Shown: positions 1-64,000 of the stretch, in pieces
How positions within the stretch are numbered: position 1 is the first letter of the stretch
Layout of the letters: every line of letters begins with the position of its first letter
Source: a virus
IMG/VR virus record: IMGVR_UViG_3300022554_000002
Coordinates: 96,001 to 160,000 of that record
DNA: 64,000 nt
Reading direction: 5' to 3' (one strand)
The notes under the pieces: model-generated
Told to the model about the DNA's origin: nothing
Database searches by the model: none
The model's input: the letters and a program-made list of their open reading frames with translations, nothing else
Made by a program: the position numbers and the translations under genes

Positions 1-80
1 CGTTCTTCATTATTATAAACTTTATCTAAATTCTGATATGATGCATAAATCTCTTCTATGCTTTGTGCTTTTTGACTCAT
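1..80 (-). CDS. hypothetical protein, 5' part only (runs off window)
   Basis: ATG at 80 (MSQKAQSIEEIYASYQNLDKVYNNEE...), 13 nt downstream of the previous stop, open to the window edge. Confidence 0.5.
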   Translation of the reverse strand, partial: MSQKAQSIEEIYASYQNLDKVYNNEE

Positions 81-93
81 ATTAATTACTCAA

Positions 94-747
94 TTAAGAG
101 TTGTACCGCATCACAGTAAAGTTCTGCCAAGTGCTTTCAGATACATATTGTGGCAATCTCCACCGTCCCATAGTAACAGCAGCAGCATTAATGGATCGTG
201 GTTTGGCAACCTTAGCATTTTCACTTTCAATACTATTAAGAATTGCTTGCACGTTGGAAGCTAACATTTGTGGATCAGTGAAAATCAATCTAGCTTTCCA
301 CATTGTCAAATCCATTAATATAGTTCTTAAACATTGTGCATATGTCATAGATACCAACCAATCTGTTATGTATTCAGGATAACTTGCTTCAGTAAAAGCA
401 TTGTTAGGTGGCATGAAATTATATCGACTTAATGAATTATTTATAAATGATGTCAAAACTTCATCAGTAAAGTATTTAAAAGAATAATCAGCAGTAACAT
501 CATCACCAGCAACAAGACTAGTGACAACAATTGTTCCATTGGTTGAATCAATTGAATCTGGTGTTATAATAGTACCATTCTTACGAAATACAGGAGAAGG
601 AGAAGTATTCCAATTCTGATAAGGAAAAGAAATAGCTGTGGCACTTGTCAATCTGCCAAGATGATTCCAGCACTCAACAGTATTCAAATAATTCAATCTA
701 TATCGAATTCTCTCATCAATCAATTGCTGAAAAGTCAAACGTGCCAT
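94..747 (-). CDS. putative head-completion/neck virion protein
   Basis: 217-aa ORF downstream of the capsid gene; beta-rich N half, helical C half; the call rests on position only. Confidence 0.45.
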   Translation of the reverse strand: MARLTFQQLIDERIRYRLNYLNTVECWNHLGRLTSATAISFPYQNWNTSPSPVFRKNGTIITPDSIDSTNGTIVVTSLVAGDDVTADYSFKYFTDEVLTSFINNSLSRYNFMPPNNAFTEASYPEYITDWLVSMTYAQCLRTILMDLTMWKARLIFTDPQMLASNVQAILNSIESENAKVAKPRSINAAAVTMGRWRLPQYVSESTWQNFTVMRYNS

Positions 748-762
748 GAAAAGTCTCCGTCA

Positions 763-1107
763 TTAAGGAGTTTTATTATTCGCATGTACGGCAGTATTTT
801 GACTTTGTTGACTTACTGGTTTAACAAAAAAATTATTCCAAATAGTACTTAGAAGCAAAGGAACAAGAGCAGCTAGAATTACCCATGTGAGCTTATTAGA
901 CCGTTCTTTAGCCTTATCTAATCTATCTACAGTAAGAATTAAACCATCTTTACCATTACCATACAATTTCTTCTGGTGATCTTCTATTTTCTCATTAATA
1001 CTCTTACTTTCAGCCACATGTTCAGCTAAAGACTTGTCTATTTTTTGAACATTATCATTAATTTCTTTTAGAGTAGTCCACAGTCTATTCTGCTCGTCTT
1101 CATTCAT
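763..1107 (-). CDS. coiled-coil protein with one C-terminal TM helix (XhlA/holin-like)
   Basis: Likely start MNEDEQ at 1107 (the track's upstream extension crosses the promoter); heptad-rich N part then LTWVILAALVPLLLSTIW. Confidence 0.55.
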   Translation of the reverse strand: MNEDEQNRLWTTLKEINDNVQKIDKSLAEHVAESKSINEKIEDHQKKLYGNGKDGLILTVDRLDKAKERSNKLTWVILAALVPLLLSTIWNNFFVKPVSQQSQNTAVHANNKTP

Positions 1108-1156
1108 GATGTGAAGAATCCTTTTTAGAATCCTAAAAATACAATCCTCCAATATA

Positions 1157-1163
1157 TATAATC
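1157..1163 (-). promoter_or_regulatory. GATTATA phage-type (putative late) promoter
   Basis: gGATTATAtatattggagg, intergenic, same motif as before other virion genes. Confidence 0.55.
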
Positions 1164-1198
1164 CCATAAACCATATAAAATAATAATTATATAAAAAC

Positions 1199-1234
1199 AA
1201 AAAAGGCTAGGATTTTTATGTCCTAGCCTTTTTT
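1199..1234. terminator. intrinsic terminator after the major capsid gene (bidirectional)
   Basis: Perfect 14-bp inverted repeat aaaaaaggctagga / tcctagcctttttt with an 8-nt loop, giving U-tracts on both strands. Confidence 0.85.
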
Positions 1235-1259
1235 AAGCTTTATGAGTATTACTGCTTAA

Positions 1260-2153
1260 TTAGCCAGTAATGGTCATCTTAGCACAACCAACGTTGGTTA
1301 AAATGGCAGGGGCAATATATTCATAAAATAGCCAACCATACTGTAACAACTCAGGCTGCGGAGCATCCATCTGGCTCAAATCAATACGAACGGCGATTAC
1401 GCCAGTGAACTCAGGAGAAGCAACTGCAAGAATCTCATTTGCAGCCATCTTCTTGCTCAACCGGATTGCAGCACCCCACAAGTCGCCCATGTAGCCGACT
1501 TTGATCAATTCGCGCCGTGTGACCGGATCGAACCCAGTAGGATTACTGGCTAACTGTTTGCGGATATATTTGTAAGAACTGGCCTTCATTAGAAGGTGTT
1601 CTACGTTCACATCATAGTCTTCAATCCCTGCAAACAACTCTGCAAGATTGGTAAAATTAAAAGCACCAGTTACGCTTGCTGGAGGGGTAACACCGTCATT
1701 GATGTTTCCACCGGCACCACCAATACCACATGCAGCCCGAATAACTGCAAATACTTCGGTATCCTCAACCTCTGCCATTTCTGCCTGTGCGCGGACTTGG
1801 CTTCGATCAAGAACGTCAAACCGACGAATTGCTGGCTCTTCGACTGGAATGCGGACTAAGCTGACAATTGGGAAAGGCACTAACTCAATGCGCTTCCATG
1901 TATTGCCATCTAGTACACGTGGAGCACCACCACGTTCGCCAACTGTTACTGCACTGAACTGAGCATCTAAATCGTACCAAATTGGTGCGCCAGCTTCAAT
2001 GTGATGAACTGCAAGAACCTTTCGGCCAAGACTTACATAATCTCGACCTTCCTTGAATGGCTCTAACATCTTCTGACCAACCTCATAACGACCCTGTGGG
2101 GTAGTTAGTTGGCGACCAAGACGTTCAGCAGCTTTTGCCTTAATTACTTTCAT
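1260..2153 (-). CDS. major capsid protein (HK97 fold)
   Basis: 297 aa; FDPVTRRELIKVGYMGDLWGAAIRLS and YGWLFYEYIAPAILTN resemble large-phage capsid proteins; strong SD (aggag); follows protease/scaffold and decoration genes; strong terminator. Confidence 0.85.
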   Translation of the reverse strand: MKVIKAKAAERLGRQLTTPQGRYEVGQKMLEPFKEGRDYVSLGRKVLAVHHIEAGAPIWYDLDAQFSAVTVGERGGAPRVLDGNTWKRIELVPFPIVSLVRIPVEEPAIRRFDVLDRSQVRAQAEMAEVEDTEVFAVIRAACGIGGAGGNINDGVTPPASVTGAFNFTNLAELFAGIEDYDVNVEHLLMKASSYKYIRKQLASNPTGFDPVTRRELIKVGYMGDLWGAAIRLSKKMAANEILAVASPEFTGVIAVRIDLSQMDAPQPELLQYGWLFYEYIAPAILTNVGCAKMTITG

Positions 2154-2201
2154 TTGTAAAACTCCTTTTATCTTCTGTTAAGAATTCATCTCAATTTACA
2201 A

Positions 2202-2660
2202 TTAGTACTGCACATCAAAAGTCATAGACAATGGACGAGCAACGTCACCAGCATGACCGTATCCAAGAGCGATACCAATCTTAGGACAATTTGGACCTGT
2301 GCTGTTACCTGACGTAGTAACTTTACCAGTAGTTGATGGATACAGAATATCGCCAGCAGCAAAAGTCAAGCCTGACTGCAACTCTGTAGTCTCAATTACT
2401 GCAAAATCCAAAACCATTGACCGCTGTTCGCCAGATGGAGCACCAACTACTGTGGCAGTTGTGGTAGGACCAACTGAAGTAGAAAGAACTCGATCTTCAA
2501 GAGCAACACCAACTAATGCACCAGCAGCACCAGAACTAACTGCAATCTGGCCGTCAGTGTTAATTGTTAGCAACCGACCCTTTGCCCATGCAGTGCTTTC
2601 GCCAGAGCTAACTGCGGCAGAAAGACGGCTAAAACCACCGTGTTTAATGTTAAGACCCAT
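2202..2660 (-). CDS. capsid decoration/cement protein
   Basis: 152 aa, G/A/S/T-rich; LVGVALED and FAAGDILYPSTTGKVTTS...KIGIAL motifs; lies between scaffold and capsid genes. Confidence 0.7.
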   Translation of the reverse strand: MGLNIKHGGFSRLSAAVSSGESTAWAKGRLLTINTDGQIAVSSGAAGALVGVALEDRVLSTSVGPTTTATVVGAPSGEQRSMVLDFAVIETTELQSGLTFAAGDILYPSTTGKVTTSGNSTGPNCPKIGIALGYGHAGDVARPLSMTFDVQY

Positions 2661-2695
2661 TGTAAAATCTCCTATTTTCCTTTATCCATTCCAAC

Positions 2696-5600
2696 TTACT
2701 GTTGTTTTGCCTTAGAGAACTCAAACCCGTCATCTTCGGCAGAAACTTCATCATTCATCTGAGAAGGAATCATGCTGATCATTTTACCTGCTGATACAAC
2801 ACGTTCCCCCTCTACCTTTTTATAATCTTGCTTTTCTTGTAATTTCTTTGCCATTTTAATAGATTTTTCAAGATTTTCTGCTTCCTTGGCTAATTCAGCA
2901 TCTTCAAGTTTGGCTAACCGTAAAGCCTCATCTTTAACCTGTTCTTGCTCAATTAAACCAACAGTAGCCATCTTTTCTGCAAGTTTTGCAGTTACAGTAA
3001 CACGAGCCTTGACATAATTATCATATTCATAATGCTTTACGGAATCCTTTAATTGCTCATTTTCTTTCTTCAAGGATTCAATTTTTGCAGTAACCATAGG
3101 TAATGTGTCCGTAAACTGTTTAATTATGTCTTCCTTCTGCTTCAATTCAGCAATAACTTCACTGAATTTTTTCTTTGCCATGTTACCCATTGGACCAACC
3201 TTTTCAGCCGTTGGAGCTTCGCCACCACCAACAGGTGGAACATTGTCCTTACCTTTGTCCAGTGCTTCATCTTTGTAAGTGTCTGGTGTATCAGAAATTA
3301 CGTCCTCTTTCTTCTTATCCTCAATCATTTTTTCTAATTTACCAGCAAAATTCTCATTGACTGTAGCACCCTCACCAGCAACAATCTTAACTAAATCTTC
3401 TGCAACCTGACGAGCATTTGCAGCTTCATCGTTACTGACATAAACCTTCAAGAAATCTAATGCGGCGTCTTCAAGGTCTGATTTCTTTGGATCATCTTTT
3501 GACATATCTTCCAATGGTTTATCTTCCACTAATGCAGCAGGAGCCTGTGGTTCTGCAACATCTGGAAGAGCATCTTCTGTTGGATTGCCAACAGGAGCAC
3601 CACCCATTTGCGCAAGAATTACACCTTTGCTATTTAAATCTTCTTTATAAGCCTTACGAGCACCTTTAACCTTTAACACATTCTCAAGCTGATTCTTGTA
3701 CTCTTCGGTATGGAACACATCAACAAATTTTGCAACCTGTGAACCATAAGCCTGTTTTGCACTTACTGAGAAAATAGGAGTTCCTTTATGTTTTACAACA
3801 TAATAAGAATCTTGAGGGTTCTTTGTGTCTTTAACAAGTTTAGCAGAATACATCATATCCATTGGAGTTGGTGGAGCAACTGGTGCAGCATCAACAGGAG
3901 CAGGAACAGCAGAAATCTCAGTTACAGATGCAACACCAGCAGGAGCACCTTCACCAAGTTCCTCTTTTTCTTCTACAACTTCTGCATCAATTAATGCACT
4001 TAACTGCTCAACTAACTCTTTTGCCTTTTCCATTCCACCTAATGCAGCTTCGTCTCTAGCAACATCTGCTACTGGTGGCTTGCTGTCTTCTTTCTTCTCT
4101 TCAGACTTTGGTTCTGACTTTTCCTCTTTTTCGTCTTCCTTCTCTTCCTCTTCAGCAGTTACAGCTTTACCAGCAGTTTTAGCTTTAGGAAAACTATCTT
4201 CAGGATTTGTACCATTAGTCTCTTTGGCCTGACTGCCATTTGGAGTACCACTGTTTAAGGGAACTTTCTTAGGAGCAGGTTTGCTATCTTCAGGATTTGT
4301 AGAATTTACTTCTTTGTTCTGAGTGCCATTTGGAGTCTTTGGCATATCAGAATTTTTTAACTGAGCAATCTGCTCTTCAAGAACTGCAATCTGTTTTAAT
4401 TTTGCAATCCGTGCTTCCAATTCTTCAATCTGTTTTGAAGCTTCAGTTTTTGACTTGTTTGTATCACAAGCTTGGTCACCCTTGTCTTTACTTGGGAACT
4501 GGTCTTCTTTAACCTTACCTTCTGGTGTAGGCTGTTCCTCACCTTTTGCCTTATTGGTATCCTTGGCCTGTTCGCCATTTGGAGTACCATCATTAATTGG
4601 TTTACCTTCAGCCTTTGGAGGCTCTTCAGGTTTTACCTTATTTGTTTCTTTGCTCTGAGTACCATGTTCGTTCTCTTCAGGATTCTTAGGAGCACCAGAA
4701 GGAACAACAACAGGAGCTTCAGCCTGACCAGTAACCTCTAACATTTCATTTTCATCCTTTACTGCTTGTTCAAGTAATGCGTAAGCTTGGTTTGCAGTCA
4801 AATTCTCTATTTGACTTGCAGAGGCAAGCCGGAAAGTATTCAAAGCTTCAATTGCTGCTGTTTTAGCAAGTTTGCCACTCTTGATAGCTTGGCAATAAGC
4901 AGCAGGACTATCAAACTTGGCAACTACGGGTGTAGCACCGGGAATCAAACCGTGTTCCATTTTGTATCGTTGAAATTCACGAGCAATTGCATCTTCACTA
5001 GGAGCACCAATCGCTCCACCTGATACACCAGCACTTACCATTCGATCATCAACGCTACGAACTGAACCTTTAGAGCCACGATTAGGATTTACTGGTTTTT
5101 CTGGCATGTTATCATCACTCCCATCTTTTTTAGCTAAAACTTTCTTAATCAATGCATCTGGATCAGCAGGTTCACCAAAGGTGATTATTGAATCTTCTAC
5201 ACCCTCAAGCAACATATTAATTTCTTCAACCTTCTGTCCAACCTTTTCCTTAAACTGTCCACCATCTTGCCCTAAGTAAACTCTACCTTTAAGATTTAAA
5301 GCCTTTGGTGATAAATGATCGCAATTATGTACAGCAACATTATTTGCAACATATGTATGGTTGTCTTCAACCTCTAAATTATAAACAGAACCATTAAATT
5401 TTTCACTCATAACAGAATCAATTCGTCTTAATCTAAATAATCTATTATTATAAACTAAATATCTACCTTCTCTAGTATTTCTCTTAATTTCTAAACCACT
5501 ATATAATTTTTTAGCATTTGTCTTATTAACTGTCACTCTATAAATTGTTAAGTTTTCAGCAGGAACTAATTTAGTTGGCTCATTTTTCAAACAATTAATA

Positions 5601-7033
5601 TGAGCATGTAGTCCCAACTTATCACAAATATACATTAATTGGTCAGACAAATTCTTTGATGCAGTTTCCATAGAAACTTTAGTTACTTCATTATTAGCAT
5701 TTACTTTAACATATCCATCACCATCAATATATGCCATTAAGAAAACTTTTAATAATTCATTGGGCAAATTCAAAATATCATTATGAATTGTCTTTTCCTT
5801 AGCATATTCTCCACAATATTTAATGCACAAATCTGCTAATTTTCCATCATTACAAACTCGAATACTTCTGCTATTACCAGAATCATAAACTTTTGGCTCA
5901 TAATAATTAAATACTTTTCTACAAGCCTCTTTAATATTTTCAGTTAATTCTTCTTCGTTTTTATTTATAGAAAACTCAACACGATGCTTGTCTTGCTGCT
6001 TCGCTGCAATACATCCCTCTGCTAAATACCAACCAAGCAACCGAAGAAGATCAATATTATTTAATTCGTCTGAAATCTTATTATTTGTAATAACAGGAGT
6101 TAGTAGCCAATCACCCTGTTTAAGTTCTCCTGCTGGAATATATTCAAACTCTTTTTCTGCAAATTTCTTACTAACTTCATGCTTGCACTGTGCTCCATAA
6201 CCACACCGAACAAAACAACCAGAACTACAAACTGATTGTTTACTATCACGCTTACAATGAATATCTTCGGCCTTAATAGCAAGCATAGGATGGTTCTTAG
6301 TAACCATCAATGGTCTATATTCACTAGTAATACTCAAAATACTAATTTCTTGATCTACATTACGTTTATATAGTTTTGTAACCTTTTTTACTTCACCATT
6401 ATGTGTAATAACTTCATCACCAACACAAATATCTCGAATAGGCTTATTTGTGTAATTCTTTAAAAGAATTTCTGTATCACCGACAAAGCACCAATCAGCT
6501 TCTTCATATGCTAAATTCTCACAAATATTACAAATACTTTGACCAACCAAAACTCCCATAGATGTACCAACCACATCACCCTTTTTAATAGCATTTACAA
6601 CCATTGGAGCAAGTTGATTCTCAATCTCTAAAAGGAAGTCAATTGACTTCTCTTCTTTAATAGGAATAGCATCTATAATTGTGCCAATTCGTTTAGAACT
6701 ATCATGATTCAAGAGAACTGGACAACCAACCCAACTCTCATACATATGGCGACTACCTTCTTTCTTGGCTAATAGTTCAGTCCAAGGAAAGAAGTCACCA
6801 TTCTCATTCGCTACATCACCGTGCAAGCCACTTGTAACAATATAAGTACATCCCGGTTTTGTAGATATTACATATTTTGCTGCTTCGGTTTCTTTTGTTG
6901 CTTCACACACATCTAATTTATTTGCTGCAATAGATGCTACACGTGTTTGAAATCGAATCTTACCTTCCTCTGTGGAAGTATCAAATACTTCTTTAATAGT
7001 TCGTATTGCTACAGCACCAATGCGACGAAACAT
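2696..7033 (-). CDS. prohead protease-scaffold fusion containing an intein
   Basis: N-terminal NGDFF...PVLLNHD...GTIIDA...VGTSMGVLV protease-like region and CxxC...C-x-H knuckle; intein at aa 182-570; long acidic coiled-coil C-terminal scaffold. Confidence 0.8.
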   Translation of the reverse strand: MFRRIGAVAIRTIKEVFDTSTEEGKIRFQTRVASIAANKLDVCEATKETEAAKYVISTKPGCTYIVTSGLHGDVANENGDFFPWTELLAKKEGSRHMYESWVGCPVLLNHDSSKRIGTIIDAIPIKEEKSIDFLLEIENQLAPMVVNAIKKGDVVGTSMGVLVGQSICNICENLAYEEADWCFVGDTEILLKNYTNKPIRDICVGDEVITHNGEVKKVTKLYKRNVDQEISILSITSEYRPLMVTKNHPMLAIKAEDIHCKRDSKQSVCSSGCFVRCGYGAQCKHEVSKKFAEKEFEYIPAGELKQGDWLLTPVITNNKISDELNNIDLLRLLGWYLAEGCIAAKQQDKHRVEFSINKNEEELTENIKEACRKVFNYYEPKVYDSGNSRSIRVCNDGKLADLCIKYCGEYAKEKTIHNDILNLPNELLKVFLMAYIDGDGYVKVNANNEVTKVSMETASKNLSDQLMYICDKLGLHAHINCLKNEPTKLVPAENLTIYRVTVNKTNAKKLYSGLEIKRNTREGRYLVYNNRLFRLRRIDSVMSEKFNGSVYNLEVEDNHTYVANNVAVHNCDHLSPKALNLKGRVYLGQDGGQFKEKVGQKVEEINMLLEGVEDSIITFGEPADPDALIKKVLAKKDGSDDNMPEKPVNPNRGSKGSVRSVDDRMVSAGVSGGAIGAPSEDAIAREFQRYKMEHGLIPGATPVVAKFDSPAAYCQAIKSGKLAKTAAIEALNTFRLASASQIENLTANQAYALLEQAVKDENEMLEVTGQAEAPVVVPSGAPKNPEENEHGTQSKETNKVKPEEPPKAEGKPINDGTPNGEQAKDTNKAKGEEQPTPEGKVKEDQFPSKDKGDQACDTNKSKTEASKQIEELEARIAKLKQIAVLEEQIAQLKNSDMPKTPNGTQNKEVNSTNPEDSKPAPKKVPLNSGTPNGSQAKETNGTNPEDSFPKAKTAGKAVTAEEEEKEDEKEEKSEPKSEEKKEDSKPPVADVARDEAALGGMEKAKELVEQLSALIDAEVVEEKEELGEGAPAGVASVTEISAVPAPVDAAPVAPPTPMDMMYSAKLVKDTKNPQDSYYVVKHKGTPIFSVSAKQAYGSQVAKFVDVFHTEEYKNQLENVLKVKGARKAYKEDLNSKGVILAQMGGAPVGNPTEDALPDVAEPQAPAALVEDKPLEDMSKDDPKKSDLEDAALDFLKVYVSNDEAANARQVAEDLVKIVAGEGATVNENFAGKLEKMIEDKKKEDVISDTPDTYKDEALDKGKDNVPPVGGGEAPTAEKVGPMGNMAKKKFSEVIAELKQKEDIIKQFTDTLPMVTAKIESLKKENEQLKDSVKHYEYDNYVKARVTVTAKLAEKMATVGLIEQEQVKDEALRLAKLEDAELAKEAENLEKSIKMAKKLQEKQDYKKVEGERVVSAGKMISMIPSQMNDEVSAEDDGFEFSKAKQQ
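5324..6490 (-). mobile_element. intein with LAGLIDADG homing endonuclease (389 aa)
   Basis: Starts CFVGDTEILL; ends YNLEVEDNHTYVANNVAVHN followed by +1 Cys; LAGLIDADG motifs LLGWYLAEGC and FLMAYIDGDG. Confidence 0.93.
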
Positions 7034-7067
7034 TACAATTCCTCGAAAAATTACAACCTCTATAAAG

Positions 7068-7074
7068 TATAATC
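7068..7074 (-). promoter_or_regulatory. GATTATA phage-type promoter (protease-capsid operon)
   Basis: cGATTATActttatagagg, 35 nt before the ATG at 7033. Confidence 0.6.
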
Positions 7075-7084
7075 GGTAACTATG

Positions 7085-8062
7085 TTAAATCTTTTGTAAG
7101 TTCTCAATATCTTTTTTAAGATTATTACAAGCAGTCTTAAAATTACAAAGTGCTTTAAACCCATTATAATTTAATACAAAATACGGGAAGTTATTAGCAA
7201 ATTGACACACTTTATCAACTTTATCATGTGCTTCTTGTAATGATTTAATGCCTGTGGTATATTTTGTAATAACTGAGGCTTTCTTAATTGCTACAACCCC
7301 ACTTTGAGCATTTGAGAAGCTTGAAAAATATTTTGCTTCTGCCTGAAAAGTTTGTGCAGCTTCCTGAACCTGTGGAAGAATTTCATTAGCAACCTGCTTC
7401 AAATGCTCTAATTGACCACTAGCACCTATATCCTGAGAAGCCATAGGTGTATTGGTTTCTACTGCCTCTCCACCACCACCCATAAAACCTTGATTTAATA
7501 ATTCTACTAAATCTACTAAACCATTTTGAGCAGTAATCAAAGAACGAGTAACATTCATTAATAATTGCTCTACATTATTTGCCTGTGCATTTGCTTGCAT
7601 TTGTGGACCTTCTTTTCGTCTTCGGGCTAATTCATTTAAACAATAATTAATCTCATCCTGATAATAACCAGCATTAGGATTATCAGGATTGGCCTTCAAT
7701 GCTTCATATGCGTCTTTCATAATAAATCGTAACTGATTTTCAGATTTAGACTTAAGACTCTCAGGATAGGCAGCATGATCCATCTGCTTATTCATCATCT
7801 GAGCAGTAATCTGATTACCCATGTTTTTAACCATCTCCACACCTTGCATGAATGTATTTTGATCAATATTAGTATTTTGCGCAGGATCAGTCCTAAATTT
7901 ACCTAAATTTAAATTTTTGTTATACTCTTCTCTAAAACTATTTAACTGAGGATCATTACGCAAACTAGCAATATCTTGATTCGCGTGTTGAGCTAACCAA
8001 GATTGAAAGCCAGCATGATTACTCAAGTAACTTGCTACGCTTTGACTAGTCGGTGAGTCCAT
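7085..8062 (-). CDS. hypothetical helical protein (putative head-internal)
   Basis: 325 aa, Q/N-rich, SD-like aggaagagga; lies in the head operon. Confidence 0.7.
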   Translation of the reverse strand: MDSPTSQSVASYLSNHAGFQSWLAQHANQDIASLRNDPQLNSFREEYNKNLNLGKFRTDPAQNTNIDQNTFMQGVEMVKNMGNQITAQMMNKQMDHAAYPESLKSKSENQLRFIMKDAYEALKANPDNPNAGYYQDEINYCLNELARRRKEGPQMQANAQANNVEQLLMNVTRSLITAQNGLVDLVELLNQGFMGGGGEAVETNTPMASQDIGASGQLEHLKQVANEILPQVQEAAQTFQAEAKYFSSFSNAQSGVVAIKKASVITKYTTGIKSLQEAHDKVDKVCQFANNFPYFVLNYNGFKALCNFKTACNNLKKDIENLQKI

Positions 8063-10166
8063 CGTCCTCTTCCTGTAAGTAAGGTAGGACTCGTTTTAGC
8101 AAATACTCAGCTTTAACCTTTAATAGACCAGCATCCTTCATCTGTTTTGCGGCAATTGGACTAATTCTAAAGATTTCATCAACTGTCAGATACTCACCAC
8201 GTTTTGCAGCTTCTTCAACAAGTTTCAATGAAGCAGTTGGTGCAAAAGCAGGATTAGTAGCATTAGATGATTCCTGCATTTTCTGATTAAGAACATCTGT
8301 TAATTGATTTGCAGAATTTTGATCATTATTCTGATTTGCCTGATTAATGGCTTGCTGCAAAGCACTCAACATATTTTTCTTATCATTGTCTGACATTTGA
8401 TTCTGAGGTTGCTGTGGCTGTTGAGGATTCTGTGGAGCACCAGCAGGGGCAGTCATTGGCTGTTGAACAGGAGTTACAGCCTGTGCTGCCACTGGACCTC
8501 TTGCATGTAAACCACTCCAAATGTCAGCTAAATTTTCATATTCTTTAATTTCTCTAGGATCATTGCTAGTCTGAACCTTCATTTGTAAATCTTGCAATCT
8601 TTGGAAGGCACCACCATTATACTGTGGTAATGCAGCCTCAAATGCACGAATTACAGAAGCTTCAGGAATGTGCTGAGACTTCTTGGTAACTTTATCCTTC
8701 TCAGTTCCACATTCTTTGCATTTAAGTTTTCCCGGTTGACCTTCTAACTCAACATGATCTGTAGTCTTTCGACAACGATCATTACTACAATAATGTTTTT
8801 GAATTCTAGCACTTCTGTAGAATCTATTGTAAATTTCAAGACTTTCATTATCAGCACTTGCAAAAACTTCTAAATTTGAACAAATTCGTTTAGTAGCATC
8901 TGCCTCTGAAATCTTTGCAGCAGTTGCTAGTTTCTTTGCATACTTTGAAACTGTTTCTTTAGCTTCCTGCTCATTTTCTACATCCATGAATTCCATGAGC
9001 ATCTTTGCTCTAGCAAGAATCATACTTCGACGTGGTTCCATGCTGGAAGGCATTGGACGAATCTTTTCATCCATCTTGCCAGTCTGGTCAGTAGCACCAA
9101 CATTTGGATTACCATGAACATCTGTCTTACGTGGAGAAGGCATGTTACGATCACCCTCTGCCTCGTCTGTAACAATACCACTATCTCCCTCTTTTTCCAT
9201 AACAGCTTCAGTCTTATCAGCTTCAGTTAGTTTATCAATTAAAAGTTGAAGATCATCTTCTTTACCACCTACTGGAACTTCAGGATTGGCAACAGTTTGT
9301 GTTGGCGGTTTGGGGGAAGTCAAATTACGAATTTCAACTTCAGCAGTACCAACTTGAGCATCTACTGACAGGGGAAATTTCTGTGCTGTCTTACCATGCT
9401 CAGATTCCCACATACCATATGCTTTACCAGCAGCTTGCTTCTGATCTAATCCTTCGTTCTTAATTAAAAATTCAATTTTCTTACTAATCCATTCCTGTTT
9501 TTTATCTGCTTCAACATCTTTGGAAGCTTCTTTCTTTGCCTTGTATGTCACAGCAAAACCAAAAGCTTGCATTAGACGAGCACATTCTTTCTTCTGATCG
9601 TCTGAAGCGTAAGGCCATGTTCCACCATTAACATAACCATCAAATGCCTTCTGCACATCGCCCTGATTTTCTTTATGCAATGAAACAATAATTCGCTCTG
9701 CGATTACGGCAGGAGGAATTGAAGAAGCAACCACTTTTGGATGTGGTGGGCAATCTTTAACATAATCATTTTCATACACTGGACCGTCTTTCAATGTTGG
9801 AAAATCTACAGACTTAACATAATCAAACATTCGTTTAGTAGCATCGAATCTAAAATCAGTATTTAGTACCCAAGCAGAAAACTCTGGATACAATGGTTCA
9901 TATGCACCATCTGATTTCTTGGCAGCAGTTCTAATACCAGCATCGACAAGCTCTGTGAATTTCTTAGCAGCAATCTTAACCTCTGCCTCGCTCCATTTAT
10001 CATAATTTTCATCTATAATCTTTCCAACCAACATTGCCATACGAACAGCTAGAATATTTGGTTGAGAAGAATTCTTCTCAAATTCTTCATAATTCACACT
10101 CAAGGAAGCAAGAGTCTTGGCAACCTTATTACGAAATTGTGCAACCAAATAACGAGAAGCAAGCAT
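8046..10166 (-). CDS. hypothetical multidomain protein (putative head-internal) with Zn ribbon and Q/P tract
   Basis: 706 aa; CSNDRC...CKECG; PQNPQQPQQPQ linker; many xxA(Q/K/S) motifs. Confidence 0.75.
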   Translation of the reverse strand: MLASRYLVAQFRNKVAKTLASLSVNYEEFEKNSSQPNILAVRMAMLVGKIIDENYDKWSEAEVKIAAKKFTELVDAGIRTAAKKSDGAYEPLYPEFSAWVLNTDFRFDATKRMFDYVKSVDFPTLKDGPVYENDYVKDCPPHPKVVASSIPPAVIAERIIVSLHKENQGDVQKAFDGYVNGGTWPYASDDQKKECARLMQAFGFAVTYKAKKEASKDVEADKKQEWISKKIEFLIKNEGLDQKQAAGKAYGMWESEHGKTAQKFPLSVDAQVGTAEVEIRNLTSPKPPTQTVANPEVPVGGKEDDLQLLIDKLTEADKTEAVMEKEGDSGIVTDEAEGDRNMPSPRKTDVHGNPNVGATDQTGKMDEKIRPMPSSMEPRRSMILARAKMLMEFMDVENEQEAKETVSKYAKKLATAAKISEADATKRICSNLEVFASADNESLEIYNRFYRSARIQKHYCSNDRCRKTTDHVELEGQPGKLKCKECGTEKDKVTKKSQHIPEASVIRAFEAALPQYNGGAFQRLQDLQMKVQTSNDPREIKEYENLADIWSGLHARGPVAAQAVTPVQQPMTAPAGAPQNPQQPQQPQNQMSDNDKKNMLSALQQAINQANQNNDQNSANQLTDVLNQKMQESSNATNPAFAPTASLKLVEEAAKRGEYLTVDEIFRISPIAAKQMKDAGLLKVKAEYLLKRVLPYLQEEDDGLTD

Positions 10167-10178
10167 TTGTCTAAACTC

Positions 10179-10373
10179 CTAATTTCTAACAAGTACAGAA
10201 CTTGTTACTAACAGCCGGTAAACTTTACCTTCCCGAACCTCAAACGTAAGTTGACCAAATTTTAATGATTCTATCTGTTCTTCGTGTAATAATAAAAAGT
10301 CATTAATCTGGTCTTTGAGGGGTTTTATGACCGTTTTTTCGGTCACTTCCTCGTTCTTCTTCTGATTCATCAT
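10179..10373 (-). CDS. small DUF2292/YezD-like protein
   Basis: LKFGQLTFEVREGKVYRL resembles the DUF2292 pattern; overlaps the upstream ORF by 71 nt. Confidence 0.45.
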   Translation of the reverse strand: MMNQKKNEEVTEKTVIKPLKDQINDFLLLHEEQIESLKFGQLTFEVREGKVYRLLVTSSVLVRN

Positions 10374-10488
10374 CTTCGTCAGGTTCTTCCTTGACCATGC
10401 TTGAATCTTTACAAACTACAATCTTTGTAGCTTTTTCCGTGTCTAAAACACGTTTAACAGTTGCTTTAACGTATCGCATCATTGCCAT
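10303..10488 (-). CDS. small hypothetical protein with acidic tail
   Basis: MAMMRY start with SD (gagggag), directly after the GATTATA promoter. Confidence 0.55.
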   Translation of the reverse strand: MAMMRYVKATVKRVLDTEKATKIVVCKDSSMVKEEPDEDDESEEERGSDRKNGHKTPQRPD

Positions 10489-10510
10489 GATACACACTCC
10501 CTCATATTAG

Positions 10511-10517
10511 TATAATC
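10511..10517 (-). promoter_or_regulatory. GATTATA phage-type promoter
   Basis: tGATTATActaatatgaggg, intergenic. Confidence 0.6.
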
Positions 10518-10546
10518 ACCGTTATTTAAAGAATTTAAAATACAAT

Positions 10547-10987
10547 TTATGACTGTTCATCTTTGTAATAATTTTCGTCCTCAAGCAAATGATCTTTACA
10601 AATTCCCTTGGCAGTTTCCATATCTAAGCCATGTTCTTCCATTTCAATTTTAGTGCCTTTTGCCAACTGCTCTGCATCAAACTGATCATCTGGAACATCT
10701 TTGCCTTTGCCATAACTAGCAGGTTTAGCAGATGGTTGCTGATGGGTTTTGTCTGGAAAATGCTTATTCCATACTTCATTATAAGCTTTCGCAAACTCTT
10801 CACCCCTATTATTTTCTGGATATTTATCTAATAATTGTTTCATATCATTAATATAAGTCATAGTTTTTTCTTTTTCTTGTAAATGCTTAGGTGATACAGG
10901 TTTACCCTGACTATTGGTAGCCTGTCCCTGCTTCTCTAAACCTTCTATGTAGTTTTCGCTAAACTTTTTCATTGAAAATCTCTCCAA
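10547..10987 (-). CDS. DUF5661-like domain protein
   Basis: C-terminal EQLAKGTKIEMEEH...AKGICKDHLLEDENYY resembles DUF5661. Confidence 0.6.
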   Translation of the reverse strand: MERFSMKKFSENYIEGLEKQGQATNSQGKPVSPKHLQEKEKTMTYINDMKQLLDKYPENNRGEEFAKAYNEVWNKHFPDKTHQQPSAKPASYGKGKDVPDDQFDAEQLAKGTKIEMEEHGLDMETAKGICKDHLLEDENYYKDEQS

Positions 10988-11552
10988 TTAACTCATATAT
11001 GAGTTTTTTCTGTTCATCCGTATATTTCCATCTTTTACCAATATTCTTATCTGCCCAATCTTTAGGATTTGATTTTTTCTCTTCTGACATCGCACACCAA
11101 TCTGCAACATTTTCGGCAATATCCAAATCTGTCATTTTTGTAGCATCTACTAACTTTACTGGTTTGTCTCTATCTTCTCTATTAATTGTTTCTTTTTGAT
11201 CCGAATGATATTCAGGATGATGTCTATTACTATGAACATGATGCTCTGTAGCATTAGTCATTTTTTGCTTCATATCATCTGATACTTCAAACTCTTTACC
11301 AGATTCCTTACATTTATATTGCCACGAAATATAAATATATGGTGTCTTCTCTGGTTCTTCATATTTACTAGCATCATGCTGTTCACCACGCTCAATAATA
11401 CCATTAAACTTATCATGGTCATATTTATCAATCTTGTTACAATACTTCTTAACAAGATCAATATGCATCTTGGTTCGTTTCTCAAACCAATCAAGCATTT
11501 CCTTCATGTTTTCCTCTTTCTCTAATTCGGCAATATAAACTCTACTAAACAT
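10959..11552 (-). CDS. DUF5662-like HD-type hydrolase
   Basis: HID...HDASK...EHHVHSNRHHPEYH...ENVADWCAMS metal-binding pattern. Confidence 0.6.
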   Translation of the reverse strand: MFSRVYIAELEKEENMKEMLDWFEKRTKMHIDLVKKYCNKIDKYDHDKFNGIIERGEQHDASKYEEPEKTPYIYISWQYKCKESGKEFEVSDDMKQKMTNATEHHVHSNRHHPEYHSDQKETINREDRDKPVKLVDATKMTDLDIAENVADWCAMSEEKKSNPKDWADKNIGKRWKYTDEQKKLIYELIGEIFNEKV

Positions 11553-11554
11553 TT

Positions 11555-13441
11555 CTATACTCCAATATTACCAGTATTCCCTGCACCAGCATTCGCAGAT
11601 TCAGGTGGTGCAACAGACTGATTGACATCAACTGACATTGGACCACCACCAGCAGGAGCACCAACCTCTGGACCACCACCTAAACCAGTATTCATATCAA
11701 TTCCAAGATCAGTACCTAATGGTGGTGCTCCACCACCGCCCATGCCACCACCAAGATCAAGACCGGGACCACCCATTTGAACAGGGGCGGCACCCATAGG
11801 TGTCTCGTTCTTAAGTTCTGCCTGTTCCTTGCGGCAAAGAGAACGAATAACTTCAGGGTTCTCACCAACCATTTCATAGAGCCTGTCACGTGGGAATCCC
11901 GGTTTGCCAAGTTTCTCACGGAACTGCATGAGCAACTGAATCTTCTGATTAGTATCACGAAGTTCATTCTTAGACCACGCAATTTCAGGCACCCAAGGAC
12001 GCTTGTTAGAATGTTTAATACGAATTCTGTGAGACAATTCTGCCTGAGTTGGCTTGTAGATATTATGAATACGACAAATAGGAGCAAATACATTATCCTT
12101 CATCCAACGCTCAATTCGTGTACGTAAAGTTAAATATCTAGAAATTAAAACATCTAATGCAACTGACATATTGGCATATGCACCATATGCTGAATCAAGG
12201 AAACCCTTATTCAACATCAAACCAATAAGCATTTCTTCTTCAACTTTTGTAATTTCCTGAGACACTGGAAGCATCTTATCAGCAGCACCAATCAACTCAT
12301 GTGTCAATGCATGGTTCCAGATAATAGCTTGGTTTGGATCAAGATAAGTTTGACTTAACAACGATTGGAATGCTGTTATTTCTTCTTCACTCGCTGGAAG
12401 AGCATCCGTACCTAACTTCCATACTTCTCTAGGAGTTGCATGTCTATCACAAGTATAATACAATGAATCACGTAATTTATCACGATATGCAAGTAAATGA
12501 GAAACACAGAATAATAAAGACTCACCATATGGAGAAAAATAATTACCTTTTCGTTTGAAATAGGATGCCTGAATATTATTCAATGGCATAGTTCCATCAC
12601 CATTCTTAATACTCTCAATAATATCTGCTGGAAGTCTATTATATAATTTACCAGTATTAGGATCACGTGGACCATTGGCAACAATACCACGAGTACGTTC
12701 ATCGAACCGTAACTTCATCTGATCTTCTGAACGACCGTCCGTAAATGGACAATTTTCAATTTCCACGTAAAGAGGATTTAACAACACAAACTTCTTCCAC
12801 AAACAAGGTTGTTTAGGGTCGTCAAAAATACCAAACACTGCACAACCGCCAATTAACCAATACTCTAATACCATATCTAGCAAGAATTCAAATAAATTAA
12901 TGTCCTCACACATGTCCATAAATTCACTTTTCAATATGGGGTCTTGATGCTTTAATTCAAATGTTGACAATGGGAATTCAGTGTGCAATTCCATTGAGGC
13001 ACGAACAAGAGGCTCATATCGGAAATAGTATCGAAAGCGTTGAAGCATTTCAATACGATTCATCGGCTGTTCAACAGCAAACCTATTACGGAATGGGCTA
13101 AATGGAACATCATAAACACGGTCTACTGATACAGCAGAACGTGCCATGCCTGATTTACCGGATGATCTACCCGCACCTGTAATCGGATCACGAGTAACAA
13201 CGACGGAAGAAGTTCCAACTTGACGATTCAATCGTTCAAGTAATGGATCTTTGGTTTGAATATTTACTTTCTTAGCTTTAACAATATTACTCCATTCTTT
13301 ACTAATATTATCACCTAAAATAAGAGTACTATTATTTGTACTTTTCTGATTCATTTGTTCTGGTGTTCTGTTGCCGTTGGATGCAATCACTGCTTGTCTC
13401 ACAGCCTCTTGCGGAGTTGCCTTACGATTTTGATTAGCCAC
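11555..13441 (-). CDS. portal protein
   Basis: 628 aa (GTG start); RYYFRYEPLVRASMELHTEFPLS, WKKFVLLNP, RHATPREVWKLG, IIWNHAL portal-like motifs; Gly-rich C-tail. Confidence 0.8.
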   Translation of the reverse strand: MANQNRKATPQEAVRQAVIASNGNRTPEQMNQKSTNNSTLILGDNISKEWSNIVKAKKVNIQTKDPLLERLNRQVGTSSVVVTRDPITGAGRSSGKSGMARSAVSVDRVYDVPFSPFRNRFAVEQPMNRIEMLQRFRYYFRYEPLVRASMELHTEFPLSTFELKHQDPILKSEFMDMCEDINLFEFLLDMVLEYWLIGGCAVFGIFDDPKQPCLWKKFVLLNPLYVEIENCPFTDGRSEDQMKLRFDERTRGIVANGPRDPNTGKLYNRLPADIIESIKNGDGTMPLNNIQASYFKRKGNYFSPYGESLLFCVSHLLAYRDKLRDSLYYTCDRHATPREVWKLGTDALPASEEEITAFQSLLSQTYLDPNQAIIWNHALTHELIGAADKMLPVSQEITKVEEEMLIGLMLNKGFLDSAYGAYANMSVALDVLISRYLTLRTRIERWMKDNVFAPICRIHNIYKPTQAELSHRIRIKHSNKRPWVPEIAWSKNELRDTNQKIQLLMQFREKLGKPGFPRDRLYEMVGENPEVIRSLCRKEQAELKNETPMGAAPVQMGGPGLDLGGGMGGGGAPPLGTDLGIDMNTGLGGGPEVGAPAGGGPMSVDVNQSVAPPESANAGAGNTGNIGV

Positions 13442-13444
13442 TGG

Positions 13445-14182
13445 TTATTCCTTTGGCCTAGTGTAACGTTTGTCTAGCTTACGAACAATACACATTAACT
13501 GTTCTGTTAACTGCCGTAGCCCACCGGGTTTATCTTGGACCTTAAGTAGATTATCCAGACCTTTTGTAAGATATGTTTTTGCACGATTCTTATATGTCTC
13601 ATCCTGATTCATTTCCTGTGCAACTTCAGGAAATACATTATCTCCAACCTCTAAATTCTTGTTAACATCTTCAACAGGATTTTCCACAACGGTATCAGGG
13701 GGACTTACAGAAGTCGTACCGGGAGCTTGGCTTTGTGGTTTATATTCACCACTTAATGTTTGTGCAGTTTTACGTTTAGCACTACGTTTAATAGGAATTA
13801 TACCACCAGCCTGTTCTTGCATAGCTTCAATTTGTCCTAATACCTTATTCAAGGCACGATCAACCATCATAAAAACTTTTGGAAACGCCGTCTTTAAACG
13901 TTTACCCATATACCTCAAATTATATTGATATTTTGCTATTAAATTTGACAATTCGGTAGAAGTACTGGCACGACCAATTTCATTATAAATATCATTTGTT
14001 AGACTTGTAACATTTGAAAATTGACCATCATCATAAGTGTTTAACCACTGAAGAAAAGATTCTACAACTTCATAGGCAGGCAAATCTATGTCAATCGACG
14101 GTGTAATATCTTGCGTTGGTGTTTGAGGCTGTTGTAATATCTGTTGCTGTTGCGCAGGGGCTATTGTAACATTTGCTGGCAT
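13445..14182 (-). CDS. hypothetical protein (putative head-internal)
   Basis: 245 aa; poly-Q N-terminus; KRSAKRKTAQ motif; follows a GATTATA promoter. Confidence 0.7.
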   Translation of the reverse strand: MPANVTIAPAQQQQILQQPQTPTQDITPSIDIDLPAYEVVESFLQWLNTYDDGQFSNVTSLTNDIYNEIGRASTSTELSNLIAKYQYNLRYMGKRLKTAFPKVFMMVDRALNKVLGQIEAMQEQAGGIIPIKRSAKRKTAQTLSGEYKPQSQAPGTTSVSPPDTVVENPVEDVNKNLEVGDNVFPEVAQEMNQDETYKNRAKTYLTKGLDNLLKVQDKPGGLRQLTEQLMCIVRKLDKRYTRPKE

Positions 14183-14215
14183 TTATCTTGCTCCACAAAG
14201 ACTCTCTCATAGTAA

Positions 14216-14222
14216 TATAATC
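14216..14222 (-). promoter_or_regulatory. GATTATA phage-type promoter (portal operon)
   Basis: gGATTATAttactatgagag, intergenic. Confidence 0.6.
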
Positions 14223-14251
14223 CGAGAATGGGCAAGATAAATATTGAATTA

Positions 14252-14704
14252 TTACACACCAGCTTGCTTATTTGGAGGATCAAGTGGGGCAACTTGAGGA
14301 TTTATAAAAGAGTTTCTAGCCTTTAGAATTTGACCATCAAGCCTATTAGTGCCTTGGTACGTACCTTCTGTAAACCTATTTAATTCACGTAGAGCATCGT
14401 TTAGATGCTGTTCAGCACTCGTAGACACTTGAGGATCAATTCTAGAGTAAATAGACCTTACTGCCATTGCAGCAGCAACTTTTGTAGCAATTAATGGAAT
14501 TGGGTCTGGATATTTCGTAACTCCATTCCTGACAATCTGTTGTAGTGGTGTATAATAAGCATGATTTAATCGTGCATCAATATAAGTATCAGCATCATCA
14601 ACATAAATCTGTACATCAGCAGGAGTTATAACAGACATTTGCCCATATTTAACTTCCAAATTACGAGCATATTCTGCAACTTTAGCGACTGTTGTATATG
14701 GCAT
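14252..14704 (-). CDS. head-tail adaptor, Mu gp36/DUF1320-like
   Basis: True start MPYTTVAKV coupled to the upstream stop (TAATG at 14702-14706); YVDDADTYIDARL...YYTPL...PIPLIATKVAA pattern. Confidence 0.7.
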   Translation of the reverse strand: MPYTTVAKVAEYARNLEVKYGQMSVITPADVQIYVDDADTYIDARLNHAYYTPLQQIVRNGVTKYPDPIPLIATKVAAAMAVRSIYSRIDPQVSTSAEQHLNDALRELNRFTEGTYQGTNRLDGQILKARNSFINPQVAPLDPPNKQAGV

Positions 14705-16458
14705 TATACTGGACCTCCACCACCAACCCCACCACCTGACATAAACCAATTATATAATTTATTACCCTGCTCTTTAGGAGTTCCTTCAGGATTTTTGGTA
14801 ATAAACTCTTCAACCTTCTGAGTTGTAGTTTTTCCAGCCTCTTCAGTATCTTTTATAAATTTATCTAAAAGCATTCTCTGTTCACGTAATGCATTTAACA
14901 TATCTTGAAATACAACCATAATCTCTTTGGCCTGCTCACTATCTTCAGGAGATAAATCAGTTCGTAATGAAATTCTATCCAACTCACTATGTGCTTGATG
15001 TAGGAACTTCTCAATCTTTGCATAATTAGTTTTAAAATTCTGTACATATTGAACTAGTTGCTGCATAGCAACTTGACTTTGATCTACTTCCTGTGCAGTT
15101 CTAGGAGAATATTTAAATTTAATAGTCATTATATCTTGGTAACCAGTACCAACAATTTCATCCACCTTTTTCATAATATCTAAAAAGTTATTAAAATTAG
15201 TATTAGGAACTTGTGAAATAAGTTCCTGAATCTTTTCCATTGAGTTAGATAAATATTCATCCACCTTACGCATTTTATCAGTAAATTGCTTATAGAATGA
15301 TTGGAAAGGTACACGGTAAACATCTAATGGGGCTTGTTCTTTTTCTTTTGGTGTCTGCCGTGTCAATGGATTAGTATTTTGATCTGTTAACCGATGTAAA
15401 TCAGATTTTGCAATATTAATATCACCAATGATCTTTACCATATTCCATTTAAGAATTCTATGAACATCAGCTAGCAACTCTGTGTCAAAAGGTTTATTCT
15501 TACCTGAATATGGAGTCTTGCCCTGACTAAAGCTTTCAGTTATCTCATTAAGACGATTAGAGAACTGTTCCCAAAGATTTCGTTTATCTTTGCTATCTTT
15601 AGACTTAGATAAATTCTGAACAATCTGACGACTTAAATCCTTCTTATCTTTTGCTTCAAAGAAATAATGCTTCCAAAGATTATCTATTCCTTCTTGGAAT
15701 TTATTGGTCTTATCATACCAATTTTGCAACAAATGGAACATTAGTGTCTTGGCATCAGCAGAACGTTTCAATTTTCTAGGCCAATCAGGAGGATTTACAG
15801 CAGGTTCAGCAGCAGATGTATTGGCTTTTTCATCAACCTGAAAATCCAAAATACCTTCTGTACCCTTTTTCAAACTTTCATTTGTAACGCTTAATTCATG
15901 CTTTAAATAATTATAAATCTTTTCAACATCTGTTTTTAATTCATCTGCTGATCGACTAACGGGAATATGAGGAAACAAAACATCAAACTGCTGTTTCATC
16001 AATTCCAGTGCTTCTAAATATTGACTCAACATAGTATGCAAAGATGTAAAAACATCCTTCATACCATCATAGTCAAATTTCTTACTAACCTCATTTGTTG
16101 GTTGACTTCGTTCGTCTGACTGTACTTCCATGTACCGTTTCAAACGATTGTAAGCAGATAAAATCTGAGTCTGAATTGTATTATCAGTATTAATGATATT
16201 AGAAATTGGTAATCCAAAAGCATGTTTTTCTTTTATCTGTTCAAATGCTCTTAAATGCTGTGGAGTAAAAACAGCATTCATATCAACATTACCAGAATTT
16301 ACATTTTGAGAAATAAAACGATATGCCTCAACGGGATCAATGGCAGAATCAATTGCTTCTAATAGTTTAAAAGCAACCACGTAAAGATCAGAAATGTTTC
16401 TATTAAAAATACTTTCCTTTTCAATATTTTCATTTAAGTATGCCTTGGAAAATTTCAT
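14704..16458 (-). CDS. large all-helical hypothetical protein (putative head-internal/ejection)
   Basis: 584 aa, coiled-coil-like; RSAD and RTAQ motifs; C-terminal GGGVGGGPV. Confidence 0.7.
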   Translation of the reverse strand: MKFSKAYLNENIEKESIFNRNISDLYVVAFKLLEAIDSAIDPVEAYRFISQNVNSGNVDMNAVFTPQHLRAFEQIKEKHAFGLPISNIINTDNTIQTQILSAYNRLKRYMEVQSDERSQPTNEVSKKFDYDGMKDVFTSLHTMLSQYLEALELMKQQFDVLFPHIPVSRSADELKTDVEKIYNYLKHELSVTNESLKKGTEGILDFQVDEKANTSAAEPAVNPPDWPRKLKRSADAKTLMFHLLQNWYDKTNKFQEGIDNLWKHYFFEAKDKKDLSRQIVQNLSKSKDSKDKRNLWEQFSNRLNEITESFSQGKTPYSGKNKPFDTELLADVHRILKWNMVKIIGDINIAKSDLHRLTDQNTNPLTRQTPKEKEQAPLDVYRVPFQSFYKQFTDKMRKVDEYLSNSMEKIQELISQVPNTNFNNFLDIMKKVDEIVGTGYQDIMTIKFKYSPRTAQEVDQSQVAMQQLVQYVQNFKTNYAKIEKFLHQAHSELDRISLRTDLSPEDSEQAKEIMVVFQDMLNALREQRMLLDKFIKDTEEAGKTTTQKVEEFITKNPEGTPKEQGNKLYNWFMSGGGVGGGGPV

Positions 16459-16859
16459 TACTTACCCCAAGACCCAAAATTAAACTCCAAATCTCTCTCA
16501 AGACCATTAAGTACTTCTCGTTTCTCAAAACTTATAATTTCTTTAAAAACCAAACTAGCCTTTCGCTCAAACCTATGAAATCTAATCATAGTATCACTAT
16601 CAATATATTCCAAGTCTCTTAAACCCTTAAGAGCCGTGGAATAAGGTCTATAAAGATATTCATCCTCAAAATCAACAATTAATAGATTCTTACCAGTTGA
16701 GAAAATACCATAAGGAACGGCAAGAGACAACTCACTGCCAGAAAGAGTCTTCAACGCTGTTTTATAATTTGCACCAACCTCACGAGTGAAAATAAACTGC
16801 CCATCAAGGAAAACCCAAGCAAGATCACCTATGGGAGATAAACTAACATTAGGTGTCAT
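16458..16859 (-). CDS. hypothetical protein
   Basis: 133 aa, translationally coupled to both neighbours. Confidence 0.65.
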   Translation of the reverse strand: MTPNVSLSPIGDLAWVFLDGQFIFTREVGANYKTALKTLSGSELSLAVPYGIFSTGKNLLIVDFEDEYLYRPYSTALKGLRDLEYIDSDTMIRFHRFERKASLVFKEIISFEKREVLNGLERDLEFNFGSWGK

Positions 16860-17091
16860 TCTTCACTGCATCCTTTTCCGGCAATTTCGTATCCGAACAT
16901 ACCATCTTTAATTTCTCATAATCATCCTCAAGATATTTATATAAATATTCAATAATACTTTCTGTATCCTTGTCATCCTTATCAAAAAAATCAGTATAAT
17001 AACTTAATTCATCAACTCTGCCCATCATCTGCCGTGACAACAAATTAATAGTTAACAACTTTGCTCTTAAATCTCGTAATGATTTTGTCAT
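16849..17091 (-). CDS. hypothetical protein
   Basis: 80 aa, TAATG-coupled to the sigma gene. Confidence 0.6.
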   Translation of the reverse strand: MTKSLRDLRAKLLTINLLSRQMMGRVDELSYYTDFFDKDDKDTESIIEYLYKYLEDDYEKLKMVCSDTKLPEKDAVKNDT

Positions 17092-18458
17092 TACTTAATA
17101 CTCAAGAATAATTTCTTCTTAGCCAAACCAAGACGTTGCTTTATTTCAGGAATTTGTAACTTTTGAATAATACCCTGAATAATCTGACGAATTCGTTCTC
17201 GCGTTACATTACGCTCTTTACCAATCTGGTCTAAAGTCATATTATCGTAAAAATATTTCTTAACAATATCTAATTCATCTGGTGCAAGAACAGGTTCAAT
17301 TTGCTTAATTACTGGACCTAACACATTTTCCAAAGGGGAAGATTCACGTGGACCTTCGCCAAACATTGGCTCAGTAACATTCGCAACAGGGTCATTGCTA
17401 CCAGCCACATCGCCAGCAGAACCAGCTTCAGCACCACCGTCATCGTCAGCAAAAGCTGGCCCAACGGTCATATATTGTTTATCTTGACTGCGCTGTTTAT
17501 TTAACATATTTTTAGCCAAACCACCAGCCTGTGAACCAACGAAAGTAGAAATTGTTGCTCTGGAAGGATCAAAGTTATTTAAAAAACTCTTAGTAAGGCC
17601 AGTGAGAACAGCAGGAGCAAAATAATCAATTGGAGATTCATCTTCACGTGTTTTGTAATTTTTAGTATATTTTGCAACCTCACGAACAATTAATGGATAA
17701 TAGTCATCGTAAAGCCAATTCATTACAGGAGCAGAAACTTCCTTCATCTGCTGCTTAATTTCATCCTTCTGTTCATCAGATAGATTGGGATCATTCAATT
17801 TAGCTTTTAATGCTCTCCATGGCTCAAGAACACTTAAAAGTTCATCTGTATGCTGCTGCTTACCTTGTTTCTCGTCTTCCATTTGAGCTTCAATCAACAG
17901 TTTTGATGTCAACACTGGTCTTTCTCCTTCTAACTTTTCTTGTTCTCTCGCAAAAAGCGCACATTGCGCACTAACCAACAAAAATTTACCCACAGTATCA
18001 AAATCAGTATTATTAATAAACAAATGAGTTGCTTCTTCCACCAACCCCTTATTTAACATATGTTCAATAATCTCTTTAGACTTATCCATATTACCAGTAG
18101 TATTAATAAATTGTAACACACCACCGTCAGCAGAAATTCTACCAAAAATTGCTACACGTTGCCACGTAGCAAATTTTGCTAGAATCTCCCTCTCTTTATA
18201 ATCCCAAGCATCGTCACTTTCGTCTTTAAATTTAGCTAATCCTTCCAACTCATTTCGATGGTAAACACTGTTCAGCCATAAATCCATGTGATTAATACAA
18301 GTTGGAAACCCTACCACACCCTCACGAATTCCGTGCCAACTAACCAATTTCTGATTGTCTACACCATCAATATTGTAAACGATATCGTTTGTAACAGGAT
18401 TTTGATAAAATATTACAGTCCCTTCTCCTAACACTTCATTGGCAATAACTTTAAACAC
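17091..18458 (-). CDS. sigma70-family RNA polymerase sigma factor with long N-terminal extension
   Basis: Region 2-like LIVREVAKY...LTGLTKSFLNNFDPSRATISTFV; region 4 HTH MTLDQIGKERNVTRERIRQIIQGIIQKL; about 245 aa of unrelated sequence upstream. Confidence 0.85.
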   Translation of the reverse strand: MFKVIANEVLGEGTVIFYQNPVTNDIVYNIDGVDNQKLVSWHGIREGVVGFPTCINHMDLWLNSVYHRNELEGLAKFKDESDDAWDYKEREILAKFATWQRVAIFGRISADGGVLQFINTTGNMDKSKEIIEHMLNKGLVEEATHLFINNTDFDTVGKFLLVSAQCALFAREQEKLEGERPVLTSKLLIEAQMEDEKQGKQQHTDELLSVLEPWRALKAKLNDPNLSDEQKDEIKQQMKEVSAPVMNWLYDDYYPLIVREVAKYTKNYKTREDESPIDYFAPAVLTGLTKSFLNNFDPSRATISTFVGSQAGGLAKNMLNKQRSQDKQYMTVGPAFADDDGGAEAGSAGDVAGSNDPVANVTEPMFGEGPRESSPLENVLGPVIKQIEPVLAPDELDIVKKYFYDNMTLDQIGKERNVTRERIRQIIQGIIQKLQIPEIKQRLGLAKKKLFLSIK

Positions 18459-19035
18459 GTTTCAAAACCTCTGAAAGTGGTTTTTCTTGTCTAGCCGCTT
18501 CCACACAAAGTTTATGGTATGTAGAAGCTACTACTGTCTTGTCTAATGTCTTAACTCCAAAACTAGACAAGTATTCAGCCAGAGTAGGATTTTCCTTCTC
18601 TAGTTCTTCTAATGTTATTATACAATCAACCTTCTTGGAAATCAAGTTAAATTTTCTATCTTCTTCGTTTTCTTGTGAAGACCCCACTAAGTCATAGGTA
18701 GGTGGCTTATTTATAGGATTAACCGTATTCGTATCTGTAATAACGTTTACCTTGTCAAGAGGCTCATTGAACAAATGCTCTTGCTGGTCTTCATTCCAAA
18801 ACATCTTGAGAATTTCATCATTAGTGTCATCGTGAGACTCACTATTTAACATTTTGTCACTTCTTGGTTCAGAAGAGACAATAGTATCCTCAACAGTATC
18901 TTTAAGAATTTTTGGATCTTTTTCAGTTAGAGAATAGTCTTGTTTAGGTTCTTTGCTATTATAAATCCTGTTAGGGTCTTGACCACTTCGATCTGAAATT
19001 TTTAATAAAACTGCTAATTTCTGCAACCATGACAT
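18451..19035 (-). CDS. hypothetical acidic protein (putative head-internal)
   Basis: 194 aa, SD aaggag; C-terminal motif shared with ORF 8046-10166. Confidence 0.7.
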   Translation of the reverse strand: MSWLQKLAVLLKISDRSGQDPNRIYNSKEPKQDYSLTEKDPKILKDTVEDTIVSSEPRSDKMLNSESHDDTNDEILKMFWNEDQQEHLFNEPLDKVNVITDTNTVNPINKPPTYDLVGSSQENEEDRKFNLISKKVDCIITLEELEKENPTLAEYLSSFGVKTLDKTVVASTYHKLCVEAARQEKPLSEVLKRV

Positions 19036-19057
19036 GAAAAACTCTCCTTGGAATAGA

Positions 19058-19086
19058 AATACAGGGTGCTCTTGACACCCTGTATT
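19058..19086 (-). terminator. intrinsic terminator / stem-loop
   Basis: aatacagggtg-ctcttga-caccctgtatt 11-bp stem followed by a T-rich tract on the minus strand. Confidence 0.7.
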
Positions 19087-19113
19087 AAATTCAACTAATG
19101 CAGTTTATAAGAA

Positions 19114-20205
19114 CTACTTGCAAAGGTCTTTTAAGTCTGCAATAGCCTTTGCAACGTCGTTCTTAGCTTTAGATGCATCTTTCTTCATGGCATCTGAAGC
19201 TAACTGTGCCTTCTCACTTCCATAAGGATTCTTAGCTTCATTGACGTTCAAAGAACGATCAAACCATGTCTTGTTATCGTTCAAATCACGCCCATCACTG
19301 TTTCCCTGATCTTTACTACGATCAAACCATTTATCACCTGACAAATCAGGAGAAGCGGGTGAAGCAGAATTTGCATCTTTACCACGATTGAACCACTCAT
19401 CATTACTCATGGCACAAACCTTCTTAAATGCATCCATCTTATCAAGAGGTACGTCTACCATGTAACAAAGACGGCCAAACCGTTTAGGGTCATTCGTCGC
19501 ATCTACATACTCTTCTGTCACATCAAAACCGGCTTCCCGAAGACGAGCAGCAACCACATGGGAACCTGCTGGTGCATCTACGGCTTCGTAACCATCGACT
19601 TCGGCATTAAAGTATGCAATGGGTTGTTCAACGCTATTCTTCATCTGTTCATTATCTCCTGCTAAGAAATTCTCAACCGCTTTAGCTGAAAGTTTGTATT
19701 CATTATCGTACTTATCATAGAACACTGAACCAAGTTTTAATCGTTCTGAAGACAATGCTGAATCTTCATCATGCTCTACTACAAATTTTGCTGTTTTCCG
19801 TTCATTGGTCCCTGCGACCATGAAATTAACGGCAAAAACCAGCAATGATTTATCAGTAATTGCCTGATCATCGGCAGGAGAATTATGTGCTGCTGTTCGA
19901 TGGAATTCATCAAGAGCAATCGTATATCCACCCTTGCCAATCATCTTATCAAGATTGTCTTTCAGAACTTTGGAGGCTTCTTTAATAACATGATCTTGGT
20001 CAGAATATTCCTCTTTGTGAACTTCACGTTCACCTGTAGGAATGTTCTGATACTGTTCCTGTGAAGCTTTGCGAAGAGAGGTATAATGCTCAGTCTCTTC
20101 TTCTAGCTTCTCTGCATAGCTCTTTTCTGCTGGTGCAGCTTCAGGCTCTTGTCCAGTAATGAGACTAAATGCATCAACACGAGATTTGGAAGTAACCAAA
20201 CGCAT
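19114..20205 (-). CDS. hypothetical protein with triple WF(D/N)R repeat
   Basis: 363 aa; DEWFNRGKD, DKWFDRSKD, KTWFDRSLN. Confidence 0.7.
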   Translation of the reverse strand: MRLVTSKSRVDAFSLITGQEPEAAPAEKSYAEKLEEETEHYTSLRKASQEQYQNIPTGEREVHKEEYSDQDHVIKEASKVLKDNLDKMIGKGGYTIALDEFHRTAAHNSPADDQAITDKSLLVFAVNFMVAGTNERKTAKFVVEHDEDSALSSERLKLGSVFYDKYDNEYKLSAKAVENFLAGDNEQMKNSVEQPIAYFNAEVDGYEAVDAPAGSHVVAARLREAGFDVTEEYVDATNDPKRFGRLCYMVDVPLDKMDAFKKVCAMSNDEWFNRGKDANSASPASPDLSGDKWFDRSKDQGNSDGRDLNDNKTWFDRSLNVNEAKNPYGSEKAQLASDAMKKDASKAKNDVAKAIADLKDLCK

Positions 20206-20209
20206 CTTA

Positions 20210-20533
20210 TTATTCCTCTTGTTTCGCTAGGTATTCATCTACCCAATCTAAATCTTCTGGTTTTCTCATAATAGCACCATCTGCAAAACTCCATACCACC
20301 TTTTTATCAGCTTCTAAATACAAATCTTGACCACATTTTTGCAAATTCATATATTTAGAAGCTAACCGCATGAAAACTTTGCCTTCTTTATACTGACGAT
20401 TAAACTCTGCACGATCTAAAACATCATTTTCAGCATCACGTTTCATAGCAGCAGCATATCGGCCCAAAAGCTTTCCTTCTGGATTCTGCTTGTAACCATC
20501 ACCACAATATGCTCTCATTGAATTGGACTCCAA
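20210..20533 (-). CDS. hypothetical protein
   Basis: 107 aa (TTG start), directly after the GATTATA promoter. Confidence 0.6.
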   Translation of the reverse strand: MESNSMRAYCGDGYKQNPEGKLLGRYAAAMKRDAENDVLDRAEFNRQYKEGKVFMRLASKYMNLQKCGQDLYLEADKKVVWSFADGAIMRKPEDLDWVDEYLAKQEE

Positions 20534-20560
20534 GAGAAATTACAACCATCCTCTAATATC

Positions 20561-20567
20561 TATAATC
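20561..20567 (-). promoter_or_regulatory. GATTATA phage-type promoter (start of head-internal cluster)
   Basis: tGATTATAgatattagagg, intergenic. Confidence 0.6.
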
Positions 20568-20584
20568 ATTAACTCTGAGAGAAA

Positions 20585-21523
20585 TTACAACAAATTTTTA
20601 TAAACTGTAATATGACGGTTAACGAAAGTATCGTAATCCCGTCCCTCATTACAGATATAATCCTTACGAGAAGCAATTTCGTGTAATAAATCTGATTGAT
20701 AATCATTTGATTCTGCAATATCTGTAATAATTTCTTTCATTCGTTCTGTTGTATCAACAGAATACACAGCCGGATAATGGTTTACATGTTTAAACCAATT
20801 GGTAGGAGAACAGAAAAGAACGCGATGACAACCTAATGCAAGATTTGCAGCAGAAGAACTAACAGATGCTCCAACAGGTGGGTAAATCAAACTAACGGAA
20901 AATGCTCTTTGTATTTCCTTCACAAGGTCTTGTTTACTCAGCCATTTGTGGTGACCATACGTGGTATAAAACTCTATTTCTGTGCCAGTTATAGCTTTTC
21001 TAACAAAATCATCATTATTACGTCCTAAGCCAAAGCTAACTATATACTTAGGATTTCCAACAGTAGTATTATCATAAAACTTTATACCCATTGGAATTAC
21101 AGCAGAATTTGAATACCAAGGCATAGGCTCATGAGTTATATATCGTGAAACAAATCCCTGATCAAAATTAGGCCAGATTCCAGATGAATGCATTGTGAAT
21201 ACAATTGGAACTTTGCCAAAAAGTTCCTTCACCAAATTTGGAAACCAAGCTGGATGATATAAACTGGTTTCAAACTGGAAATGTACAATATCATATTGTA
21301 ATAACTGTTCAACAAATGAAATATCTGTTTCATGTATATTATCTAAATAAGGTACATGAAAGCACCTTGTTACAAATTCTTCATCTGGTTCAGCTTTTAA
21401 TTTTGGAAAATTAGCAAATACATGAACACTGTGGCCTTTCTCTCGCAGACCATACACTAAATCCTTAGTGTATTCTGCAATGCCACAACACTCATTCCAT
21501 GTGCTAACAATTGCTATTTTCAT
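20585..21523 (-). CDS. glycosyltransferase, GT-B/GT4-like
   Basis: MKIAIVSTWNECCGIAEYTKDLVYGLREKGHSVHVFA...DIVHFQF is a typical GT4 N-terminal domain. Confidence 0.7.
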   Translation of the reverse strand: MKIAIVSTWNECCGIAEYTKDLVYGLREKGHSVHVFANFPKLKAEPDEEFVTRCFHVPYLDNIHETDISFVEQLLQYDIVHFQFETSLYHPAWFPNLVKELFGKVPIVFTMHSSGIWPNFDQGFVSRYITHEPMPWYSNSAVIPMGIKFYDNTTVGNPKYIVSFGLGRNNDDFVRKAITGTEIEFYTTYGHHKWLSKQDLVKEIQRAFSVSLIYPPVGASVSSSAANLALGCHRVLFCSPTNWFKHVNHYPAVYSVDTTERMKEIITDIAESNDYQSDLLHEIASRKDYICNEGRDYDTFVNRHITVYKNLL

Positions 21524-22029
21524 TACTGTTTTAAACTTAGTATAATTCTCTTGTTTGCATTTTGATCCGAATTTTTATTTGAAACAATTAAAGTACCTGT
21601 AGTACCAACTGACTGAACTACTGGCTGTTCATCTTTTTTCTCTTCAAGCTGAGAAGTACGCTTCTCAGGTTCTAATGCATGGTCAGCAGTAATTTCCTGC
21701 TTGGTTTTTGCATCTTCTGCTTCTTTCTGCTTGGCAATTTCATCCAACTTAGCCTGAGTCTCAGGAGACACAATGGGTTCAACCTTGGCAGGATTCTTGC
21801 CACCACGGAATTCAGAAGCCTTGTAATCCAGCTTTCGCATACGAGCATAAATGCGAATACGCTTGTTATTCAACTCTTTACGCTTTGCTTCATTTTCCTC
21901 TGTCTTATTTGTCTTCTGTTCTTTCTTAATAGCAGACAACTCCTTGGAAACAACAGCCAACTCTTCTTTCAGTTGATCTATTGACAAATCAAAAAACTCA
22001 CCATTACGTGTTTGGTAAACTCTAGCCAT
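21523..22029 (-). CDS. hypothetical coiled-coil protein
   Basis: Start MARVYQ with SD aggagag; K/E-rich. Confidence 0.65.
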   Translation of the reverse strand: MARVYQTRNGEFFDLSIDQLKEELAVVSKELSAIKKEQKTNKTEENEAKRKELNNKRIRIYARMRKLDYKASEFRGGKNPAKVEPIVSPETQAKLDEIAKQKEAEDAKTKQEITADHALEPEKRTSQLEEKKDEQPVVQSVGTTGTLIVSNKNSDQNANKRIILSLKQ

Positions 22030-22031
22030 TT

Positions 22032-22271
22032 TTACTCTCCTTCTGACTTGCATTTACAAGTAGTAACCACAAATAAAGAGGCATTCCAAATTGCATCAAA
22101 AAATTCATCTAATTCTTTTTCATCTTTTGCATAAATATCAACCACATCCTGATTAGTTAAATAAACACGTAAAAAAATACTACTATCATTTTCTACAACT
22201 TTTCTTACAAAAATAACTTTCTGTGGATCAATTAAATATTTTCCTAATTTTAATAACATATTAACCTCCAA
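22032..22271 (-). CDS. hypothetical protein
   Basis: 79-aa ORF in frame-tiled operon. Confidence 0.55.
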   Translation of the reverse strand: MEVNMLLKLGKYLIDPQKVIFVRKVVENDSSIFLRVYLTNQDVVDIYAKDEKELDEFFDAIWNASLFVVTTCKCKSEGE

Positions 22272-22692
22272 CTAAGAATCTACGAATCTCAGCAGCACGT
22301 TCATCTGTTGATGATTGATCCCAAGGCTTCAATGACAATACTGTTTGATTGTCAGGACCATAAATCCTTACCTGACGCAACAATGCTGAATTATACAGTG
22401 ATGGAACAGGGTAATTAAACAACCACGTCTCATTTGGTGTATGACCCTGCTCAGTAGAAAGAATTGGTTCAGGTGTAACTTCTGTTACTAGATCATATTT
22501 AAATCGTTCTTCCTTACCATCAGGAAAACAATGTGCAGTTAAAATAAGATTACCATTCTTTGCAGCTTTTAATGAATATGGATAAACATATCGTCTACCC
22601 AACGTTCCACCAGAATAATCCAACGAACAAACCAAACCATTAGTGCAACAGAAACTCAAAACTGTTAATGCGTCCATTATTTTTGACTCCAA
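22261..22692 (-). CDS. WYL-domain-like protein
   Basis: LDYSGGTLGRRYVYPYSL...LILTAHC...ERFKYDLVTEV matches the WYL pattern Y...RxVxPYxL...YLxAxC...RxFrxDrI. Confidence 0.6.
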   Translation of the reverse strand: MESKIMDALTVLSFCCTNGLVCSLDYSGGTLGRRYVYPYSLKAAKNGNLILTAHCFPDGKEERFKYDLVTEVTPEPILSTEQGHTPNETWLFNYPVPSLYNSALLRQVRIYGPDNQTVLSLKPWDQSSTDERAAEIRRFLVGG

Positions 22693-22838
22693 CGTTCTAA
22701 TGTGTCTATGACAGTAAGTTTTGGTACTTCAGTATTTCCCCACTTACCTTGAGTAGCATAAGCACCAGCACGAGCAACGCACCAATATACTAAAGGTTTT
22801 GGTAATTTCCATGCTAACCACATCCAAAATTTTTCCAT
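22677..22838 (-). CDS. small hypothetical protein
   Basis: MEKFWMWLAWKLPKPLVYWCV..., SD aggag. Confidence 0.55.
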   Translation of the reverse strand: MEKFWMWLAWKLPKPLVYWCVARAGAYATQGKWGNTEVPKLTVIDTLERWSQK

Positions 22839-22839
22839 G

Positions 22840-23235
22840 TTAAACTCCTTGTGCAAACCAAGCATTGATTTTCAGTGCTTTGCCACTTTCAACCCCATCA
22901 TACGGAATAACTGGAAATGATACCTTTTTCAAAAGAATAGGTTTTTTAGGATCAAACCCCGTTTGACCAGTAACATCAATATCCTGTGGTGCCATTGAAA
23001 AGATCATTTCTGATAGGAACTGGACGATAATCTGCATTAACTGATCATATTTGGTCACTTGTAAAGTCTTCTGTAACTGCTCTTGACTTGGAAAATCAAC
23101 AGCAATAGAAATAAAACCCTTCTTAAAATCAGTAGAAATACCATCAGGTAGAACGGACTTTTTAAGCCGGTCTACCTGATTATTGATATTATTACCTTTT
23201 TCACTAGGTGCCTGTGGAACTGGCATTTTCTTCAA
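22840..23235 (-). CDS. hypothetical protein
   Basis: 131-aa ORF, operon-tiled. Confidence 0.6.
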   Translation of the reverse strand: MKKMPVPQAPSEKGNNINNQVDRLKKSVLPDGISTDFKKGFISIAVDFPSQEQLQKTLQVTKYDQLMQIIVQFLSEMIFSMAPQDIDVTGQTGFDPKKPILLKKVSFPVIPYDGVESGKALKINAWFAQGV

Positions 23236-23755
23236 CCTTTTCTGCTTCTTGTGCAGACATTAAACATTCAGCAGGAATTTCATGGAACGTACTTCGTTCT
23301 TTCAGACTTTCTGCTGTTGCTTTATCAAAACACCAAACCTCTACGTTAACTCCTAACTCCTTAAGACGTTCAAGGAGATAAGAGTAAGAACCGTTACCCG
23401 TACAAAGAACAACAGTCTTTACATTTTCATCACTAATAGCAGCATCCATAACATCAGTAGCAAGTTCAACTTCAAAATAGCGTGGCACGAGTCGTTTTCG
23501 TCCATTCTCTACCTTTGTAATAATCCGCTTACTAACGACTTCAAAGCCTGCTGCACGTAAAGAATTATAAAAACGTTTGGAATCTTTATAATCCTTGTGT
23601 GCTGCATACGCCTTACAAATACCACCTTTACGACCATTCAAAATCTTTTGCATCAACAGCTTATAATTTACTTTTTTCCCTCCCCCGAATGTCTTTGCTG
23701 CATGATAAAGATTCTGAACATCTGCCACAACCACAACCAACTCATTCTCTGCCAT
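23204..23755 (-). CDS. NYN/LabA-DUF88 (PIN-fold) protein with degenerate active site
   Basis: DVQNLYH, VELATDV, VVLCTGNGSY, LKELGVNVEVW follow the NYN layout, but the canonical SGDxDF motif is TGNGSY. Confidence 0.75.
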   Translation of the reverse strand: MAENELVVVVADVQNLYHAAKTFGGGKKVNYKLLMQKILNGRKGGICKAYAAHKDYKDSKRFYNSLRAAGFEVVSKRIITKVENGRKRLVPRYFEVELATDVMDAAISDENVKTVVLCTGNGSYSYLLERLKELGVNVEVWCFDKATAESLKERSTFHEIPAECLMSAQEAEKVEENASSTGT

Positions 23756-23779
23756 AACCTGATTCCTCTTTCTATTAAA

Positions 23780-24907
23780 TTACTTCGATGCCAACTCTAA
23801 CGTCTTCATTCGCTTAAATTCTGAATAGCCTTTAAATAACTCACTGGAACTATGGTCAAAATAATCAAACATACGTCCTGCCAACATTTGAATTTCACGA
23901 CGAGTACGAATGTCTAACTGGTTTGCATAACTGGTAATAACATTCAATAAATCATAATAATTAGCACTCTCCTTATTTGTAATTGCCTCATCAAATTGAG
24001 TTGAACCATCAATACTATCGGACCATGAAAATTCATCTTCAAGGAACGATCGAATAAACTGCTTTTCTTCAGGAGAAATAACAGTTGTATTCATCGTTTG
24101 GAGAACATCATGGTATTTGGTTGAAAGTTGATTTGGTAATTCCACGAATCGTTGCTGCATAACCTCAAAAACCTTATCAGCACTCATTCGTGCACCAAAT
24201 CGAATACTGCCCAATGTCTTCATGTGGACAGCACCATTGGCACAAACAAGACGATAGGAATAAGGTGAAAGAGTTGGGAAATTACCAGAGGAATCATCAT
24301 GGATGCATGAAACACCAAATCCAAACACGTCATTCGGAAGTGGTGAATGTTCATCATTTGTAGTAAAGTCAACTACAAGACGTTCATTAGCTACACCGAT
24401 GCCTCTGAAAATCTTGTGGTTGGTCTGAAATGCATGATTTAAAAACTCTTGAGAACTTAAAGTATTCTCTTTTGTAGCAACACCTGTAACCTGTCCATTC
24501 TTGATAATAAAGTTCAACTGTTTAACTTTAGAGTCATTCAGCAATCGTGCCACAACATCCTTACGAATGTTTTCAAGTGGTAACGATGCTAAGTAATTTT
24601 CAGGACTCTTAGTAATTTTACAAATACGGCTGAACCCTGTACGATTCAAAGGAATTTCACCTTGACCAAAATCAATAGTTACTTTATTTTCCTTTGACTT
24701 ACCTAACTTAATGTCTGTAAACTGTGACCTATCAACAAGATGCGTCTGACGTTGCTGTGAAGCTAAGAATTCGGAACACTCTTCCAAAGTCTTAAACGTT
24801 GTATCTGCTTCATTAGTAATGAAGTCAACAGTATTTACAACAGCCTCTTCCTTCTTTTCTTCTACCTGATCTGACATTTGACTCTCCTTTGGTCTATACT
24901 TACCCAT
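23780..24907 (-). CDS. DUF932-like protein
   Basis: YSYRLVCANG motif preceded by beta-strands (FGFGVSCIH); likely start MSDQ with SD aaggag. Confidence 0.65.
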   Translation of the reverse strand: MGKYRPKESQMSDQVEEKKEEAVVNTVDFITNEADTTFKTLEECSEFLASQQRQTHLVDRSQFTDIKLGKSKENKVTIDFGQGEIPLNRTGFSRICKITKSPENYLASLPLENIRKDVVARLLNDSKVKQLNFIIKNGQVTGVATKENTLSSQEFLNHAFQTNHKIFRGIGVANERLVVDFTTNDEHSPLPNDVFGFGVSCIHDDSSGNFPTLSPYSYRLVCANGAVHMKTLGSIRFGARMSADKVFEVMQQRFVELPNQLSTKYHDVLQTMNTTVISPEEKQFIRSFLEDEFSWSDSIDGSTQFDEAITNKESANYYDLLNVITSYANQLDIRTRREIQMLAGRMFDYFDHSSSELFKGYSEFKRMKTLELASK

Positions 24908-24912
24908 AGTAT

Positions 24913-24940
24913 ATTGTAATGATTCAACTCAGTTTGTCAA
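24913..24940 (-). promoter_or_regulatory. sigma70-type promoter TTGACA-N16-TACAAT
   Basis: TTGACAaactgagttgaatcatTACAAT. Confidence 0.7.
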
Positions 24941-24949
24941 GTGAAAAAA

Positions 24950-26218
24950 TCAAAAAACATTATATCTCGTTGATCTAAAACGATTTCCACGTTTTGCCAC
25001 AAGTGGTTCAAAACTTAAAGTAATGTTAGATACAGCAGTTGGCAATGAAGCGGTAATAGTAGCAGAAGTACAAGGCAAAGAACCTAATTGTGTCCAATTA
25101 GTATTATATGTTTCTAATGCCTTTAATCGCTTCCAAGCAGTTCTAACTGAAACTCCTTGATATTTAGCCACAACACGAGCAGACAAAGGAAAATCTGTCA
25201 GGTTGTGTTGCTTTGCATACTTTCTCATGTCATTTAACAATTCTACAACAGTCTTGCCTTTGGGATATACTTTCCAAAACGTGTCCCAAAAACCAAATCG
25301 ACTATGATAATAATTATACATTGCTTCAAAACTTAACAGATGCTTGTCCAAAGAATCTTTCACCACACCACGTGCATAAATCTCTTTGGCATGATCCAAA
25401 ATTCGTTCTTTGGAATAACCAAACCGAACACAATCTTCTACAAGGTGCATTAATGCACAATTGCGTTTCAAATATAAACCATCGGGTATGTACTTGTCAA
25501 TCTTAAAATCACTCTCATTTTCACAAAAATGTTCATTTTTAATTTCATCACCAACTTTAAATAAATGAGACAGACACTTAATATTCTTACAAAGTTCACC
25601 TTTATGCAAAATTCTACCTGCTGGCTTAAAATGATTGCCCACAAACCAAGGTCGTATCTGCCTACGATTCTTAGGACCAAACTCAATGCTTCGTGGTAAT
25701 TCCAATACTCTCAAAATACCTTTCTGAATGACTGTTAGAAAATCATTACTCTGTGCTTCTGCAAAACGAATTCTCAAATGATAATTGCCAACAGTTGAAG
25801 ACTGGACAAATTCTGGGTAAACGTTATTAAGAGTAAGGTACTGATAAATCATCTTTGTAATATGCAGTGCTTCTTTTTGTTTATCAACATCATCACAATG
25901 TGAATCAAGATCGAACCACGCCATGTGCGTAGTTCCACAACTAGCGGGAGAAGCGGCAAAAACTTCACACCGACTCATGTAATTACTAAGTGCAGACTGA
26001 ATACTATACTTAAACTTCTTAAAAGTATACCAATTACCTTCTCTGCTCAAAATAGATAGATTGCTCCAAGAAGAGTATTCATCCTTGAAAACATTTAAAC
26101 AATAATCTTGATAATCCAAATCAGTAAAGAATGGATTCTTACTTTGCTCTTCAAGCATAATAAATTTAAATATCCTCTCCCATACTCTCTTCCCAATAAT
26201 AATCACGAGACTCTTCAA
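24950..26218 (-). CDS. archaeo-eukaryotic primase (AEP)-like replication protein with C-terminal HTH
   Basis: WFDLDSH (DxD), QSSTVGNYHLRIRF (His motif), helical PriCT-like region, LSARVVAKYQGVSVRTAWKRLKAL HTH. Confidence 0.65.
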   Translation of the reverse strand: MKSLVIIIGKRVWERIFKFIMLEEQSKNPFFTDLDYQDYCLNVFKDEYSSWSNLSILSREGNWYTFKKFKYSIQSALSNYMSRCEVFAASPASCGTTHMAWFDLDSHCDDVDKQKEALHITKMIYQYLTLNNVYPEFVQSSTVGNYHLRIRFAEAQSNDFLTVIQKGILRVLELPRSIEFGPKNRRQIRPWFVGNHFKPAGRILHKGELCKNIKCLSHLFKVGDEIKNEHFCENESDFKIDKYIPDGLYLKRNCALMHLVEDCVRFGYSKERILDHAKEIYARGVVKDSLDKHLLSFEAMYNYYHSRFGFWDTFWKVYPKGKTVVELLNDMRKYAKQHNLTDFPLSARVVAKYQGVSVRTAWKRLKALETYNTNWTQLGSLPCTSATITASLPTAVSNITLSFEPLVAKRGNRFRSTRYNVF

Positions 26219-26357
26219 TTTTTTGAATCTCTTTAATAATTGCTTCTTGCTGTTCTAAACTTAATCGAATATCACCACCACGGCTTTTTCCATCAAGGCG
26301 TAGCTGTTCAAAAAGAGTCCTAAGTCGAAACGAAAAGTCTGTAGTTTCATAACTCAT
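26166..26357 (-). CDS. hypothetical protein
   Basis: 63 aa, SD aggag. Confidence 0.55.
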   Translation of the reverse strand: MSYETTDFSFRLRTLFEQLRLDGKSRGGDIRLSLEQQEAIIKEIQKIEESRDYYWEESMGEDI

Positions 26358-26428
26358 TCTTGTTCTCCTTTTTCAAAATAATCACAAGTTCCATTTGGAG
26401 CTACATCACGTTCTTTTGCCCATTCATT

Positions 26429-26611
26429 TTAAAATCCCAATCTGATTCTTCGCTTAATTTCGTCCTTGACCGTAGCTAACTCACTCTCAAATAACTTACC
26501 AGATAACACTTTAACTGTATCCGTAGCTGAATCATAACTGACAAATGCTTCAATTGATCCCTTAGTCACCTTATATCCCATAGGCGAAATTCGTGTCAAC
26601 GTAAAATTCAT
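26429..26611 (-). CDS. hypothetical protein
   Basis: 60 aa, SD aaggag, right after a sigma70 promoter. Confidence 0.6.
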   Translation of the reverse strand: MNFTLTRISPMGYKVTKGSIEAFVSYDSATDTVKVLSGKLFESELATVKDEIKRRIRLGF

Positions 26612-26629
26612 TACAAATCTCCTTCTGTC

Positions 26630-26657
26630 ATTGTACTGTTGAAAGTCAGTTTGTCAA
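26630..26657 (-). promoter_or_regulatory. sigma70-type promoter TTGACA-N16-TACAAT
   Basis: TTGACAaactgactttcaacagTACAAT; near copy of the promoter at 24913. Confidence 0.7.
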
Positions 26658-26697
26658 GAAATTTCTGTGTTCAATTTTCCCATACCATATGTAGTGT

Positions 26698-26830
26698 CAC
26701 ATGCACCATGTGAGGTAAACGTTCAATTAGATATTAGACTGTCTAGACCTATACATTTGTTACCTGTTACCTGTTAATTCTGTAACAAAAGGATTTATAT
26801 ATTAACTTTACCCCTTAGAACGTTTACCTG
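26698..26830. repeat. intergenic repeat cluster (candidate replication origin)
   Basis: Perfect 12-bp inverted repeat aggtaaacgttc (26713-26724) / gaacgtttacct (26818-26829), tandem gttacct repeats near 26759-26772, AT-rich core. Confidence 0.5.
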
Positions 26831-26855
26831 TGTTGCAAAATAAAACATAATAATA

Positions 26856-27809
26856 TTATTGAACATTAAAAACAATCTTCCAAATTTCTTTTTCACGAAT
26901 AAATTGCTCAAATCCGTATGTTTGGCAAAGTTGCATAAAATAATCTTCATAATATTGCACTTTGTGTGCATCTATTGCCTTAGAAATTTCAACTTGTTCA
27001 TGGTTAGTGAATTCTTCACGTGACAAATCAACTAGCTCTAAATTACGGCTGAAGATACCCCAATTTTTATAAATCCCCGCAATTCGCGTTTCCTTGTGTT
27101 TTAAGACCTCTTTTTCATATTGGGCCTTAACCCATACGAAAAACTCATTAAAGTCGCGTGGTTGCGATTCTTTTAATACTCGTTCGGCTGTTTTGGGACC
27201 AATCAAGGGGATACCGGGAATGTTATCAGATTTATCTCCCTTTAAAGCCTTGTAAATTAGATATTGATTAGGTTTTACAAAAAATTGATCTTCAAAATTT
27301 CTGGCATTTACAGTTTGTTTGGCAATTGGACGGTAGACTGTAACAGTTGGAAAATGTGCTATTAATTGCAATAAATCTTTGTCCTCAGATATTACAAAGA
27401 TATTATTGTCTTGTCTGTAGAGGCTACAAATTAGAAAAACCATATCATCACCTTCACGATCAATATTTGTTATGGAACAAATACCGAGTGCAGGTAATAA
27501 CTGTTCTCGTAGAATTTTCTGTTGAACATTGAAACGAACCATGTATTCAGCAAAATCTTCATCGTGAAGTTTGTTACGATTTTGCTTGTATTCAGGAAAT
27601 ACAGATAAACGTCTTTGACTACGTTTACCATCCCAAACAACGATGACTTTAACTTGTTGTTGGGGAACACTTTGAACTATGTTTTTTAGGGCATTTAACG
27701 TGCCAAACATGCCACCAGTAGGCACATTATTATAGTGCATCAGGCCAAACTCAGGAACGTTCATCATTCTATGTAGAAGATTATTACCATCTACTACAAT
27801 AAGTGTCAT
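26856..27809 (-). CDS. 5'-3' exonuclease / flap endonuclease (Pol I 5' nuclease family)
   Basis: VVDGNNLLHR, VVWDGK, YKQNR, EGDDMV, SEDKDLLQL, ALKGDKSDNIPGIPLIGPKTA. Confidence 0.92.
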   Translation of the reverse strand: MTLIVVDGNNLLHRMMNVPEFGLMHYNNVPTGGMFGTLNALKNIVQSVPQQQVKVIVVWDGKRSQRRLSVFPEYKQNRNKLHDEDFAEYMVRFNVQQKILREQLLPALGICSITNIDREGDDMVFLICSLYRQDNNIFVISEDKDLLQLIAHFPTVTVYRPIAKQTVNARNFEDQFFVKPNQYLIYKALKGDKSDNIPGIPLIGPKTAERVLKESQPRDFNEFFVWVKAQYEKEVLKHKETRIAGIYKNWGIFSRNLELVDLSREEFTNHEQVEISKAIDAHKVQYYEDYFMQLCQTYGFEQFIREKEIWKIVFNVQ

Positions 27810-27814
27810 TATAA

Positions 27815-28540
27815 TTATTCTTTAACTTTTGAGCCCTTAAACCACGATCCACAATTTTGACATTGAAAACGATAAAAATGGTTTGCTATAGTTATGTAAT
27901 TGCCCCTACGGTGTACATTTTCAGAGCCACAATTAGCACAAATTGGTTTTGGTCCATTAATAATGGTTTTCATTGTTGGATGATTTTTAATAAAAGGCAA
28001 CATTTTCTTATATGCTTGGCGTAAAACTGCAATATCTTGATAACAATGTTTTTCAATGTAACGTAAACTTGGAATATGTCCAGCAGCAGCACGAACCCAA
28101 ACATCAAAATCTAAGCGTGTTTTACTATCATTTAGGTGTGTAAATTCTTGGAAAGTTTGAAGACGATTACTTGTTAAAGCAAAATTTGCTCTACAATGTT
28201 CCCACAAATCTATGTGAGATATGGTTGTTGGCATAGGAGGCAATCCATAGGCTAAACATCTGGTATTTAAGAATTTATAATCGTAACGCCTAGAATACCA
28301 ACCCACAATTATATCTACATTACATACAATTTCATAAAAACGCTCAATTAATTGTTTATCATTTGTTGGATCAGTTTTAAATTTCTTCATATTATCAGTT
28401 AAAGATAAAGTTTGTATTTTTCCATCGTTAATTGCATAACTGATACATAATACCCTCCCCACATTTGCGCGGAGATTTGATGTCTCAATATCAAAAAATA
28501 ATATTGATGGTTTTTTAACAACTAATTCAGCATTTTTCAT
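27815..28540 (-). CDS. RNase H-like (DEDD) exonuclease, RNase_H_2 type, with C-terminal Zn ribbon
   Basis: FFDIETS, VGWYSRRYDYKFL, HIDLW, HCYQDI; CANCG...CQNCG. Confidence 0.85.
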   Translation of the reverse strand: MKNAELVVKKPSILFFDIETSNLRANVGRVLCISYAINDGKIQTLSLTDNMKKFKTDPTNDKQLIERFYEIVCNVDIIVGWYSRRYDYKFLNTRCLAYGLPPMPTTISHIDLWEHCRANFALTSNRLQTFQEFTHLNDSKTRLDFDVWVRAAAGHIPSLRYIEKHCYQDIAVLRQAYKKMLPFIKNHPTMKTIINGPKPICANCGSENVHRRGNYITIANHFYRFQCQNCGSWFKGSKVKE

Positions 28541-28543
28541 TTT

Positions 28544-29498
28544 TTATCCTTTTTCTTTATCTTCTTGAAGGGTCTTGTGTGGACAATAACCATGAAGACC
28601 TTTAGCACTATTACAATTATAACAAAGAACACGTACCTCATTTTTCGGAGCACCACGAGATAATAAATCTTTATAAACTTGATACGAACCTAATTTTCTA
28701 TAAATTTTTGTTCCACCACCATTAATATGATCAATACATAAAAATTCTTTTTTTGTTTCACCACAGCAAGTACACTTATTACCTAATAATTCAATCAATT
28801 TAAATCTTATTTTGGAATTATTGCTATTAAAATTTCTATTTTTTGTACAATTACAATTCCAACATAATAGTTGATACTTTGAAGGAAAACCTTGTTCTTT
28901 TACTACTGAATATAAATTTTTAGTCATTTGTTTTCGATGCTTTGCACCATCATTTAATATGTGATCTATTGTTAAGTGCTCATAGTAAGTGTTTCCACAA
29001 AAAACACATTTATGTCCATAATGATTTAGAACTTCTTTTTTAAGATTATAGTGGTGTAATCTTGATTTTTGTATGTATTTTGCTTTATTTCTTTGATATT
29101 CTTTTCTTTTTATTACTTTAATTTTTTCTTTATTGGCTTCACGATATTTTTTATTCATTAAAGCTTTTTTATCTTTGTTGTTATCACGATAAATTTTATT
29201 TTTTTTTATTTATTTGTTCTTTGTGTTTATTATTATATTCTTTTTGTTTTTCTAGTATTTCTTCTTTTTGATCTTTATATCTTTGATGATTATAGCTAAT
29301 TATCTGTTCTTTGTTATTATTATAATAATTTCTTCTTTTTTTCTTTTGACAAATTTTACATGTACCAATATTTCTATTTAATTTTCCACCATGTTTACAA
29401 GGCCAATGATACATTTCATCACAAGATTTTATTTCACCACAAACACGGCAAACTTGTGTTTTTTCTACTTTTTGGGCTATATTAATTTCACCGTCCAA
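28544..29498 (-). pseudogene. twin-HNH homing endonuclease split by a +1 frameshift in an A9 tract (ORFs 29196-29498 and 28544-29158)
   Basis: Zn finger CRVCG...CKIC plus K/Y-rich linker; removing one A at 29199-29207 joins the frames; two CxxC...IDH...LCxNCN HNH units. Confidence 0.7.
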
Positions 29499-29530
29499 AT
29501 TCTTATCTCCTATGAGTCCTTCTACTATGA

Positions 29531-29537
29531 TATAATC
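29531..29537 (-). promoter_or_regulatory. GATTATA phage-type promoter before the HNH gene
   Basis: aGATTATAtcatagtagaagg. Confidence 0.55.
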
Positions 29538-29930
29538 TCAATATAGTTGATGAAACCCATCAGGCATTGAATAATAAATGGCACGAAAACCAAAAAGGCG
29601 CAGGTATCCTTGGCAAACAGAGCATGGTTTTGAATTTTGTAACATTTTAGAGTGGTCTAATCGCACGTTAACAACCGTATATCGACGCATCATGTTTAAA
29701 TCAGCCAAATTTGCCACGGCATCAGCTTCAGAATGTGCACCACCATAAGGATATGTGTAATATCTACCACCAATTTTTACAGCTTCTTTGTAAACATTAT
29801 TAAACCCAATTGATACGATTTTGGTGCCTTTTATAATAAAAGTAAAATGTTTGAAACGACCCTCTGGCTTATGAAATAGCGCACGAGAAATATCTACAAA
29901 GCGTAGAAATTTTTTATACTGGTATATCAT
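29538..29930 (-). CDS. cytidine/dCMP deaminase-superfamily protein
   Basis: IVSIGFN, HSEADAV, SKPCSVC, AIYYS zinc-deaminase motifs. Confidence 0.8.
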   Translation of the reverse strand: MIYQYKKFLRFVDISRALFHKPEGRFKHFTFIIKGTKIVSIGFNNVYKEAVKIGGRYYTYPYGGAHSEADAVANLADLNMMRRYTVVNVRLDHSKMLQNSKPCSVCQGYLRLFGFRAIYYSMPDGFHQLY

Positions 29931-29953
29931 CTATACACTTTCTCCCTATGGGT

Positions 29954-29981
29954 ATTATAAAGCCTCAAAGGGTTATGTCAA
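29954..29981 (-). promoter_or_regulatory. sigma70-type promoter TTGACA-N16-TATAAT
   Basis: TTGACAtaaccctttgaggcttTATAAT. Confidence 0.75.
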
Positions 29982-29984
29982 GGA

Positions 29985-32900
29985 TTATTTTATTTCTATT
30001 TCCGAAGAAGCATAAAATATTCCCGCACCGTCAGTTACACAAAGTTTAAATTTTCCAGCAGTTCCAAGTGTGACCAGTTTTTTCTTTTTCTTGTTAACTT
30101 TGCCATCTTCTACATAAGGTAACAATAGAGCAATGGTTTCAGTTTTATTCGTGTTTACAACATACCAGTAATAAGGATAAGAACCAACACCATTGAACTC
30201 TACAACGATTTGTTTATTTTTACTAAGACTCTTTGGTATATAAGGTGCTCCGCCATATGCTATGTTCCAAAAGCTGACTTCCATTGAAACTTCTGATAGA
30301 TCATTGTCACCTGTTTTTGTGCTTTCAATTTTTTTAATCGTCATTATGCCATATTGTGGATCAAATGGCTCTTCCAGATTAATTAACTCATCTGGTTCTT
30401 GTTTTCGGAAAAAGCGTAAATGATAGTTGCTCTTTGGTGCAGGTAAAAATCCTAATTTCCAATCTGATACTTTTTGAAATACGCCATCAGTATCTTGTTG
30501 ATATTTTATAGGTAATGTTCTAGGCCAAATTTTAATTAGTGGAGATTGATCAACACGTAAAACTGCCTCACCTGTTTTCGGATTTTTTGTTATTTCAAGA
30601 TCATCTTTTATTTTCAATCTGTACAAACCAAATCGTGCATTTGTTGAAAATCGTAATAGTCTTGAATCGGGGAATGTTATTTCTTTACTTGGGTCTTCTT
30701 CGTTAACTAAATCAATAAAACCACTAAAATTTGAGGATTCTGTTAATACCATGAAGCGTTCTTTGTTGCTTAATTGTAATCCTCTGTCTATTCCTTTGAA
30801 ATGAAAATCAAGAGTTCGTGAAGAACCAATTGTGGATACTATGTCTTCATCCAAAATTGGATCACTTGGTATGTAATAGATCATCATATGATCATCAGTA
30901 TATAAACTTACTGAACCACCATAGTAAGGATAACCACCACCAGAACTTCCAATATCTGTGGTGAATTGTTTAAATGCTGCCGCTTGTACAGGACTATGAT
31001 AACAAGGACCAATTAATGTAAATTGTGTTGGAATTGGATGAATTAAACTTTTTGGTGGTTCCAAACTAAAGTCCCAACCAGTAGCTATCAGTTTTTTACT
31101 TGATATTTCATTGTTTTCTTCATCAGTAATGTCTGCTTTTTCTTGTTCTATAGCAAAGAGTTTTGTGGCACTATGTATTGAACTATTTAATCTTGGGTAG
31201 GCTTTTGTCTCGCTGGTTTGTGGATCAGCATACAAATCATACTCTGATGGTACATATGGATTATCTGAAGGAATTCTACTAGCATGGCAGGGTTGTTGTT
31301 TAAACGTATAAAAATCATTATTATTAAGTAATATTCCATGAGAGAATAGTCTATCAATTTTTTTAAATTCAGTACTATTTAATCCGGCCTTAACTGATTC
31401 ATTAAATCCATATTGTCTAGATGCCATTTCACCAACATTCGTGCAGGAACTCACAAAAGATTTTCTTGCTATTCCTAAACGGTCAAAGGAAACCTTTGAA
31501 ATAATGTTTGGTTGATTATATGTACTTGTTAATTCAGTTAGTGTGTTGGTATAATAGTACAATGGTTTAATGTAGTCAAAATCTTTTTTGATAGATTTTG
31601 TTTCAAATGTTTTTGTATCAGGATCATATTTCCATGTATAGCCGGGATATTCCCAATCTCCACGATCATAGATAGTTCCCGGTGCAATTGTTTTTCTAAT
31701 TGTGATATCTTCTTTAATTCTGCTATAAATTTTCACATTCTCTGAATAAATTCTATAATTATTAGTATACTTACCATCTTTAACTTCTGTATATGAATCT
31801 AAATAATATAAAAATCTAAAGTAGTCTTTTGTGTTTTCATATTTTGATACCGTTGTTTTTGCTCCATAACCATTGTAAAGGGTAATGACACTAGATTCTG
31901 TTAATGTATCAAAATTAACACCCGTATATCGCTGAACTTTAAATCTGGCAACTACTTCATTGTTTCCTGAATACAATCCACATCTTGGTGCAGTTATTAT
32001 ATTTACATCATATTTTACAAAATATTTTTCTCCATCTGCATTTTCTTCTACAACAATACCTTTTTTTAGCATATACTGAAGTTTTTGTGTTTCTACCGTA
32101 ACTCTTAATGTCATTATAGCATCAGTTAATACGGCATTGCCAGTATCAGGATCATTTTCTTTTGATTGTGATATTACATCACCAGCAGAACTTGTGGACA
32201 GAACTTGTAAATTTGTTAGTATTAATGTCTCACTAGATGGATAACTTGTAGACCATGGACCGGCATCTGTTGCAGCCGTTACACCCCAGAAAAACCAAAT
32301 AGGACCAACATCTATGGAGTCATTAAAATTAGCATAGGTTTCATAACTTGTTAAAAATGAATCATTTGTACTATATAAAACATAAGATGATAAATCTACT
32401 AAAGACTCTACAGGAGTCAACCCACAGATAGAAGCTATTTGTACATAAGGTTCATTTTCTTGACTAGCAGGATCATAACGAAACGCTCGTTGCTTTGTAA
32501 CACTATCATAATAATATATTTTATTAAGTTTCGGGTATTTATATTCAGTAATATTACTTTGTGGTGTTCCATCAGTTGTTTCTTGGCAGACAGTTTGTTC
32601 AGTATTTTCCATTGCATCTGTATCAATAATACTCTTTATAAATTCAGCTACATCTGTTGCATCTTTATTTAGGTTGTGTACTCTTCTTTCTTTTAAGAAT
32701 TCTAACAAATCATAGTTGTATGCTGTTGCGTCTTCATTAAATTCTGGTAATAATTTTCCAATGTATTTAAAATCACCATAATAACTATAGTTATTAAAAG
32801 AATGTTCCTCATTTAATAAACATGGATCATACCAATAATCAGGTAATGTTAGTTGTCCACAGCCTGTAATTTTTGGGTTTATTGTTAAAGTTGAGGCACC

Positions 32901-33992
32901 CTCTATTATTTCTTTTTCAAAAAAATCTATGTCATATAGTGGAACTAAGTTACTATTTGTTACCAAGCATCTTCTAGTTGTAGCTGTTTCATTATAAATA
33001 AATAAATAATTAGTGTCAAAAATTGAAGATGCTGTTTGTTTTCTAAAAGAGTAATTACAAATAATTTCTTGCGGAGTAATAACTTCACCATTCAAGTTTA
33101 ATAATTGATAATATCCCATCATATTATCAGGTGTTGGGAGTTTCTTCCTTGCCTTTGCTGTAAACATATCAACATAGCAAAGTTCGCCTGTTCCTGTAAT
33201 AAATAATGCTGGAAGAGTTGGACGTATGGAATTTATAGCAGAGTCATAAAGACTATCAGAATTTAAACTAATTAAATTTTGTTTTACATAAGGATTTTTT
33301 GTGTGTGTTCTCATGAACACATAAGGTCTTGTAAGCCATTGCTGTTTTAATTCATCTGCTAAATGGTTTACACTCCATGCTTTAAATCTCATTTGACTAC
33401 GAAAAACTGGCTCACTTAGATATCCGTTGTAGTCTGTTTCTCTAAAATATCTAGTAAAATAATCATTACCATTATTAGCAGATTCAGCTTCTCGTTTTCT
33501 ATTTTTTAAAATGTCATCCATTATATTTTTTATAAAAACAGCATCCGTTTCAACTAATCTACAAAAATACCCACGCTCAATAATGTTATCAATTTTTGTT
33601 TTAGAATGATCATGAATTATATTTTTGTATGGAATTCTCCAAGCAGCATTTACCTTGGTAAAATCTACTGCTTTTTGAAGAGTATAGTTTCTTTTGCCTA
33701 TGTATTTTGACGTTGGAGAATATAAAAGATAGCCATAAAGAATAGGATTTTTATAATAGTCTGTGATTGTTGAATAATAATTTTGATCTTTATTGTGGTA
33801 TAAACTTATATCTTTATTATATTCATTAATAAACCAATTATAAATTTCTTCCACATAAATATCAAAAAATGGAATATCACCACCATAAAAGACATATGGT
33901 GCAGAAATATAAAAAGGTATTTTAGTATGTAATAAACTATCTACATTTCTAATTGCATCTAATTCGCTGTAACCACAAATTTTTGTAGCGAT
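29985..33992 (-). CDS. very large hypothetical protein (~1335 aa, possibly virion/tail-associated)
   Basis: The track starts it at GTG 33854 (no SD), but the frame is open up to ATC at 33992, which sits 7 nt after the SD agagga; Y/T/N-rich; next to terminase and fibres. Confidence 0.7.
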   Translation of the reverse strand: MATKICGYSELDAIRNVDSLLHTKIPFYISAPYVFYGGDIPFFDIYVEEIYNWFINEYNKDISLYHNKDQNYYSTITDYYKNPILYGYLLYSPTSKYIGKRNYTLQKAVDFTKVNAAWRIPYKNIIHDHSKTKIDNIIERGYFCRLVETDAVFIKNIMDDILKNRKREAESANNGNDYFTRYFRETDYNGYLSEPVFRSQMRFKAWSVNHLADELKQQWLTRPYVFMRTHTKNPYVKQNLISLNSDSLYDSAINSIRPTLPALFITGTGELCYVDMFTAKARKKLPTPDNMMGYYQLLNLNGEVITPQEIICNYSFRKQTASSIFDTNYLFIYNETATTRRCLVTNSNLVPLYDIDFFEKEIIEGASTLTINPKITGCGQLTLPDYWYDPCLLNEEHSFNNYSYYGDFKYIGKLLPEFNEDATAYNYDLLEFLKERRVHNLNKDATDVAEFIKSIIDTDAMENTEQTVCQETTDGTPQSNITEYKYPKLNKIYYYDSVTKQRAFRYDPASQENEPYVQIASICGLTPVESLVDLSSYVLYSTNDSFLTSYETYANFNDSIDVGPIWFFWGVTAATDAGPWSTSYPSSETLILTNLQVLSTSSAGDVISQSKENDPDTGNAVLTDAIMTLRVTVETQKLQYMLKKGIVVEENADGEKYFVKYDVNIITAPRCGLYSGNNEVVARFKVQRYTGVNFDTLTESSVITLYNGYGAKTTVSKYENTKDYFRFLYYLDSYTEVKDGKYTNNYRIYSENVKIYSRIKEDITIRKTIAPGTIYDRGDWEYPGYTWKYDPDTKTFETKSIKKDFDYIKPLYYYTNTLTELTSTYNQPNIISKVSFDRLGIARKSFVSSCTNVGEMASRQYGFNESVKAGLNSTEFKKIDRLFSHGILLNNNDFYTFKQQPCHASRIPSDNPYVPSEYDLYADPQTSETKAYPRLNSSIHSATKLFAIEQEKADITDEENNEISSKKLIATGWDFSLEPPKSLIHPIPTQFTLIGPCYHSPVQAAAFKQFTTDIGSSGGGYPYYGGSVSLYTDDHMMIYYIPSDPILDEDIVSTIGSSRTLDFHFKGIDRGLQLSNKERFMVLTESSNFSGFIDLVNEEDPSKEITFPDSRLLRFSTNARFGLYRLKIKDDLEITKNPKTGEAVLRVDQSPLIKIWPRTLPIKYQQDTDGVFQKVSDWKLGFLPAPKSNYHLRFFRKQEPDELINLEEPFDPQYGIMTIKKIESTKTGDNDLSEVSMEVSFWNIAYGGAPYIPKSLSKNKQIVVEFNGVGSYPYYWYVVNTNKTETIALLLPYVEDGKVNKKKKKLVTLGTAGKFKLCVTDGAGIFYASSEIEIK

Positions 33993-34172
33993 TTAGTTTT
34001 CCTCTTTAATTATTTTCTTGGTTTGTTTATTATAAACAGAATACTTAACGAATCTTACACCATCCATTTTTGGAAGTTCTTTAACTAAAACTTCCGTTTT
34101 ATTAATTGCCTCATTATCAGTCATTGCTTCCACTTCCATCTCTACTCGTAAAGAAAATTTCTTTGCAGCCAT
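33993..34172 (-). CDS. small hypothetical protein (59 aa, not in track)
   Basis: ATG at 34172 with SD ggag after a sigma70 promoter; MAAKKFSLRVEMEVEAMTDNEAI...; in frame with the downstream giant ORF. Confidence 0.65.
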   Translation of the reverse strand: MAAKKFSLRVEMEVEAMTDNEAINKTEVLVKELPKMDGVRFVKYSVYNKQTKKIIKEEN

Positions 34173-34199
34173 GATAGTTTCTCCATAGTCCTATATGGT

Positions 34200-34227
34200 A
34201 TTATACTGCAATCGAAGCATTTGTCAA
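34200..34227 (-). promoter_or_regulatory. sigma70-type promoter TTGACA-N16-TATAAT
   Basis: TTGACAaatgcttcgattgcagTATAAT. Confidence 0.75.
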
Positions 34228-34229
34228 GG

Positions 34230-36095
34230 TTAAAATGCATTTTGTCTATACTTGCCTAAATTTGGTAATGGACTTCTGTAATTAGGCCCACTCATACCAC
34301 CATTCAGGAAAGTTTTTCCACTTCGACTGACTAACGCACCACATATGGCACGGGGTTTTATAATTTCTTTTGACTCGGTAAGTTCTGCTGCATTATATGC
34401 TGCCCCTGCTACGGAATCTGCTTCATCCTTAAATGCACCGGGAGCATGATCTACGAATGTTTGGTAATCCTCTAAACGTTTTAACTCATAGATTAAATTT
34501 TGATCTTCATAAAAGTCAAATTGACCCACATTAATAAGTGTTTTAAGATATGTATGTTCTTTGTAGCCAACAGACAATTCTTCAGCAATTATACCCATAT
34601 TCCAACCATTTACTGTTTGAATTGGCTGTAAACTATTCCATTTATCAAATGTAACTTTTTTAATATTAAATCCTTTACTAGTTTTAAGTAATTTTACAAA
34701 TTCCAATAATTCACCTATGTTTAATTCTTTGCCCTTTGGTGTTTTAAATCTAACTGCTAAATCCATCACAATAACATATCCAAAAGTTGGATGTGCTTGT
34801 TTATGACACATAGCAAGACCACAACCACAGTGATTAGCCGTTGTACCTTTTGCCAAGTCTATATGAATATGATATTCAGCATCACCAATAGCCCTGAACC
34901 ACGGTGGTAGTTTTGTATAAACATCCATTGGACCTTCCGGTTTGTCTTTACCAGCATCGGGTGCGGGGTCTTGACGAGAATGATTAATACGAGAAAGTAA
35001 TAACATATAATCTGGGTAGAATGGTTGACCGGCCACTGAAGGAATAGATTCCACGTCACGTAAAGTCTGAGTTAAGTGATTGTCATATAATGGTTTAAGT
35101 TGAATTGGTGGGTGTAATGTAATTTCTTCAATTGTACCGTCTGCTCTTTCGCGTTTTATATTAATATCAAATCGTTCACAATTTTTATATTCAGGTTTAC
35201 AATCATATAGAGACAATCGTTTAAAATATGTGCTTGGATTTTCTAATGATTCTTCTTCTAATCGTTCTACGTAATCATCGTCAATGTTAGCGGATGAAAT
35301 TAATAGAATTAATCCATTATTACCAAATCGTGAAAATTGTCGCTGTCGCATTTCATTAAATAGGTCTTCTGCTGGATCAGACGATTTTTCTTTCCAGTTT
35401 GTAGCCTCGTCAATAACGCCAGCAAAAATATTATAGCCTAAAGTGAATGATTGACTAGAATTTCCCGGTAAAATCAGTAATTTTGTAAAATCTCGTCTAA
35501 ATGCTTCGTCCCAAATATTAAATCGTAGTTCTTTTACTGCTTTAGGATCAGGCATTAATTCATGATCACGAATGAATTTAACTTCTTTCATAGCTTTAGT
35601 AGTATAATCAAATACAACTCGTCTTGCCTGTGTTGTAGTTTGTGCCATCATGATAAATGCGGTTGTTTGTGCACTATCATAATTTAATCCTTGAGAGTTT
35701 CGTAGGTAAGCACCGAAATCTTTAAAATTTAGATACCAGTACCAAAGATATGCCAATGCCCAACCAGATAAATAGGATTTACCAGAACCCTTTGCGGCAA
35801 CAATAGCGGCAGTTTGATATTTTGGTGCATAGTATTTACCGCTAAAGATTTCTGTTAATACATCTGCTACCCAAGGATAAACAACCCGTCTTTGGCTATT
35901 ATTACCAAATTCTGGTGATTCTATAAATTCTCTTGGACTAATCGGTGGACCATATAAAAATAAATCATCACCATCAACATGTGTTGGAGATGTACACATT
36001 TCAGGAGATAAATTATATTTATTAGCACGATTTTTAATTCGTTCTTTTAATTGACTTAATGATTTTTGTACATCTGGTTTTATGTTATCACTCAT
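34230..36095 (-). CDS. terL: terminase large subunit
   Basis: Walker A AAKGSGKS, Walker B AGVIDEA, nuclease HIHIDLA, VTFDKWNS, DEADSVAGA. Confidence 0.9.
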   Translation of the reverse strand: MSDNIKPDVQKSLSQLKERIKNRANKYNLSPEMCTSPTHVDGDDLFLYGPPISPREFIESPEFGNNSQRRVVYPWVADVLTEIFSGKYYAPKYQTAAIVAAKGSGKSYLSGWALAYLWYWYLNFKDFGAYLRNSQGLNYDSAQTTAFIMMAQTTTQARRVVFDYTTKAMKEVKFIRDHELMPDPKAVKELRFNIWDEAFRRDFTKLLILPGNSSQSFTLGYNIFAGVIDEATNWKEKSSDPAEDLFNEMRQRQFSRFGNNGLILLISSANIDDDYVERLEEESLENPSTYFKRLSLYDCKPEYKNCERFDINIKRERADGTIEEITLHPPIQLKPLYDNHLTQTLRDVESIPSVAGQPFYPDYMLLLSRINHSRQDPAPDAGKDKPEGPMDVYTKLPPWFRAIGDAEYHIHIDLAKGTTANHCGCGLAMCHKQAHPTFGYVIVMDLAVRFKTPKGKELNIGELLEFVKLLKTSKGFNIKKVTFDKWNSLQPIQTVNGWNMGIIAEELSVGYKEHTYLKTLINVGQFDFYEDQNLIYELKRLEDYQTFVDHAPGAFKDEADSVAGAAYNAAELTESKEIIKPRAICGALVSRSGKTFLNGGMSGPNYRSPLPNLGKYRQNAF

Positions 36096-36115
36096 TGATA
36101 TATTTTCCTTTTCTA

Positions 36116-37318
36116 TTAGTAGTATTGTACGTGATTTGTATTTGAACCATTAGTATTTCCGGGGAAAAATGATGCATTATTGGTATTTGTATATATTAAT
36201 GAATTTAATGAAACTTCATATTTGGGACCAACTGTAGCCGCATTTTGCCCACTAAATGTTGTATTTTGTGCACTAATTTCACCTAATTGTTCCGCCCAAA
36301 CAAATCCACGAGTAGTTGTAACACGTTCACTAAAAATTACATTAGTGGAATCAATAGCAATAAAAGAACCTACAATAGACCTAGCCAAAGAGTAGATATT
36401 TTTTGCTGCTATATTTATTTGTTTCGGGGTATCATTTGCTGCGACGAAAATTTTTCCACCATATTGTGCTATTAATGGTATACCTTGATTTCCTGCAAAA
36501 ATAAGATTATTGTATGCCATACAACCCTGTATTTGACAATTTATTGATGGTTCATAACCTGATACACGAGATACCAAGGTAATTTTCATATCCTGTACAA
36601 TATATGGACATGGTGTTTCAGAATAAAATCCTGATGTTATACCAGAGAAAACTACATTTGTTCGTTCAGGATAATCAGCATTTCCGGCTACTGTAATAGA
36701 CGCTCCTGATAAGACGTTAACTCTAATCGCTCCTTGTTTACCGTAAAAAGATTTACAAATAATTCTTCCATCATGAACATATGTACCATCATATAATTTT
36801 ATAAAAGCTCGTTTATCAACCAAATCATAATTATTACAAATATGATCTATACTATACTGAATGGTTTGAAATGGTGATCCTGATTCGCCTGTATTCGTTA
36901 TATCACTGCCAGTATCGGAATTAACATATATAGTTAAATCATTGGTTAATCTAGTTAATCCCGTAGCCGCCTCTAATGTTGTAATTCTTTGTTGATTATC
37001 AAGAGATAAAATATTTATACCAGATGCATATGTTTCTAATGCGGGGTTTGATCCCGATCCTGTTCCAGCCGTACCAGATGCGTAAGATTCTACTTCAGCT
37101 AAATGTAGTTGAGTCCACTCACTTAATGTACCAATACCAGACGTATAATTAAGTAAAATATCATAATAATTTTTATTAATTACATCATTATCATTTGTCG
37201 GTACCTGTGGGGTTTGTATTAGTTGTAGTACCTTTGTTCCAGACACCACCTGATTGCTGGTCAAGTCAACATAGTTGGGTTGTGCTACTTGCAGTCTTGT
37301 TATGACACTTCCAGCCAT
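36116..37318 (-). CDS. tail fibre/spike protein with beta-helix-like C-terminus
   Basis: NQVVSGTK...DVINKNYYD fibre motif, YASG repeats, TIYVNSDTGSD...SPFQTIQYSID. Confidence 0.7.
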   Translation of the reverse strand: MAGSVITRLQVAQPNYVDLTSNQVVSGTKVLQLIQTPQVPTNDNDVINKNYYDILLNYTSGIGTLSEWTQLHLAEVESYASGTAGTGSGSNPALETYASGINILSLDNQQRITTLEAATGLTRLTNDLTIYVNSDTGSDITNTGESGSPFQTIQYSIDHICNNYDLVDKRAFIKLYDGTYVHDGRIICKSFYGKQGAIRVNVLSGASITVAGNADYPERTNVVFSGITSGFYSETPCPYIVQDMKITLVSRVSGYEPSINCQIQGCMAYNNLIFAGNQGIPLIAQYGGKIFVAANDTPKQINIAAKNIYSLARSIVGSFIAIDSTNVIFSERVTTTRGFVWAEQLGEISAQNTTFSGQNAATVGPKYEVSLNSLIYTNTNNASFFPGNTNGSNTNHVQYY

Positions 37319-37324
37319 TTTATG

Positions 37325-37849
37325 TTATCCTGTTTTTTGCATCTTGGCCATGGTTTCACGAATAGTAACTTTTGGATCAGTAGCATCGAATACAGTTAAA
37401 TTAATATTATTAATTACTTCTAAAATTGCTTTTTTCTTTTCATCATCAGACAATTTTTCATCATTTGCAATTGTAACAATTTCGTCTTCTTTGGTATAAT
37501 AATAAATAAATACTGTTTGCATCCAATTCCATACTAAATCTGTATAATCTGCTGCTTCCTTTAATCCTGCTAATCGTGAGTCTGTTTGAAGCTTTTGTAA
37601 TGATATTTGTCTATGAATTGGATATTTAGAATAGACATATTCTTTAGTTCTATCATCTAATATTTGTACTTGTTTTTTTGTGAATTCTTCAAGCGTGTCA
37701 CGAATTTCAGGATTTTTTAGAAATTCTGCAAATTCTAACATTTCCTCACTATCTTCAGGAAGAAATTCTTGATTCTCCCTCTGTTTTCTGGCATAGGTGC
37801 CACAAATGTAACCGTCTTTATCCCTGTCAATCCATCTGATTTCTGCCAT
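37325..37849 (-). CDS. putative tail fibre assembly/chaperone protein
   Basis: 174 aa between two fibre genes; GYICGTYARKQRENQEFLPEDSEE N-terminus typical of fibre-adjacent proteins. Confidence 0.45.
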   Translation of the reverse strand: MAEIRWIDRDKDGYICGTYARKQRENQEFLPEDSEEMLEFAEFLKNPEIRDTLEEFTKKQVQILDDRTKEYVYSKYPIHRQISLQKLQTDSRLAGLKEAADYTDLVWNWMQTVFIYYYTKEDEIVTIANDEKLSDDEKKKAILEVINNINLTVFDATDPKVTIRETMAKMQKTG

Positions 37850-37851
37850 GA

Positions 37852-40377
37852 TTATGCGTCCTTTCCTCTTGGGTCAAACCATCCATACGTCCACATGCAA
37901 GCAACCGATTGTTTCGTATTTGCTCGCATTCTCAATTGTGCAGATGTATTTGTTCTAAAAATATTTCCTGCTGGTCCCTGCGTTACGCCAGTTCCTCCCT
38001 CCGTCACTTGCAGCGAATTTTGATTTCCGTTAGCAGGCGCGACATCGGTAACAAGTGGTGATGACGTATACGTTGATATTGTGTTTAATGCTTTATATCC
38101 GTATGTTGTTACTTGCGCTAGAACTTCAACACCTGTGGGGACACTTATTGTGTACAACGTTGCACTGGTGCCTAATGTTGCCGATGCATTTACGTCGTAT
38201 ACAGGCGTCTTCCACAGGAACAAATCACCATACTGTGTATAGGCGATAATATTTGCACTTCCATTCGTCAATACTGCACCAATTCTTCGTTTGAAATCAT
38301 AGTTTGCTGGCATTGTTGGTGCTGTTGCAGATGTACTGAATAACGCATCAACTACACCCGTATCACTACGCTTAATTAGCCACACATGGTACCATGTAGC
38401 ATTGCCAACTGAGCCTGTATCAAGACCACCATTGCCCGAACCTACAGCCCATGACGCATCAATTCTCTTTGTTATTGCTGCTGACAAAACTAAATCAGCA
38501 GCATTTGTAGAATCCCTACAGGCACCAGCGGCAATATCAATATTATGGTCTGCATCTGTTCCATTATTACTGGTGATTAATCCGTCAATATATCCACGTG
38601 GCAAGCCTGTAGCAGTTGATCCAGTGGTCATAGCCCTACGCATGGTTTCAATACCAGATGCATAATTCTTAGTATATGCAATATCGGCGTGGTCATAGGT
38701 AATTTCGTGACTATGAACTGCACCATATTGTTCAGCGAAACCTTGCCATGATTGTACGCCGTCTGCTGGATTCTTATAAACGTAATATGATTGTCCATTG
38801 CCAACATTAATGCTGAACCACTGAGTGCCGGAATCTAGTGTATTTGCCGCTGGACGATCTGCATGTAATCCATAGAGGATTTTAGAACCTACCCACATTC
38901 TACGCATGGTTTCAATACCAGATGCATAGGTAGTTAGTGCTGTAGTATCGCCACCAGTAACCATTGCACGTCTTAAAGTTTCGATACCTGAAGCATATTC
39001 TGTTAACTCTTGTAAATCAACAATAACACCAGATAGTGTATTAGTATTTGATGTTAATTCATTTTGTACAAGAATTAATTGACCATTAATACCAGATGCA
39101 TAGGTTGTTACTGCTGTGGTATCACCACCAGTAACCATTTGCCTACGCATAGATTCAATACCAGAGGCATATGCTTCTATTGCTGTGGTGTCACCACCAG
39201 TAGAGGAACCAGAAACACCATTTAAAACACCACGGTAGCTAACTACGATGCCTTTTGTGTCACTAATGGCAATCATTACAGGTTTTGAAATAGTACCGCT
39301 TGTAATTGGTTCAGTTGGTGTTAACTCACCTAAGTTATCAGCAGACAGGAAGTACACAATACCGGGAATTAAACCGCTTTGATTTTCAATTTCACCCTCA
39401 AATACAGCAGTAAATTGATTACCTGATGTAGATTCAATGATAGCAACTGATTCAGCAGTAACAATATTGTCTGCTTTAGCTTTTGCCCACTGTTCACCAG
39501 TGGTTCTATAAATTGCATTTAATGCAGAAAAATCGTGTGTTTGAATATAAGTTTGACGAATGCTTGATCCGGTAGCCGTAGACGTACCACCAGCAGGTCT
39601 TGCACCTATTCCTGAAGCATATTCTGTTAACTCTCTTAAATCAGTAATAATGCCTGATGTTGTATTAGTATTTGATGTTAATTCATTTTGTACAAGAATT
39701 AATTGATTATTGATACCAGATGCATAAGATTCTAACACAGGATTGGAAGAAACCATGACCCGACGCATAGACTCAATACCGGATGCGTAGGATTCAATTT
39801 CTCGTGAATCAATAATTAATCCCGATAATGTATTACTAGCAGCAGTTTGATTTATTTGAATTACATTTAGTAGCGTTTTTGTTCCAGAAGCATAACCAGT
39901 AATATAGTAAATATTTGATTGGTTAACAATTGCTAACGCACCAATACCAGATATATATGGTTCTAGTGCTGGATTTGAACCACCACCAGACAAAATCATT
40001 GAATCTACATAATGTTTATTAGTTAAATCGGCAGGAATGGTTGGCCAACGATATTGTAACGCTCTTTCAAAGGATTTAATACCAGATAAATTCTGGTTTC
40101 CTTGAGTTCTAATATATGTAATAATGTCGGCTAAGTGGGCAGATGTTATAACACCAGAAGCAATATTTTCTGGAACTGTAATAATCTCGCCTAAGTCGGT
40201 TCCAGAGGTTAATTTATCTCCGGTAATAGTCCCATTGGCTATTAATTCGTTAGTGATTGCTTCTAAGGAGATGTGTCTTGTTTGAATATAACCATCTTGT
40301 ATGTCAGGATTTGGGTAAGCACCTTGTAAGGCACCACCCGCAGCATCACCATATCTAATTGGGTCAGTTAAAGCCAA
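37852..40377 (-). CDS. long tail fibre protein with YASGI repeats and modular domains
   Basis: TTG start; NQNLSGIKSF...LTNKHYVD fibre motif; about 10 YASG repeats; GC-richer C-terminal domain. Confidence 0.75.
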   Translation of the reverse strand: MALTDPIRYGDAAGGALQGAYPNPDIQDGYIQTRHISLEAITNELIANGTITGDKLTSGTDLGEIITVPENIASGVITSAHLADIITYIRTQGNQNLSGIKSFERALQYRWPTIPADLTNKHYVDSMILSGGGSNPALEPYISGIGALAIVNQSNIYYITGYASGTKTLLNVIQINQTAASNTLSGLIIDSREIESYASGIESMRRVMVSSNPVLESYASGINNQLILVQNELTSNTNTTSGIITDLRELTEYASGIGARPAGGTSTATGSSIRQTYIQTHDFSALNAIYRTTGEQWAKAKADNIVTAESVAIIESTSGNQFTAVFEGEIENQSGLIPGIVYFLSADNLGELTPTEPITSGTISKPVMIAISDTKGIVVSYRGVLNGVSGSSTGGDTTAIEAYASGIESMRRQMVTGGDTTAVTTYASGINGQLILVQNELTSNTNTLSGVIVDLQELTEYASGIETLRRAMVTGGDTTALTTYASGIETMRRMWVGSKILYGLHADRPAANTLDSGTQWFSINVGNGQSYYVYKNPADGVQSWQGFAEQYGAVHSHEITYDHADIAYTKNYASGIETMRRAMTTGSTATGLPRGYIDGLITSNNGTDADHNIDIAAGACRDSTNAADLVLSAAITKRIDASWAVGSGNGGLDTGSVGNATWYHVWLIKRSDTGVVDALFSTSATAPTMPANYDFKRRIGAVLTNGSANIIAYTQYGDLFLWKTPVYDVNASATLGTSATLYTISVPTGVEVLAQVTTYGYKALNTISTYTSSPLVTDVAPANGNQNSLQVTEGGTGVTQGPAGNIFRTNTSAQLRMRANTKQSVACMWTYGWFDPRGKDA

Positions 40378-40444
40378 GGTTCATTCCCTGCTGGTTCGAC
40401 CTAACAGGAATACCGCCCATCAGAGACGGTACTTTCCATAGTAA

Positions 40445-40451
40445 TATAATC
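40445..40451 (-). promoter_or_regulatory. GATTATA phage-type promoter (fibre-terminase operon)
   Basis: cGATTATAttactatggaaag; 13 nt identical to the 14216 promoter (GATTATAttactatg). Confidence 0.65.
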
Positions 40452-40492
40452 GTTAATTAGGCAGGGAATTGCTGTTTAGGAAGGAAAAATTA

Positions 40493-40669
40493 TTACAAAA
40501 TTGGTTTTGTTTTACGAATACCAGTTTCACACTCAATACAGATATTGTCATTTGGACGTACAGACTTAATACGCACTTTAGCACCACATTTACAACATTT
40601 GCCTTCAAACATATAAATTGTGGCTTTTAGTTTTCCATCACAGTAGAGAGTTGTATTATTCTGTCTCAT
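40493..40669 (-). CDS. small Zn-finger protein
   Basis: MRQNN... CCKCG...CIEC. Confidence 0.5.
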   Translation of the reverse strand: MRQNNTTLYCDGKLKATIYMFEGKCCKCGAKVRIKSVRPNDNICIECETGIRKTKPIL

Positions 40670-41081
40670 TGAGTGCACTCTGTGCCTTATTAATTCTAGC
40701 ATCCTCTAAAGTTTGAAATGATATTTCTCGTAAAGACCCTTTTAGTAATGGAAAATCTCGTCCGAACCCAACTCCGAACACTTTAATTTCAACAGAACTT
40801 GCACCTTCATCTACTTGGTATAATCCGGTAAATGAGCGTCTTTCATCCGGTCCTAACCCACGTAATCCAACTTTTGATTCAACACGAATAATATCACCTG
40901 TTTCACAATCTACAGGTTTTTGGTACCACATTCTTGTATATCGTTGTGCTAAAGGAGTTAAATAAATTCCTTCGTCATCTTTTTGAATTTCAACTTTAGA
41001 ATCATTAATAAATATTTCCAACTTAGAACCTTCTTTCAGGTTCTTACAAAATCCAATTTGTACAAATATTTTAGTGCTCAT
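40656..41081 (-). CDS. hypothetical protein
   Basis: 141-aa ORF, operon-tiled. Confidence 0.65.
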   Translation of the reverse strand: MSTKIFVQIGFCKNLKEGSKLEIFINDSKVEIQKDDEGIYLTPLAQRYTRMWYQKPVDCETGDIIRVESKVGLRGLGPDERRSFTGLYQVDEGASSVEIKVFGVGFGRDFPLLKGSLREISFQTLEDARINKAQSALNETE

Positions 41082-41390
41082 TTAATTCTCAATAATGTTA
41101 TTTTCTTCGTCATTAACAAAAGATAAAAATAAAAGAAATATGGCATTAGAAAATGTTTTTAAAAACCTATTGGGATGAAATAAAATTTCCCAAGTAAAAA
41201 ATATTCGTAATTTCCAAGGAACAGTTTCAAATGTTAAAGGTTTTGCACTTTCAATAATTCGTTTTCGGTCAGCTTCAACTATTTGTTTAATTTTATTTAC
41301 TATAATTTCCTGTCCCGTTACTTGCCCAACATTTCCTAATCCATAAATTTCTTTGGCTGTTTCTAACATTAACTTAGTAGTGTAAACCAT
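41082..41390 (-). CDS. hypothetical protein
   Basis: 102-aa ORF. Confidence 0.55.
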   Translation of the reverse strand: MVYTTKLMLETAKEIYGLGNVGQVTGQEIIVNKIKQIVEADRKRIIESAKPLTFETVPWKLRIFFTWEILFHPNRFLKTFSNAIFLLFLSFVNDEENNIIEN

Positions 41391-41408
41391 GTTGTTCTCA
41401 TTTCTATT

Positions 41409-41642
41409 TTATGTTGCGTTAGATTCCTGTTCATTATCAATATGCCAATCTTCAATATCATAGTCGTAATCATCTACAAAATCATCATAAATACCCTGCT
41501 GTTGTAATATCATAGTTTCTAACTCTTGTTTAAAGTCTATAATTTTTTCTAATACTTCTTTGTCAATTTCCTTATGTCGTTTCATTTCATTTGTGGCCAT
41601 ACTTAACAGACTTACAATTTTTTGCTGTGATTCTGGTATCAT
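41409..41642 (-). CDS. hypothetical protein with acidic tail
   Basis: 77 aa, SD aggag, after a sigma70 promoter. Confidence 0.6.
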   Translation of the reverse strand: MIPESQQKIVSLLSMATNEMKRHKEIDKEVLEKIIDFKQELETMILQQQGIYDDFVDDYDYDIEDWHIDNEQESNAT

Positions 41643-41672
41643 AGTATGTCTCCTATACCTTTCCCATTAGAT

Positions 41673-41700
41673 ATTATACAGTCATAACACAAATTGTCAA
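41673..41700 (-). promoter_or_regulatory. sigma70-type promoter TTGACA-N16-TATAAT
   Basis: TTGACAatttgtgttatgactgTATAAT. Confidence 0.75.
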
Positions 41701-41706
41701 GTTAAT

Positions 41707-44166
41707 TTAGCCACATTTAGACCAACCACAATCTCTACATGTAATACAGCCTGATTCACGAGCTAGATTCGTGGATTTACAAGCAGGACATTCTTCACCT
41801 GTAACTTTAGTACCATCAACGACGTATGATTTTAGAACACGTGCAATTGCTTTGGCAAAACTGTTCCAATCGCCTTCCACCTTTTCTAATTGATGAACAA
41901 TAAATGCTACGTCAGCACCATGTCGTAATGAGGCAGAAATAAGTCTTGTTATTGCTGCTTCTTCGGGTTCTAGTGCCTTGTGTGTATCCTTGACTAAAAC
42001 TTCACCTTTATCAGTTTTAACTACATAATGTCCACGTGTAATTTTACTAATTGTACCATGTTGTTTGTCATGTGCAATTAGATTTTCATCATTGGTATGC
42101 ATGGCAAATACCTCATATGGATCATTGCCAAAATTACCAACAATGATAAGAATTTTAGATTTCTTATTTGGCAATATAAATAAATCACAGGGTAAGCTTT
42201 TTGGTCGTTTAGGAGCATGAGTTTTTGTAATACTAGTGAGTAATGTTTCTGCTTTTTTGGATATTAATACTCCATCTCTGCAACCTTCACGATAAATTGT
42301 AATTCCTTTACAGCCAGCTTTCCATGCTGTTTCATAGATTTCGGCAGTCTTCTCGTAACTTATATCTTTTGGTAAATTGATTGTTGACGAGATACTATGA
42401 TCTACATGCTTTTGTATTGCTGCTTGAAGTTTAACACGATTAATCCAATCTATATCCATTGCACAACAATTATTCCAAGGAGATTTTTTAAGGTCTGTCT
42501 CTCCTGTAACTTCTTTCCACATAGCAACTTTAGGATGGTACACAGTATACTCTTGCCACTTGTCACCATTCTTGTCAATAAAATCAGGTTTTACAGTTTC
42601 AGCATGTGTAATTTTTCGTCTTCGTATATAAGAAAGTTTATATACTGGTTCCACACCAGAACTCGTCTGTGTTAAAATACTAACCGATCCTGTAGGTGCT
42701 GTAGTAAGTAATGAGATGTTCCTACGTCCTGATTTACTCATTCGTTTATACAGGTCAGCACCAGAGACAGTTTCTCCCTCACCCAACGAAATAGTTTCAT
42801 CTTTGAAACGATTAAGAAATTCATTGTCTTTTTCTAATTCAAAATTCCAAATAGGGAATGGTCCAATTTCTTCTGCCATTTCAATTGACGATTCATATGC
42901 TGCAAATTTAATCGTCCGATAAATTTTCTCTGCTTTAGCAATACTTTCCTTACTGCCATACTGAATTCCAAGAGCAGCTAAAGCATCACCAAGAGCCGTA
43001 ATACCTGTTCCTGTTCTACGACCATTCATGCATTTTTCTTTAATTTTATGCCACAGATTAAGTTCTGTTTGTTTGGTTTCTTTTGGTTCAGGATCATTTT
43101 TAATTTTTGTAATAATTCGATCAATATGTTCAAGTTCTAAATCAATTAAATTATCCATTAACCTCTGTGTAATTTTTGCAATATTATAAAATTGTTTAAA
43201 ATCAAATTTTGCATATTTAGTAAATGGATTTAACACAAAAGAGAATAGATTGATTGCCATTAAACGACAAGAATCATATGCACAAAGTGGTAACTCAGCA
43301 CATGGATTTGTTGCAATTGTTTGAAACCCAACCGAAGCATATGAGTCAGCAGGAGAATTTCGGATAATGTTATCCCAAAATAACAATCCCGGTTCAGCCC
43401 AATCTCTTGCAGCAGCAATAATTTCCTTCCAAACCTTCTTAGCACTGATCTTTTGTGTTATCTTTGGTATTCCGGTTACAGGCCAACGAAGCTCATACTC
43501 AGTATCCTTTTCAACCGCTTTCAAAAACTCATCCGTAAGTTTAATAGAGATGTTGGCACCAGTAACTTTTGTCAAGTCTTGTTTAATTTTACAAAATTCT
43601 AATATTTCAGGATGGTGAACTGAAACACAAATCATTAAGGCACCACGTCTATTTGCTTGACCAACTTCACGAATAGAATTGGAAAAGCGTTCCATGAATG
43701 GAATAATGCCAGTAGATGAGTGTGAGGAATTAGTTGTCAATGTGCCATTAGGACGCAAACAAGAAACATCAAGGCCAGAACCACCCCTACGCTTACAGAT
43801 TTGTACTATCTCTTGATCTGCTTGGCAAATACCACCATAAGAATCTTGTAAATCTACAACAAAACAATTTGATAAGCTTATATATTTACTTTTATTACCA
43901 ATTCCATACATTGGACTACCTTGTGGCACGATCCATTTAAAATGATCAAACCATTGAAATATGTCTTCCTTGGTTAAAGGCTTTTTAAATTTCTTGGCAT
44001 CAATCCTAGCAAGTTCTGTTGCCATTCGCCAATGCATGTCTGTAGGTGTTTTTTCTAAATAAGTTCCCTCTTCATTCTTTAAGGCATATTTTAGAAAAAC
44101 ATCGGCAGGAAGTGCGTCATTAAAGTATTCTGTAGAGGCTTTTACAACCTCTTCTTTACTGAACAT
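41707..44166 (-). CDS. nrdJ: class II (adenosylcobalamin-dependent) ribonucleotide reductase
   Basis: SLSNCFV, RRGGSG, ATNPCAELPL...SCRL, RRTGTGITALGD, TTAPTGSVS, SISSTINLP; C-terminal CPAC...CRDCGWSKC; no small subunit nearby. Confidence 0.92.
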   Translation of the reverse strand: MFSKEEVVKASTEYFNDALPADVFLKYALKNEEGTYLEKTPTDMHWRMATELARIDAKKFKKPLTKEDIFQWFDHFKWIVPQGSPMYGIGNKSKYISLSNCFVVDLQDSYGGICQADQEIVQICKRRGGSGLDVSCLRPNGTLTTNSSHSSTGIIPFMERFSNSIREVGQANRRGALMICVSVHHPEILEFCKIKQDLTKVTGANISIKLTDEFLKAVEKDTEYELRWPVTGIPKITQKISAKKVWKEIIAAARDWAEPGLLFWDNIIRNSPADSYASVGFQTIATNPCAELPLCAYDSCRLMAINLFSFVLNPFTKYAKFDFKQFYNIAKITQRLMDNLIDLELEHIDRIITKIKNDPEPKETKQTELNLWHKIKEKCMNGRRTGTGITALGDALAALGIQYGSKESIAKAEKIYRTIKFAAYESSIEMAEEIGPFPIWNFELEKDNEFLNRFKDETISLGEGETVSGADLYKRMSKSGRRNISLLTTAPTGSVSILTQTSSGVEPVYKLSYIRRRKITHAETVKPDFIDKNGDKWQEYTVYHPKVAMWKEVTGETDLKKSPWNNCCAMDIDWINRVKLQAAIQKHVDHSISSTINLPKDISYEKTAEIYETAWKAGCKGITIYREGCRDGVLISKKAETLLTSITKTHAPKRPKSLPCDLFILPNKKSKILIIVGNFGNDPYEVFAMHTNDENLIAHDKQHGTISKITRGHYVVKTDKGEVLVKDTHKALEPEEAAITRLISASLRHGADVAFIVHQLEKVEGDWNSFAKAIARVLKSYVVDGTKVTGEECPACKSTNLARESGCITCRDCGWSKCG

Positions 44167-44218
44167 TTATCACTCCGAAGATCATTACAAGGTAATTATT
44201 GAAGTTTATCCCACTCTC

Positions 44219-44698
44219 TTACTCAGTATAATCTTGAAACCATGATGGAATTGGCCTAGTCGTCCACTTTGCAAATCGACGTTTTTCTCCTTTGTAATAA
44301 TTTCTATAAGCTGTTACAGGATTTGGATTTTTATACTGTTCAGGCATACATTGTGCAAAGGGAGTTTGACTAATTTGAGAAAAATTAATTTTATGGCTGT
44401 TTGAAACCATTTCCTTAATCAAAGCCTCACACTTATGTATTTTACCATAACGATGTGTATACTCTTTACAAAGACATAGCGCCATATTGCTTAACCATTT
44501 AAAATTTTCTAAAGACGCAGAAGCCCAAATAGAAGCTGGATGATTTTTATGTGTTTGTTTGTATACACCCTGTAAATTATGTTTCCAAAAGGCATTAGAG
44601 AGAAGCTGTGTGGATTCAAGAATCATCTTTACTGTGTGTTTGTCGCAATGATATTCTGCTGCAAGCATTGGGTCTTCATCTAACACGAAGATATTCAT
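44219..44698 (-). CDS. pyrimidine-dimer DNA glycosylase (DenV)-like protein
   Basis: MNIFVLD...HCDKHTVKMILESTQLLS...THKNHP...EYTHRYGKIH...PVTAYRNYY. Confidence 0.8.
   Translation of the reverse strand: MNIFVLDEDPMLAAEYHCDKHTVKMILESTQLLSNAFWKHNLQGVYKQTHKNHPASIWASASLENFKWLSNMALCLCKEYTHRYGKIHKCEALIKEMVSNSHKINFSQISQTPFAQCMPEQYKNPNPVTAYRNYYKGEKRRFAKWTTRPIPSWFQDYTE
44227..44233 (-). promoter_or_regulatory. possible GATTATA promoter for nrdJ
   Basis: aGATTATActgagtaagagag in the last codons of the upstream gene; could be chance. Confidence 0.3.
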
Positions 44699-44704
44699 GT
44701 CTAT

Positions 44705-44732
44705 ATTATACTACCTGTTGTGGTTTTGTCAA
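44705..44732 (-). promoter_or_regulatory. sigma70-type promoter TTGACA-N16-TATAAT
   Basis: TTGACAaaaccacaacaggtagTATAAT; leaderless-like, ATG 6 nt downstream. Confidence 0.75.
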
Positions 44733-44738
44733 GAGAAT

Positions 44739-45107
44739 TTAGTTCAGCTTCTTGACCGCTTCTTCTGACCAGTACGTTTCAGTAGTCCAGTTGGGATTCT
44801 TGGTGAAGCAGACATATCGAAGAGTCTCACCGTTGGTAAGGTGCAGTAGAAGTGTGGGCTTGGAAAGTTCAACGGAACTAGTGGTGTGAGCAATCGACCC
44901 AAGGTGCACAACTTCCCACTTTTCAGGATTGCGAATCTTACCATTCTCAAAGATTACAATTGCACAGGTTTTAACTTCCTCATTCTTTTCGTTTCGACGC
45001 ATGATGCAGGCTTCAGCACTGGCAATTTTTGCACCAAACTCGTTGATAAGCACTGCCGCCTTAATCCAGTTGAAGATGTTGTAGGTGAAAGTCATGTTCA
45101 GGTTCAT
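44739..45107 (-). CDS. hypothetical protein (GC-richer, promoter-bounded cassette)
   Basis: 122 aa, SD aggag; visibly higher GC than its neighbours. Confidence 0.65.
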   Translation of the reverse strand: MNLNMTFTYNIFNWIKAAVLINEFGAKIASAEACIMRRNEKNEEVKTCAIVIFENGKIRNPEKWEVVHLGSIAHTTSSVELSKPTLLLHLTNGETLRYVCFTKNPNWTTETYWSEEAVKKLN

Positions 45108-45127
45108 TTCCTTCTCCTTTCATTAGT

Positions 45128-45156
45128 ATTATACTGCTATTACTAATGAAAGTCAA
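45128..45156 (-). promoter_or_regulatory. sigma70-type promoter TTGACT-N17-TATAAT
   Basis: TTGACTttcattagtaatagcagTATAAT. Confidence 0.7.
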
Positions 45157-45374
45157 GAAGTTTCTCCCATTTCTTTCGAGGCAAATTTTGCCTCTAATCT
45201 TCGTGCTTCTTCCATAATCATTTTAACAGATTCCATTGGATCACGATTTTCCATGTTTTCTTTTGCCACAAGGTGCATTTCTAATTCTCTAATTTGATTT
45301 TCGGTTAAATCCTCTAACCTGCTTTGATATACACTTTTGGCTAACTTTTTTAATTCTTTTATGTGCTTATCCAT
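45153..45374 (-). CDS. hypothetical protein
   Basis: Likely start MDKHIK (SD agagga) overlapping the upstream stop. Confidence 0.55.
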   Translation of the reverse strand: MDKHIKELKKLAKSVYQSRLEDLTENQIRELEMHLVAKENMENRDPMESVKMIMEEARRLEAKFASKEMGETS

Positions 45375-45774
45375 TTTTCTTAATCCTCTTTTGTAAAGTT
45401 GATAGACCGGATGCTGCTTTTCGTAATTCCTTGTTTCCTTTGATAAGACATGCTTCAATAGTTGCGACAGAAAATCTAGTGACCATAGGTAAATCTTTTG
45501 CTTCTTGTATTGAAAAATGAAAATTATTGCTCAAAGTATAATTAAAATTTCTGAAAATAATTTGCACTTTAAATGTTAATATATTATTAAAAAATTCATA
45601 AGCAAGATTAATACTATACATAGGTTTTATAATCACCCACATTAACACTGTTCTATTGTAACCAGCATCATCAATAAATACATGTTCATCAATTTGCTCT
45701 TTTAGTCTTTCGTTAAGAGCAGTTTTTAGATTTATTAAATGTAAATTATTACAAAGTTCTGTCATTGACATCAC
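45367..45774 (-). CDS. hypothetical protein
   Basis: 135-aa ORF. Confidence 0.55.
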   Translation of the reverse strand: MMSMTELCNNLHLINLKTALNERLKEQIDEHVFIDDAGYNRTVLMWVIIKPMYSINLAYEFFNNILTFKVQIIFRNFNYTLSNNFHFSIQEAKDLPMVTRFSVATIEACLIKGNKELRKAASGLSTLQKRIKKNG

Positions 45775-45780
45775 TTTCTC

Positions 45781-46440
45781 CTATCGTGGATGAGTAATAG
45801 CATATTTACGATCATGCATACCCAAATGACCATCTAAAATCCAAGGATTAATTGGTTTTCTACCATAAAAAGAACAAACCTCTTCCCACTGTTTTACTAT
45901 TATATTATATCCTTTATTTTGTAATATTTTAATAGTATGCATCATAGTTAAATCTTCAGAAACCAAATGTGGTTTTTCCTTATTAGGAATTGCAAAGGCT
46001 TCAGGTTCAATATAAGCCTCAATTAGATATTTAGCTAACTTCTTACTAATTCCTTTAACACCACCTTGAATATGGTCATGTATGTACGTACCAAAATAAT
46101 CTGCATCAGGTAATGGGTCTTCAAAATGTCTAAAAATTTCACAGTCTGGATCTAATTTAATTAGATACTCTACATCTTTACTTTCAAAAATTTTAAGATA
46201 TCGACTAATCCATTTTGTTCCATTTGCAATTGGTTTAAGATACTCGCCTAAATGTGTCATAAAATAGTCAGTATTGTCTCTAAATGTCCAATTAAATTGG
46301 TCACATTCTTTTTGTTGGTCGTATCCATCAAATACTACATCACAATAAGTGTCAGGGAAATACCAATTAATTTCCCTGTAGAGATGTATAGCTTTGCCAA
46401 CATCATCACGGACATTAATTAAGAAACTGAATTCTTCCAT
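45781..46440 (-). CDS. putative GT-A fold glycosyltransferase
   Basis: YLIKLDPDC (DxD-like), IQGGVKGISKKL, SEDLTM; adjacent to a GT4 gene. Confidence 0.5.
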   Translation of the reverse strand: MEEFSFLINVRDDVGKAIHLYREINWYFPDTYCDVVFDGYDQQKECDQFNWTFRDNTDYFMTHLGEYLKPIANGTKWISRYLKIFESKDVEYLIKLDPDCEIFRHFEDPLPDADYFGTYIHDHIQGGVKGISKKLAKYLIEAYIEPEAFAIPNKEKPHLVSEDLTMMHTIKILQNKGYNIIVKQWEEVCSFYGRKPINPWILDGHLGMHDRKYAITHPR

Positions 46441-47492
46441 ACGTTTTCAACCACACTTGTTAAGTTTTTTGCAAAAATTTCTTCAGTATATTTCTCACGC
46501 TCATGTAATATGTTTTCTCTGAATTTTTTAGTTATTGCATTTTCATTGGAAAATAAATCATATGCAAACTCTAAATCGCGTTTAGTAAGATTAGCATCCT
46601 TATTTGGGTTAGTCATTAAGAAAGCATTGTCATCTGTTAAGACTTCATTAACACCATCTACTGTTGTCGCTGCAATAGGTAATCCCATTGCCATTGCTTC
46701 TAACAGTGCAATTGGAGTGCCTTCGTAGAAACTTGGCAAAATGAATGCATCAGCAGAAGCATAGATATCAGGCATTACCTCTCTAACCATCTGCTCAATC
46801 ATATGAATATTTGTATTTAATCCAGTATCCTGTAAAATGCTGTAAAGTTGATAATAATCCGTGCCATCGCCAACCCAAATCCAATGTAAATTATTAAAGT
46901 TCTTTTCTTTTTCTCTAAGTTTATGAATTACATCAAGTTGGAGATGATATCCTTTTGTTCTGTCAGTTCTCGCAACAGTTAAAAATACTCGTGCTGTCTT
47001 GGGAATTTGAAGAACTTCACGTGCATAAAATGGGTCAGACGTTTTGTAACGATTTGTATTAAATTCTTTGTCAAAACAGGGGTAAATAACTACGCCTTTA
47101 TCTTTTGGTAATCCTAAATCCTGTAATGATTTAAGTGTGTTTTGACTAACTGCAATAACTTCCTCTGCACCTTTCAAGGCACATTCCACCCATGCTTTAT
47201 CATTGCAGACTTCTTTATACTGTTCTGGAACTAAATGAGCCACAGAAACATAAGGAATACCCACTAGAATAGCTTTTGTCTTTTCAAGTTTATTTGATTC
47301 TGGTGATTTGTCACTGAATATGATTAAATCTGGTGTGACATGCTCTAACAATGAGACGAAATTTCTACGGTCCTTATCAGACCATGAAAAGGTCAGTTTA
47401 TATTGTGCCTCTAAATTTCGACACGCTGCCTCATTCCAAACTTGAATACCATATTTAGGATAGTCTGTGTAGATTAATATGTTTTTACTCAT
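46419..47492 (-). CDS. glycosyltransferase family 4
   Basis: FLTVARTDRTKGYH, IWVGDG, YASADAFILPSFYEGTPIALLEAMAMGLPIAATTVDGVNEV. Confidence 0.9.
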   Translation of the reverse strand: MSKNILIYTDYPKYGIQVWNEAACRNLEAQYKLTFSWSDKDRRNFVSLLEHVTPDLIIFSDKSPESNKLEKTKAILVGIPYVSVAHLVPEQYKEVCNDKAWVECALKGAEEVIAVSQNTLKSLQDLGLPKDKGVVIYPCFDKEFNTNRYKTSDPFYAREVLQIPKTARVFLTVARTDRTKGYHLQLDVIHKLREKEKNFNNLHWIWVGDGTDYYQLYSILQDTGLNTNIHMIEQMVREVMPDIYASADAFILPSFYEGTPIALLEAMAMGLPIAATTVDGVNEVLTDDNAFLMTNPNKDANLTKRDLEFAYDLFSNENAITKKFRENILHEREKYTEEIFAKNLTSVVENVWKNSVS

Positions 47493-47868
47493 TTAGCCTT
47501 TCCAGTAGATTTTTCCTTGTTTCGGTTAATTTTTCCTTATAAAGACCTAAAGACAAGTAATAATCTATTTTAGCAATTGCATTTTTAATGTCTTTTATTT
47601 TATTTCCACCTAGTTTGGGTTGACTCTTTAATTCTCGTTTAGTCCTTCTAGCAGCAAAATTTAAATAATTTATAACATGAAAATCATCTTTAGTATATGT
47701 ATGTTCTATTTTGTCTTCTACGTATCCACCAGAAAGTCGTCTATCTTCCTTTGCAGCTATTACCATTCCAAGAGGATACAACATTAAATATTCGTCAGTT
47801 GATTCATCCCACAAACTACACTTCTCCCTCACAGGAGAATATAAACTAGTTGGTATGCTCGTTATCAT
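47485..47868 (-). CDS. hypothetical protein
   Basis: 127-aa ORF, operon-tiled. Confidence 0.6.
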   Translation of the reverse strand: MITSIPTSLYSPVREKCSLWDESTDEYLMLYPLGMVIAAKEDRRLSGGYVEDKIEHTYTKDDFHVINYLNFAARRTKRELKSQPKLGGNKIKDIKNAIAKIDYYLSLGLYKEKLTETRKNLLERLNE

Positions 47869-48079
47869 TATTTAATTCTTTCAATAGATTAGATAATTGT
47901 GCTAAAGCTTCTTTTTTAGTTGTAAATTCACCAAGATAGAAATTTTCCCTGTCCGTTGAATTTGGGTAATAAAACTCAGCAAGAATGAAGAATTTATTTT
48001 CATTTGCAGTTGCAACACGAAGTTGCCCTATGTACCGAGTATTTATCAATGTTTCATTTGTAGTCACTAACCATTTCAT
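47846..48079 (-). CDS. hypothetical protein
   Basis: 77 aa, SD aaggag, after a sigma70 promoter. Confidence 0.6.
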   Translation of the reverse strand: MKWLVTTNETLINTRYIGQLRVATANENKFFILAEFYYPNSTDRENFYLGEFTTKKEALAQLSNLLKELNNDNEHTN

Positions 48080-48098
48080 TGCGTTTCTCCTTAGTTTA

Positions 48099-48127
48099 AT
48101 TATACGACCACGTTAGTCTTTTGTCAA
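48099..48127 (-). promoter_or_regulatory. sigma70-type promoter TTGACA-N17-TATAAT
   Basis: TTGACAaaagactaacgtggtcgTATAAT. Confidence 0.7.
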
Positions 48128-48772
48128 GTAAATAAAGTTGGTTTTCTCTGGATGGAACCAATTTAAACTTGACATTGTGTTCACAAAATGACACACTCCA
48201 TCATGTACAGATTCGTTTAAAATACCTTTTTCTATGTTTGGAATTTCATTAGGATTTACAACTTTGCCATAAATAAAATCATGTATTACAATAATACCAC
48301 CAGAACGAACCATTTTCATTGCTTTATCAAAATCATGTTTGATGTAAGGATAGGTGTGATTTCCATCAACCAAACAGAAGTCAATATCTTTAATGTTATG
48401 TTCTTCTGCTTTAAATTGTATACTGTCCATAATGAGAAAATCTATATTACCATCGTTTTTACATTCCATTCCAATTTCATCTTTAGGTAATACTTTATTT
48501 CCTTGTACAGGGTTATATGCAGAAGAGTCTTTAGGAATTACATAATCTAAAGTCCAGATATGTTGACCTGTAACACAATGTAGTACATGGGTAGTTAGTC
48601 CGCGCCAAGTTCCAAATTCGTATATTCCCTTACCAGTATTGGATTTACATGCAAGAACACACAGAACTTGACGTTCATATTTTGTCATCATATGTTCGTG
48701 AACATATGGAATTTTATTTAATTCTGATGAATATTTTATAATTTCATCATTAAAATTTACTACTGTTATCAT
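48113..48772 (-). CDS. class I SAM-dependent methyltransferase (Methyltransf_24-like)
   Basis: IYEFGTWRGLT, WTLDY, DFCLVDGNHTYPYIKHDF, SGGIIVIHDF. Confidence 0.85.
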   Translation of the reverse strand: MITVVNFNDEIIKYSSELNKIPYVHEHMMTKYERQVLCVLACKSNTGKGIYEFGTWRGLTTHVLHCVTGQHIWTLDYVIPKDSSAYNPVQGNKVLPKDEIGMECKNDGNIDFLIMDSIQFKAEEHNIKDIDFCLVDGNHTYPYIKHDFDKAMKMVRSGGIIVIHDFIYGKVVNPNEIPNIEKGILNESVHDGVCHFVNTMSSLNWFHPEKTNFIYLTKD

Positions 48773-49170
48773 TTTTGTATTGTGTTCTTTTTAAGTAAAT
48801 TTATTAATGATTTTTCAGTTTTTACAACGTATACTTCTGGTAAATAATGAAAACACTGCCAACGCTCACCATACACAACAAGCATATATTCCATCGCAAG
48901 ACCAAATCCGAACTCGCAATGTCTAGCACCACGAGAGCCATTGTCACCAAATACCTCACAAGCTACTATTGTATCTGCACGTTGTAAATCAGCTAAATCA
49001 TTTAGAGCTTCTTTCCGCATCTTTTTGGGGGTTACTTTACCATATGGCACAGACACCTTATTTGGACTGTGCCAAGTTGAGACAATTTCTTGCCCCTCTG
49101 CTATTAGTCTTTGTGCTAAAGCTTCAACCTGATCCTTTGCACCATATCGTGCAGCAAGATAAATTTTCAT
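48769..49170 (-). CDS. nucleoside 2-deoxyribosyltransferase-like protein
   Basis: MKIYLAARY...DLADLQRADTIVA...GARHCEFGFGLA. Confidence 0.7.
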   Translation of the reverse strand: MKIYLAARYGAKDQVEALAQRLIAEGQEIVSTWHSPNKVSVPYGKVTPKKMRKEALNDLADLQRADTIVACEVFGDNGSRGARHCEFGFGLAMEYMLVVYGERWQCFHYLPEVYVVKTEKSLINLLKKNTIQK

Positions 49171-49424
49171 GGTAGTGTAGTCTCCATTATCCAATCGTAA
49201 AATGTTGCATAGCAAAAAGATAAATATTGTAAAGCGTCAGCACGGCTTATTTCTAATATCTCATTTTTATTATAATTTTTATTGTAACAAATTTCTATAG
49301 AATGTACAGAAGGATGTCTACTATAATTTACTACACAAACATATCCTTGGACTGTTAATTTATTTGGTATTACAAAAATAACACGATTAAATAGTTGTAT
49401 GCGGTCTAATTCTTCTTCGGTCAT
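49167..49424 (-). CDS. hypothetical protein
   Basis: Likely start MTEEELDRI. Confidence 0.5.
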   Translation of the reverse strand: MTEEELDRIQLFNRVIFVIPNKLTVQGYVCVVNYSRHPSVHSIEICYNKNYNKNEILEISRADALQYLSFCYATFYDWIMETTLP

Positions 49425-49432
49425 AAAATTTC

Positions 49433-50244
49433 CTAGACTTTGGGGAATTTTGGTGTCCAATGACCTTCTACAAGATTAAAGTCATCAAAAATTAATGGTT
49501 CTTCAGCTTGCATTACTTTCAACATAGCAGTTGCAACTAAAAGAATCTCTTCTTCAGCAGCAGCACAACAACGAAGATTAAAAATATGTCTAAGAGCACG
49601 TAGATTACCCGTCCAAACCCCTCCCGTTGCTACCCCCATTGGGATAATACGACGCATCATACTTGTAATTTGTTTCTTATATTTAAATTTTGACTCAGGA
49701 GAAAGTTCATCCTTCCAAATATCAACCAATTTGGTGTAATAATCTTCAACAAGAGTAAATACATTATTGACAATCTCTCTTGATTTTTGTTTTTTTGCAG
49801 CTAATAGACAATTATCTCCATCTTCCTCTTGAAGACTGGTTGGCATCCAAAAAGGAATGTCTTCATACCGAATATAACGCATTGAACCTTAGAAATGGCC
49901 ATACCAGCACGATGTCGGTTCATTTCTCCTGTGAAAACTCTGCTAACATTTTCAAGAGCAAAGGTATAATTAACATGTTCCATGACAGAACCATGTCCAC
50001 TTTTGAGAATATTGTCAATATATTCCTTTGCATCATCACGAACTTTTGTAACATTGGGATTAAGCAGTGGTACAAAAGCTTTATAACACCTTTTACCAGC
50101 AAGCATCATAAGTTGCTCACCCGGTGTTCTATTAGGATCAAGTTTGTAGTCTTCTGCTTCAAGACTATCAAGCCAGTCTCTTGCATTATTATTGCAAATT
50201 TGTGTTTTAGCTAACAAAAAAACAGTTGGCTGAACATTGTGCAT
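49433..50244 (-). pseudogene. thyX: FAD-dependent thymidylate synthase interrupted by a 1-nt deletion
   Basis: GHGSVMEH...VSRVFTGEMNRHRAGMAIS in one frame and SMRYIRY...NLRALRHIFNLR in the next; inserting G between TCT and AA (49890/49891) restores RHRAGMAISEGSMRY. Confidence 0.85.
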
Positions 50245-50443
50245 TACCTTCTCCTATTTACTATTCCTTAAAAAACGTAAGCTAAAAATTTATCTTTAAT
50301 TTCAAATATTACAGAATTACCTGTAAATAATGCTCCTTGAGTAATTATTGCTTCTTTAGATATTTTTAACTTATTTAACATAATATCTAGATTATTTTGA
50401 GCTTTTTCTTTAGAAACACCCACAGCAATTTTACAAAGCATAT

Positions 50444-50653
50444 TTATTCCTCATATGGAATACTGAACGACCACTCATCTTTCAACAAATCAGAATCACG
50501 TAAATATCCAGAAAAACTATTTGTACTGTCACGAATAGGAACTATTCTTTCTTCATTAATCCAATTTATCATTCCTATAAAATAAATTTTTTCATGCTTG
50601 GTATTATAAATACCTTGAAAATTACATAACCAGTTAATTTCTTCTTTGGTCAT
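50444..50653 (-). CDS. hypothetical protein
   Basis: 69 aa, SD aggag, after a sigma70 promoter. Confidence 0.6.
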   Translation of the reverse strand: MTKEEINWLCNFQGIYNTKHEKIYFIGMINWINEERIVPIRDSTNSFSGYLRDSDLLKDEWSFSIPYEE

Positions 50654-50669
50654 ACTTTCTCCTGACTAT

Positions 50670-50697
50670 ATTATACAATGAGAGATTGAAATGTCAA
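50670..50697 (-). promoter_or_regulatory. sigma70-type promoter TTGACA-N16-TATAAT
   Basis: TTGACAtttcaatctctcattgTATAAT. Confidence 0.75.
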
Positions 50698-50752
50698 GGA
50701 AAAACCTGAAGAGTGAAATATATATTCACTAACTCAGTATGACGGTCGTGAT

Positions 50753-51925
50753 TTACTTCTTACTCTCTTCATTGGTCTTGGTTTTATTACCCAAATTCCT
50801 CTGAGAGTCTTTGTTTATCCTCTGCCGTGAATCCTCACGGTGGAGTAAGGCAAAAGCTTTTATGTTTTTCGCTGCATTAATATCTCGATCATGGAAAGTG
50901 TTACATTTAGCACATGTCCATTCTCTGTGTTGTAACTTTAGGTTTTTATTTATTTCTCCACAAACTGAACATATTTTGCTACTTGGTTTAAATTGTCCTA
51001 TAAATAAGAGATTTCTACCATACCATTCTGATTTATAAGTTAGCTGGCGTTTAAACTCATACCAACTAACATTACTTATAGCTTTGGCTAATTTATGATT
51101 TTTTAACATATCTGTAATATTTAAATCTTCTAAGCAAATTGTTTGGTTCTCACGAATTAGCTTAGTAGACAATTTTTGCAAAAAATCATATTTTTGATTC
51201 GTAATTTTTTCATAAATTTTTGCTACAATGAGTTTTTGTTTTTCTCTGTTTTTGCTTCCTTTCTGTTTTTTATTGAACATTCGTTGATGATGTTTTAGTC
51301 TTTTTTCTTGTTTATTAAAATATTTAGGATTTGTAATTTTATCACCATTTGAAGTTACACAAATATCTTTAAGTCCCAAATCTATACCAATTGTTGTATT
51401 GCTTACAATGGGTGGTTTAGTGGGAATTGGTTCACCAGTATCAACTAGTATACAAGCAAAGTATTTATTTGTTTTTGTTTTTACAATGGTTGTAGTTTTA
51501 ATCTTACCTGTAAATTGTCTATGAAAAACACATTTAATATTTGGAATTTTCATAATGTGTAATAAACTATTATTAAAATCTACTTTTGTATATTGAGGGC
51601 ATTGAAATGTTTGTTTTTTATTTTTAGATTTAAATACTGGAAATTTTGCTTTGTTATTATTAAAATTTGTGAAAGCATTATCAAGATTCATAAGAGCCAT
51701 CATTACTGCTTGACTATTTACTACTTTTAACCAGGGTAATTCCTGTTTTAATTTTGGTAGTTGTTTTTTAATTTCATAACAAGTGATTTTTTTGTTTTCT
51801 GCTTGGGTTTTAAGTCGTTGTTCTAGCCCCCAATTATAAATATATCTACAACACCCAAAATGCTGCCCTAAAAATTTCTTTTGTTTTTCTGTAGGATATA
51901 TTTTATATTTATAAGTTTTTAACAT
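50753..51925 (-). CDS. tnpB: RNA-guided endonuclease TnpB
   Basis: MLKTYKYKIYPT...FGCCRYIYNWGLE HTH; RuvC IGIDLGLK, ICLEDL, HDRDINAAKNI; Zn finger CSVCG...CAKC. Confidence 0.93.
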   Translation of the reverse strand: MLKTYKYKIYPTEKQKKFLGQHFGCCRYIYNWGLEQRLKTQAENKKITCYEIKKQLPKLKQELPWLKVVNSQAVMMALMNLDNAFTNFNNNKAKFPVFKSKNKKQTFQCPQYTKVDFNNSLLHIMKIPNIKCVFHRQFTGKIKTTTIVKTKTNKYFACILVDTGEPIPTKPPIVSNTTIGIDLGLKDICVTSNGDKITNPKYFNKQEKRLKHHQRMFNKKQKGSKNREKQKLIVAKIYEKITNQKYDFLQKLSTKLIRENQTICLEDLNITDMLKNHKLAKAISNVSWYEFKRQLTYKSEWYGRNLLFIGQFKPSSKICSVCGEINKNLKLQHREWTCAKCNTFHDRDINAAKNIKAFALLHREDSRQRINKDSQRNLGNKTKTNEESKK

Positions 51926-51954
51926 TTAGAGAATCTTTATCCCCTTTCTAAGTA

Positions 51955-51961
51955 TATAATC
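51955..51961 (-). promoter_or_regulatory. GATTATA phage-type promoter before tnpB
   Basis: aGATTATAtacttagaaagggg, 30 nt before the ATG. Confidence 0.55.
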
Positions 51962-51984
51962 TAGTTTTTTATAAAAAATAGAGG

Positions 51985-52036
51985 GAAATGGTTAATTTAA
52001 ATAGTATGACGGTCCCGTATTTAAATTAACCATTTC
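51985..52036. repeat. perfect 19-bp inverted repeat (hairpin) with the 12-bp direct repeat in its loop
   Basis: gaaatggttaatttaaata (51985-52003) / tatttaaattaaccatttc (52018-52036). Confidence 0.85.
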
Positions 52037-52760
52037 TATTTACAAAGTCTACCGTCTTTGTAAATATTTTTTCCTCTATAAACTCTTTACTCTCCAAGTA
52101 CTTATCGAAATTTTCAAACAAGATGTTCTTCTGTCCTTCAGTGTACCCATATTCTATAATCGTACATGGACATTTTGAATTCCAAAAGATTGTTCGTGGA
52201 ATTCTATAACACGTAGCCATGTGCATAAAGAAACTGTCAAGCCCAATATAATGTTTACAGGAGGATAAAATCTTTATTGCCAACTCTAAATTTTGAATTT
52301 CATCCAAATCTATAAATGTTATATTGTTATCGTCTAACTTTTTTATTAGCTTTTTCCATAATTCTTCAGGAAGCTGTTTTAGATTTTTAAATGTTGAGCA
52401 TTTATTACTAATAGCAATAATATTACTAGTTTGCACCACAGGTATTTGTGGTGGCATAGTAGTATAATTTCTAGAAACTTTTACTCCTGTAATAAATTGA
52501 ACTTTGTCCAATATATAATCTGCGTGGCTTGTTGATGCATGAATTCCTGCTTTAAATGGATACAGAACTTTGATTTCACCAAAGGAACGTCCAAATTTAA
52601 AATTGTACCCAAGCAATGTTAATAGAAAGTTATATTTTTTATAATCAATAAACACTTCTATGTCAGAATTAGCAAGATTTGTAAATGCATTATGACTAAG
52701 TATTATATCTCCTATGGCACCGGGATGTAAATGCCTAAGTGTTACAACTCTCATATCCAT
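52026..52760 (-). CDS. glycosyltransferase family 9-like (heptosyltransferase fold)
   Basis: HPGAIGDIILSH...LAIKILSSCKHYIGLDSFFMHMA. Confidence 0.75.
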   Translation of the reverse strand: MDMRVVTLRHLHPGAIGDIILSHNAFTNLANSDIEVFIDYKKYNFLLTLLGYNFKFGRSFGEIKVLYPFKAGIHASTSHADYILDKVQFITGVKVSRNYTTMPPQIPVVQTSNIIAISNKCSTFKNLKQLPEELWKKLIKKLDDNNITFIDLDEIQNLELAIKILSSCKHYIGLDSFFMHMATCYRIPRTIFWNSKCPCTIIEYGYTEGQKNILFENFDKYLESKEFIEEKIFTKTVDFVNRNG

Positions 52761-53431
52761 TTCTTAACAGGATGCCATAGACCTTTTTGTGTTACATCTA
52801 TATTAGATTCTAGTTTTTGAAAACTAATATTACCTTGATAATTACTAAATCCTTTTGGTGGGTAGCCAACCCTATTTGCTAAAGTTGGAAAACGTACCTC
52901 ACAGAAAACGCTGACAAATTCCTTTTGTAATAATTCTACCATTTTAGCCAGAACAATATCATCAATTAGAATTACTGTAAAAGGCATTATACCAGTATAA
53001 AATGGCTTATAGCTTTCAGGCAAGTTATTATACTCTTTCTTCCAGTACCATTCTCCGTCTGTTATTCCTGCTCGTCCAGCAACTACAAAAGGATCGTTCC
53101 AGTTATCACCCCAAAACTCCTTGAGATTCATATTGCATCGTACATCAGCTTCAAGTAAAACCCACTTTTTACAATTATTCTTTTTGTTTAACCACCAGAG
53201 ATAGTTTAATAAATCACAATTTTGCCAAGCTTTGTTTTTATTGATTGCCACACGTTGCCAAATATCATTTAAATCGTGTAGCTTTTTCGCGGCTAAACCA
53301 TCTTTGAATGGAATGTTACCTGAAATAGTTTCAATGGGTACATTAGGATTATGTTGTTTCATTAATTCAATATGTTTTGTTGTAACATCATTTGTATCAA
53401 TGTGTCTTACAACAATTCCATATTCTAACAT
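52751..53431 (-). CDS. putative GT-A fold glycosyltransferase
   Basis: WVLLEADV (ExD), FCEVRFPTL; lies between GT9 and GT14 genes. Confidence 0.4.
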   Translation of the reverse strand: MLEYGIVVRHIDTNDVTTKHIELMKQHNPNVPIETISGNIPFKDGLAAKKLHDLNDIWQRVAINKNKAWQNCDLLNYLWWLNKKNNCKKWVLLEADVRCNMNLKEFWGDNWNDPFVVAGRAGITDGEWYWKKEYNNLPESYKPFYTGIMPFTVILIDDIVLAKMVELLQKEFVSVFCEVRFPTLANRVGYPPKGFSNYQGNISFQKLESNIDVTQKGLWHPVKKWI

Positions 53432-53434
53432 GTG

Positions 53435-54199
53435 TTAGTCCAAAAACGTTGATTCGTCATTAAACTTTCTAGCAAATAGGCATTCATGTGTTCCATACGC
53501 ATCAGTATGTATATTATAATTTAATGCTTCTTGATATTCATCCGCAGTCAAGACTTCTGGACCATGTTTACCTTTGATATGGTTATAATACATTAAATGA
53601 TGTTTTGTGTTTAATGAAAATTTTGCTAACATGGTTTGAAAGTAAAACTCAACAGGGAATATCGTATTTCGTTCTAGGAACAACCTTCGTCTATCATTTT
53701 TCCATCTATCTAATACATGTCGTGCTGCATCCTTGGTAATTGCCCAATATGCATATCCACAATAAGGGTCTAATTCGTGGTAAACAATATTGAAATCTTT
53801 AGGAATACGTACCGCTGGTTTATCACCTTCTGGCCAAGGTAACTTTTCACAGCTTATGAATTCATTATATTCATTTGTATTGAAAAAATCATTAATATAA
53901 TCAGGTTTGACAATAGGATAGTCAGAACCACTTAAAAGTACAATATGTGTTACGTCTTGTGAAACACCATATTCTAGCAAATTAATAGTTGCTTTAATGG
54001 TGTTCCAATCTGCCCAACCAGTTCTTTGTGGATTATTAATTTGTTTGGATAGGCATAACTCAGAAAATTCAGTAGGATAAAATGTATCTAGATTGAGAAA
54101 TACTTTTGCATATGGTTGGTCAATAGCCGTAATAAGCCTATGAAGATGCTTCGGATTATTATGAGCTAATATACAGTATGCTATCATTGAACCACCCAA
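53435..54199 (-). CDS. glycosyltransferase family 14 (core-2/I-branching-like)
   Basis: IAYCILAHNNPKHLHRLI, LLSGSDYPI, VEFYFQT, LFARKF. Confidence 0.8.
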   Translation of the reverse strand: MGGSMIAYCILAHNNPKHLHRLITAIDQPYAKVFLNLDTFYPTEFSELCLSKQINNPQRTGWADWNTIKATINLLEYGVSQDVTHIVLLSGSDYPIVKPDYINDFFNTNEYNEFISCEKLPWPEGDKPAVRIPKDFNIVYHELDPYCGYAYWAITKDAARHVLDRWKNDRRRLFLERNTIFPVEFYFQTMLAKFSLNTKHHLMYYNHIKGKHGPEVLTADEYQEALNYNIHTDAYGTHECLFARKFNDESTFLD

Positions 54200-55146
54200 T
54201 TTACCTTTTTGAATGCTTTTAAGTCTCTACCACCAGCATATGAAATGCTGCTACGAAGGCTTTGGTCAATTTCTTTATATTTATCAACTATAGAGCCACG
54301 ATATGGAATTTCAATTTTGCAACCTTCTACGTATTCTTTAACACCCTTATTATGTTCACTAGCAGAACCAAAGTATTCTTTTACAATTCGTCCATCAGGA
54401 TAGATAATCTTTTTTCCCGGTGATTCTTCAAATCCAGCCACTAAATTTCCAGTCATAACCCAACTAGCACCAGCAACTAATGCCTTAGCAATATCTCCAT
54501 TCTGAGTAATACCCCCATCAGATATAATGGGTTTCTTTGCAAAAGCAGCACATTCCAAAACAGCAGAGAATTGTGGTCTGGAAAATCCTGTTTGAAGTTT
54601 GGTAATGCAAACTTTTCCACTTCCTATTCCAACCTTAGTCGCATCTGCTCCCCAAGACTCTAATGCGTGTACACCGTTCCCTGTGCATACATTGCCAGCA
54701 ATAACAAAAGTGTCAGGAAGATTTTCCTTAATAAGAGCAATCATCTTCTTCATTTTGTCACAATGACCATGAGCAATGTCAATTGTAATATAATGAATTT
54801 TTATTTTTAGTTTTTTTAATTTTTTAATAACCTCAATACTGTCTTGGTTGACGCCAACAGAAATTGAAACTAGGCCAATTTTTTGCATCTTTTTTGCAAA
54901 GTCAATAATATCAACACCAAATCTATGCATAACATAGAAGTAACCATTTTGAGTTAGCCATTTTGCTAAATTAAAGTCTATAATAGTTTTCATATTAGCA
55001 GGAATGATAGGAAGTTTAAACTTCCAATTTCCTATAGTTTGCCACGTACTTACTTGTTCTCGTGAGTCAACAAGTGCTTCATTTGGTAATAATAGAATAT
55101 CGTTGTAATGATATTCTTTATGTTTAGACATCAAATGCTCGTTCAT
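54184..55146 (-). CDS. guaC: GMP reductase
   Basis: YNDILLLP, LPIIPANM, YFYVMHRF, TIDIAHGH, KVGIGSGKVCITKLQTGF, IISDGGI, SSISYAGG. Confidence 0.92.
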   Translation of the reverse strand: MNEHLMSKHKEYHYNDILLLPNEALVDSREQVSTWQTIGNWKFKLPIIPANMKTIIDFNLAKWLTQNGYFYVMHRFGVDIIDFAKKMQKIGLVSISVGVNQDSIEVIKKLKKLKIKIHYITIDIAHGHCDKMKKMIALIKENLPDTFVIAGNVCTGNGVHALESWGADATKVGIGSGKVCITKLQTGFSRPQFSAVLECAAFAKKPIISDGGITQNGDIAKALVAGASWVMTGNLVAGFEESPGKKIIYPDGRIVKEYFGSASEHNKGVKEYVEGCKIEIPYRGSIVDKYKEIDQSLRSSISYAGGRDLKAFKKVNWVVQ

Positions 55147-55595
55147 TCATTCTTCTCCCAAGGAAATATGATCCAATCATCTGTCTCTTTTCCAATGTAA
55201 ACAGGTTTATATGGACACCAAGGCTTTAAAACCAATGCTGCTGTGCCTTGCCAATACCAGCGTTCATCAGCTATGTAATCTTTAATTGTATAACCAGTGT
55301 CATAAACATCATCAATTAATAATTGTCCTTCTTGATGAAAGTGCACTGGTGGTTTTTTGATAATTTTAAGATCAAGTTTTAATACATAAGCTAGTATAGA
55401 TGCTGGAATTATACCACCATTGGCAATTGCAACAATACCAGTAAATTTATGAATATCCGGTTTGATCTGTTCTGCTAACTTATTACAAAGATCAAAAACC
55501 TCTTCCCATGTCATTTCATGTAGTCGTTTAGATGGAGAACGATTCTGTGAATCCATACTTGCTGCTTTATATAGAGCCGCTAATTGTTCGTTCAT
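55143..55595 (-). CDS. purine phosphoribosyltransferase (xanthine/guanine PRT-like)
   Basis: VAIANGGIIPA, LLIDDVYDTGYT PRPP loop, WIIFPWE. Confidence 0.85.
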   Translation of the reverse strand: MNEQLAALYKAASMDSQNRSPSKRLHEMTWEEVFDLCNKLAEQIKPDIHKFTGIVAIANGGIIPASILAYVLKLDLKIIKKPPVHFHQEGQLLIDDVYDTGYTIKDYIADERWYWQGTAALVLKPWCPYKPVYIGKETDDWIIFPWEKNE

Positions 55596-56236
55596 TAAAA
55601 GTTTCCTTTAACCACTTGCTTGTACTGTTTATCAGGAGGATAAGCCCGTAAAAAAGCTTTACATAATTTTATCATATACTTGTACCAATATTTTTTATGA
55701 TACATCTGTGGCAAATCATTCATACTTTCTATTCTACGTTTTTCTATTAAATTTTTTGTATTACACCACAAATATAAAGCATTTCTTTTAGCTAAAAAGA
55801 TTCTACAAGAATAGAATAAGGACAACATTTGACAGAAAAACTCATGCTGATCATAAAAATCTTTCATTGTAAGTTTTTGTATCTTTTTATTGTATAAATA
55901 AGCATGACCATACTCATGTACTAATGTACCTAGCAAATCTGTAGCACTGTGTGCATTGTAGAAATTATAACCAAGAGTTATAATTTTTAAAGTGTCATCA
56001 TATTCTGCCAATCTATCATTACAAATTTTGTTTAATACAGTAATAGGAATTGATCTAATGGATATTGGCAATACGATTAAGTTTTTCTGATTTTTGTTTA
56101 CAAAAGGACCAATATCTGTTTGAGTTATATAAATAATTGCCTTTTTCAAATCACGTTTTAATCTATAATTTTTAAGAATTTTATCATATGTCCTAAAATT
56201 AGTAATAAGTTTATGCATGATAAAATCCTTTACCAC
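55595..56236 (-). CDS. hypothetical protein with zincin HExxH motif
   Basis: TLVHEYGHAYL...HEFFC. Confidence 0.55.
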   Translation of the reverse strand: MVKDFIMHKLITNFRTYDKILKNYRLKRDLKKAIIYITQTDIGPFVNKNQKNLIVLPISIRSIPITVLNKICNDRLAEYDDTLKIITLGYNFYNAHSATDLLGTLVHEYGHAYLYNKKIQKLTMKDFYDQHEFFCQMLSLFYSCRIFLAKRNALYLWCNTKNLIEKRRIESMNDLPQMYHKKYWYKYMIKLCKAFLRAYPPDKQYKQVVKGNF

Positions 56237-56691
56237 CGGCTACAAAAATCAAAAATTACAGGTTTACCTCTATACCAACCAACATTATTAGAATGAACAT
56301 CATATTTTGCATGAATATCTTTTTTGTATCTATCCAAAATAGTTCTCCACGCCTTGTATTGACGTGTTAATTTAACTTCATTCTGAATTAGTATTTTTCT
56401 AGTTTTATAAATTGGGTGTAAATAATCTTCCTTTATATCTTTTGGAACATAATAGCTATCATACTTATAACTATCTGAATGTCTATATACTTTAATTATA
56501 TATTCAGGATACTTTGGATGCTTTAAAATATTTTTGTAATATCCGTGGTTGCTTTTACAAATTAAATGAATAAATCCATTTTCTGTTAGCTTTTTTACAA
56601 TTTTATCTCCATTATTAATTTTACTTACTTCTAATTTTTGTATTACAGCAATAAGTTTCTTTCCTTTGTCGCATGGCTTTACAATAGGCAT
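56230..56691 (-). CDS. minimal protein-kinase-like fold protein
   Basis: YIIKV, ILIQNEV, DVHSNNVG...PVIFDF (catalytic-loop and DF motifs). Confidence 0.5.
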   Translation of the reverse strand: MPIVKPCDKGKKLIAVIQKLEVSKINNGDKIVKKLTENGFIHLICKSNHGYYKNILKHPKYPEYIIKVYRHSDSYKYDSYYVPKDIKEDYLHPIYKTRKILIQNEVKLTRQYKAWRTILDRYKKDIHAKYDVHSNNVGWYRGKPVIFDFCSRW

Positions 56692-56700
56692 ATGAAACCC

Positions 56701-56958
56701 CTAATAAGGAATAATATCTCCATTTTCCTTCATGGCTTGGTCTTCTCGTTTATCCAAGTAACGTCTTCGGAACTCATCAGCACAATGTTGTGCTGCATAA
56801 GTACAATCATGTAATGTTGTATATCGTTTTTCTTTCTTTTCCATATATAACTTCATTAATGTAAAAATACAATATTCCAATTCACCCTTTGTCTCAATAT
56901 TTGGTAATAAGTATAAATCATCAAACCTCTTACGATCTTTTTCTTTGATGTATGGCAT
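56701..56958 (-). CDS. hypothetical phage protein
   Basis: MPYIKEKDR...GELEYCIFTL...EFRRRYL..RED, SD aggag. Confidence 0.7.
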   Translation of the reverse strand: MPYIKEKDRKRFDDLYLLPNIETKGELEYCIFTLMKLYMEKKEKRYTTLHDCTYAAQHCADEFRRRYLDKREDQAMKENGDIIPY

Positions 56959-56960
56959 GG

Positions 56961-57137
56961 CTACTTCTCCTTTTTCTGAGTTTGTCCTATATTATTTTTT
57001 TGTTCTGCTTCCATGATGTATCTAAGAGCAGTTTGATGCCTAGTCTCTCCCCCAAATTTACTAGAAACAGCAAGAAGCAACTCATTATATTTTTTACGAA
57101 TCTCATTCGTTTTACGTGCTCTATGATTGTGGCTCAT
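56961..57137 (-). CDS. small hypothetical protein (58 aa, not in track)
   Basis: MSHNHRARKTNEIRKKYNELLLAVSSKFGGETRHQTALRYI..., SD aagga; fills the gap on the operon strand. Confidence 0.65.
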   Translation of the reverse strand: MSHNHRARKTNEIRKKYNELLLAVSSKFGGETRHQTALRYIMEAEQKNNIGQTQKKEK

Positions 57138-57154
57138 AATTATTTTTCCTTAAA

Positions 57155-57748
57155 TTAATGTAAATCATTACACAAAGTAGGATTGAAAAATTTAAAACCA
57201 ACTTCTATTTTTTTATAGAAATCAATTAATGTGGCATCATTGGTAATTAAATAATCAAAATTATCAATCATCCAACCCTTCTCTGATTCATGAGTATCTG
57301 TATTAACTAATGATGGACGAACAATCTTAATAACTTTGCCATCTAATTCATGGATAGCATCAACTTCATGTTGAAATCTAACATCAGCAATAATGATATT
57401 AGAGTCTTTATTTACATTTCTTAAAAGAGATTTGACCCAAAGCTTTCTTCCAGTGGTAGTTTCAAACTGAGGGAACATTTTACAAAGCATTAACTGACCC
57501 CACTCCGTACCAATTGTGGTTAATGCTTGCCTAGGTGAGATGCCCCAAAAAGGATCAACAACCTCTTTTAAATCACCATTAACATGCTCTTCTGTCCAAC
57601 CAAAGATAATTTTTACCGCTTCTTTCATAGGTGTTGCCAATGACCGTTTTTCATAAGAAGGATCAATATTTCGTATAATGTAGTCAGCAGCAGTGTCTTT
57701 GCCAACACGCTTTTGTCCTAACATTCCTAGAATCATAGTATCCTCCAT
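57155..57748 (-). CDS. deoxynucleoside monophosphate kinase
   Basis: GMLGQKRVGKDTAA P-loop, SLATPMK, SPRQAL, IIIADVRFQHEV, HESE. Confidence 0.88.
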   Translation of the reverse strand: MEDTMILGMLGQKRVGKDTAADYIIRNIDPSYEKRSLATPMKEAVKIIFGWTEEHVNGDLKEVVDPFWGISPRQALTTIGTEWGQLMLCKMFPQFETTTGRKLWVKSLLRNVNKDSNIIIADVRFQHEVDAIHELDGKVIKIVRPSLVNTDTHESEKGWMIDNFDYLITNDATLIDFYKKIEVGFKFFNPTLCNDLH

Positions 57749-57753
57749 TTCAA

Positions 57754-57782
57754 ATTATACAGGTGTATCAGGGTTTTGTCAA
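57754..57782 (-). promoter_or_regulatory. sigma70-type promoter TTGACA-N17-TATAAT
   Basis: TTGACAaaaccctgatacacctgTATAAT. Confidence 0.7.
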
Positions 57783-58412
57783 GCGAAATTTCTTTCCATT
57801 TTTAGATCGTTGATAAGGGTCAAATTTATTCTTACTCATTCTATATAGTTGATTAAACCACGCATCAGGAATTGGCAATATTTTTTGTATCTTATCTTTA
57901 ATTTTACTATTTGCATAATCATACCAAAAACAATAATCAACACTAAGGCAGATAGCCACAGCTTTTACCTGTTTTAGTGGTATTTTATATAGATTTCTAT
58001 GAGAGACAACTTTAGTATGAGTATTCCAACCTGAAGAATCTGTACTAAATGGATCAGCTTCGTCTTTTAGTGTACAAACACCGGATTTATTAGTATAATT
58101 ATCCATTTTAGGTGGTAACCAAATAAACTTACCTTTGTTACGCCATATAATATGATTACCCCAAGTGCCGCAGGTTAGCCTTGGTGGTGTTTTTTTCTGT
58201 GTATCATCAGCAAGATCACTGTGATAATCTACATTAATTAGAAGATCACAAGGATTCTTATTTGCCCAATTTAATATATGATGATGTTCATGATAAATCC
58301 GTATTGGAGCAGAGCAATTTTTTAATAGATATTTTATATATTTTGATAATGGTGTAATACTTTCCCAATAATCAAGATCAATAGACAGAAAAATAGACTT
58401 ATTTTTAAACAT
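57768..58412 (-). CDS. UPF0489-like (arginase/deacetylase-related) protein
   Basis: LSIDLDYW, HHHIL, LINVDYHSDL, TCGTW, ICLSVDY. Confidence 0.55.
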   Translation of the reverse strand: MFKNKSIFLSIDLDYWESITPLSKYIKYLLKNCSAPIRIYHEHHHILNWANKNPCDLLINVDYHSDLADDTQKKTPPRLTCGTWGNHIIWRNKGKFIWLPPKMDNYTNKSGVCTLKDEADPFSTDSSGWNTHTKVVSHRNLYKIPLKQVKAVAICLSVDYCFWYDYANSKIKDKIQKILPIPDAWFNQLYRMSKNKFDPYQRSKNGKKFRLTKP

Positions 58413-58438
58413 ATCTATCCTTTTAAAAATTATTCAGG

Positions 58439-58627
58439 TTATTTTTCGGCTTTATCGTCATTCAACGCATCCCAAATACCTCTTCGGAATACGTCTGGTT
58501 GATTCACTTCCAGCCATTTCACCATTGCCGAAATCTTGCTCTCTAACTTCTCAATGCGCGAGTTGAGTTCATCAAGCCTGTCGCACCATTCTCCGCAATG
58601 TGGGCAGACATTCTTGCCATCGGCCAT
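58439..58627 (-). CDS. small hypothetical protein with Zn knuckle
   Basis: CPHCGEWC; SD ggag; GC-richer than its neighbours. Confidence 0.6.
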   Translation of the reverse strand: MADGKNVCPHCGEWCDRLDELNSRIEKLESKISAMVKWLEVNQPDVFRRGIWDALNDDKAEK

Positions 58628-58646
58628 GCACCATCCTCCTTAATTA

Positions 58647-59108
58647 TTAATCGTCTTTTATTGAGTTAGCATGTAAATCATGAATTGCACGAAGACACAT
58701 TGCAGCAGTTTGTAATAATTCTGTACATATTTGTTCTTCACTCCGTTTTTCTCGTTTCAATCGCACCTGTTCCCAATATTCATCTAATTCTTCTAAAATA
58801 ACAGCATAAGCTTCATGATCCGAATTCATTGAGGCATGTAATTTCATTGCCCGTGTTAATTCAGATTCTAATTTACAAAGCATTATGTCTATGCATTTTT
58901 CATTTATTAAATCTGATTTACCTGATCCACAAACATACAACCTGCCTTTATTGTCCACCTTTGCGATTACCTGTCCCAGATATGAAGAATTTACTATTCC
59001 ACTGTCTCCCGGCTTGCACCATCGACCAAAATGATAATATCTACCAAATAATTTCATTATTGGAGCAAGTAAACGAATTATCATTTTCTTCTGTACCTTT
59101 TTTCCCAT
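58647..59108 (-). CDS. protein with C-terminal MazG-like (all-alpha NTP pyrophosphatase) module
   Basis: SDHEAYAVILEELDEYWEQV...TELLQTAAMCLRAI. Confidence 0.55.
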   Translation of the reverse strand: MGKKVQKKMIIRLLAPIMKLFGRYYHFGRWCKPGDSGIVNSSYLGQVIAKVDNKGRLYVCGSGKSDLINEKCIDIMLCKLESELTRAMKLHASMNSDHEAYAVILEELDEYWEQVRLKREKRSEEQICTELLQTAAMCLRAIHDLHANSIKDD

Positions 59109-59278
59109 GTTGCTAAAGCAACATCTGCACGTTTAAATTCTTTTGTCTGACACCCACAATTATCATTACAACAAACAACAGTAAAATATGAATTTACAAT
59201 ATCATAGAATTCGGTTTCTATATATTCATCTCTAGTTTGTAATTTAGCCTTTGAATTACAGAATGGACATCGTTTCAT
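59081..59278 (-). CDS. Lar-like restriction-alleviation Zn-ribbon protein
   Basis: MKRCPFCNSKA...VVCCNDNCGC...ALATWEKR. Confidence 0.6.
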   Translation of the reverse strand: MKRCPFCNSKAKLQTRDEYIETEFYDIVNSYFTVVCCNDNCGCQTKEFKRADVALATWEKRYRRK

Positions 59279-59282
59279 TTTT

Positions 59283-59555
59283 CTACCAATCTACCTTTTT
59301 AGCATTGATACAAGCATAGCCATAAATAGCAGTTAATGCAACATCTAACAACTCTTCTTTAAGTTTTTTAGCGGAACCACTATGCACAGCCTCATTGAAT
59401 TCATCAAATTCTTCTTTTAGTAATCCTTGAATTTCGTGTCTAGAACTAAATGTGTGTGGTCCTTTTCGTTTTATTTCTTTAAACAGCTTGGCTATCAAAG
59501 CATCAATAGCTACATTTACTTCATTTGTGGTTAGCTTTGGTCGTTTAGATAGCAT
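59283..59555 (-). CDS. MazG-like (all-alpha NTP pyrophosphatase) protein
   Basis: SRHEIQGLLKEEFDEFNEAV...KEELLDVALTAI. Confidence 0.6.
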   Translation of the reverse strand: MLSKRPKLTTNEVNVAIDALIAKLFKEIKRKGPHTFSSRHEIQGLLKEEFDEFNEAVHSGSAKKLKEELLDVALTAIYGYACINAKKVDW

Positions 59556-60051
59556 CTGGTTTATCTATTCCACAATGTTTACAACAATATCTAATACTAT
59601 TAAAACCAAAATTAACCCATTGATGATTACAAACTTTTACTGTTTCTGTTTTTACTTCCATTTCACCATTAACAAGATGCGGTTTTAATGCTGGATGAAT
59701 TATTGTCATATTTAAAGTAGAAGCACCATTTAATATGTCATCTACTGTGTCATATAAATCATTACTTGCTTTTGAATAATCAACATCATAAAAAATTATA
59801 AATTCTCTATTGTTAATACCTAATGGAAGTGGTGGGTCTTTTGGTAAAACAAAACCACCAGAACCCTGATAAAAATTCCAAACACCATATTGTGGGTTTA
59901 AAAAATTAAATATCTCTAATAAAAATCTTTTTGGATTAGACTCTTTCGTATGACATAAAACATACCTTTTGGACACACAACCACTAATTACTTCGTCATA
60001 ATAATGCATAATTAATTTTTTATTTGACGAATTAACAGTTTGAATATTCAT
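59545..60051 (-). CDS. hypothetical protein with C-terminal Zn ribbon
   Basis: 168 aa; CNHQW...CCKHCG. Confidence 0.6.
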   Translation of the reverse strand: MNIQTVNSSNKKLIMHYYDEVISGCVSKRYVLCHTKESNPKRFLLEIFNFLNPQYGVWNFYQGSGGFVLPKDPPLPLGINNREFIIFYDVDYSKASNDLYDTVDDILNGASTLNMTIIHPALKPHLVNGEMEVKTETVKVCNHQWVNFGFNSIRYCCKHCGIDKPDAI

Positions 60052-60070
60052 ATTTTAATATTTCCTAAAA

Positions 60071-60487
60071 TTAATATTCAGGATACGGAGTAGGAGGAAT
60101 AAATTTCTTTACTGGATAAGTACGACACTTGGGATTGATAGCTTCCTTCCAAGCAGTGGCAACTTGATTATAGTGCATAAGCCTGTTATATGCAGACGTT
60201 GGAACACTAGGTGCTTTGTCTACAAGCTGTTCTGCAATAGCTTCAAAGTACTTAGCCCAAAGCTCATTACGATGTTCTGGCTTCAATATCTTTGAAAGAC
60301 GTGACAGTGCAAGCTTTCGACCGAACCATTTATTATACTGGTCCCTTGGGTTACAACTTGCACACTCTTCTTTAATAGGTACCCAAGCACCATTAACATC
60401 AATGCTAAGAACAACCAATGTGTCACCAAAAATATGCTTAAACGCCACACGGTGCTTCCTGCCGCTAAAAACTGTGTAAAATTTCAT
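60071..60487 (-). CDS. hypothetical protein
   Basis: 138 aa; ECASCNPRDQYNKWFGRKLALSR; SD aaggag. Confidence 0.65.
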   Translation of the reverse strand: MKFYTVFSGRKHRVAFKHIFGDTLVVLSIDVNGAWVPIKEECASCNPRDQYNKWFGRKLALSRLSKILKPEHRNELWAKYFEAIAEQLVDKAPSVPTSAYNRLMHYNQVATAWKEAINPKCRTYPVKKFIPPTPYPEY

Positions 60488-60516
60488 ACGTGTTCTCCTT
60501 TTCGTTTCCTAGTTAT

Positions 60517-60544
60517 ATTATACTGTCTCAAAAGCCAATGTCAA
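60517..60544 (-). promoter_or_regulatory. sigma70-type promoter TTGACA-N16-TATAAT
   Basis: TTGACAttggcttttgagacagTATAAT. Confidence 0.75.
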
Positions 60545-60609
60545 GCGTTTTCTTCCCTAGAAATTAACCAACGCATATTCTGCACCATGTGAAGTGTCAA
60601 ATTCAGCAA

Positions 60610-60915
60610 TCATAGTACACACTCTCCTTTTAATCTTCGTTCCTGTTTCTTTTTAAGCTTCTCTAAACTATCAAGTGGTAAGAATGTTACTATTTGTGCT
60701 CGTAATTTGTCATAAACTACTAATACACTCTTACCCTTACATTCAAGTTTCCAAACTGTTGCCCTGTTAGAAGATTTGTAAATGAACTCACCCTTATTAC
60801 TTTGTATGTCATTTACTAATGCTTCCAAGTCAAGTCTGTTAACTATTAGTTTGTATCTTTGCCTTGCTCTCCTTTTTGCATGGTCACGTTCTGCCCTTCG
60901 CTTAGAATGGCTCAT
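60610..60915 (-). CDS. hypothetical basic protein
   Basis: Start MSHSK with SD ggag; HAKRRARQRY...VLVVYDKLRAQIVTFLP. Confidence 0.6.
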   Translation of the reverse strand: MSHSKRRAERDHAKRRARQRYKLIVNRLDLEALVNDIQSNKGEFIYKSSNRATVWKLECKGKSVLVVYDKLRAQIVTFLPLDSLEKLKKKQERRLKGECVL

Positions 60916-60954
60916 GCTGTACTCCATATTGAATTGTCAACATACCCTATTCAA

Positions 60955-60983
60955 ATTATACAGGCAGATAGGGCATTTGTCAA
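60955..60983 (-). promoter_or_regulatory. sigma70-type promoter TTGACA-N17-TATAAT (divergent point)
   Basis: TTGACAaatgccctatctgcctgTATAAT. Confidence 0.7.
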
Positions 60984-61036
60984 GCATGTTTTTAATTTTT
61001 AATAAGGTTTCACTTAAAAGTTTGTAATAATTTTGG

Positions 61037-61043
61037 GATTATA
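61037..61043 (+). promoter_or_regulatory. GATTATA phage-type promoter on the + strand
   Basis: gGATTATAatagatgggag upstream of the only + strand operon. Confidence 0.65.
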
Positions 61044-61078
61044 ATAGATGGGAGACTTTGTTTAGGAGTAACACTTAA

Positions 61079-61387
61079 ATGGCTAATAATTTGCCTAGTG
61101 ATGGAAATAATCGTGCAGTTCAGGCTTTAAAGCCTGTTGTTGGTTCATGGCAACGAATTGAGTTCAATACTATATCTGGTAATAAGTTTAACATTAGGGA
61201 TGCTGAAATTGTACGGTTTCGTGCATCTCAGGAATGTTACATAGCATTCGGTGAAACTGTTTCCAGTGGTTGTATGGTTTTAGATGATAAAGCCGCTGAA
61301 TACTTCCATGTTACAGGTTTTGACCGGATTGAAGTTCTAGGAGTGTCTACTGCTGGCTATCTTAGCAAATTGAAAATGGATTACTAA
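61079..61387 (+). CDS. small beta-rich putative virion protein
   Basis: 102 aa, SD aggag; VRFRASQECYIAFG...AEYFHV. Confidence 0.65.
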   Translation: MANNLPSDGNNRAVQALKPVVGSWQRIEFNTISGNKFNIRDAEIVRFRASQECYIAFGETVSSGCMVLDDKAAEYFHVTGFDRIEVLGVSTAGYLSKLKMDY

Positions 61388-61409
61388 TCCCTTCTTTGAG
61401 GTTTTACCA

Positions 61410-63704
61410 ATGCTAGGTTCTCCCGGCAGGTTAACAAGAGTTGGAAATGTTTCATTAAATGCTATTAAAAAAATTTTAAATAAGATTGGATTAGGATATT
61501 TAGCAAATAATGTTGTTTATATGCTTTACCCAAATGATCCTTCAAGGTCTGAAGGTAATAGGCATTATCTTTACACGCCGACCGGCGGCTGGGCGCTTTC
61601 TGGGACCATGACAGGCACGATGGACGCCTACGGGGATGTGACGGGCGGCACGTTTGCTATGTCTGTTCCTGCTGGCACGGTAGATATGGTTTCGTACTGG
61701 GGCACTCCGCTCAAACACACGAAATTCCCGTTCCTGTCCATCGGATTCAACCGCTCGCTGACCGCTGGAGAGATTGCATCCTTCACGTCTGCGCTGTCAA
61801 CTTACGCTACGGCTGCTGGCGTTACGCCAGCCACTGCAAGCGTTACGTTCAAGTACGGATATTCGACCAAGTACCCAACAATCACAGGGACAACCTACTA
61901 CGTCGATCCAGTGGACGGGAACGATGCGAACGCCGGGACTGCTCCGGGTGCTGGCAATGCGTGGAAGACAGTAGCCAAGGTAAACGGATTCGCATTCAAC
62001 GCTGGCGACGGTGTTCTATTTAAGGGGGGTAACACATACACGACCGCGCTGAAGCCAACTGCGTCAGGCACGTCTACTGCTCCGATAGTGTTTGGCGCAT
62101 ACGGAGTCGCAGGCTCAACGCCTCCGATTATCAACGCTGCAAGCCCAATACAATGCAACGGGAAAAGCGGCCTGATGTTTAGAGGGTTGGTTCTTAGAGG
62201 TTCTGGGGCGCAAGTAACGGCGCAGTCAAACGAGAGTTATATCTGGCTCCTGTCGTGCATCTTCGAGTCTGCCGGAACATTTGGATTCTACGGATCTGCT
62301 AATGCAGCCGTAGTTATTGACGGGTGCGTGTTCTCGCGTCCTGCTCGATACCCAATATATTGCTCTGGGGCGTCAACAATCACCGCAAGAAATTGCGTAA
62401 TCTTGCCATGTGTCACATCATCGGATGAAGGTCCATACAGTATAGGCACTGGCGGTTCGCTGGATATAGATTACAGCATAGTGAATACGCTGGTCACGCC
62501 ATCGACAACAAGAGTAACGTATGGGTCGAACAATATCACAAGGGGCACACCTGGATTCACGTCATATCCTCCGACACCCGCCGTTACTCCGAGAATCACG
62601 TTTACGGTCGATGATACAGCAAATCTGGCAGACTTCAGCGCGTTCTGTTCTGGCGTCCTTGACCCGCTTGGATTGAAGGCCACGATTTTTGTATCACCTG
62701 CTGGTATGTCCGCTGGAGATCAGGCGACATGCGCAACCTTGGCGGCTGCGGGTCACGAAATAGCGAATCACACGCTTAACCACGAAGACCTTTCCGCGAC
62801 AAATGCCTTCACGGTTACTTCGACCAACACGAACCCTACGGTGGACGTTGACGTTGCAACCACAACCATCGCATTCTCGTGTGATGAAGTCGGAAACCGC
62901 GTCACGTTCGATTGGTCTGGCGGCAAGACACTCACTGACCTCAAAGCGGCAGTGGCGGGAAAAGGCTGGACGCTGACTAACTCGGTGGAGAATGGGAAAA
63001 CGAGACAGAATGGCTTGCTGATTGATTCGCTTGCTGATACGTCTGGAGCGCAAGCCGTACCATATACATGCGCTCTCGATATTTCCGCTACAAGTAAATT
63101 CTGGGATCACGAAATCAACGACGCAACGACGCAGATTGCCGCGATAACTGGAGTTACTCCGACGACGATGGCTTACCCATATGGCTTCAGTACAGCAAAT
63201 TTAAGAACTTGGCTGGCGGCGCACACATCGCTGCTCGCCGCAAGAACGGTCGGAGGCGCAGTTCCGTCGCTCGCCTCGGTCCCCCAGTGGTTGATGATTC
63301 AGAGGCCATATCTTTACACCGCGTCATCCACAGAGGCGGATGTTCGGAAAATCGCAAGGGCGTTTCTTGCATTCGGAGCGTCTTGTCCGTCATATAATAT
63401 TTTCTACGATCACGCCATGTCTTCGGACTTGAGGCAGCGTCACGCATGGTTCATCAATGAGTTTGTAACACTTGGCGGTGGAACACTGATGACGTTCGGC
63501 GCATTGGCCGCATGGATTAATGCGGACCATACGCTATCAAGCGGAACATGGACTAAGACGTATGACGTTACCGGAGCAGATTACACGCCATCATCTGGAT
63601 CTGCGATGCTGACCGTAGGGAATCCATCCGCACCACACATCACGGTGGATGCGCTTGGCACATCCGCGCCAGTGTTTAGCAGCATTGGCGCAGTCCAGAA
63701 GTGA
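61410..63704 (+). CDS. beta-helix (pectate-lyase-like) plus polysaccharide deacetylase protein, putative tailspike enzyme
   Basis: TYYVDPVDGNDANAG...WKTVAKVN...GDGVLFKGG; NodB motifs TFTVDD, KATIFV, GHEIANHTLNH, MAYPYG; GC content jumps at about 61575. Confidence 0.8.
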   Translation: MLGSPGRLTRVGNVSLNAIKKILNKIGLGYLANNVVYMLYPNDPSRSEGNRHYLYTPTGGWALSGTMTGTMDAYGDVTGGTFAMSVPAGTVDMVSYWGTPLKHTKFPFLSIGFNRSLTAGEIASFTSALSTYATAAGVTPATASVTFKYGYSTKYPTITGTTYYVDPVDGNDANAGTAPGAGNAWKTVAKVNGFAFNAGDGVLFKGGNTYTTALKPTASGTSTAPIVFGAYGVAGSTPPIINAASPIQCNGKSGLMFRGLVLRGSGAQVTAQSNESYIWLLSCIFESAGTFGFYGSANAAVVIDGCVFSRPARYPIYCSGASTITARNCVILPCVTSSDEGPYSIGTGGSLDIDYSIVNTLVTPSTTRVTYGSNNITRGTPGFTSYPPTPAVTPRITFTVDDTANLADFSAFCSGVLDPLGLKATIFVSPAGMSAGDQATCATLAAAGHEIANHTLNHEDLSATNAFTVTSTNTNPTVDVDVATTTIAFSCDEVGNRVTFDWSGGKTLTDLKAAVAGKGWTLTNSVENGKTRQNGLLIDSLADTSGAQAVPYTCALDISATSKFWDHEINDATTQIAAITGVTPTTMAYPYGFSTANLRTWLAAHTSLLAARTVGGAVPSLASVPQWLMIQRPYLYTASSTEADVRKIARAFLAFGASCPSYNIFYDHAMSSDLRQRHAWFINEFVTLGGGTLMTFGALAAWINADHTLSSGTWTKTYDVTGADYTPSSGSAMLTVGNPSAPHITVDALGTSAPVFSSIGAVQK

Positions 63705-63802
63705 GTGAAAGGTAACCGGACTTACCTTGATATGCCAAGTGCCGCAGGATTGGCTAATGTAGCAACATTGACTGCTCGTGGTTGGGACATGCTAGTTTCT
63801 AG

Positions 63803-64000
63803 TTAGTGTTCTACTTTCTTAATCCAAACATTTGTAGGAATTTGTACCACGAAAGTTTTGTATTTTAAGGGAATAATAATACCAGTAAAGTTTTTATCAT
63901 AAACTGGTCTTCGTAAAATACATCTATCTGTAACAACATCAATAAAATTGAATCCTTTTCGTGTAACCTTTACAAACTTAACAATTCGATGATTATAAGT
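63803..64000 (-). CDS. hypothetical protein, 3' part only
   Basis: Open frame from the window edge ...KFVKVTRKGFNFIDV...WIKKVEH, TAA at 63803-63805. Confidence 0.5.
   Translation of the reverse strand, partial: TYNHRIVKFVKVTRKGFNFIDVVTDRCILRRPVYDKNFTGIIIPLKYKTFVVQIPTNVWIKKVEH

Follow-up and report, generated by a model that had tools for sequence, protein, structure and literature searches.

A transposase-free TnpB-omegaRNA cassette in a lytic-type phage, with a predicted guide directed at the vacant site of related phages

The window analysed here, a stretch of 64,000 nucleotides from the complete genome (194,473 bp) of a lytic-type phage, holds a cassette of 1.25 kb (positions 50748 to ~51961) which consists of a tnpB gene, an omegaRNA and a promoter of phage class, without a transposase. 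On balance we read it as a free-standing, phage-adapted TnpB-omegaRNA cassette that would descend from IS200/IS605 elements, be independent of TnpA and serve homing or competition, and its guide is predicted to be directed at the vacant site of related phages, where cleavage is putative. Homing-endonuclease-like spread or competition is the probable function, since it fits the empty allele in relatives, the absence of tnpA, the omegaRNA, the phage-class promoter, the lost end hairpins and the sister cassette at a second site. A homing-type nuclease had been proposed in a sequence-only reading of this DNA; all the sequence features listed there are present, and the empty allele, the absence of tnpA, the omegaRNA and the promoter hold good, while the guide register had to be corrected and the repeated 12-mer is read differently. 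The features of the locus are collected in Table 1.

Table 1. Features of the tnpB locus and of the second target site (window coordinates)
Feature	Position	Strand	Description
Site B, empty target of the L053 sister cassette	40388..40411	(-)	apex of a 5'-UTR hairpin before a tail-fibre-like gene; 15/16 guide nt
Sigma-70-type promoter	50670..50697	(-)	consensus 12/12; of the downstream 69-aa gene (50444-50653); common to relatives
Ancestral hairpin remnant	50698..50731	(-)	descending arm, CTCT box, T-tract; orthologous to L039/L040 (p<0.001)
Predicted guide	50732..50747	(-)	16 nt; starts with the 12-mer (50736-50747); identity stops after ATCAC
omegaRNA scaffold	50748..50867	(-)	at least 3 helices; overlaps the tnpB 3' end; covariation and covariance model
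tnpB	50753..51925	(-)	390 aa; catalytically intact by sequence
Cassette promoter	51941..51961	(-)	GATTATA and downstream TAYAGAG-like box
TTTAT	51971..51975	(-)	T-tract end, directly before the cassette; candidate TAM; pentamer also found 5' of the canonical relatives' left end
Perfect hairpin	51985..52036	(-)	19-bp stem (52018-52036 / 51985-52003), 14-nt loop with the 12-mer, then CCTC and T-tract
Upstream 12-mer copy	52003..52014	(-)	apical loop; matches guide nt 1-12 only; 5' flank TACGG
Upstream gene	52026..52760	(-)	244 aa; weakly GT9-like; last ~60-100 nt remodelled relative to cassette-free relatives

Nuclease, omegaRNA and guide

The TnpB protein carries the Pfam domains HTH_OrfB_IS605 (PF12323), OrfB_IS605 (PF01385) and Cas12f1-like_TNB (PF07282), all above cut-off, in the order HTH/WED-REC, split RuvC and zinc-finger TNB. 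It matches ISDra2 TnpB over residues 3-361 (phmmer, E 5e-60), and alignment to D191/E278/D361 of that protein places the RuvC triad at D182/E266/D348, bearing out the three acidic residues and the zinc finger that had been read from the sequence alone. The zinc-finger CxxC...CxxC (C319, C322, C338, C341) is invariant across 10 relatives. Within the subclade (n=3: the window cassette and those of L053 and L054) the reading frame is intact and the catalytic residues are all kept despite a protein difference of 26-33%. Altogether 422 phage records matched the TnpB.

The omegaRNA is identified by covariation at the 3' end of tnpB, where the hairpin at 50825-50840, earlier described as omegaRNA-like, constitutes helix 1. 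In the underlying alignment (A1, RNAalifold) 22 pairs are paired in all 176 of 176 cells (100%) and 10 of them display compensatory changes, compared with 0/500 shuffles and 35-54% in slid controls. Compensatory changes unique to the window occur in two pairs of helix 2. The covariance model matched the omegaRNA in the window at 133.6 bits, as a single copy in the genome.

The three cassettes are 85-86% identical through ATCAC and unrelated thereafter, which defines the right end of both scaffold and cassette at window position 50748. Because the scaffold ends there, the adjoining 12-mer, GACCGTCATACT, would represent nucleotides 1-12 of the guide rather than an IS terminus. A guide beginning with ACT, behind the 12-mer, had been suggested; this register is 9-12 nt off and is ruled out by the comparison of the three cassettes, which puts the start at 50747. 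In cassette-free L039 and L040 homology resumes exactly at the guide start. The guide of ISDra2 also comes from the DNA flanking its right end (PMC8612924).

The GATTATA motif at 51955-51961, taken for a promoter in the sequence-only reading, is a member of the phage's own promoter class (GATTATA, 2-6 nt, TAYAGAG), of which about 12 same-strand intergenic copies are located 20-75 nt before ORFs in the genome. The same motif is borne by the L053 and L054 cassettes. On the other side of the cassette, the ancestral hairpin remnant is a possible terminator of tnpB and the omegaRNA. A small hairpin (50712-50730) followed by a U-tract, as described earlier, is present in this region, but its fold is no better than that of shuffles (z -0.58).

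Empty alleles and sister cassettes

The insertion site of the window cassette (site A) is vacant in two related contigs, L039 from sample SRR22388275 and L040 from sample JGI 3300049893, in both of which one copy of the 12-mer is found at a hairpin apex directly after the stop codon and is followed by the orthologue of the right flank in the window. This is the empty allele, a single 12-mer joined to the right flank, that had been anticipated from the window alone. What adjoins the right end of the cassette corresponds, in these cassette-free relatives, to the apical loop of the upstream-gene hairpin together with its descending arm. The phages that carry these empty alleles are only 77-90% identical to the window phage; across the site, identity to L040 starts at 0.90 on the left, falls to 0.65 at the junction and recovers to 0.76-0.85 on the right (two relatives compared). 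The loop of the site-A hairpin is conserved at 11 of 12 positions while the stems diverge. The guide matches these empty alleles at 14 of 16 nucleotides, and because the mismatches occur at guide positions 12 and 13 the alleles may be resistant to it.

A sister cassette in L053, which is from the same sample of origin as L039, displays 74% amino acid and 79% nucleotide identity to that of the window and occupies a different site (site B), vacant in the window genome. Filled and empty alleles with the predicted target in the empty one, as for homing endonucleases, are found at site A (14/16) as well as at site B (15/16). The L054 cassette, from sample ERR4334730, occupies a third site (site C), so that the subclade is distributed over three different sites in related phages; the only relatives found for the empty allele of site C are 39-44% identical and their junctions are not comparable. 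No near-identical pair of filled and empty alleles was found, and none of 50,697 phage records searched for near-identical sequence matched 49500-53500. Likewise, no relatives of the upstream gene were found in IMG/VR, and the 12 matches to the 12-mer plus flank in an IMG/VR pattern scan were all unrelated and due to chance.

At both sites open to such a test, that of L053 at site B included, the cassette joins its right flank exactly. The left junctions are messy: at site B a replacement affects 7 nt, and at site A ~60 nt have been remodelled and a duplication is present. The 5' side of the cassettes is conserved solely from the promoter onward. This difference between the two ends may be due to selection that keeps the guide functional. 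The two candidate targets, with the 5' flanks CTTAG (site A) and CCTGT (site B), have no clear motif in common there, and both flanks differ from the TTTAT of the canonical relatives; the transfer of TTTAT as TAM from these relatives is not justified since TAM-contact positions differ. The neighbourhood of the cassette is mosaic, with thyX replaced and split and an 18-nt indel in the upstream gene.

The two guide mismatches in the known empty alleles, their lack of a recognisable TAM and the mosaic neighbourhood would be compatible with a hitch-hiking relic that is open and expressed, performs no useful cutting and owes its distribution to phage mosaicism, i.e. moron-like gain and loss through illegitimate recombination. 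We regard this as unlikely, albeit the least unlikely of the alternatives to a homing or competition cassette, as it does not account for the intact reading frame and catalytic residues in three subclade members which differ by 26-33% in protein, for the window-specific compensatory changes in helix 2 of the omegaRNA, or for an exact right junction at both testable sites, which is unexpected under random insertion.

Transposition ends and comparable mobile systems

No match to Y1 tnpA (PF01797) was obtained in the complete genome, extending the earlier observation that none lies nearby, and there is neither a second tnpB nor a second omegaRNA in the complete 194-kb genome. The absence of any match at E<=1 to a serine recombinase (PF00239) in the complete genome sets the cassette apart from IS607-type elements, and the absence of left-end and right-end subterminal TnpA hairpins at the cassette sets it apart from Y1-mobile IS200/IS605 transposons. 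The sole upstream hairpin is unrelated in sequence and extends across the gene end. An IStron was also considered and rejected, given only 77 nt between the 12-mer and the ATG and no Rfam match at E<=1 in 50000-52600, where a group I intron was sought; no Rfam family at all was matched in this interval.

Homologous TnpB and omegaRNA (138-153 bits, three helices in common) occur in five canonical IS605-type relatives from metagenomes (L055, L141, L144, L146 and L147; 56-60% identity), which end in GTTCAT whereas the window subclade ends in AATCAC. In four of these (all but L146, which is unrelated there) a right-end hairpin of ~23 nt is present at GTTCAT and TTTAT is found 5' of the left end; L055 and L147 have a matching left-end hairpin too. 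The right-end hairpin segment is absent from the three subclade cassettes. No tnpA is recorded adjoining the tnpB genes of the relatives. The window subclade has lost the IS605-type end hairpins and bears the phage-class promoter in their stead.

An ordinary non-autonomous IS200/IS605 element, moved in trans by a Y1 TnpA of the host and with the 12-mer repeat as incidental, would be in line with the IS605-derived family and its canonical relatives with hairpins at both ends and a TTTAT target, with TTTAT directly before the cassette, with the exact right junction at two sites and with the presence of the cassette at three different sites in related phages. Such an element would not be expected to be devoid of the canonical right-end hairpin and of a matching left-end hairpin, to be conserved on the 5' side from the promoter only, with imprecise left junctions at sites A and B, and to reside in a phage without tnpA and have relatives in which none is recorded beside tnpB. 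Trans-mobilisation is therefore judged improbable, slightly more so than the relic.

Among characterised systems, ISDra2 TnpB (IS200/IS605; PDB 8bf8/8exa/8h1j; PMC8612924, PMC10097598) has the same domain order, the same catalytic residues and an RNA over the tnpB 3' end, and, as predicted for the cassette, its guide stems from the DNA that immediately follows the right end. In contrast to ISDra2, the cassette is without tnpA in the genome and without TnpA-binding end hairpins, it carries a phage-class promoter, and several TAM-contact positions differ. T-even phages have comparable free-standing homing endonuclease genes (SegF, SegB and MobE type; reviewed in PMC13565253). These are small nuclease genes, each with a promoter of its own, that lie intergenically with conserved genes on either side, show presence/absence polymorphism in related phages, and find their target at the insertion point of the allele that lacks them. 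They differ in relying on protein recognition, whereas the cassette would employ an RNA guide redefined by whatever adjoins its right end. The mechanism proposed here is also that of the 'gene drive' by which IS605 spreads through plasmid populations independently of TnpA (PMC11870625) and of 'transposon non-restorative homing' (PMC13565253), in which TnpB cuts the element-free homologue and recombination copies the element. The plasmid cases are complete IS605 elements, while the cassette in the window resides in a phage and has lost its transposition ends.

By analogy with ISDra2, transcription past the right end would yield an omegaRNA with a guide of ~16 nt starting with the 12-mer, and the resulting RNP would recognise co-infecting relatives by their cassette-free allele and cleave it at a distance of 15-21 bp from the TAM, as in the staggered cut documented for TnpB (PMC8612924). 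Repair templated by the cassette-bearing genome would then insert a copy of the cassette, in what is called non-restorative homing; alternatively, the rival would merely be put at a disadvantage. The phage's own downstream copy of the target would be protected by having the scaffold end in place of a TAM on its 5' side. The upstream copy would allow binding at most, its match being limited to 12 nt because its hairpin stem differs from the guide. Homing does not account for the arrival of a cassette without TnpA ends at the new sites A, B and C.

A pure weapon between phages, with the RNP destroying the genomes of co-infecting relatives at a conserved hairpin loop and the cassette not being copied, is more doubtful again. 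The guide is aimed at a loop conserved at 11 of 12 positions between divergent stems, and phage homing endonucleases are known to behave so where too little homology is left for conversion (PMC13565253). Sequence alone does not separate weapon from homing. A sister cassette that differs in both site and guide is more readily understood as a selfish element than as a weapon kept for that purpose.

The repeated 12-mer and the perfect hairpin

The two copies of the 12-mer, at the positions reported earlier, are the only ones in the 194,473-bp genome at <=1 mismatch, and the reversed-pattern control gave 0 matches. The perfect 19-bp inverted repeat with one copy in its loop, also noted earlier, is present and is the longest perfect hairpin that the genome contains; the next is 15 bp, and shuffled genomes contain 0-1 hairpins with a stem of >=12. 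Its fold reaches -20.8 kcal/mol (z -4.45), and together with the T-tract it is probably the terminator of the upstream gene. The outer arm had been assigned to the 3' end of a GT9 gene; it does overlap the gene end, but the GT9 match itself is weak (Pfam E 0.012, below cut-off). Related proteins (P0001/P0002) are 78-84% identical to the product of this gene, and its identity to L040 falls from 0.90 to 0.65 over the last 100 nt.

The same apical loop is present in relatives, but on an imperfect hairpin. The 12-bp direct repeat as first conceived is consequently neither a pair of IS termini nor a simple target duplication, since the downstream copy is guide and the upstream copy is a hairpin loop also found in cassette-free relatives. 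A longer duplication was also considered: when extra flank was included, the sequence after the upstream 12-mer was unlike the downstream copy (p 0.69), whereas with exact boundaries the two are weakly similar (p 0.04; 0.01 to relatives), which would hint at a longer half-hairpin duplication at the 12-mer. Fold-back copying of the ancestral arm1 was rejected, as a hypothetical empty allele put together from the flanks in the window showed no folding (z -0.2). Among 80 related loci, those upstream/downstream repeats that are longer measure 13-17 nt, look like shared left-end and right-end hairpin sequences, and never begin at the right end as in the window.

One may speculate that the 12-mer duplication and the perfect hairpin are a footprint of how TnpB cassettes without TnpA take and hold new sites, by RNA-guided, transposase-independent insertion coupled to self-immunity and a built-in regulatory site, although we give this little credence, about as much as we give to trans-mobilisation. 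Entry would take place at the tip of a hairpin in extruded form, a position seen at both site A and site B; the target strand would there be single-stranded, so that TnpB could act without a TAM, and the descending half of the hairpin would be duplicated. The upstream copy would then escape self-cleavage by swapping both stem arms while keeping the functional loop. The outcome would be a 12-nt seed-only site which the RNP can bind and not cut.

Least probable of all is a mainly regulatory role, with an RNP that occupies the 12-nt self-match in the hairpin tip without cutting and controls upstream read-through or its own expression, similar to TldR or short-guide TnpB: an exact match to guide nucleotides 1-12 does sit in the 19-bp hairpin, longer than any other perfect one in the genome, 39 nt upstream of the cassette promoter, ISDge10 TnpB with guides of 10-12 nt binds without cleavage (PMC13507860) and TnpB cuts matching ssDNA independently of a TAM (PMC8612924), but L053 and L054 have no upstream repeat, the loop is ancestral to the locus and its presence is explained without a role for TnpB, and the 5' flank TACGG is no known TAM. 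The nuclease-dead, TnpB-derived transcription factors known as TldR (PMC10705468) resemble the cassette in being TnpB derivatives without a transposase and with a guide match near a promoter, here the 12-nt self-match; membership is ruled out by the intact RuvC triad in the window, and the sister cassettes are without a self-match.

TnpB genes are among the commonest in phage genomes. Homing driven by TnpB has been published where complete IS605 elements of bacteria or plasmids are concerned; for phages it has only been proposed. The locus described here, which probably serves homing or competition, lends itself to a clean test in a natural setting, with a cassette that a transposase can no longer move, a defined guide, natural empty alleles and, at a second site, the reciprocal pair of filled and empty alleles, and its 12-nt seed-only self-match could be used to probe the boundary between binding and cutting. 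It would further illustrate a route by which the nuclease of a transposon becomes a free-standing, RNA-guided homing or competition gene, a step of the same kind as is thought to lead towards Cas12.

The tnpB gene, its omegaRNA and the predicted guide

The window represents bases 96001-160000 of a complete virus of 194,473 bp with direct terminal repeats and a G+C content of 35%, and most genes near the cassette lie on the minus strand. Alignment with ISDra2 TnpB (E 5e-60) locates the RuvC triad of the window TnpB at D182/E266/D348, and its zinc-finger cysteines C319/C322/C338/C341 are invariant across ten relatives. Neither a Y1 transposase nor a serine recombinase was found in the complete genome, where tnpB and the omegaRNA each occur only once. 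The tnpB residues, 12-mer pair, hairpin and absence of tnpA described in the sequence-only reading were confirmed on the minus strand and in the complete genome. TnpB is common in phages, and the best matches among 5.8 billion sequences were P0004 (74%), P0005 (67%) and P0006 (60%), whose contigs (L053, L054 and L055-L060) all carry tnpB alone.

Coordinates of the cassette features in the window
Feature	Position	Strand	Remark
tnpB	50753-51925	-	390 aa; three Pfam TnpB domains, each above cut-off
12-mer GACCGTCATACT	50736-50747 and 52003-52014	-	two exact copies
Perfect 19-bp stem	arms 52018-52036 / 51985-52003	-	14-nt loop containing the 12-mer
Promoter motif (GATTATA, 2-6 nt, TAYAGAG-like)	51955-51961 (cassette copy)	-	~12 genome copies
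GATTATA motif, window examples	51955-51961, 40445-40451, 29531-29537, 20561-20567, 14216-14222, 10511-10517, 7068-7074	-	
TTTAT, candidate TAM	51971-51975	-	directly ahead of the cassette promoter

The last ~120-140 nt of the window cassette and of the sister cassettes in L053 and L054 were aligned with five relatives of canonical IS605 type (L055, L141, L144, L146 and L147; 56-60% identity), yielding three helices in which 176/176 cells are paired and 10 of the 22 pairs show compensatory changes. None of 500 shuffles was as good, and slid controls were 35-54% paired. The hairpin at 50825-50840 pointed out from the sequence alone is real and corresponds to helix 1. In helix 2, two of the compensatory pairs occur in the window only, which argues that its omegaRNA has been kept under structural selection.

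At their tnpB 3′ ends the cassettes of the window, L053 and L054 share 85-86% DNA identity until ...AATCAC and nothing beyond, and the right end falls at 50748. In ISDra2 the guide forms the final ~16 nt of the RNA and is encoded directly past the right end (PMC8612924); by this rule the predicted guide of the window cassette is 50747-50732, a shift from the register first suggested. The downstream 12-mer would then be guide nucleotides 1-12, and its candidature as an IS terminus was rejected on the same ground.

Cassette-free alleles and sister cassettes

The one weak element of the first description is the name GT9 for the gene upstream of the cassette; a GT9 match exists, below threshold. 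Its protein has only two relatives on record, on contigs L039 (Logan run SRR22388275) and L040 (JGI 3300049893), where the upstream gene is followed by a ~95 nt gap, the orthologue of a 69-aa gene and thyX, with tnpB absent. Immediately past the stop codon both carry a single copy of the 12-mer (11/12 identical), followed by the clear orthologue of the right flank of the window cassette (p<0.001) with the same consensus sigma-70 promoter. The empty allele that had been predicted, one 12-mer joined to the right flank, is thus present in both. The 16-nt guide agrees with these alleles at every position except 12 and 13 (14/16), and the match is flanked 5′ by CTTAG.

In L039 and L040 the gene end and the DNA beyond fold into a long imperfect hairpin whose apex is the 12-mer (dG -20.8 and -24.5, z -3.7 and -4.6). 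Since both cassette-free relatives have one, a hairpin bearing the 12-mer in its loop is ancestral to the locus. The 19-bp hairpin of the window (dG -20.8 kcal/mol, z -4.45) is the longest perfect hairpin of the genome, the runner-up having 15 bp; 14 hairpins have stems of at least 12 bp, against 0-1 in shuffled genomes. The 12-mer has no further copies genome-wide, even with one mismatch tolerated.

Relative to L039/L040 the upstream gene has an 18-nt in-frame insertion (window ~52057-52074, minus strand) and ends in ...FVNRNG instead of ...KVHSLT, and its new 3′ end partly makes arm 1 of the perfect hairpin. Beyond the window, at G000:C1:167496-167530 and 167781-167813, two near-identical perfect hairpins 285 bp apart have 12-13-bp stems and a common 9-nt loop, AAAGTCAAG.

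Downstream, thyX is split (49433-50244, minus strand) into overlapping ORFs, 49801-50244 and 49433-49882, corresponding to Pfam Thy1 positions 9-82 and 87-190, which suggests a frameshift, real or a sequencing error. In L039/L040 thyX is a single intact gene of 199-201 aa at the same location. The region 49433-50441, which holds an additional 57-aa ORF (50268-50441), lacks blastn similarity in thyX to L039:3655-4260 and L040:809-1408, with neighbours on either side 72-83% identical; it has the look of an exchanged module and lies ~300 nt downstream of the cassette.

Contigs L053 and L039 stem from one run. At the DNA level the L053 cassette shares 79% identity with that of the window, and its flanks match genome 136,001-136,555 (window 40,001-40,555). 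There the window genome is without a cassette, and homology picks up exactly past ATCAC. Of the 16 nt of the L053 guide, 15 match window 40403-40388, at the apex of a 5′-UTR hairpin, and the left junction in L053 has other sequence in place of 7 nt of the ascending arm. Two neighbouring hairpins (40385-40450, minus strand) separate a GATTATA promoter from a tail-fibre-like gene that starts with TTG; the target sits in the second, whose ascending arm the L053 cassette replaces. In L054, a more distantly related member of this phage group, the cassette occupies a third site.

Transposon ends, promoter and origin of the duplicated 12-mer

The relatives at 56-60% identity terminate in GTTCAT, preceded in L055, L141, L144 and L147 by a ~23-nt hairpin and in L146 by unrelated sequence. 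A matching hairpin lies upstream of tnpB in L055 and L147, TTTAT stands immediately 5′ of the presumed left end in L055, L141, L144 and L147, and in more distant relatives longer repeats common to both sides of tnpB resemble the end-hairpin sequences. These hairpins are classical IS605 ends. Between L055:6189-6400 and L056:1505-1720, parts of a 60%-identical TnpB element, identity extends ~200 nt past the stop codon before divergence; this identity beyond the predicted GTTCAT end is either extra 3′ cargo or shared flanks.

Aligned with the canonical relatives, the window, L053 and L054 lack the right-end hairpin segment. Their 5′ sides are similar from the promoter onward (p 0.015) and not in the distal part (p 0.61), and all three cassettes carry the GATTATA motif, whose ~12 occurrences in the genome lie 20-75 nt upstream of ORFs on the same (minus) strand. 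Gain of a phage promoter and loss of the right-end hairpin together argue for adaptation of the cassette to this phage group and against its being a Y1 transposase substrate. The GATTATA...TAYAGAG(G) promoter-like motif is phage-specific and differs from the sigma-70 consensus promoters of the same genome; a phage-encoded sigma factor may read it.

The natural candidate targets have 5′ flanks other than TTTAT, namely CTTAG and CCTGT. At the equivalents of the TAM-contact positions of ISDra2 TnpB (PMC10097598) the window subclade differs from the canonical relatives, for example with T instead of V at position 113 in the subclade and M instead of Q at position 75 in the window only.

The 32 nt past the upstream 12-mer weakly resemble the descending arm, CTCT box and T-tract of the relatives (p about 0.01) and the downstream copy of the window (p about 0.04); arm 1 of the window and the downstream arm do not pair with each other. 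These observations fit an insertion that duplicated the descending half of the hairpin, the upstream copy later swapping both stem arms. Templated filler DNA at a messy junction would also fit, as would recombination between diverged alleles.

Proposed mechanism and comparison with known systems

We propose that the cassette acts in the manner of the free-standing homing endonuclease genes of phages, the difference being an RNA guide whose specificity is set by the right flank. The phage promoter would drive the cassette, and the guide of the resulting RNP would be aimed at the hairpin loop and descending arm in relatives that lack the cassette. Recombination after the cut would copy the cassette, or the rival would merely be penalised; such copying is termed non-restorative homing in plasmid work and review (PMC13565253). 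At both testable sites, the cassette insertion point and its L053 counterpart, the right junction is exact and the left one messy. This asymmetry is consistent with the homing-type reading, since an inexact right junction would spoil the guide match to the empty allele, a constraint that does not apply on the left.

Self-cutting would be avoided at the downstream copy because the scaffold end stands where the TAM would be, and at the upstream copy because the guide match is limited to 12 nt. With ISDge10 TnpB, cutting is progressively lost with guides <14 nt, and 10-nt guides bind without cutting (PMC13507860).

Protein and RNA of the window both belong to the TnpB/omegaRNA family; by the tests applied the cassette is not an IS200/IS605 or IS607 transposon, an IStron or a TldR. 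Homing by TnpB has been published for bacteria and plasmids and is for phages a proposal only. What the cassette mainly offers is a natural, well-defined system for experimental work.
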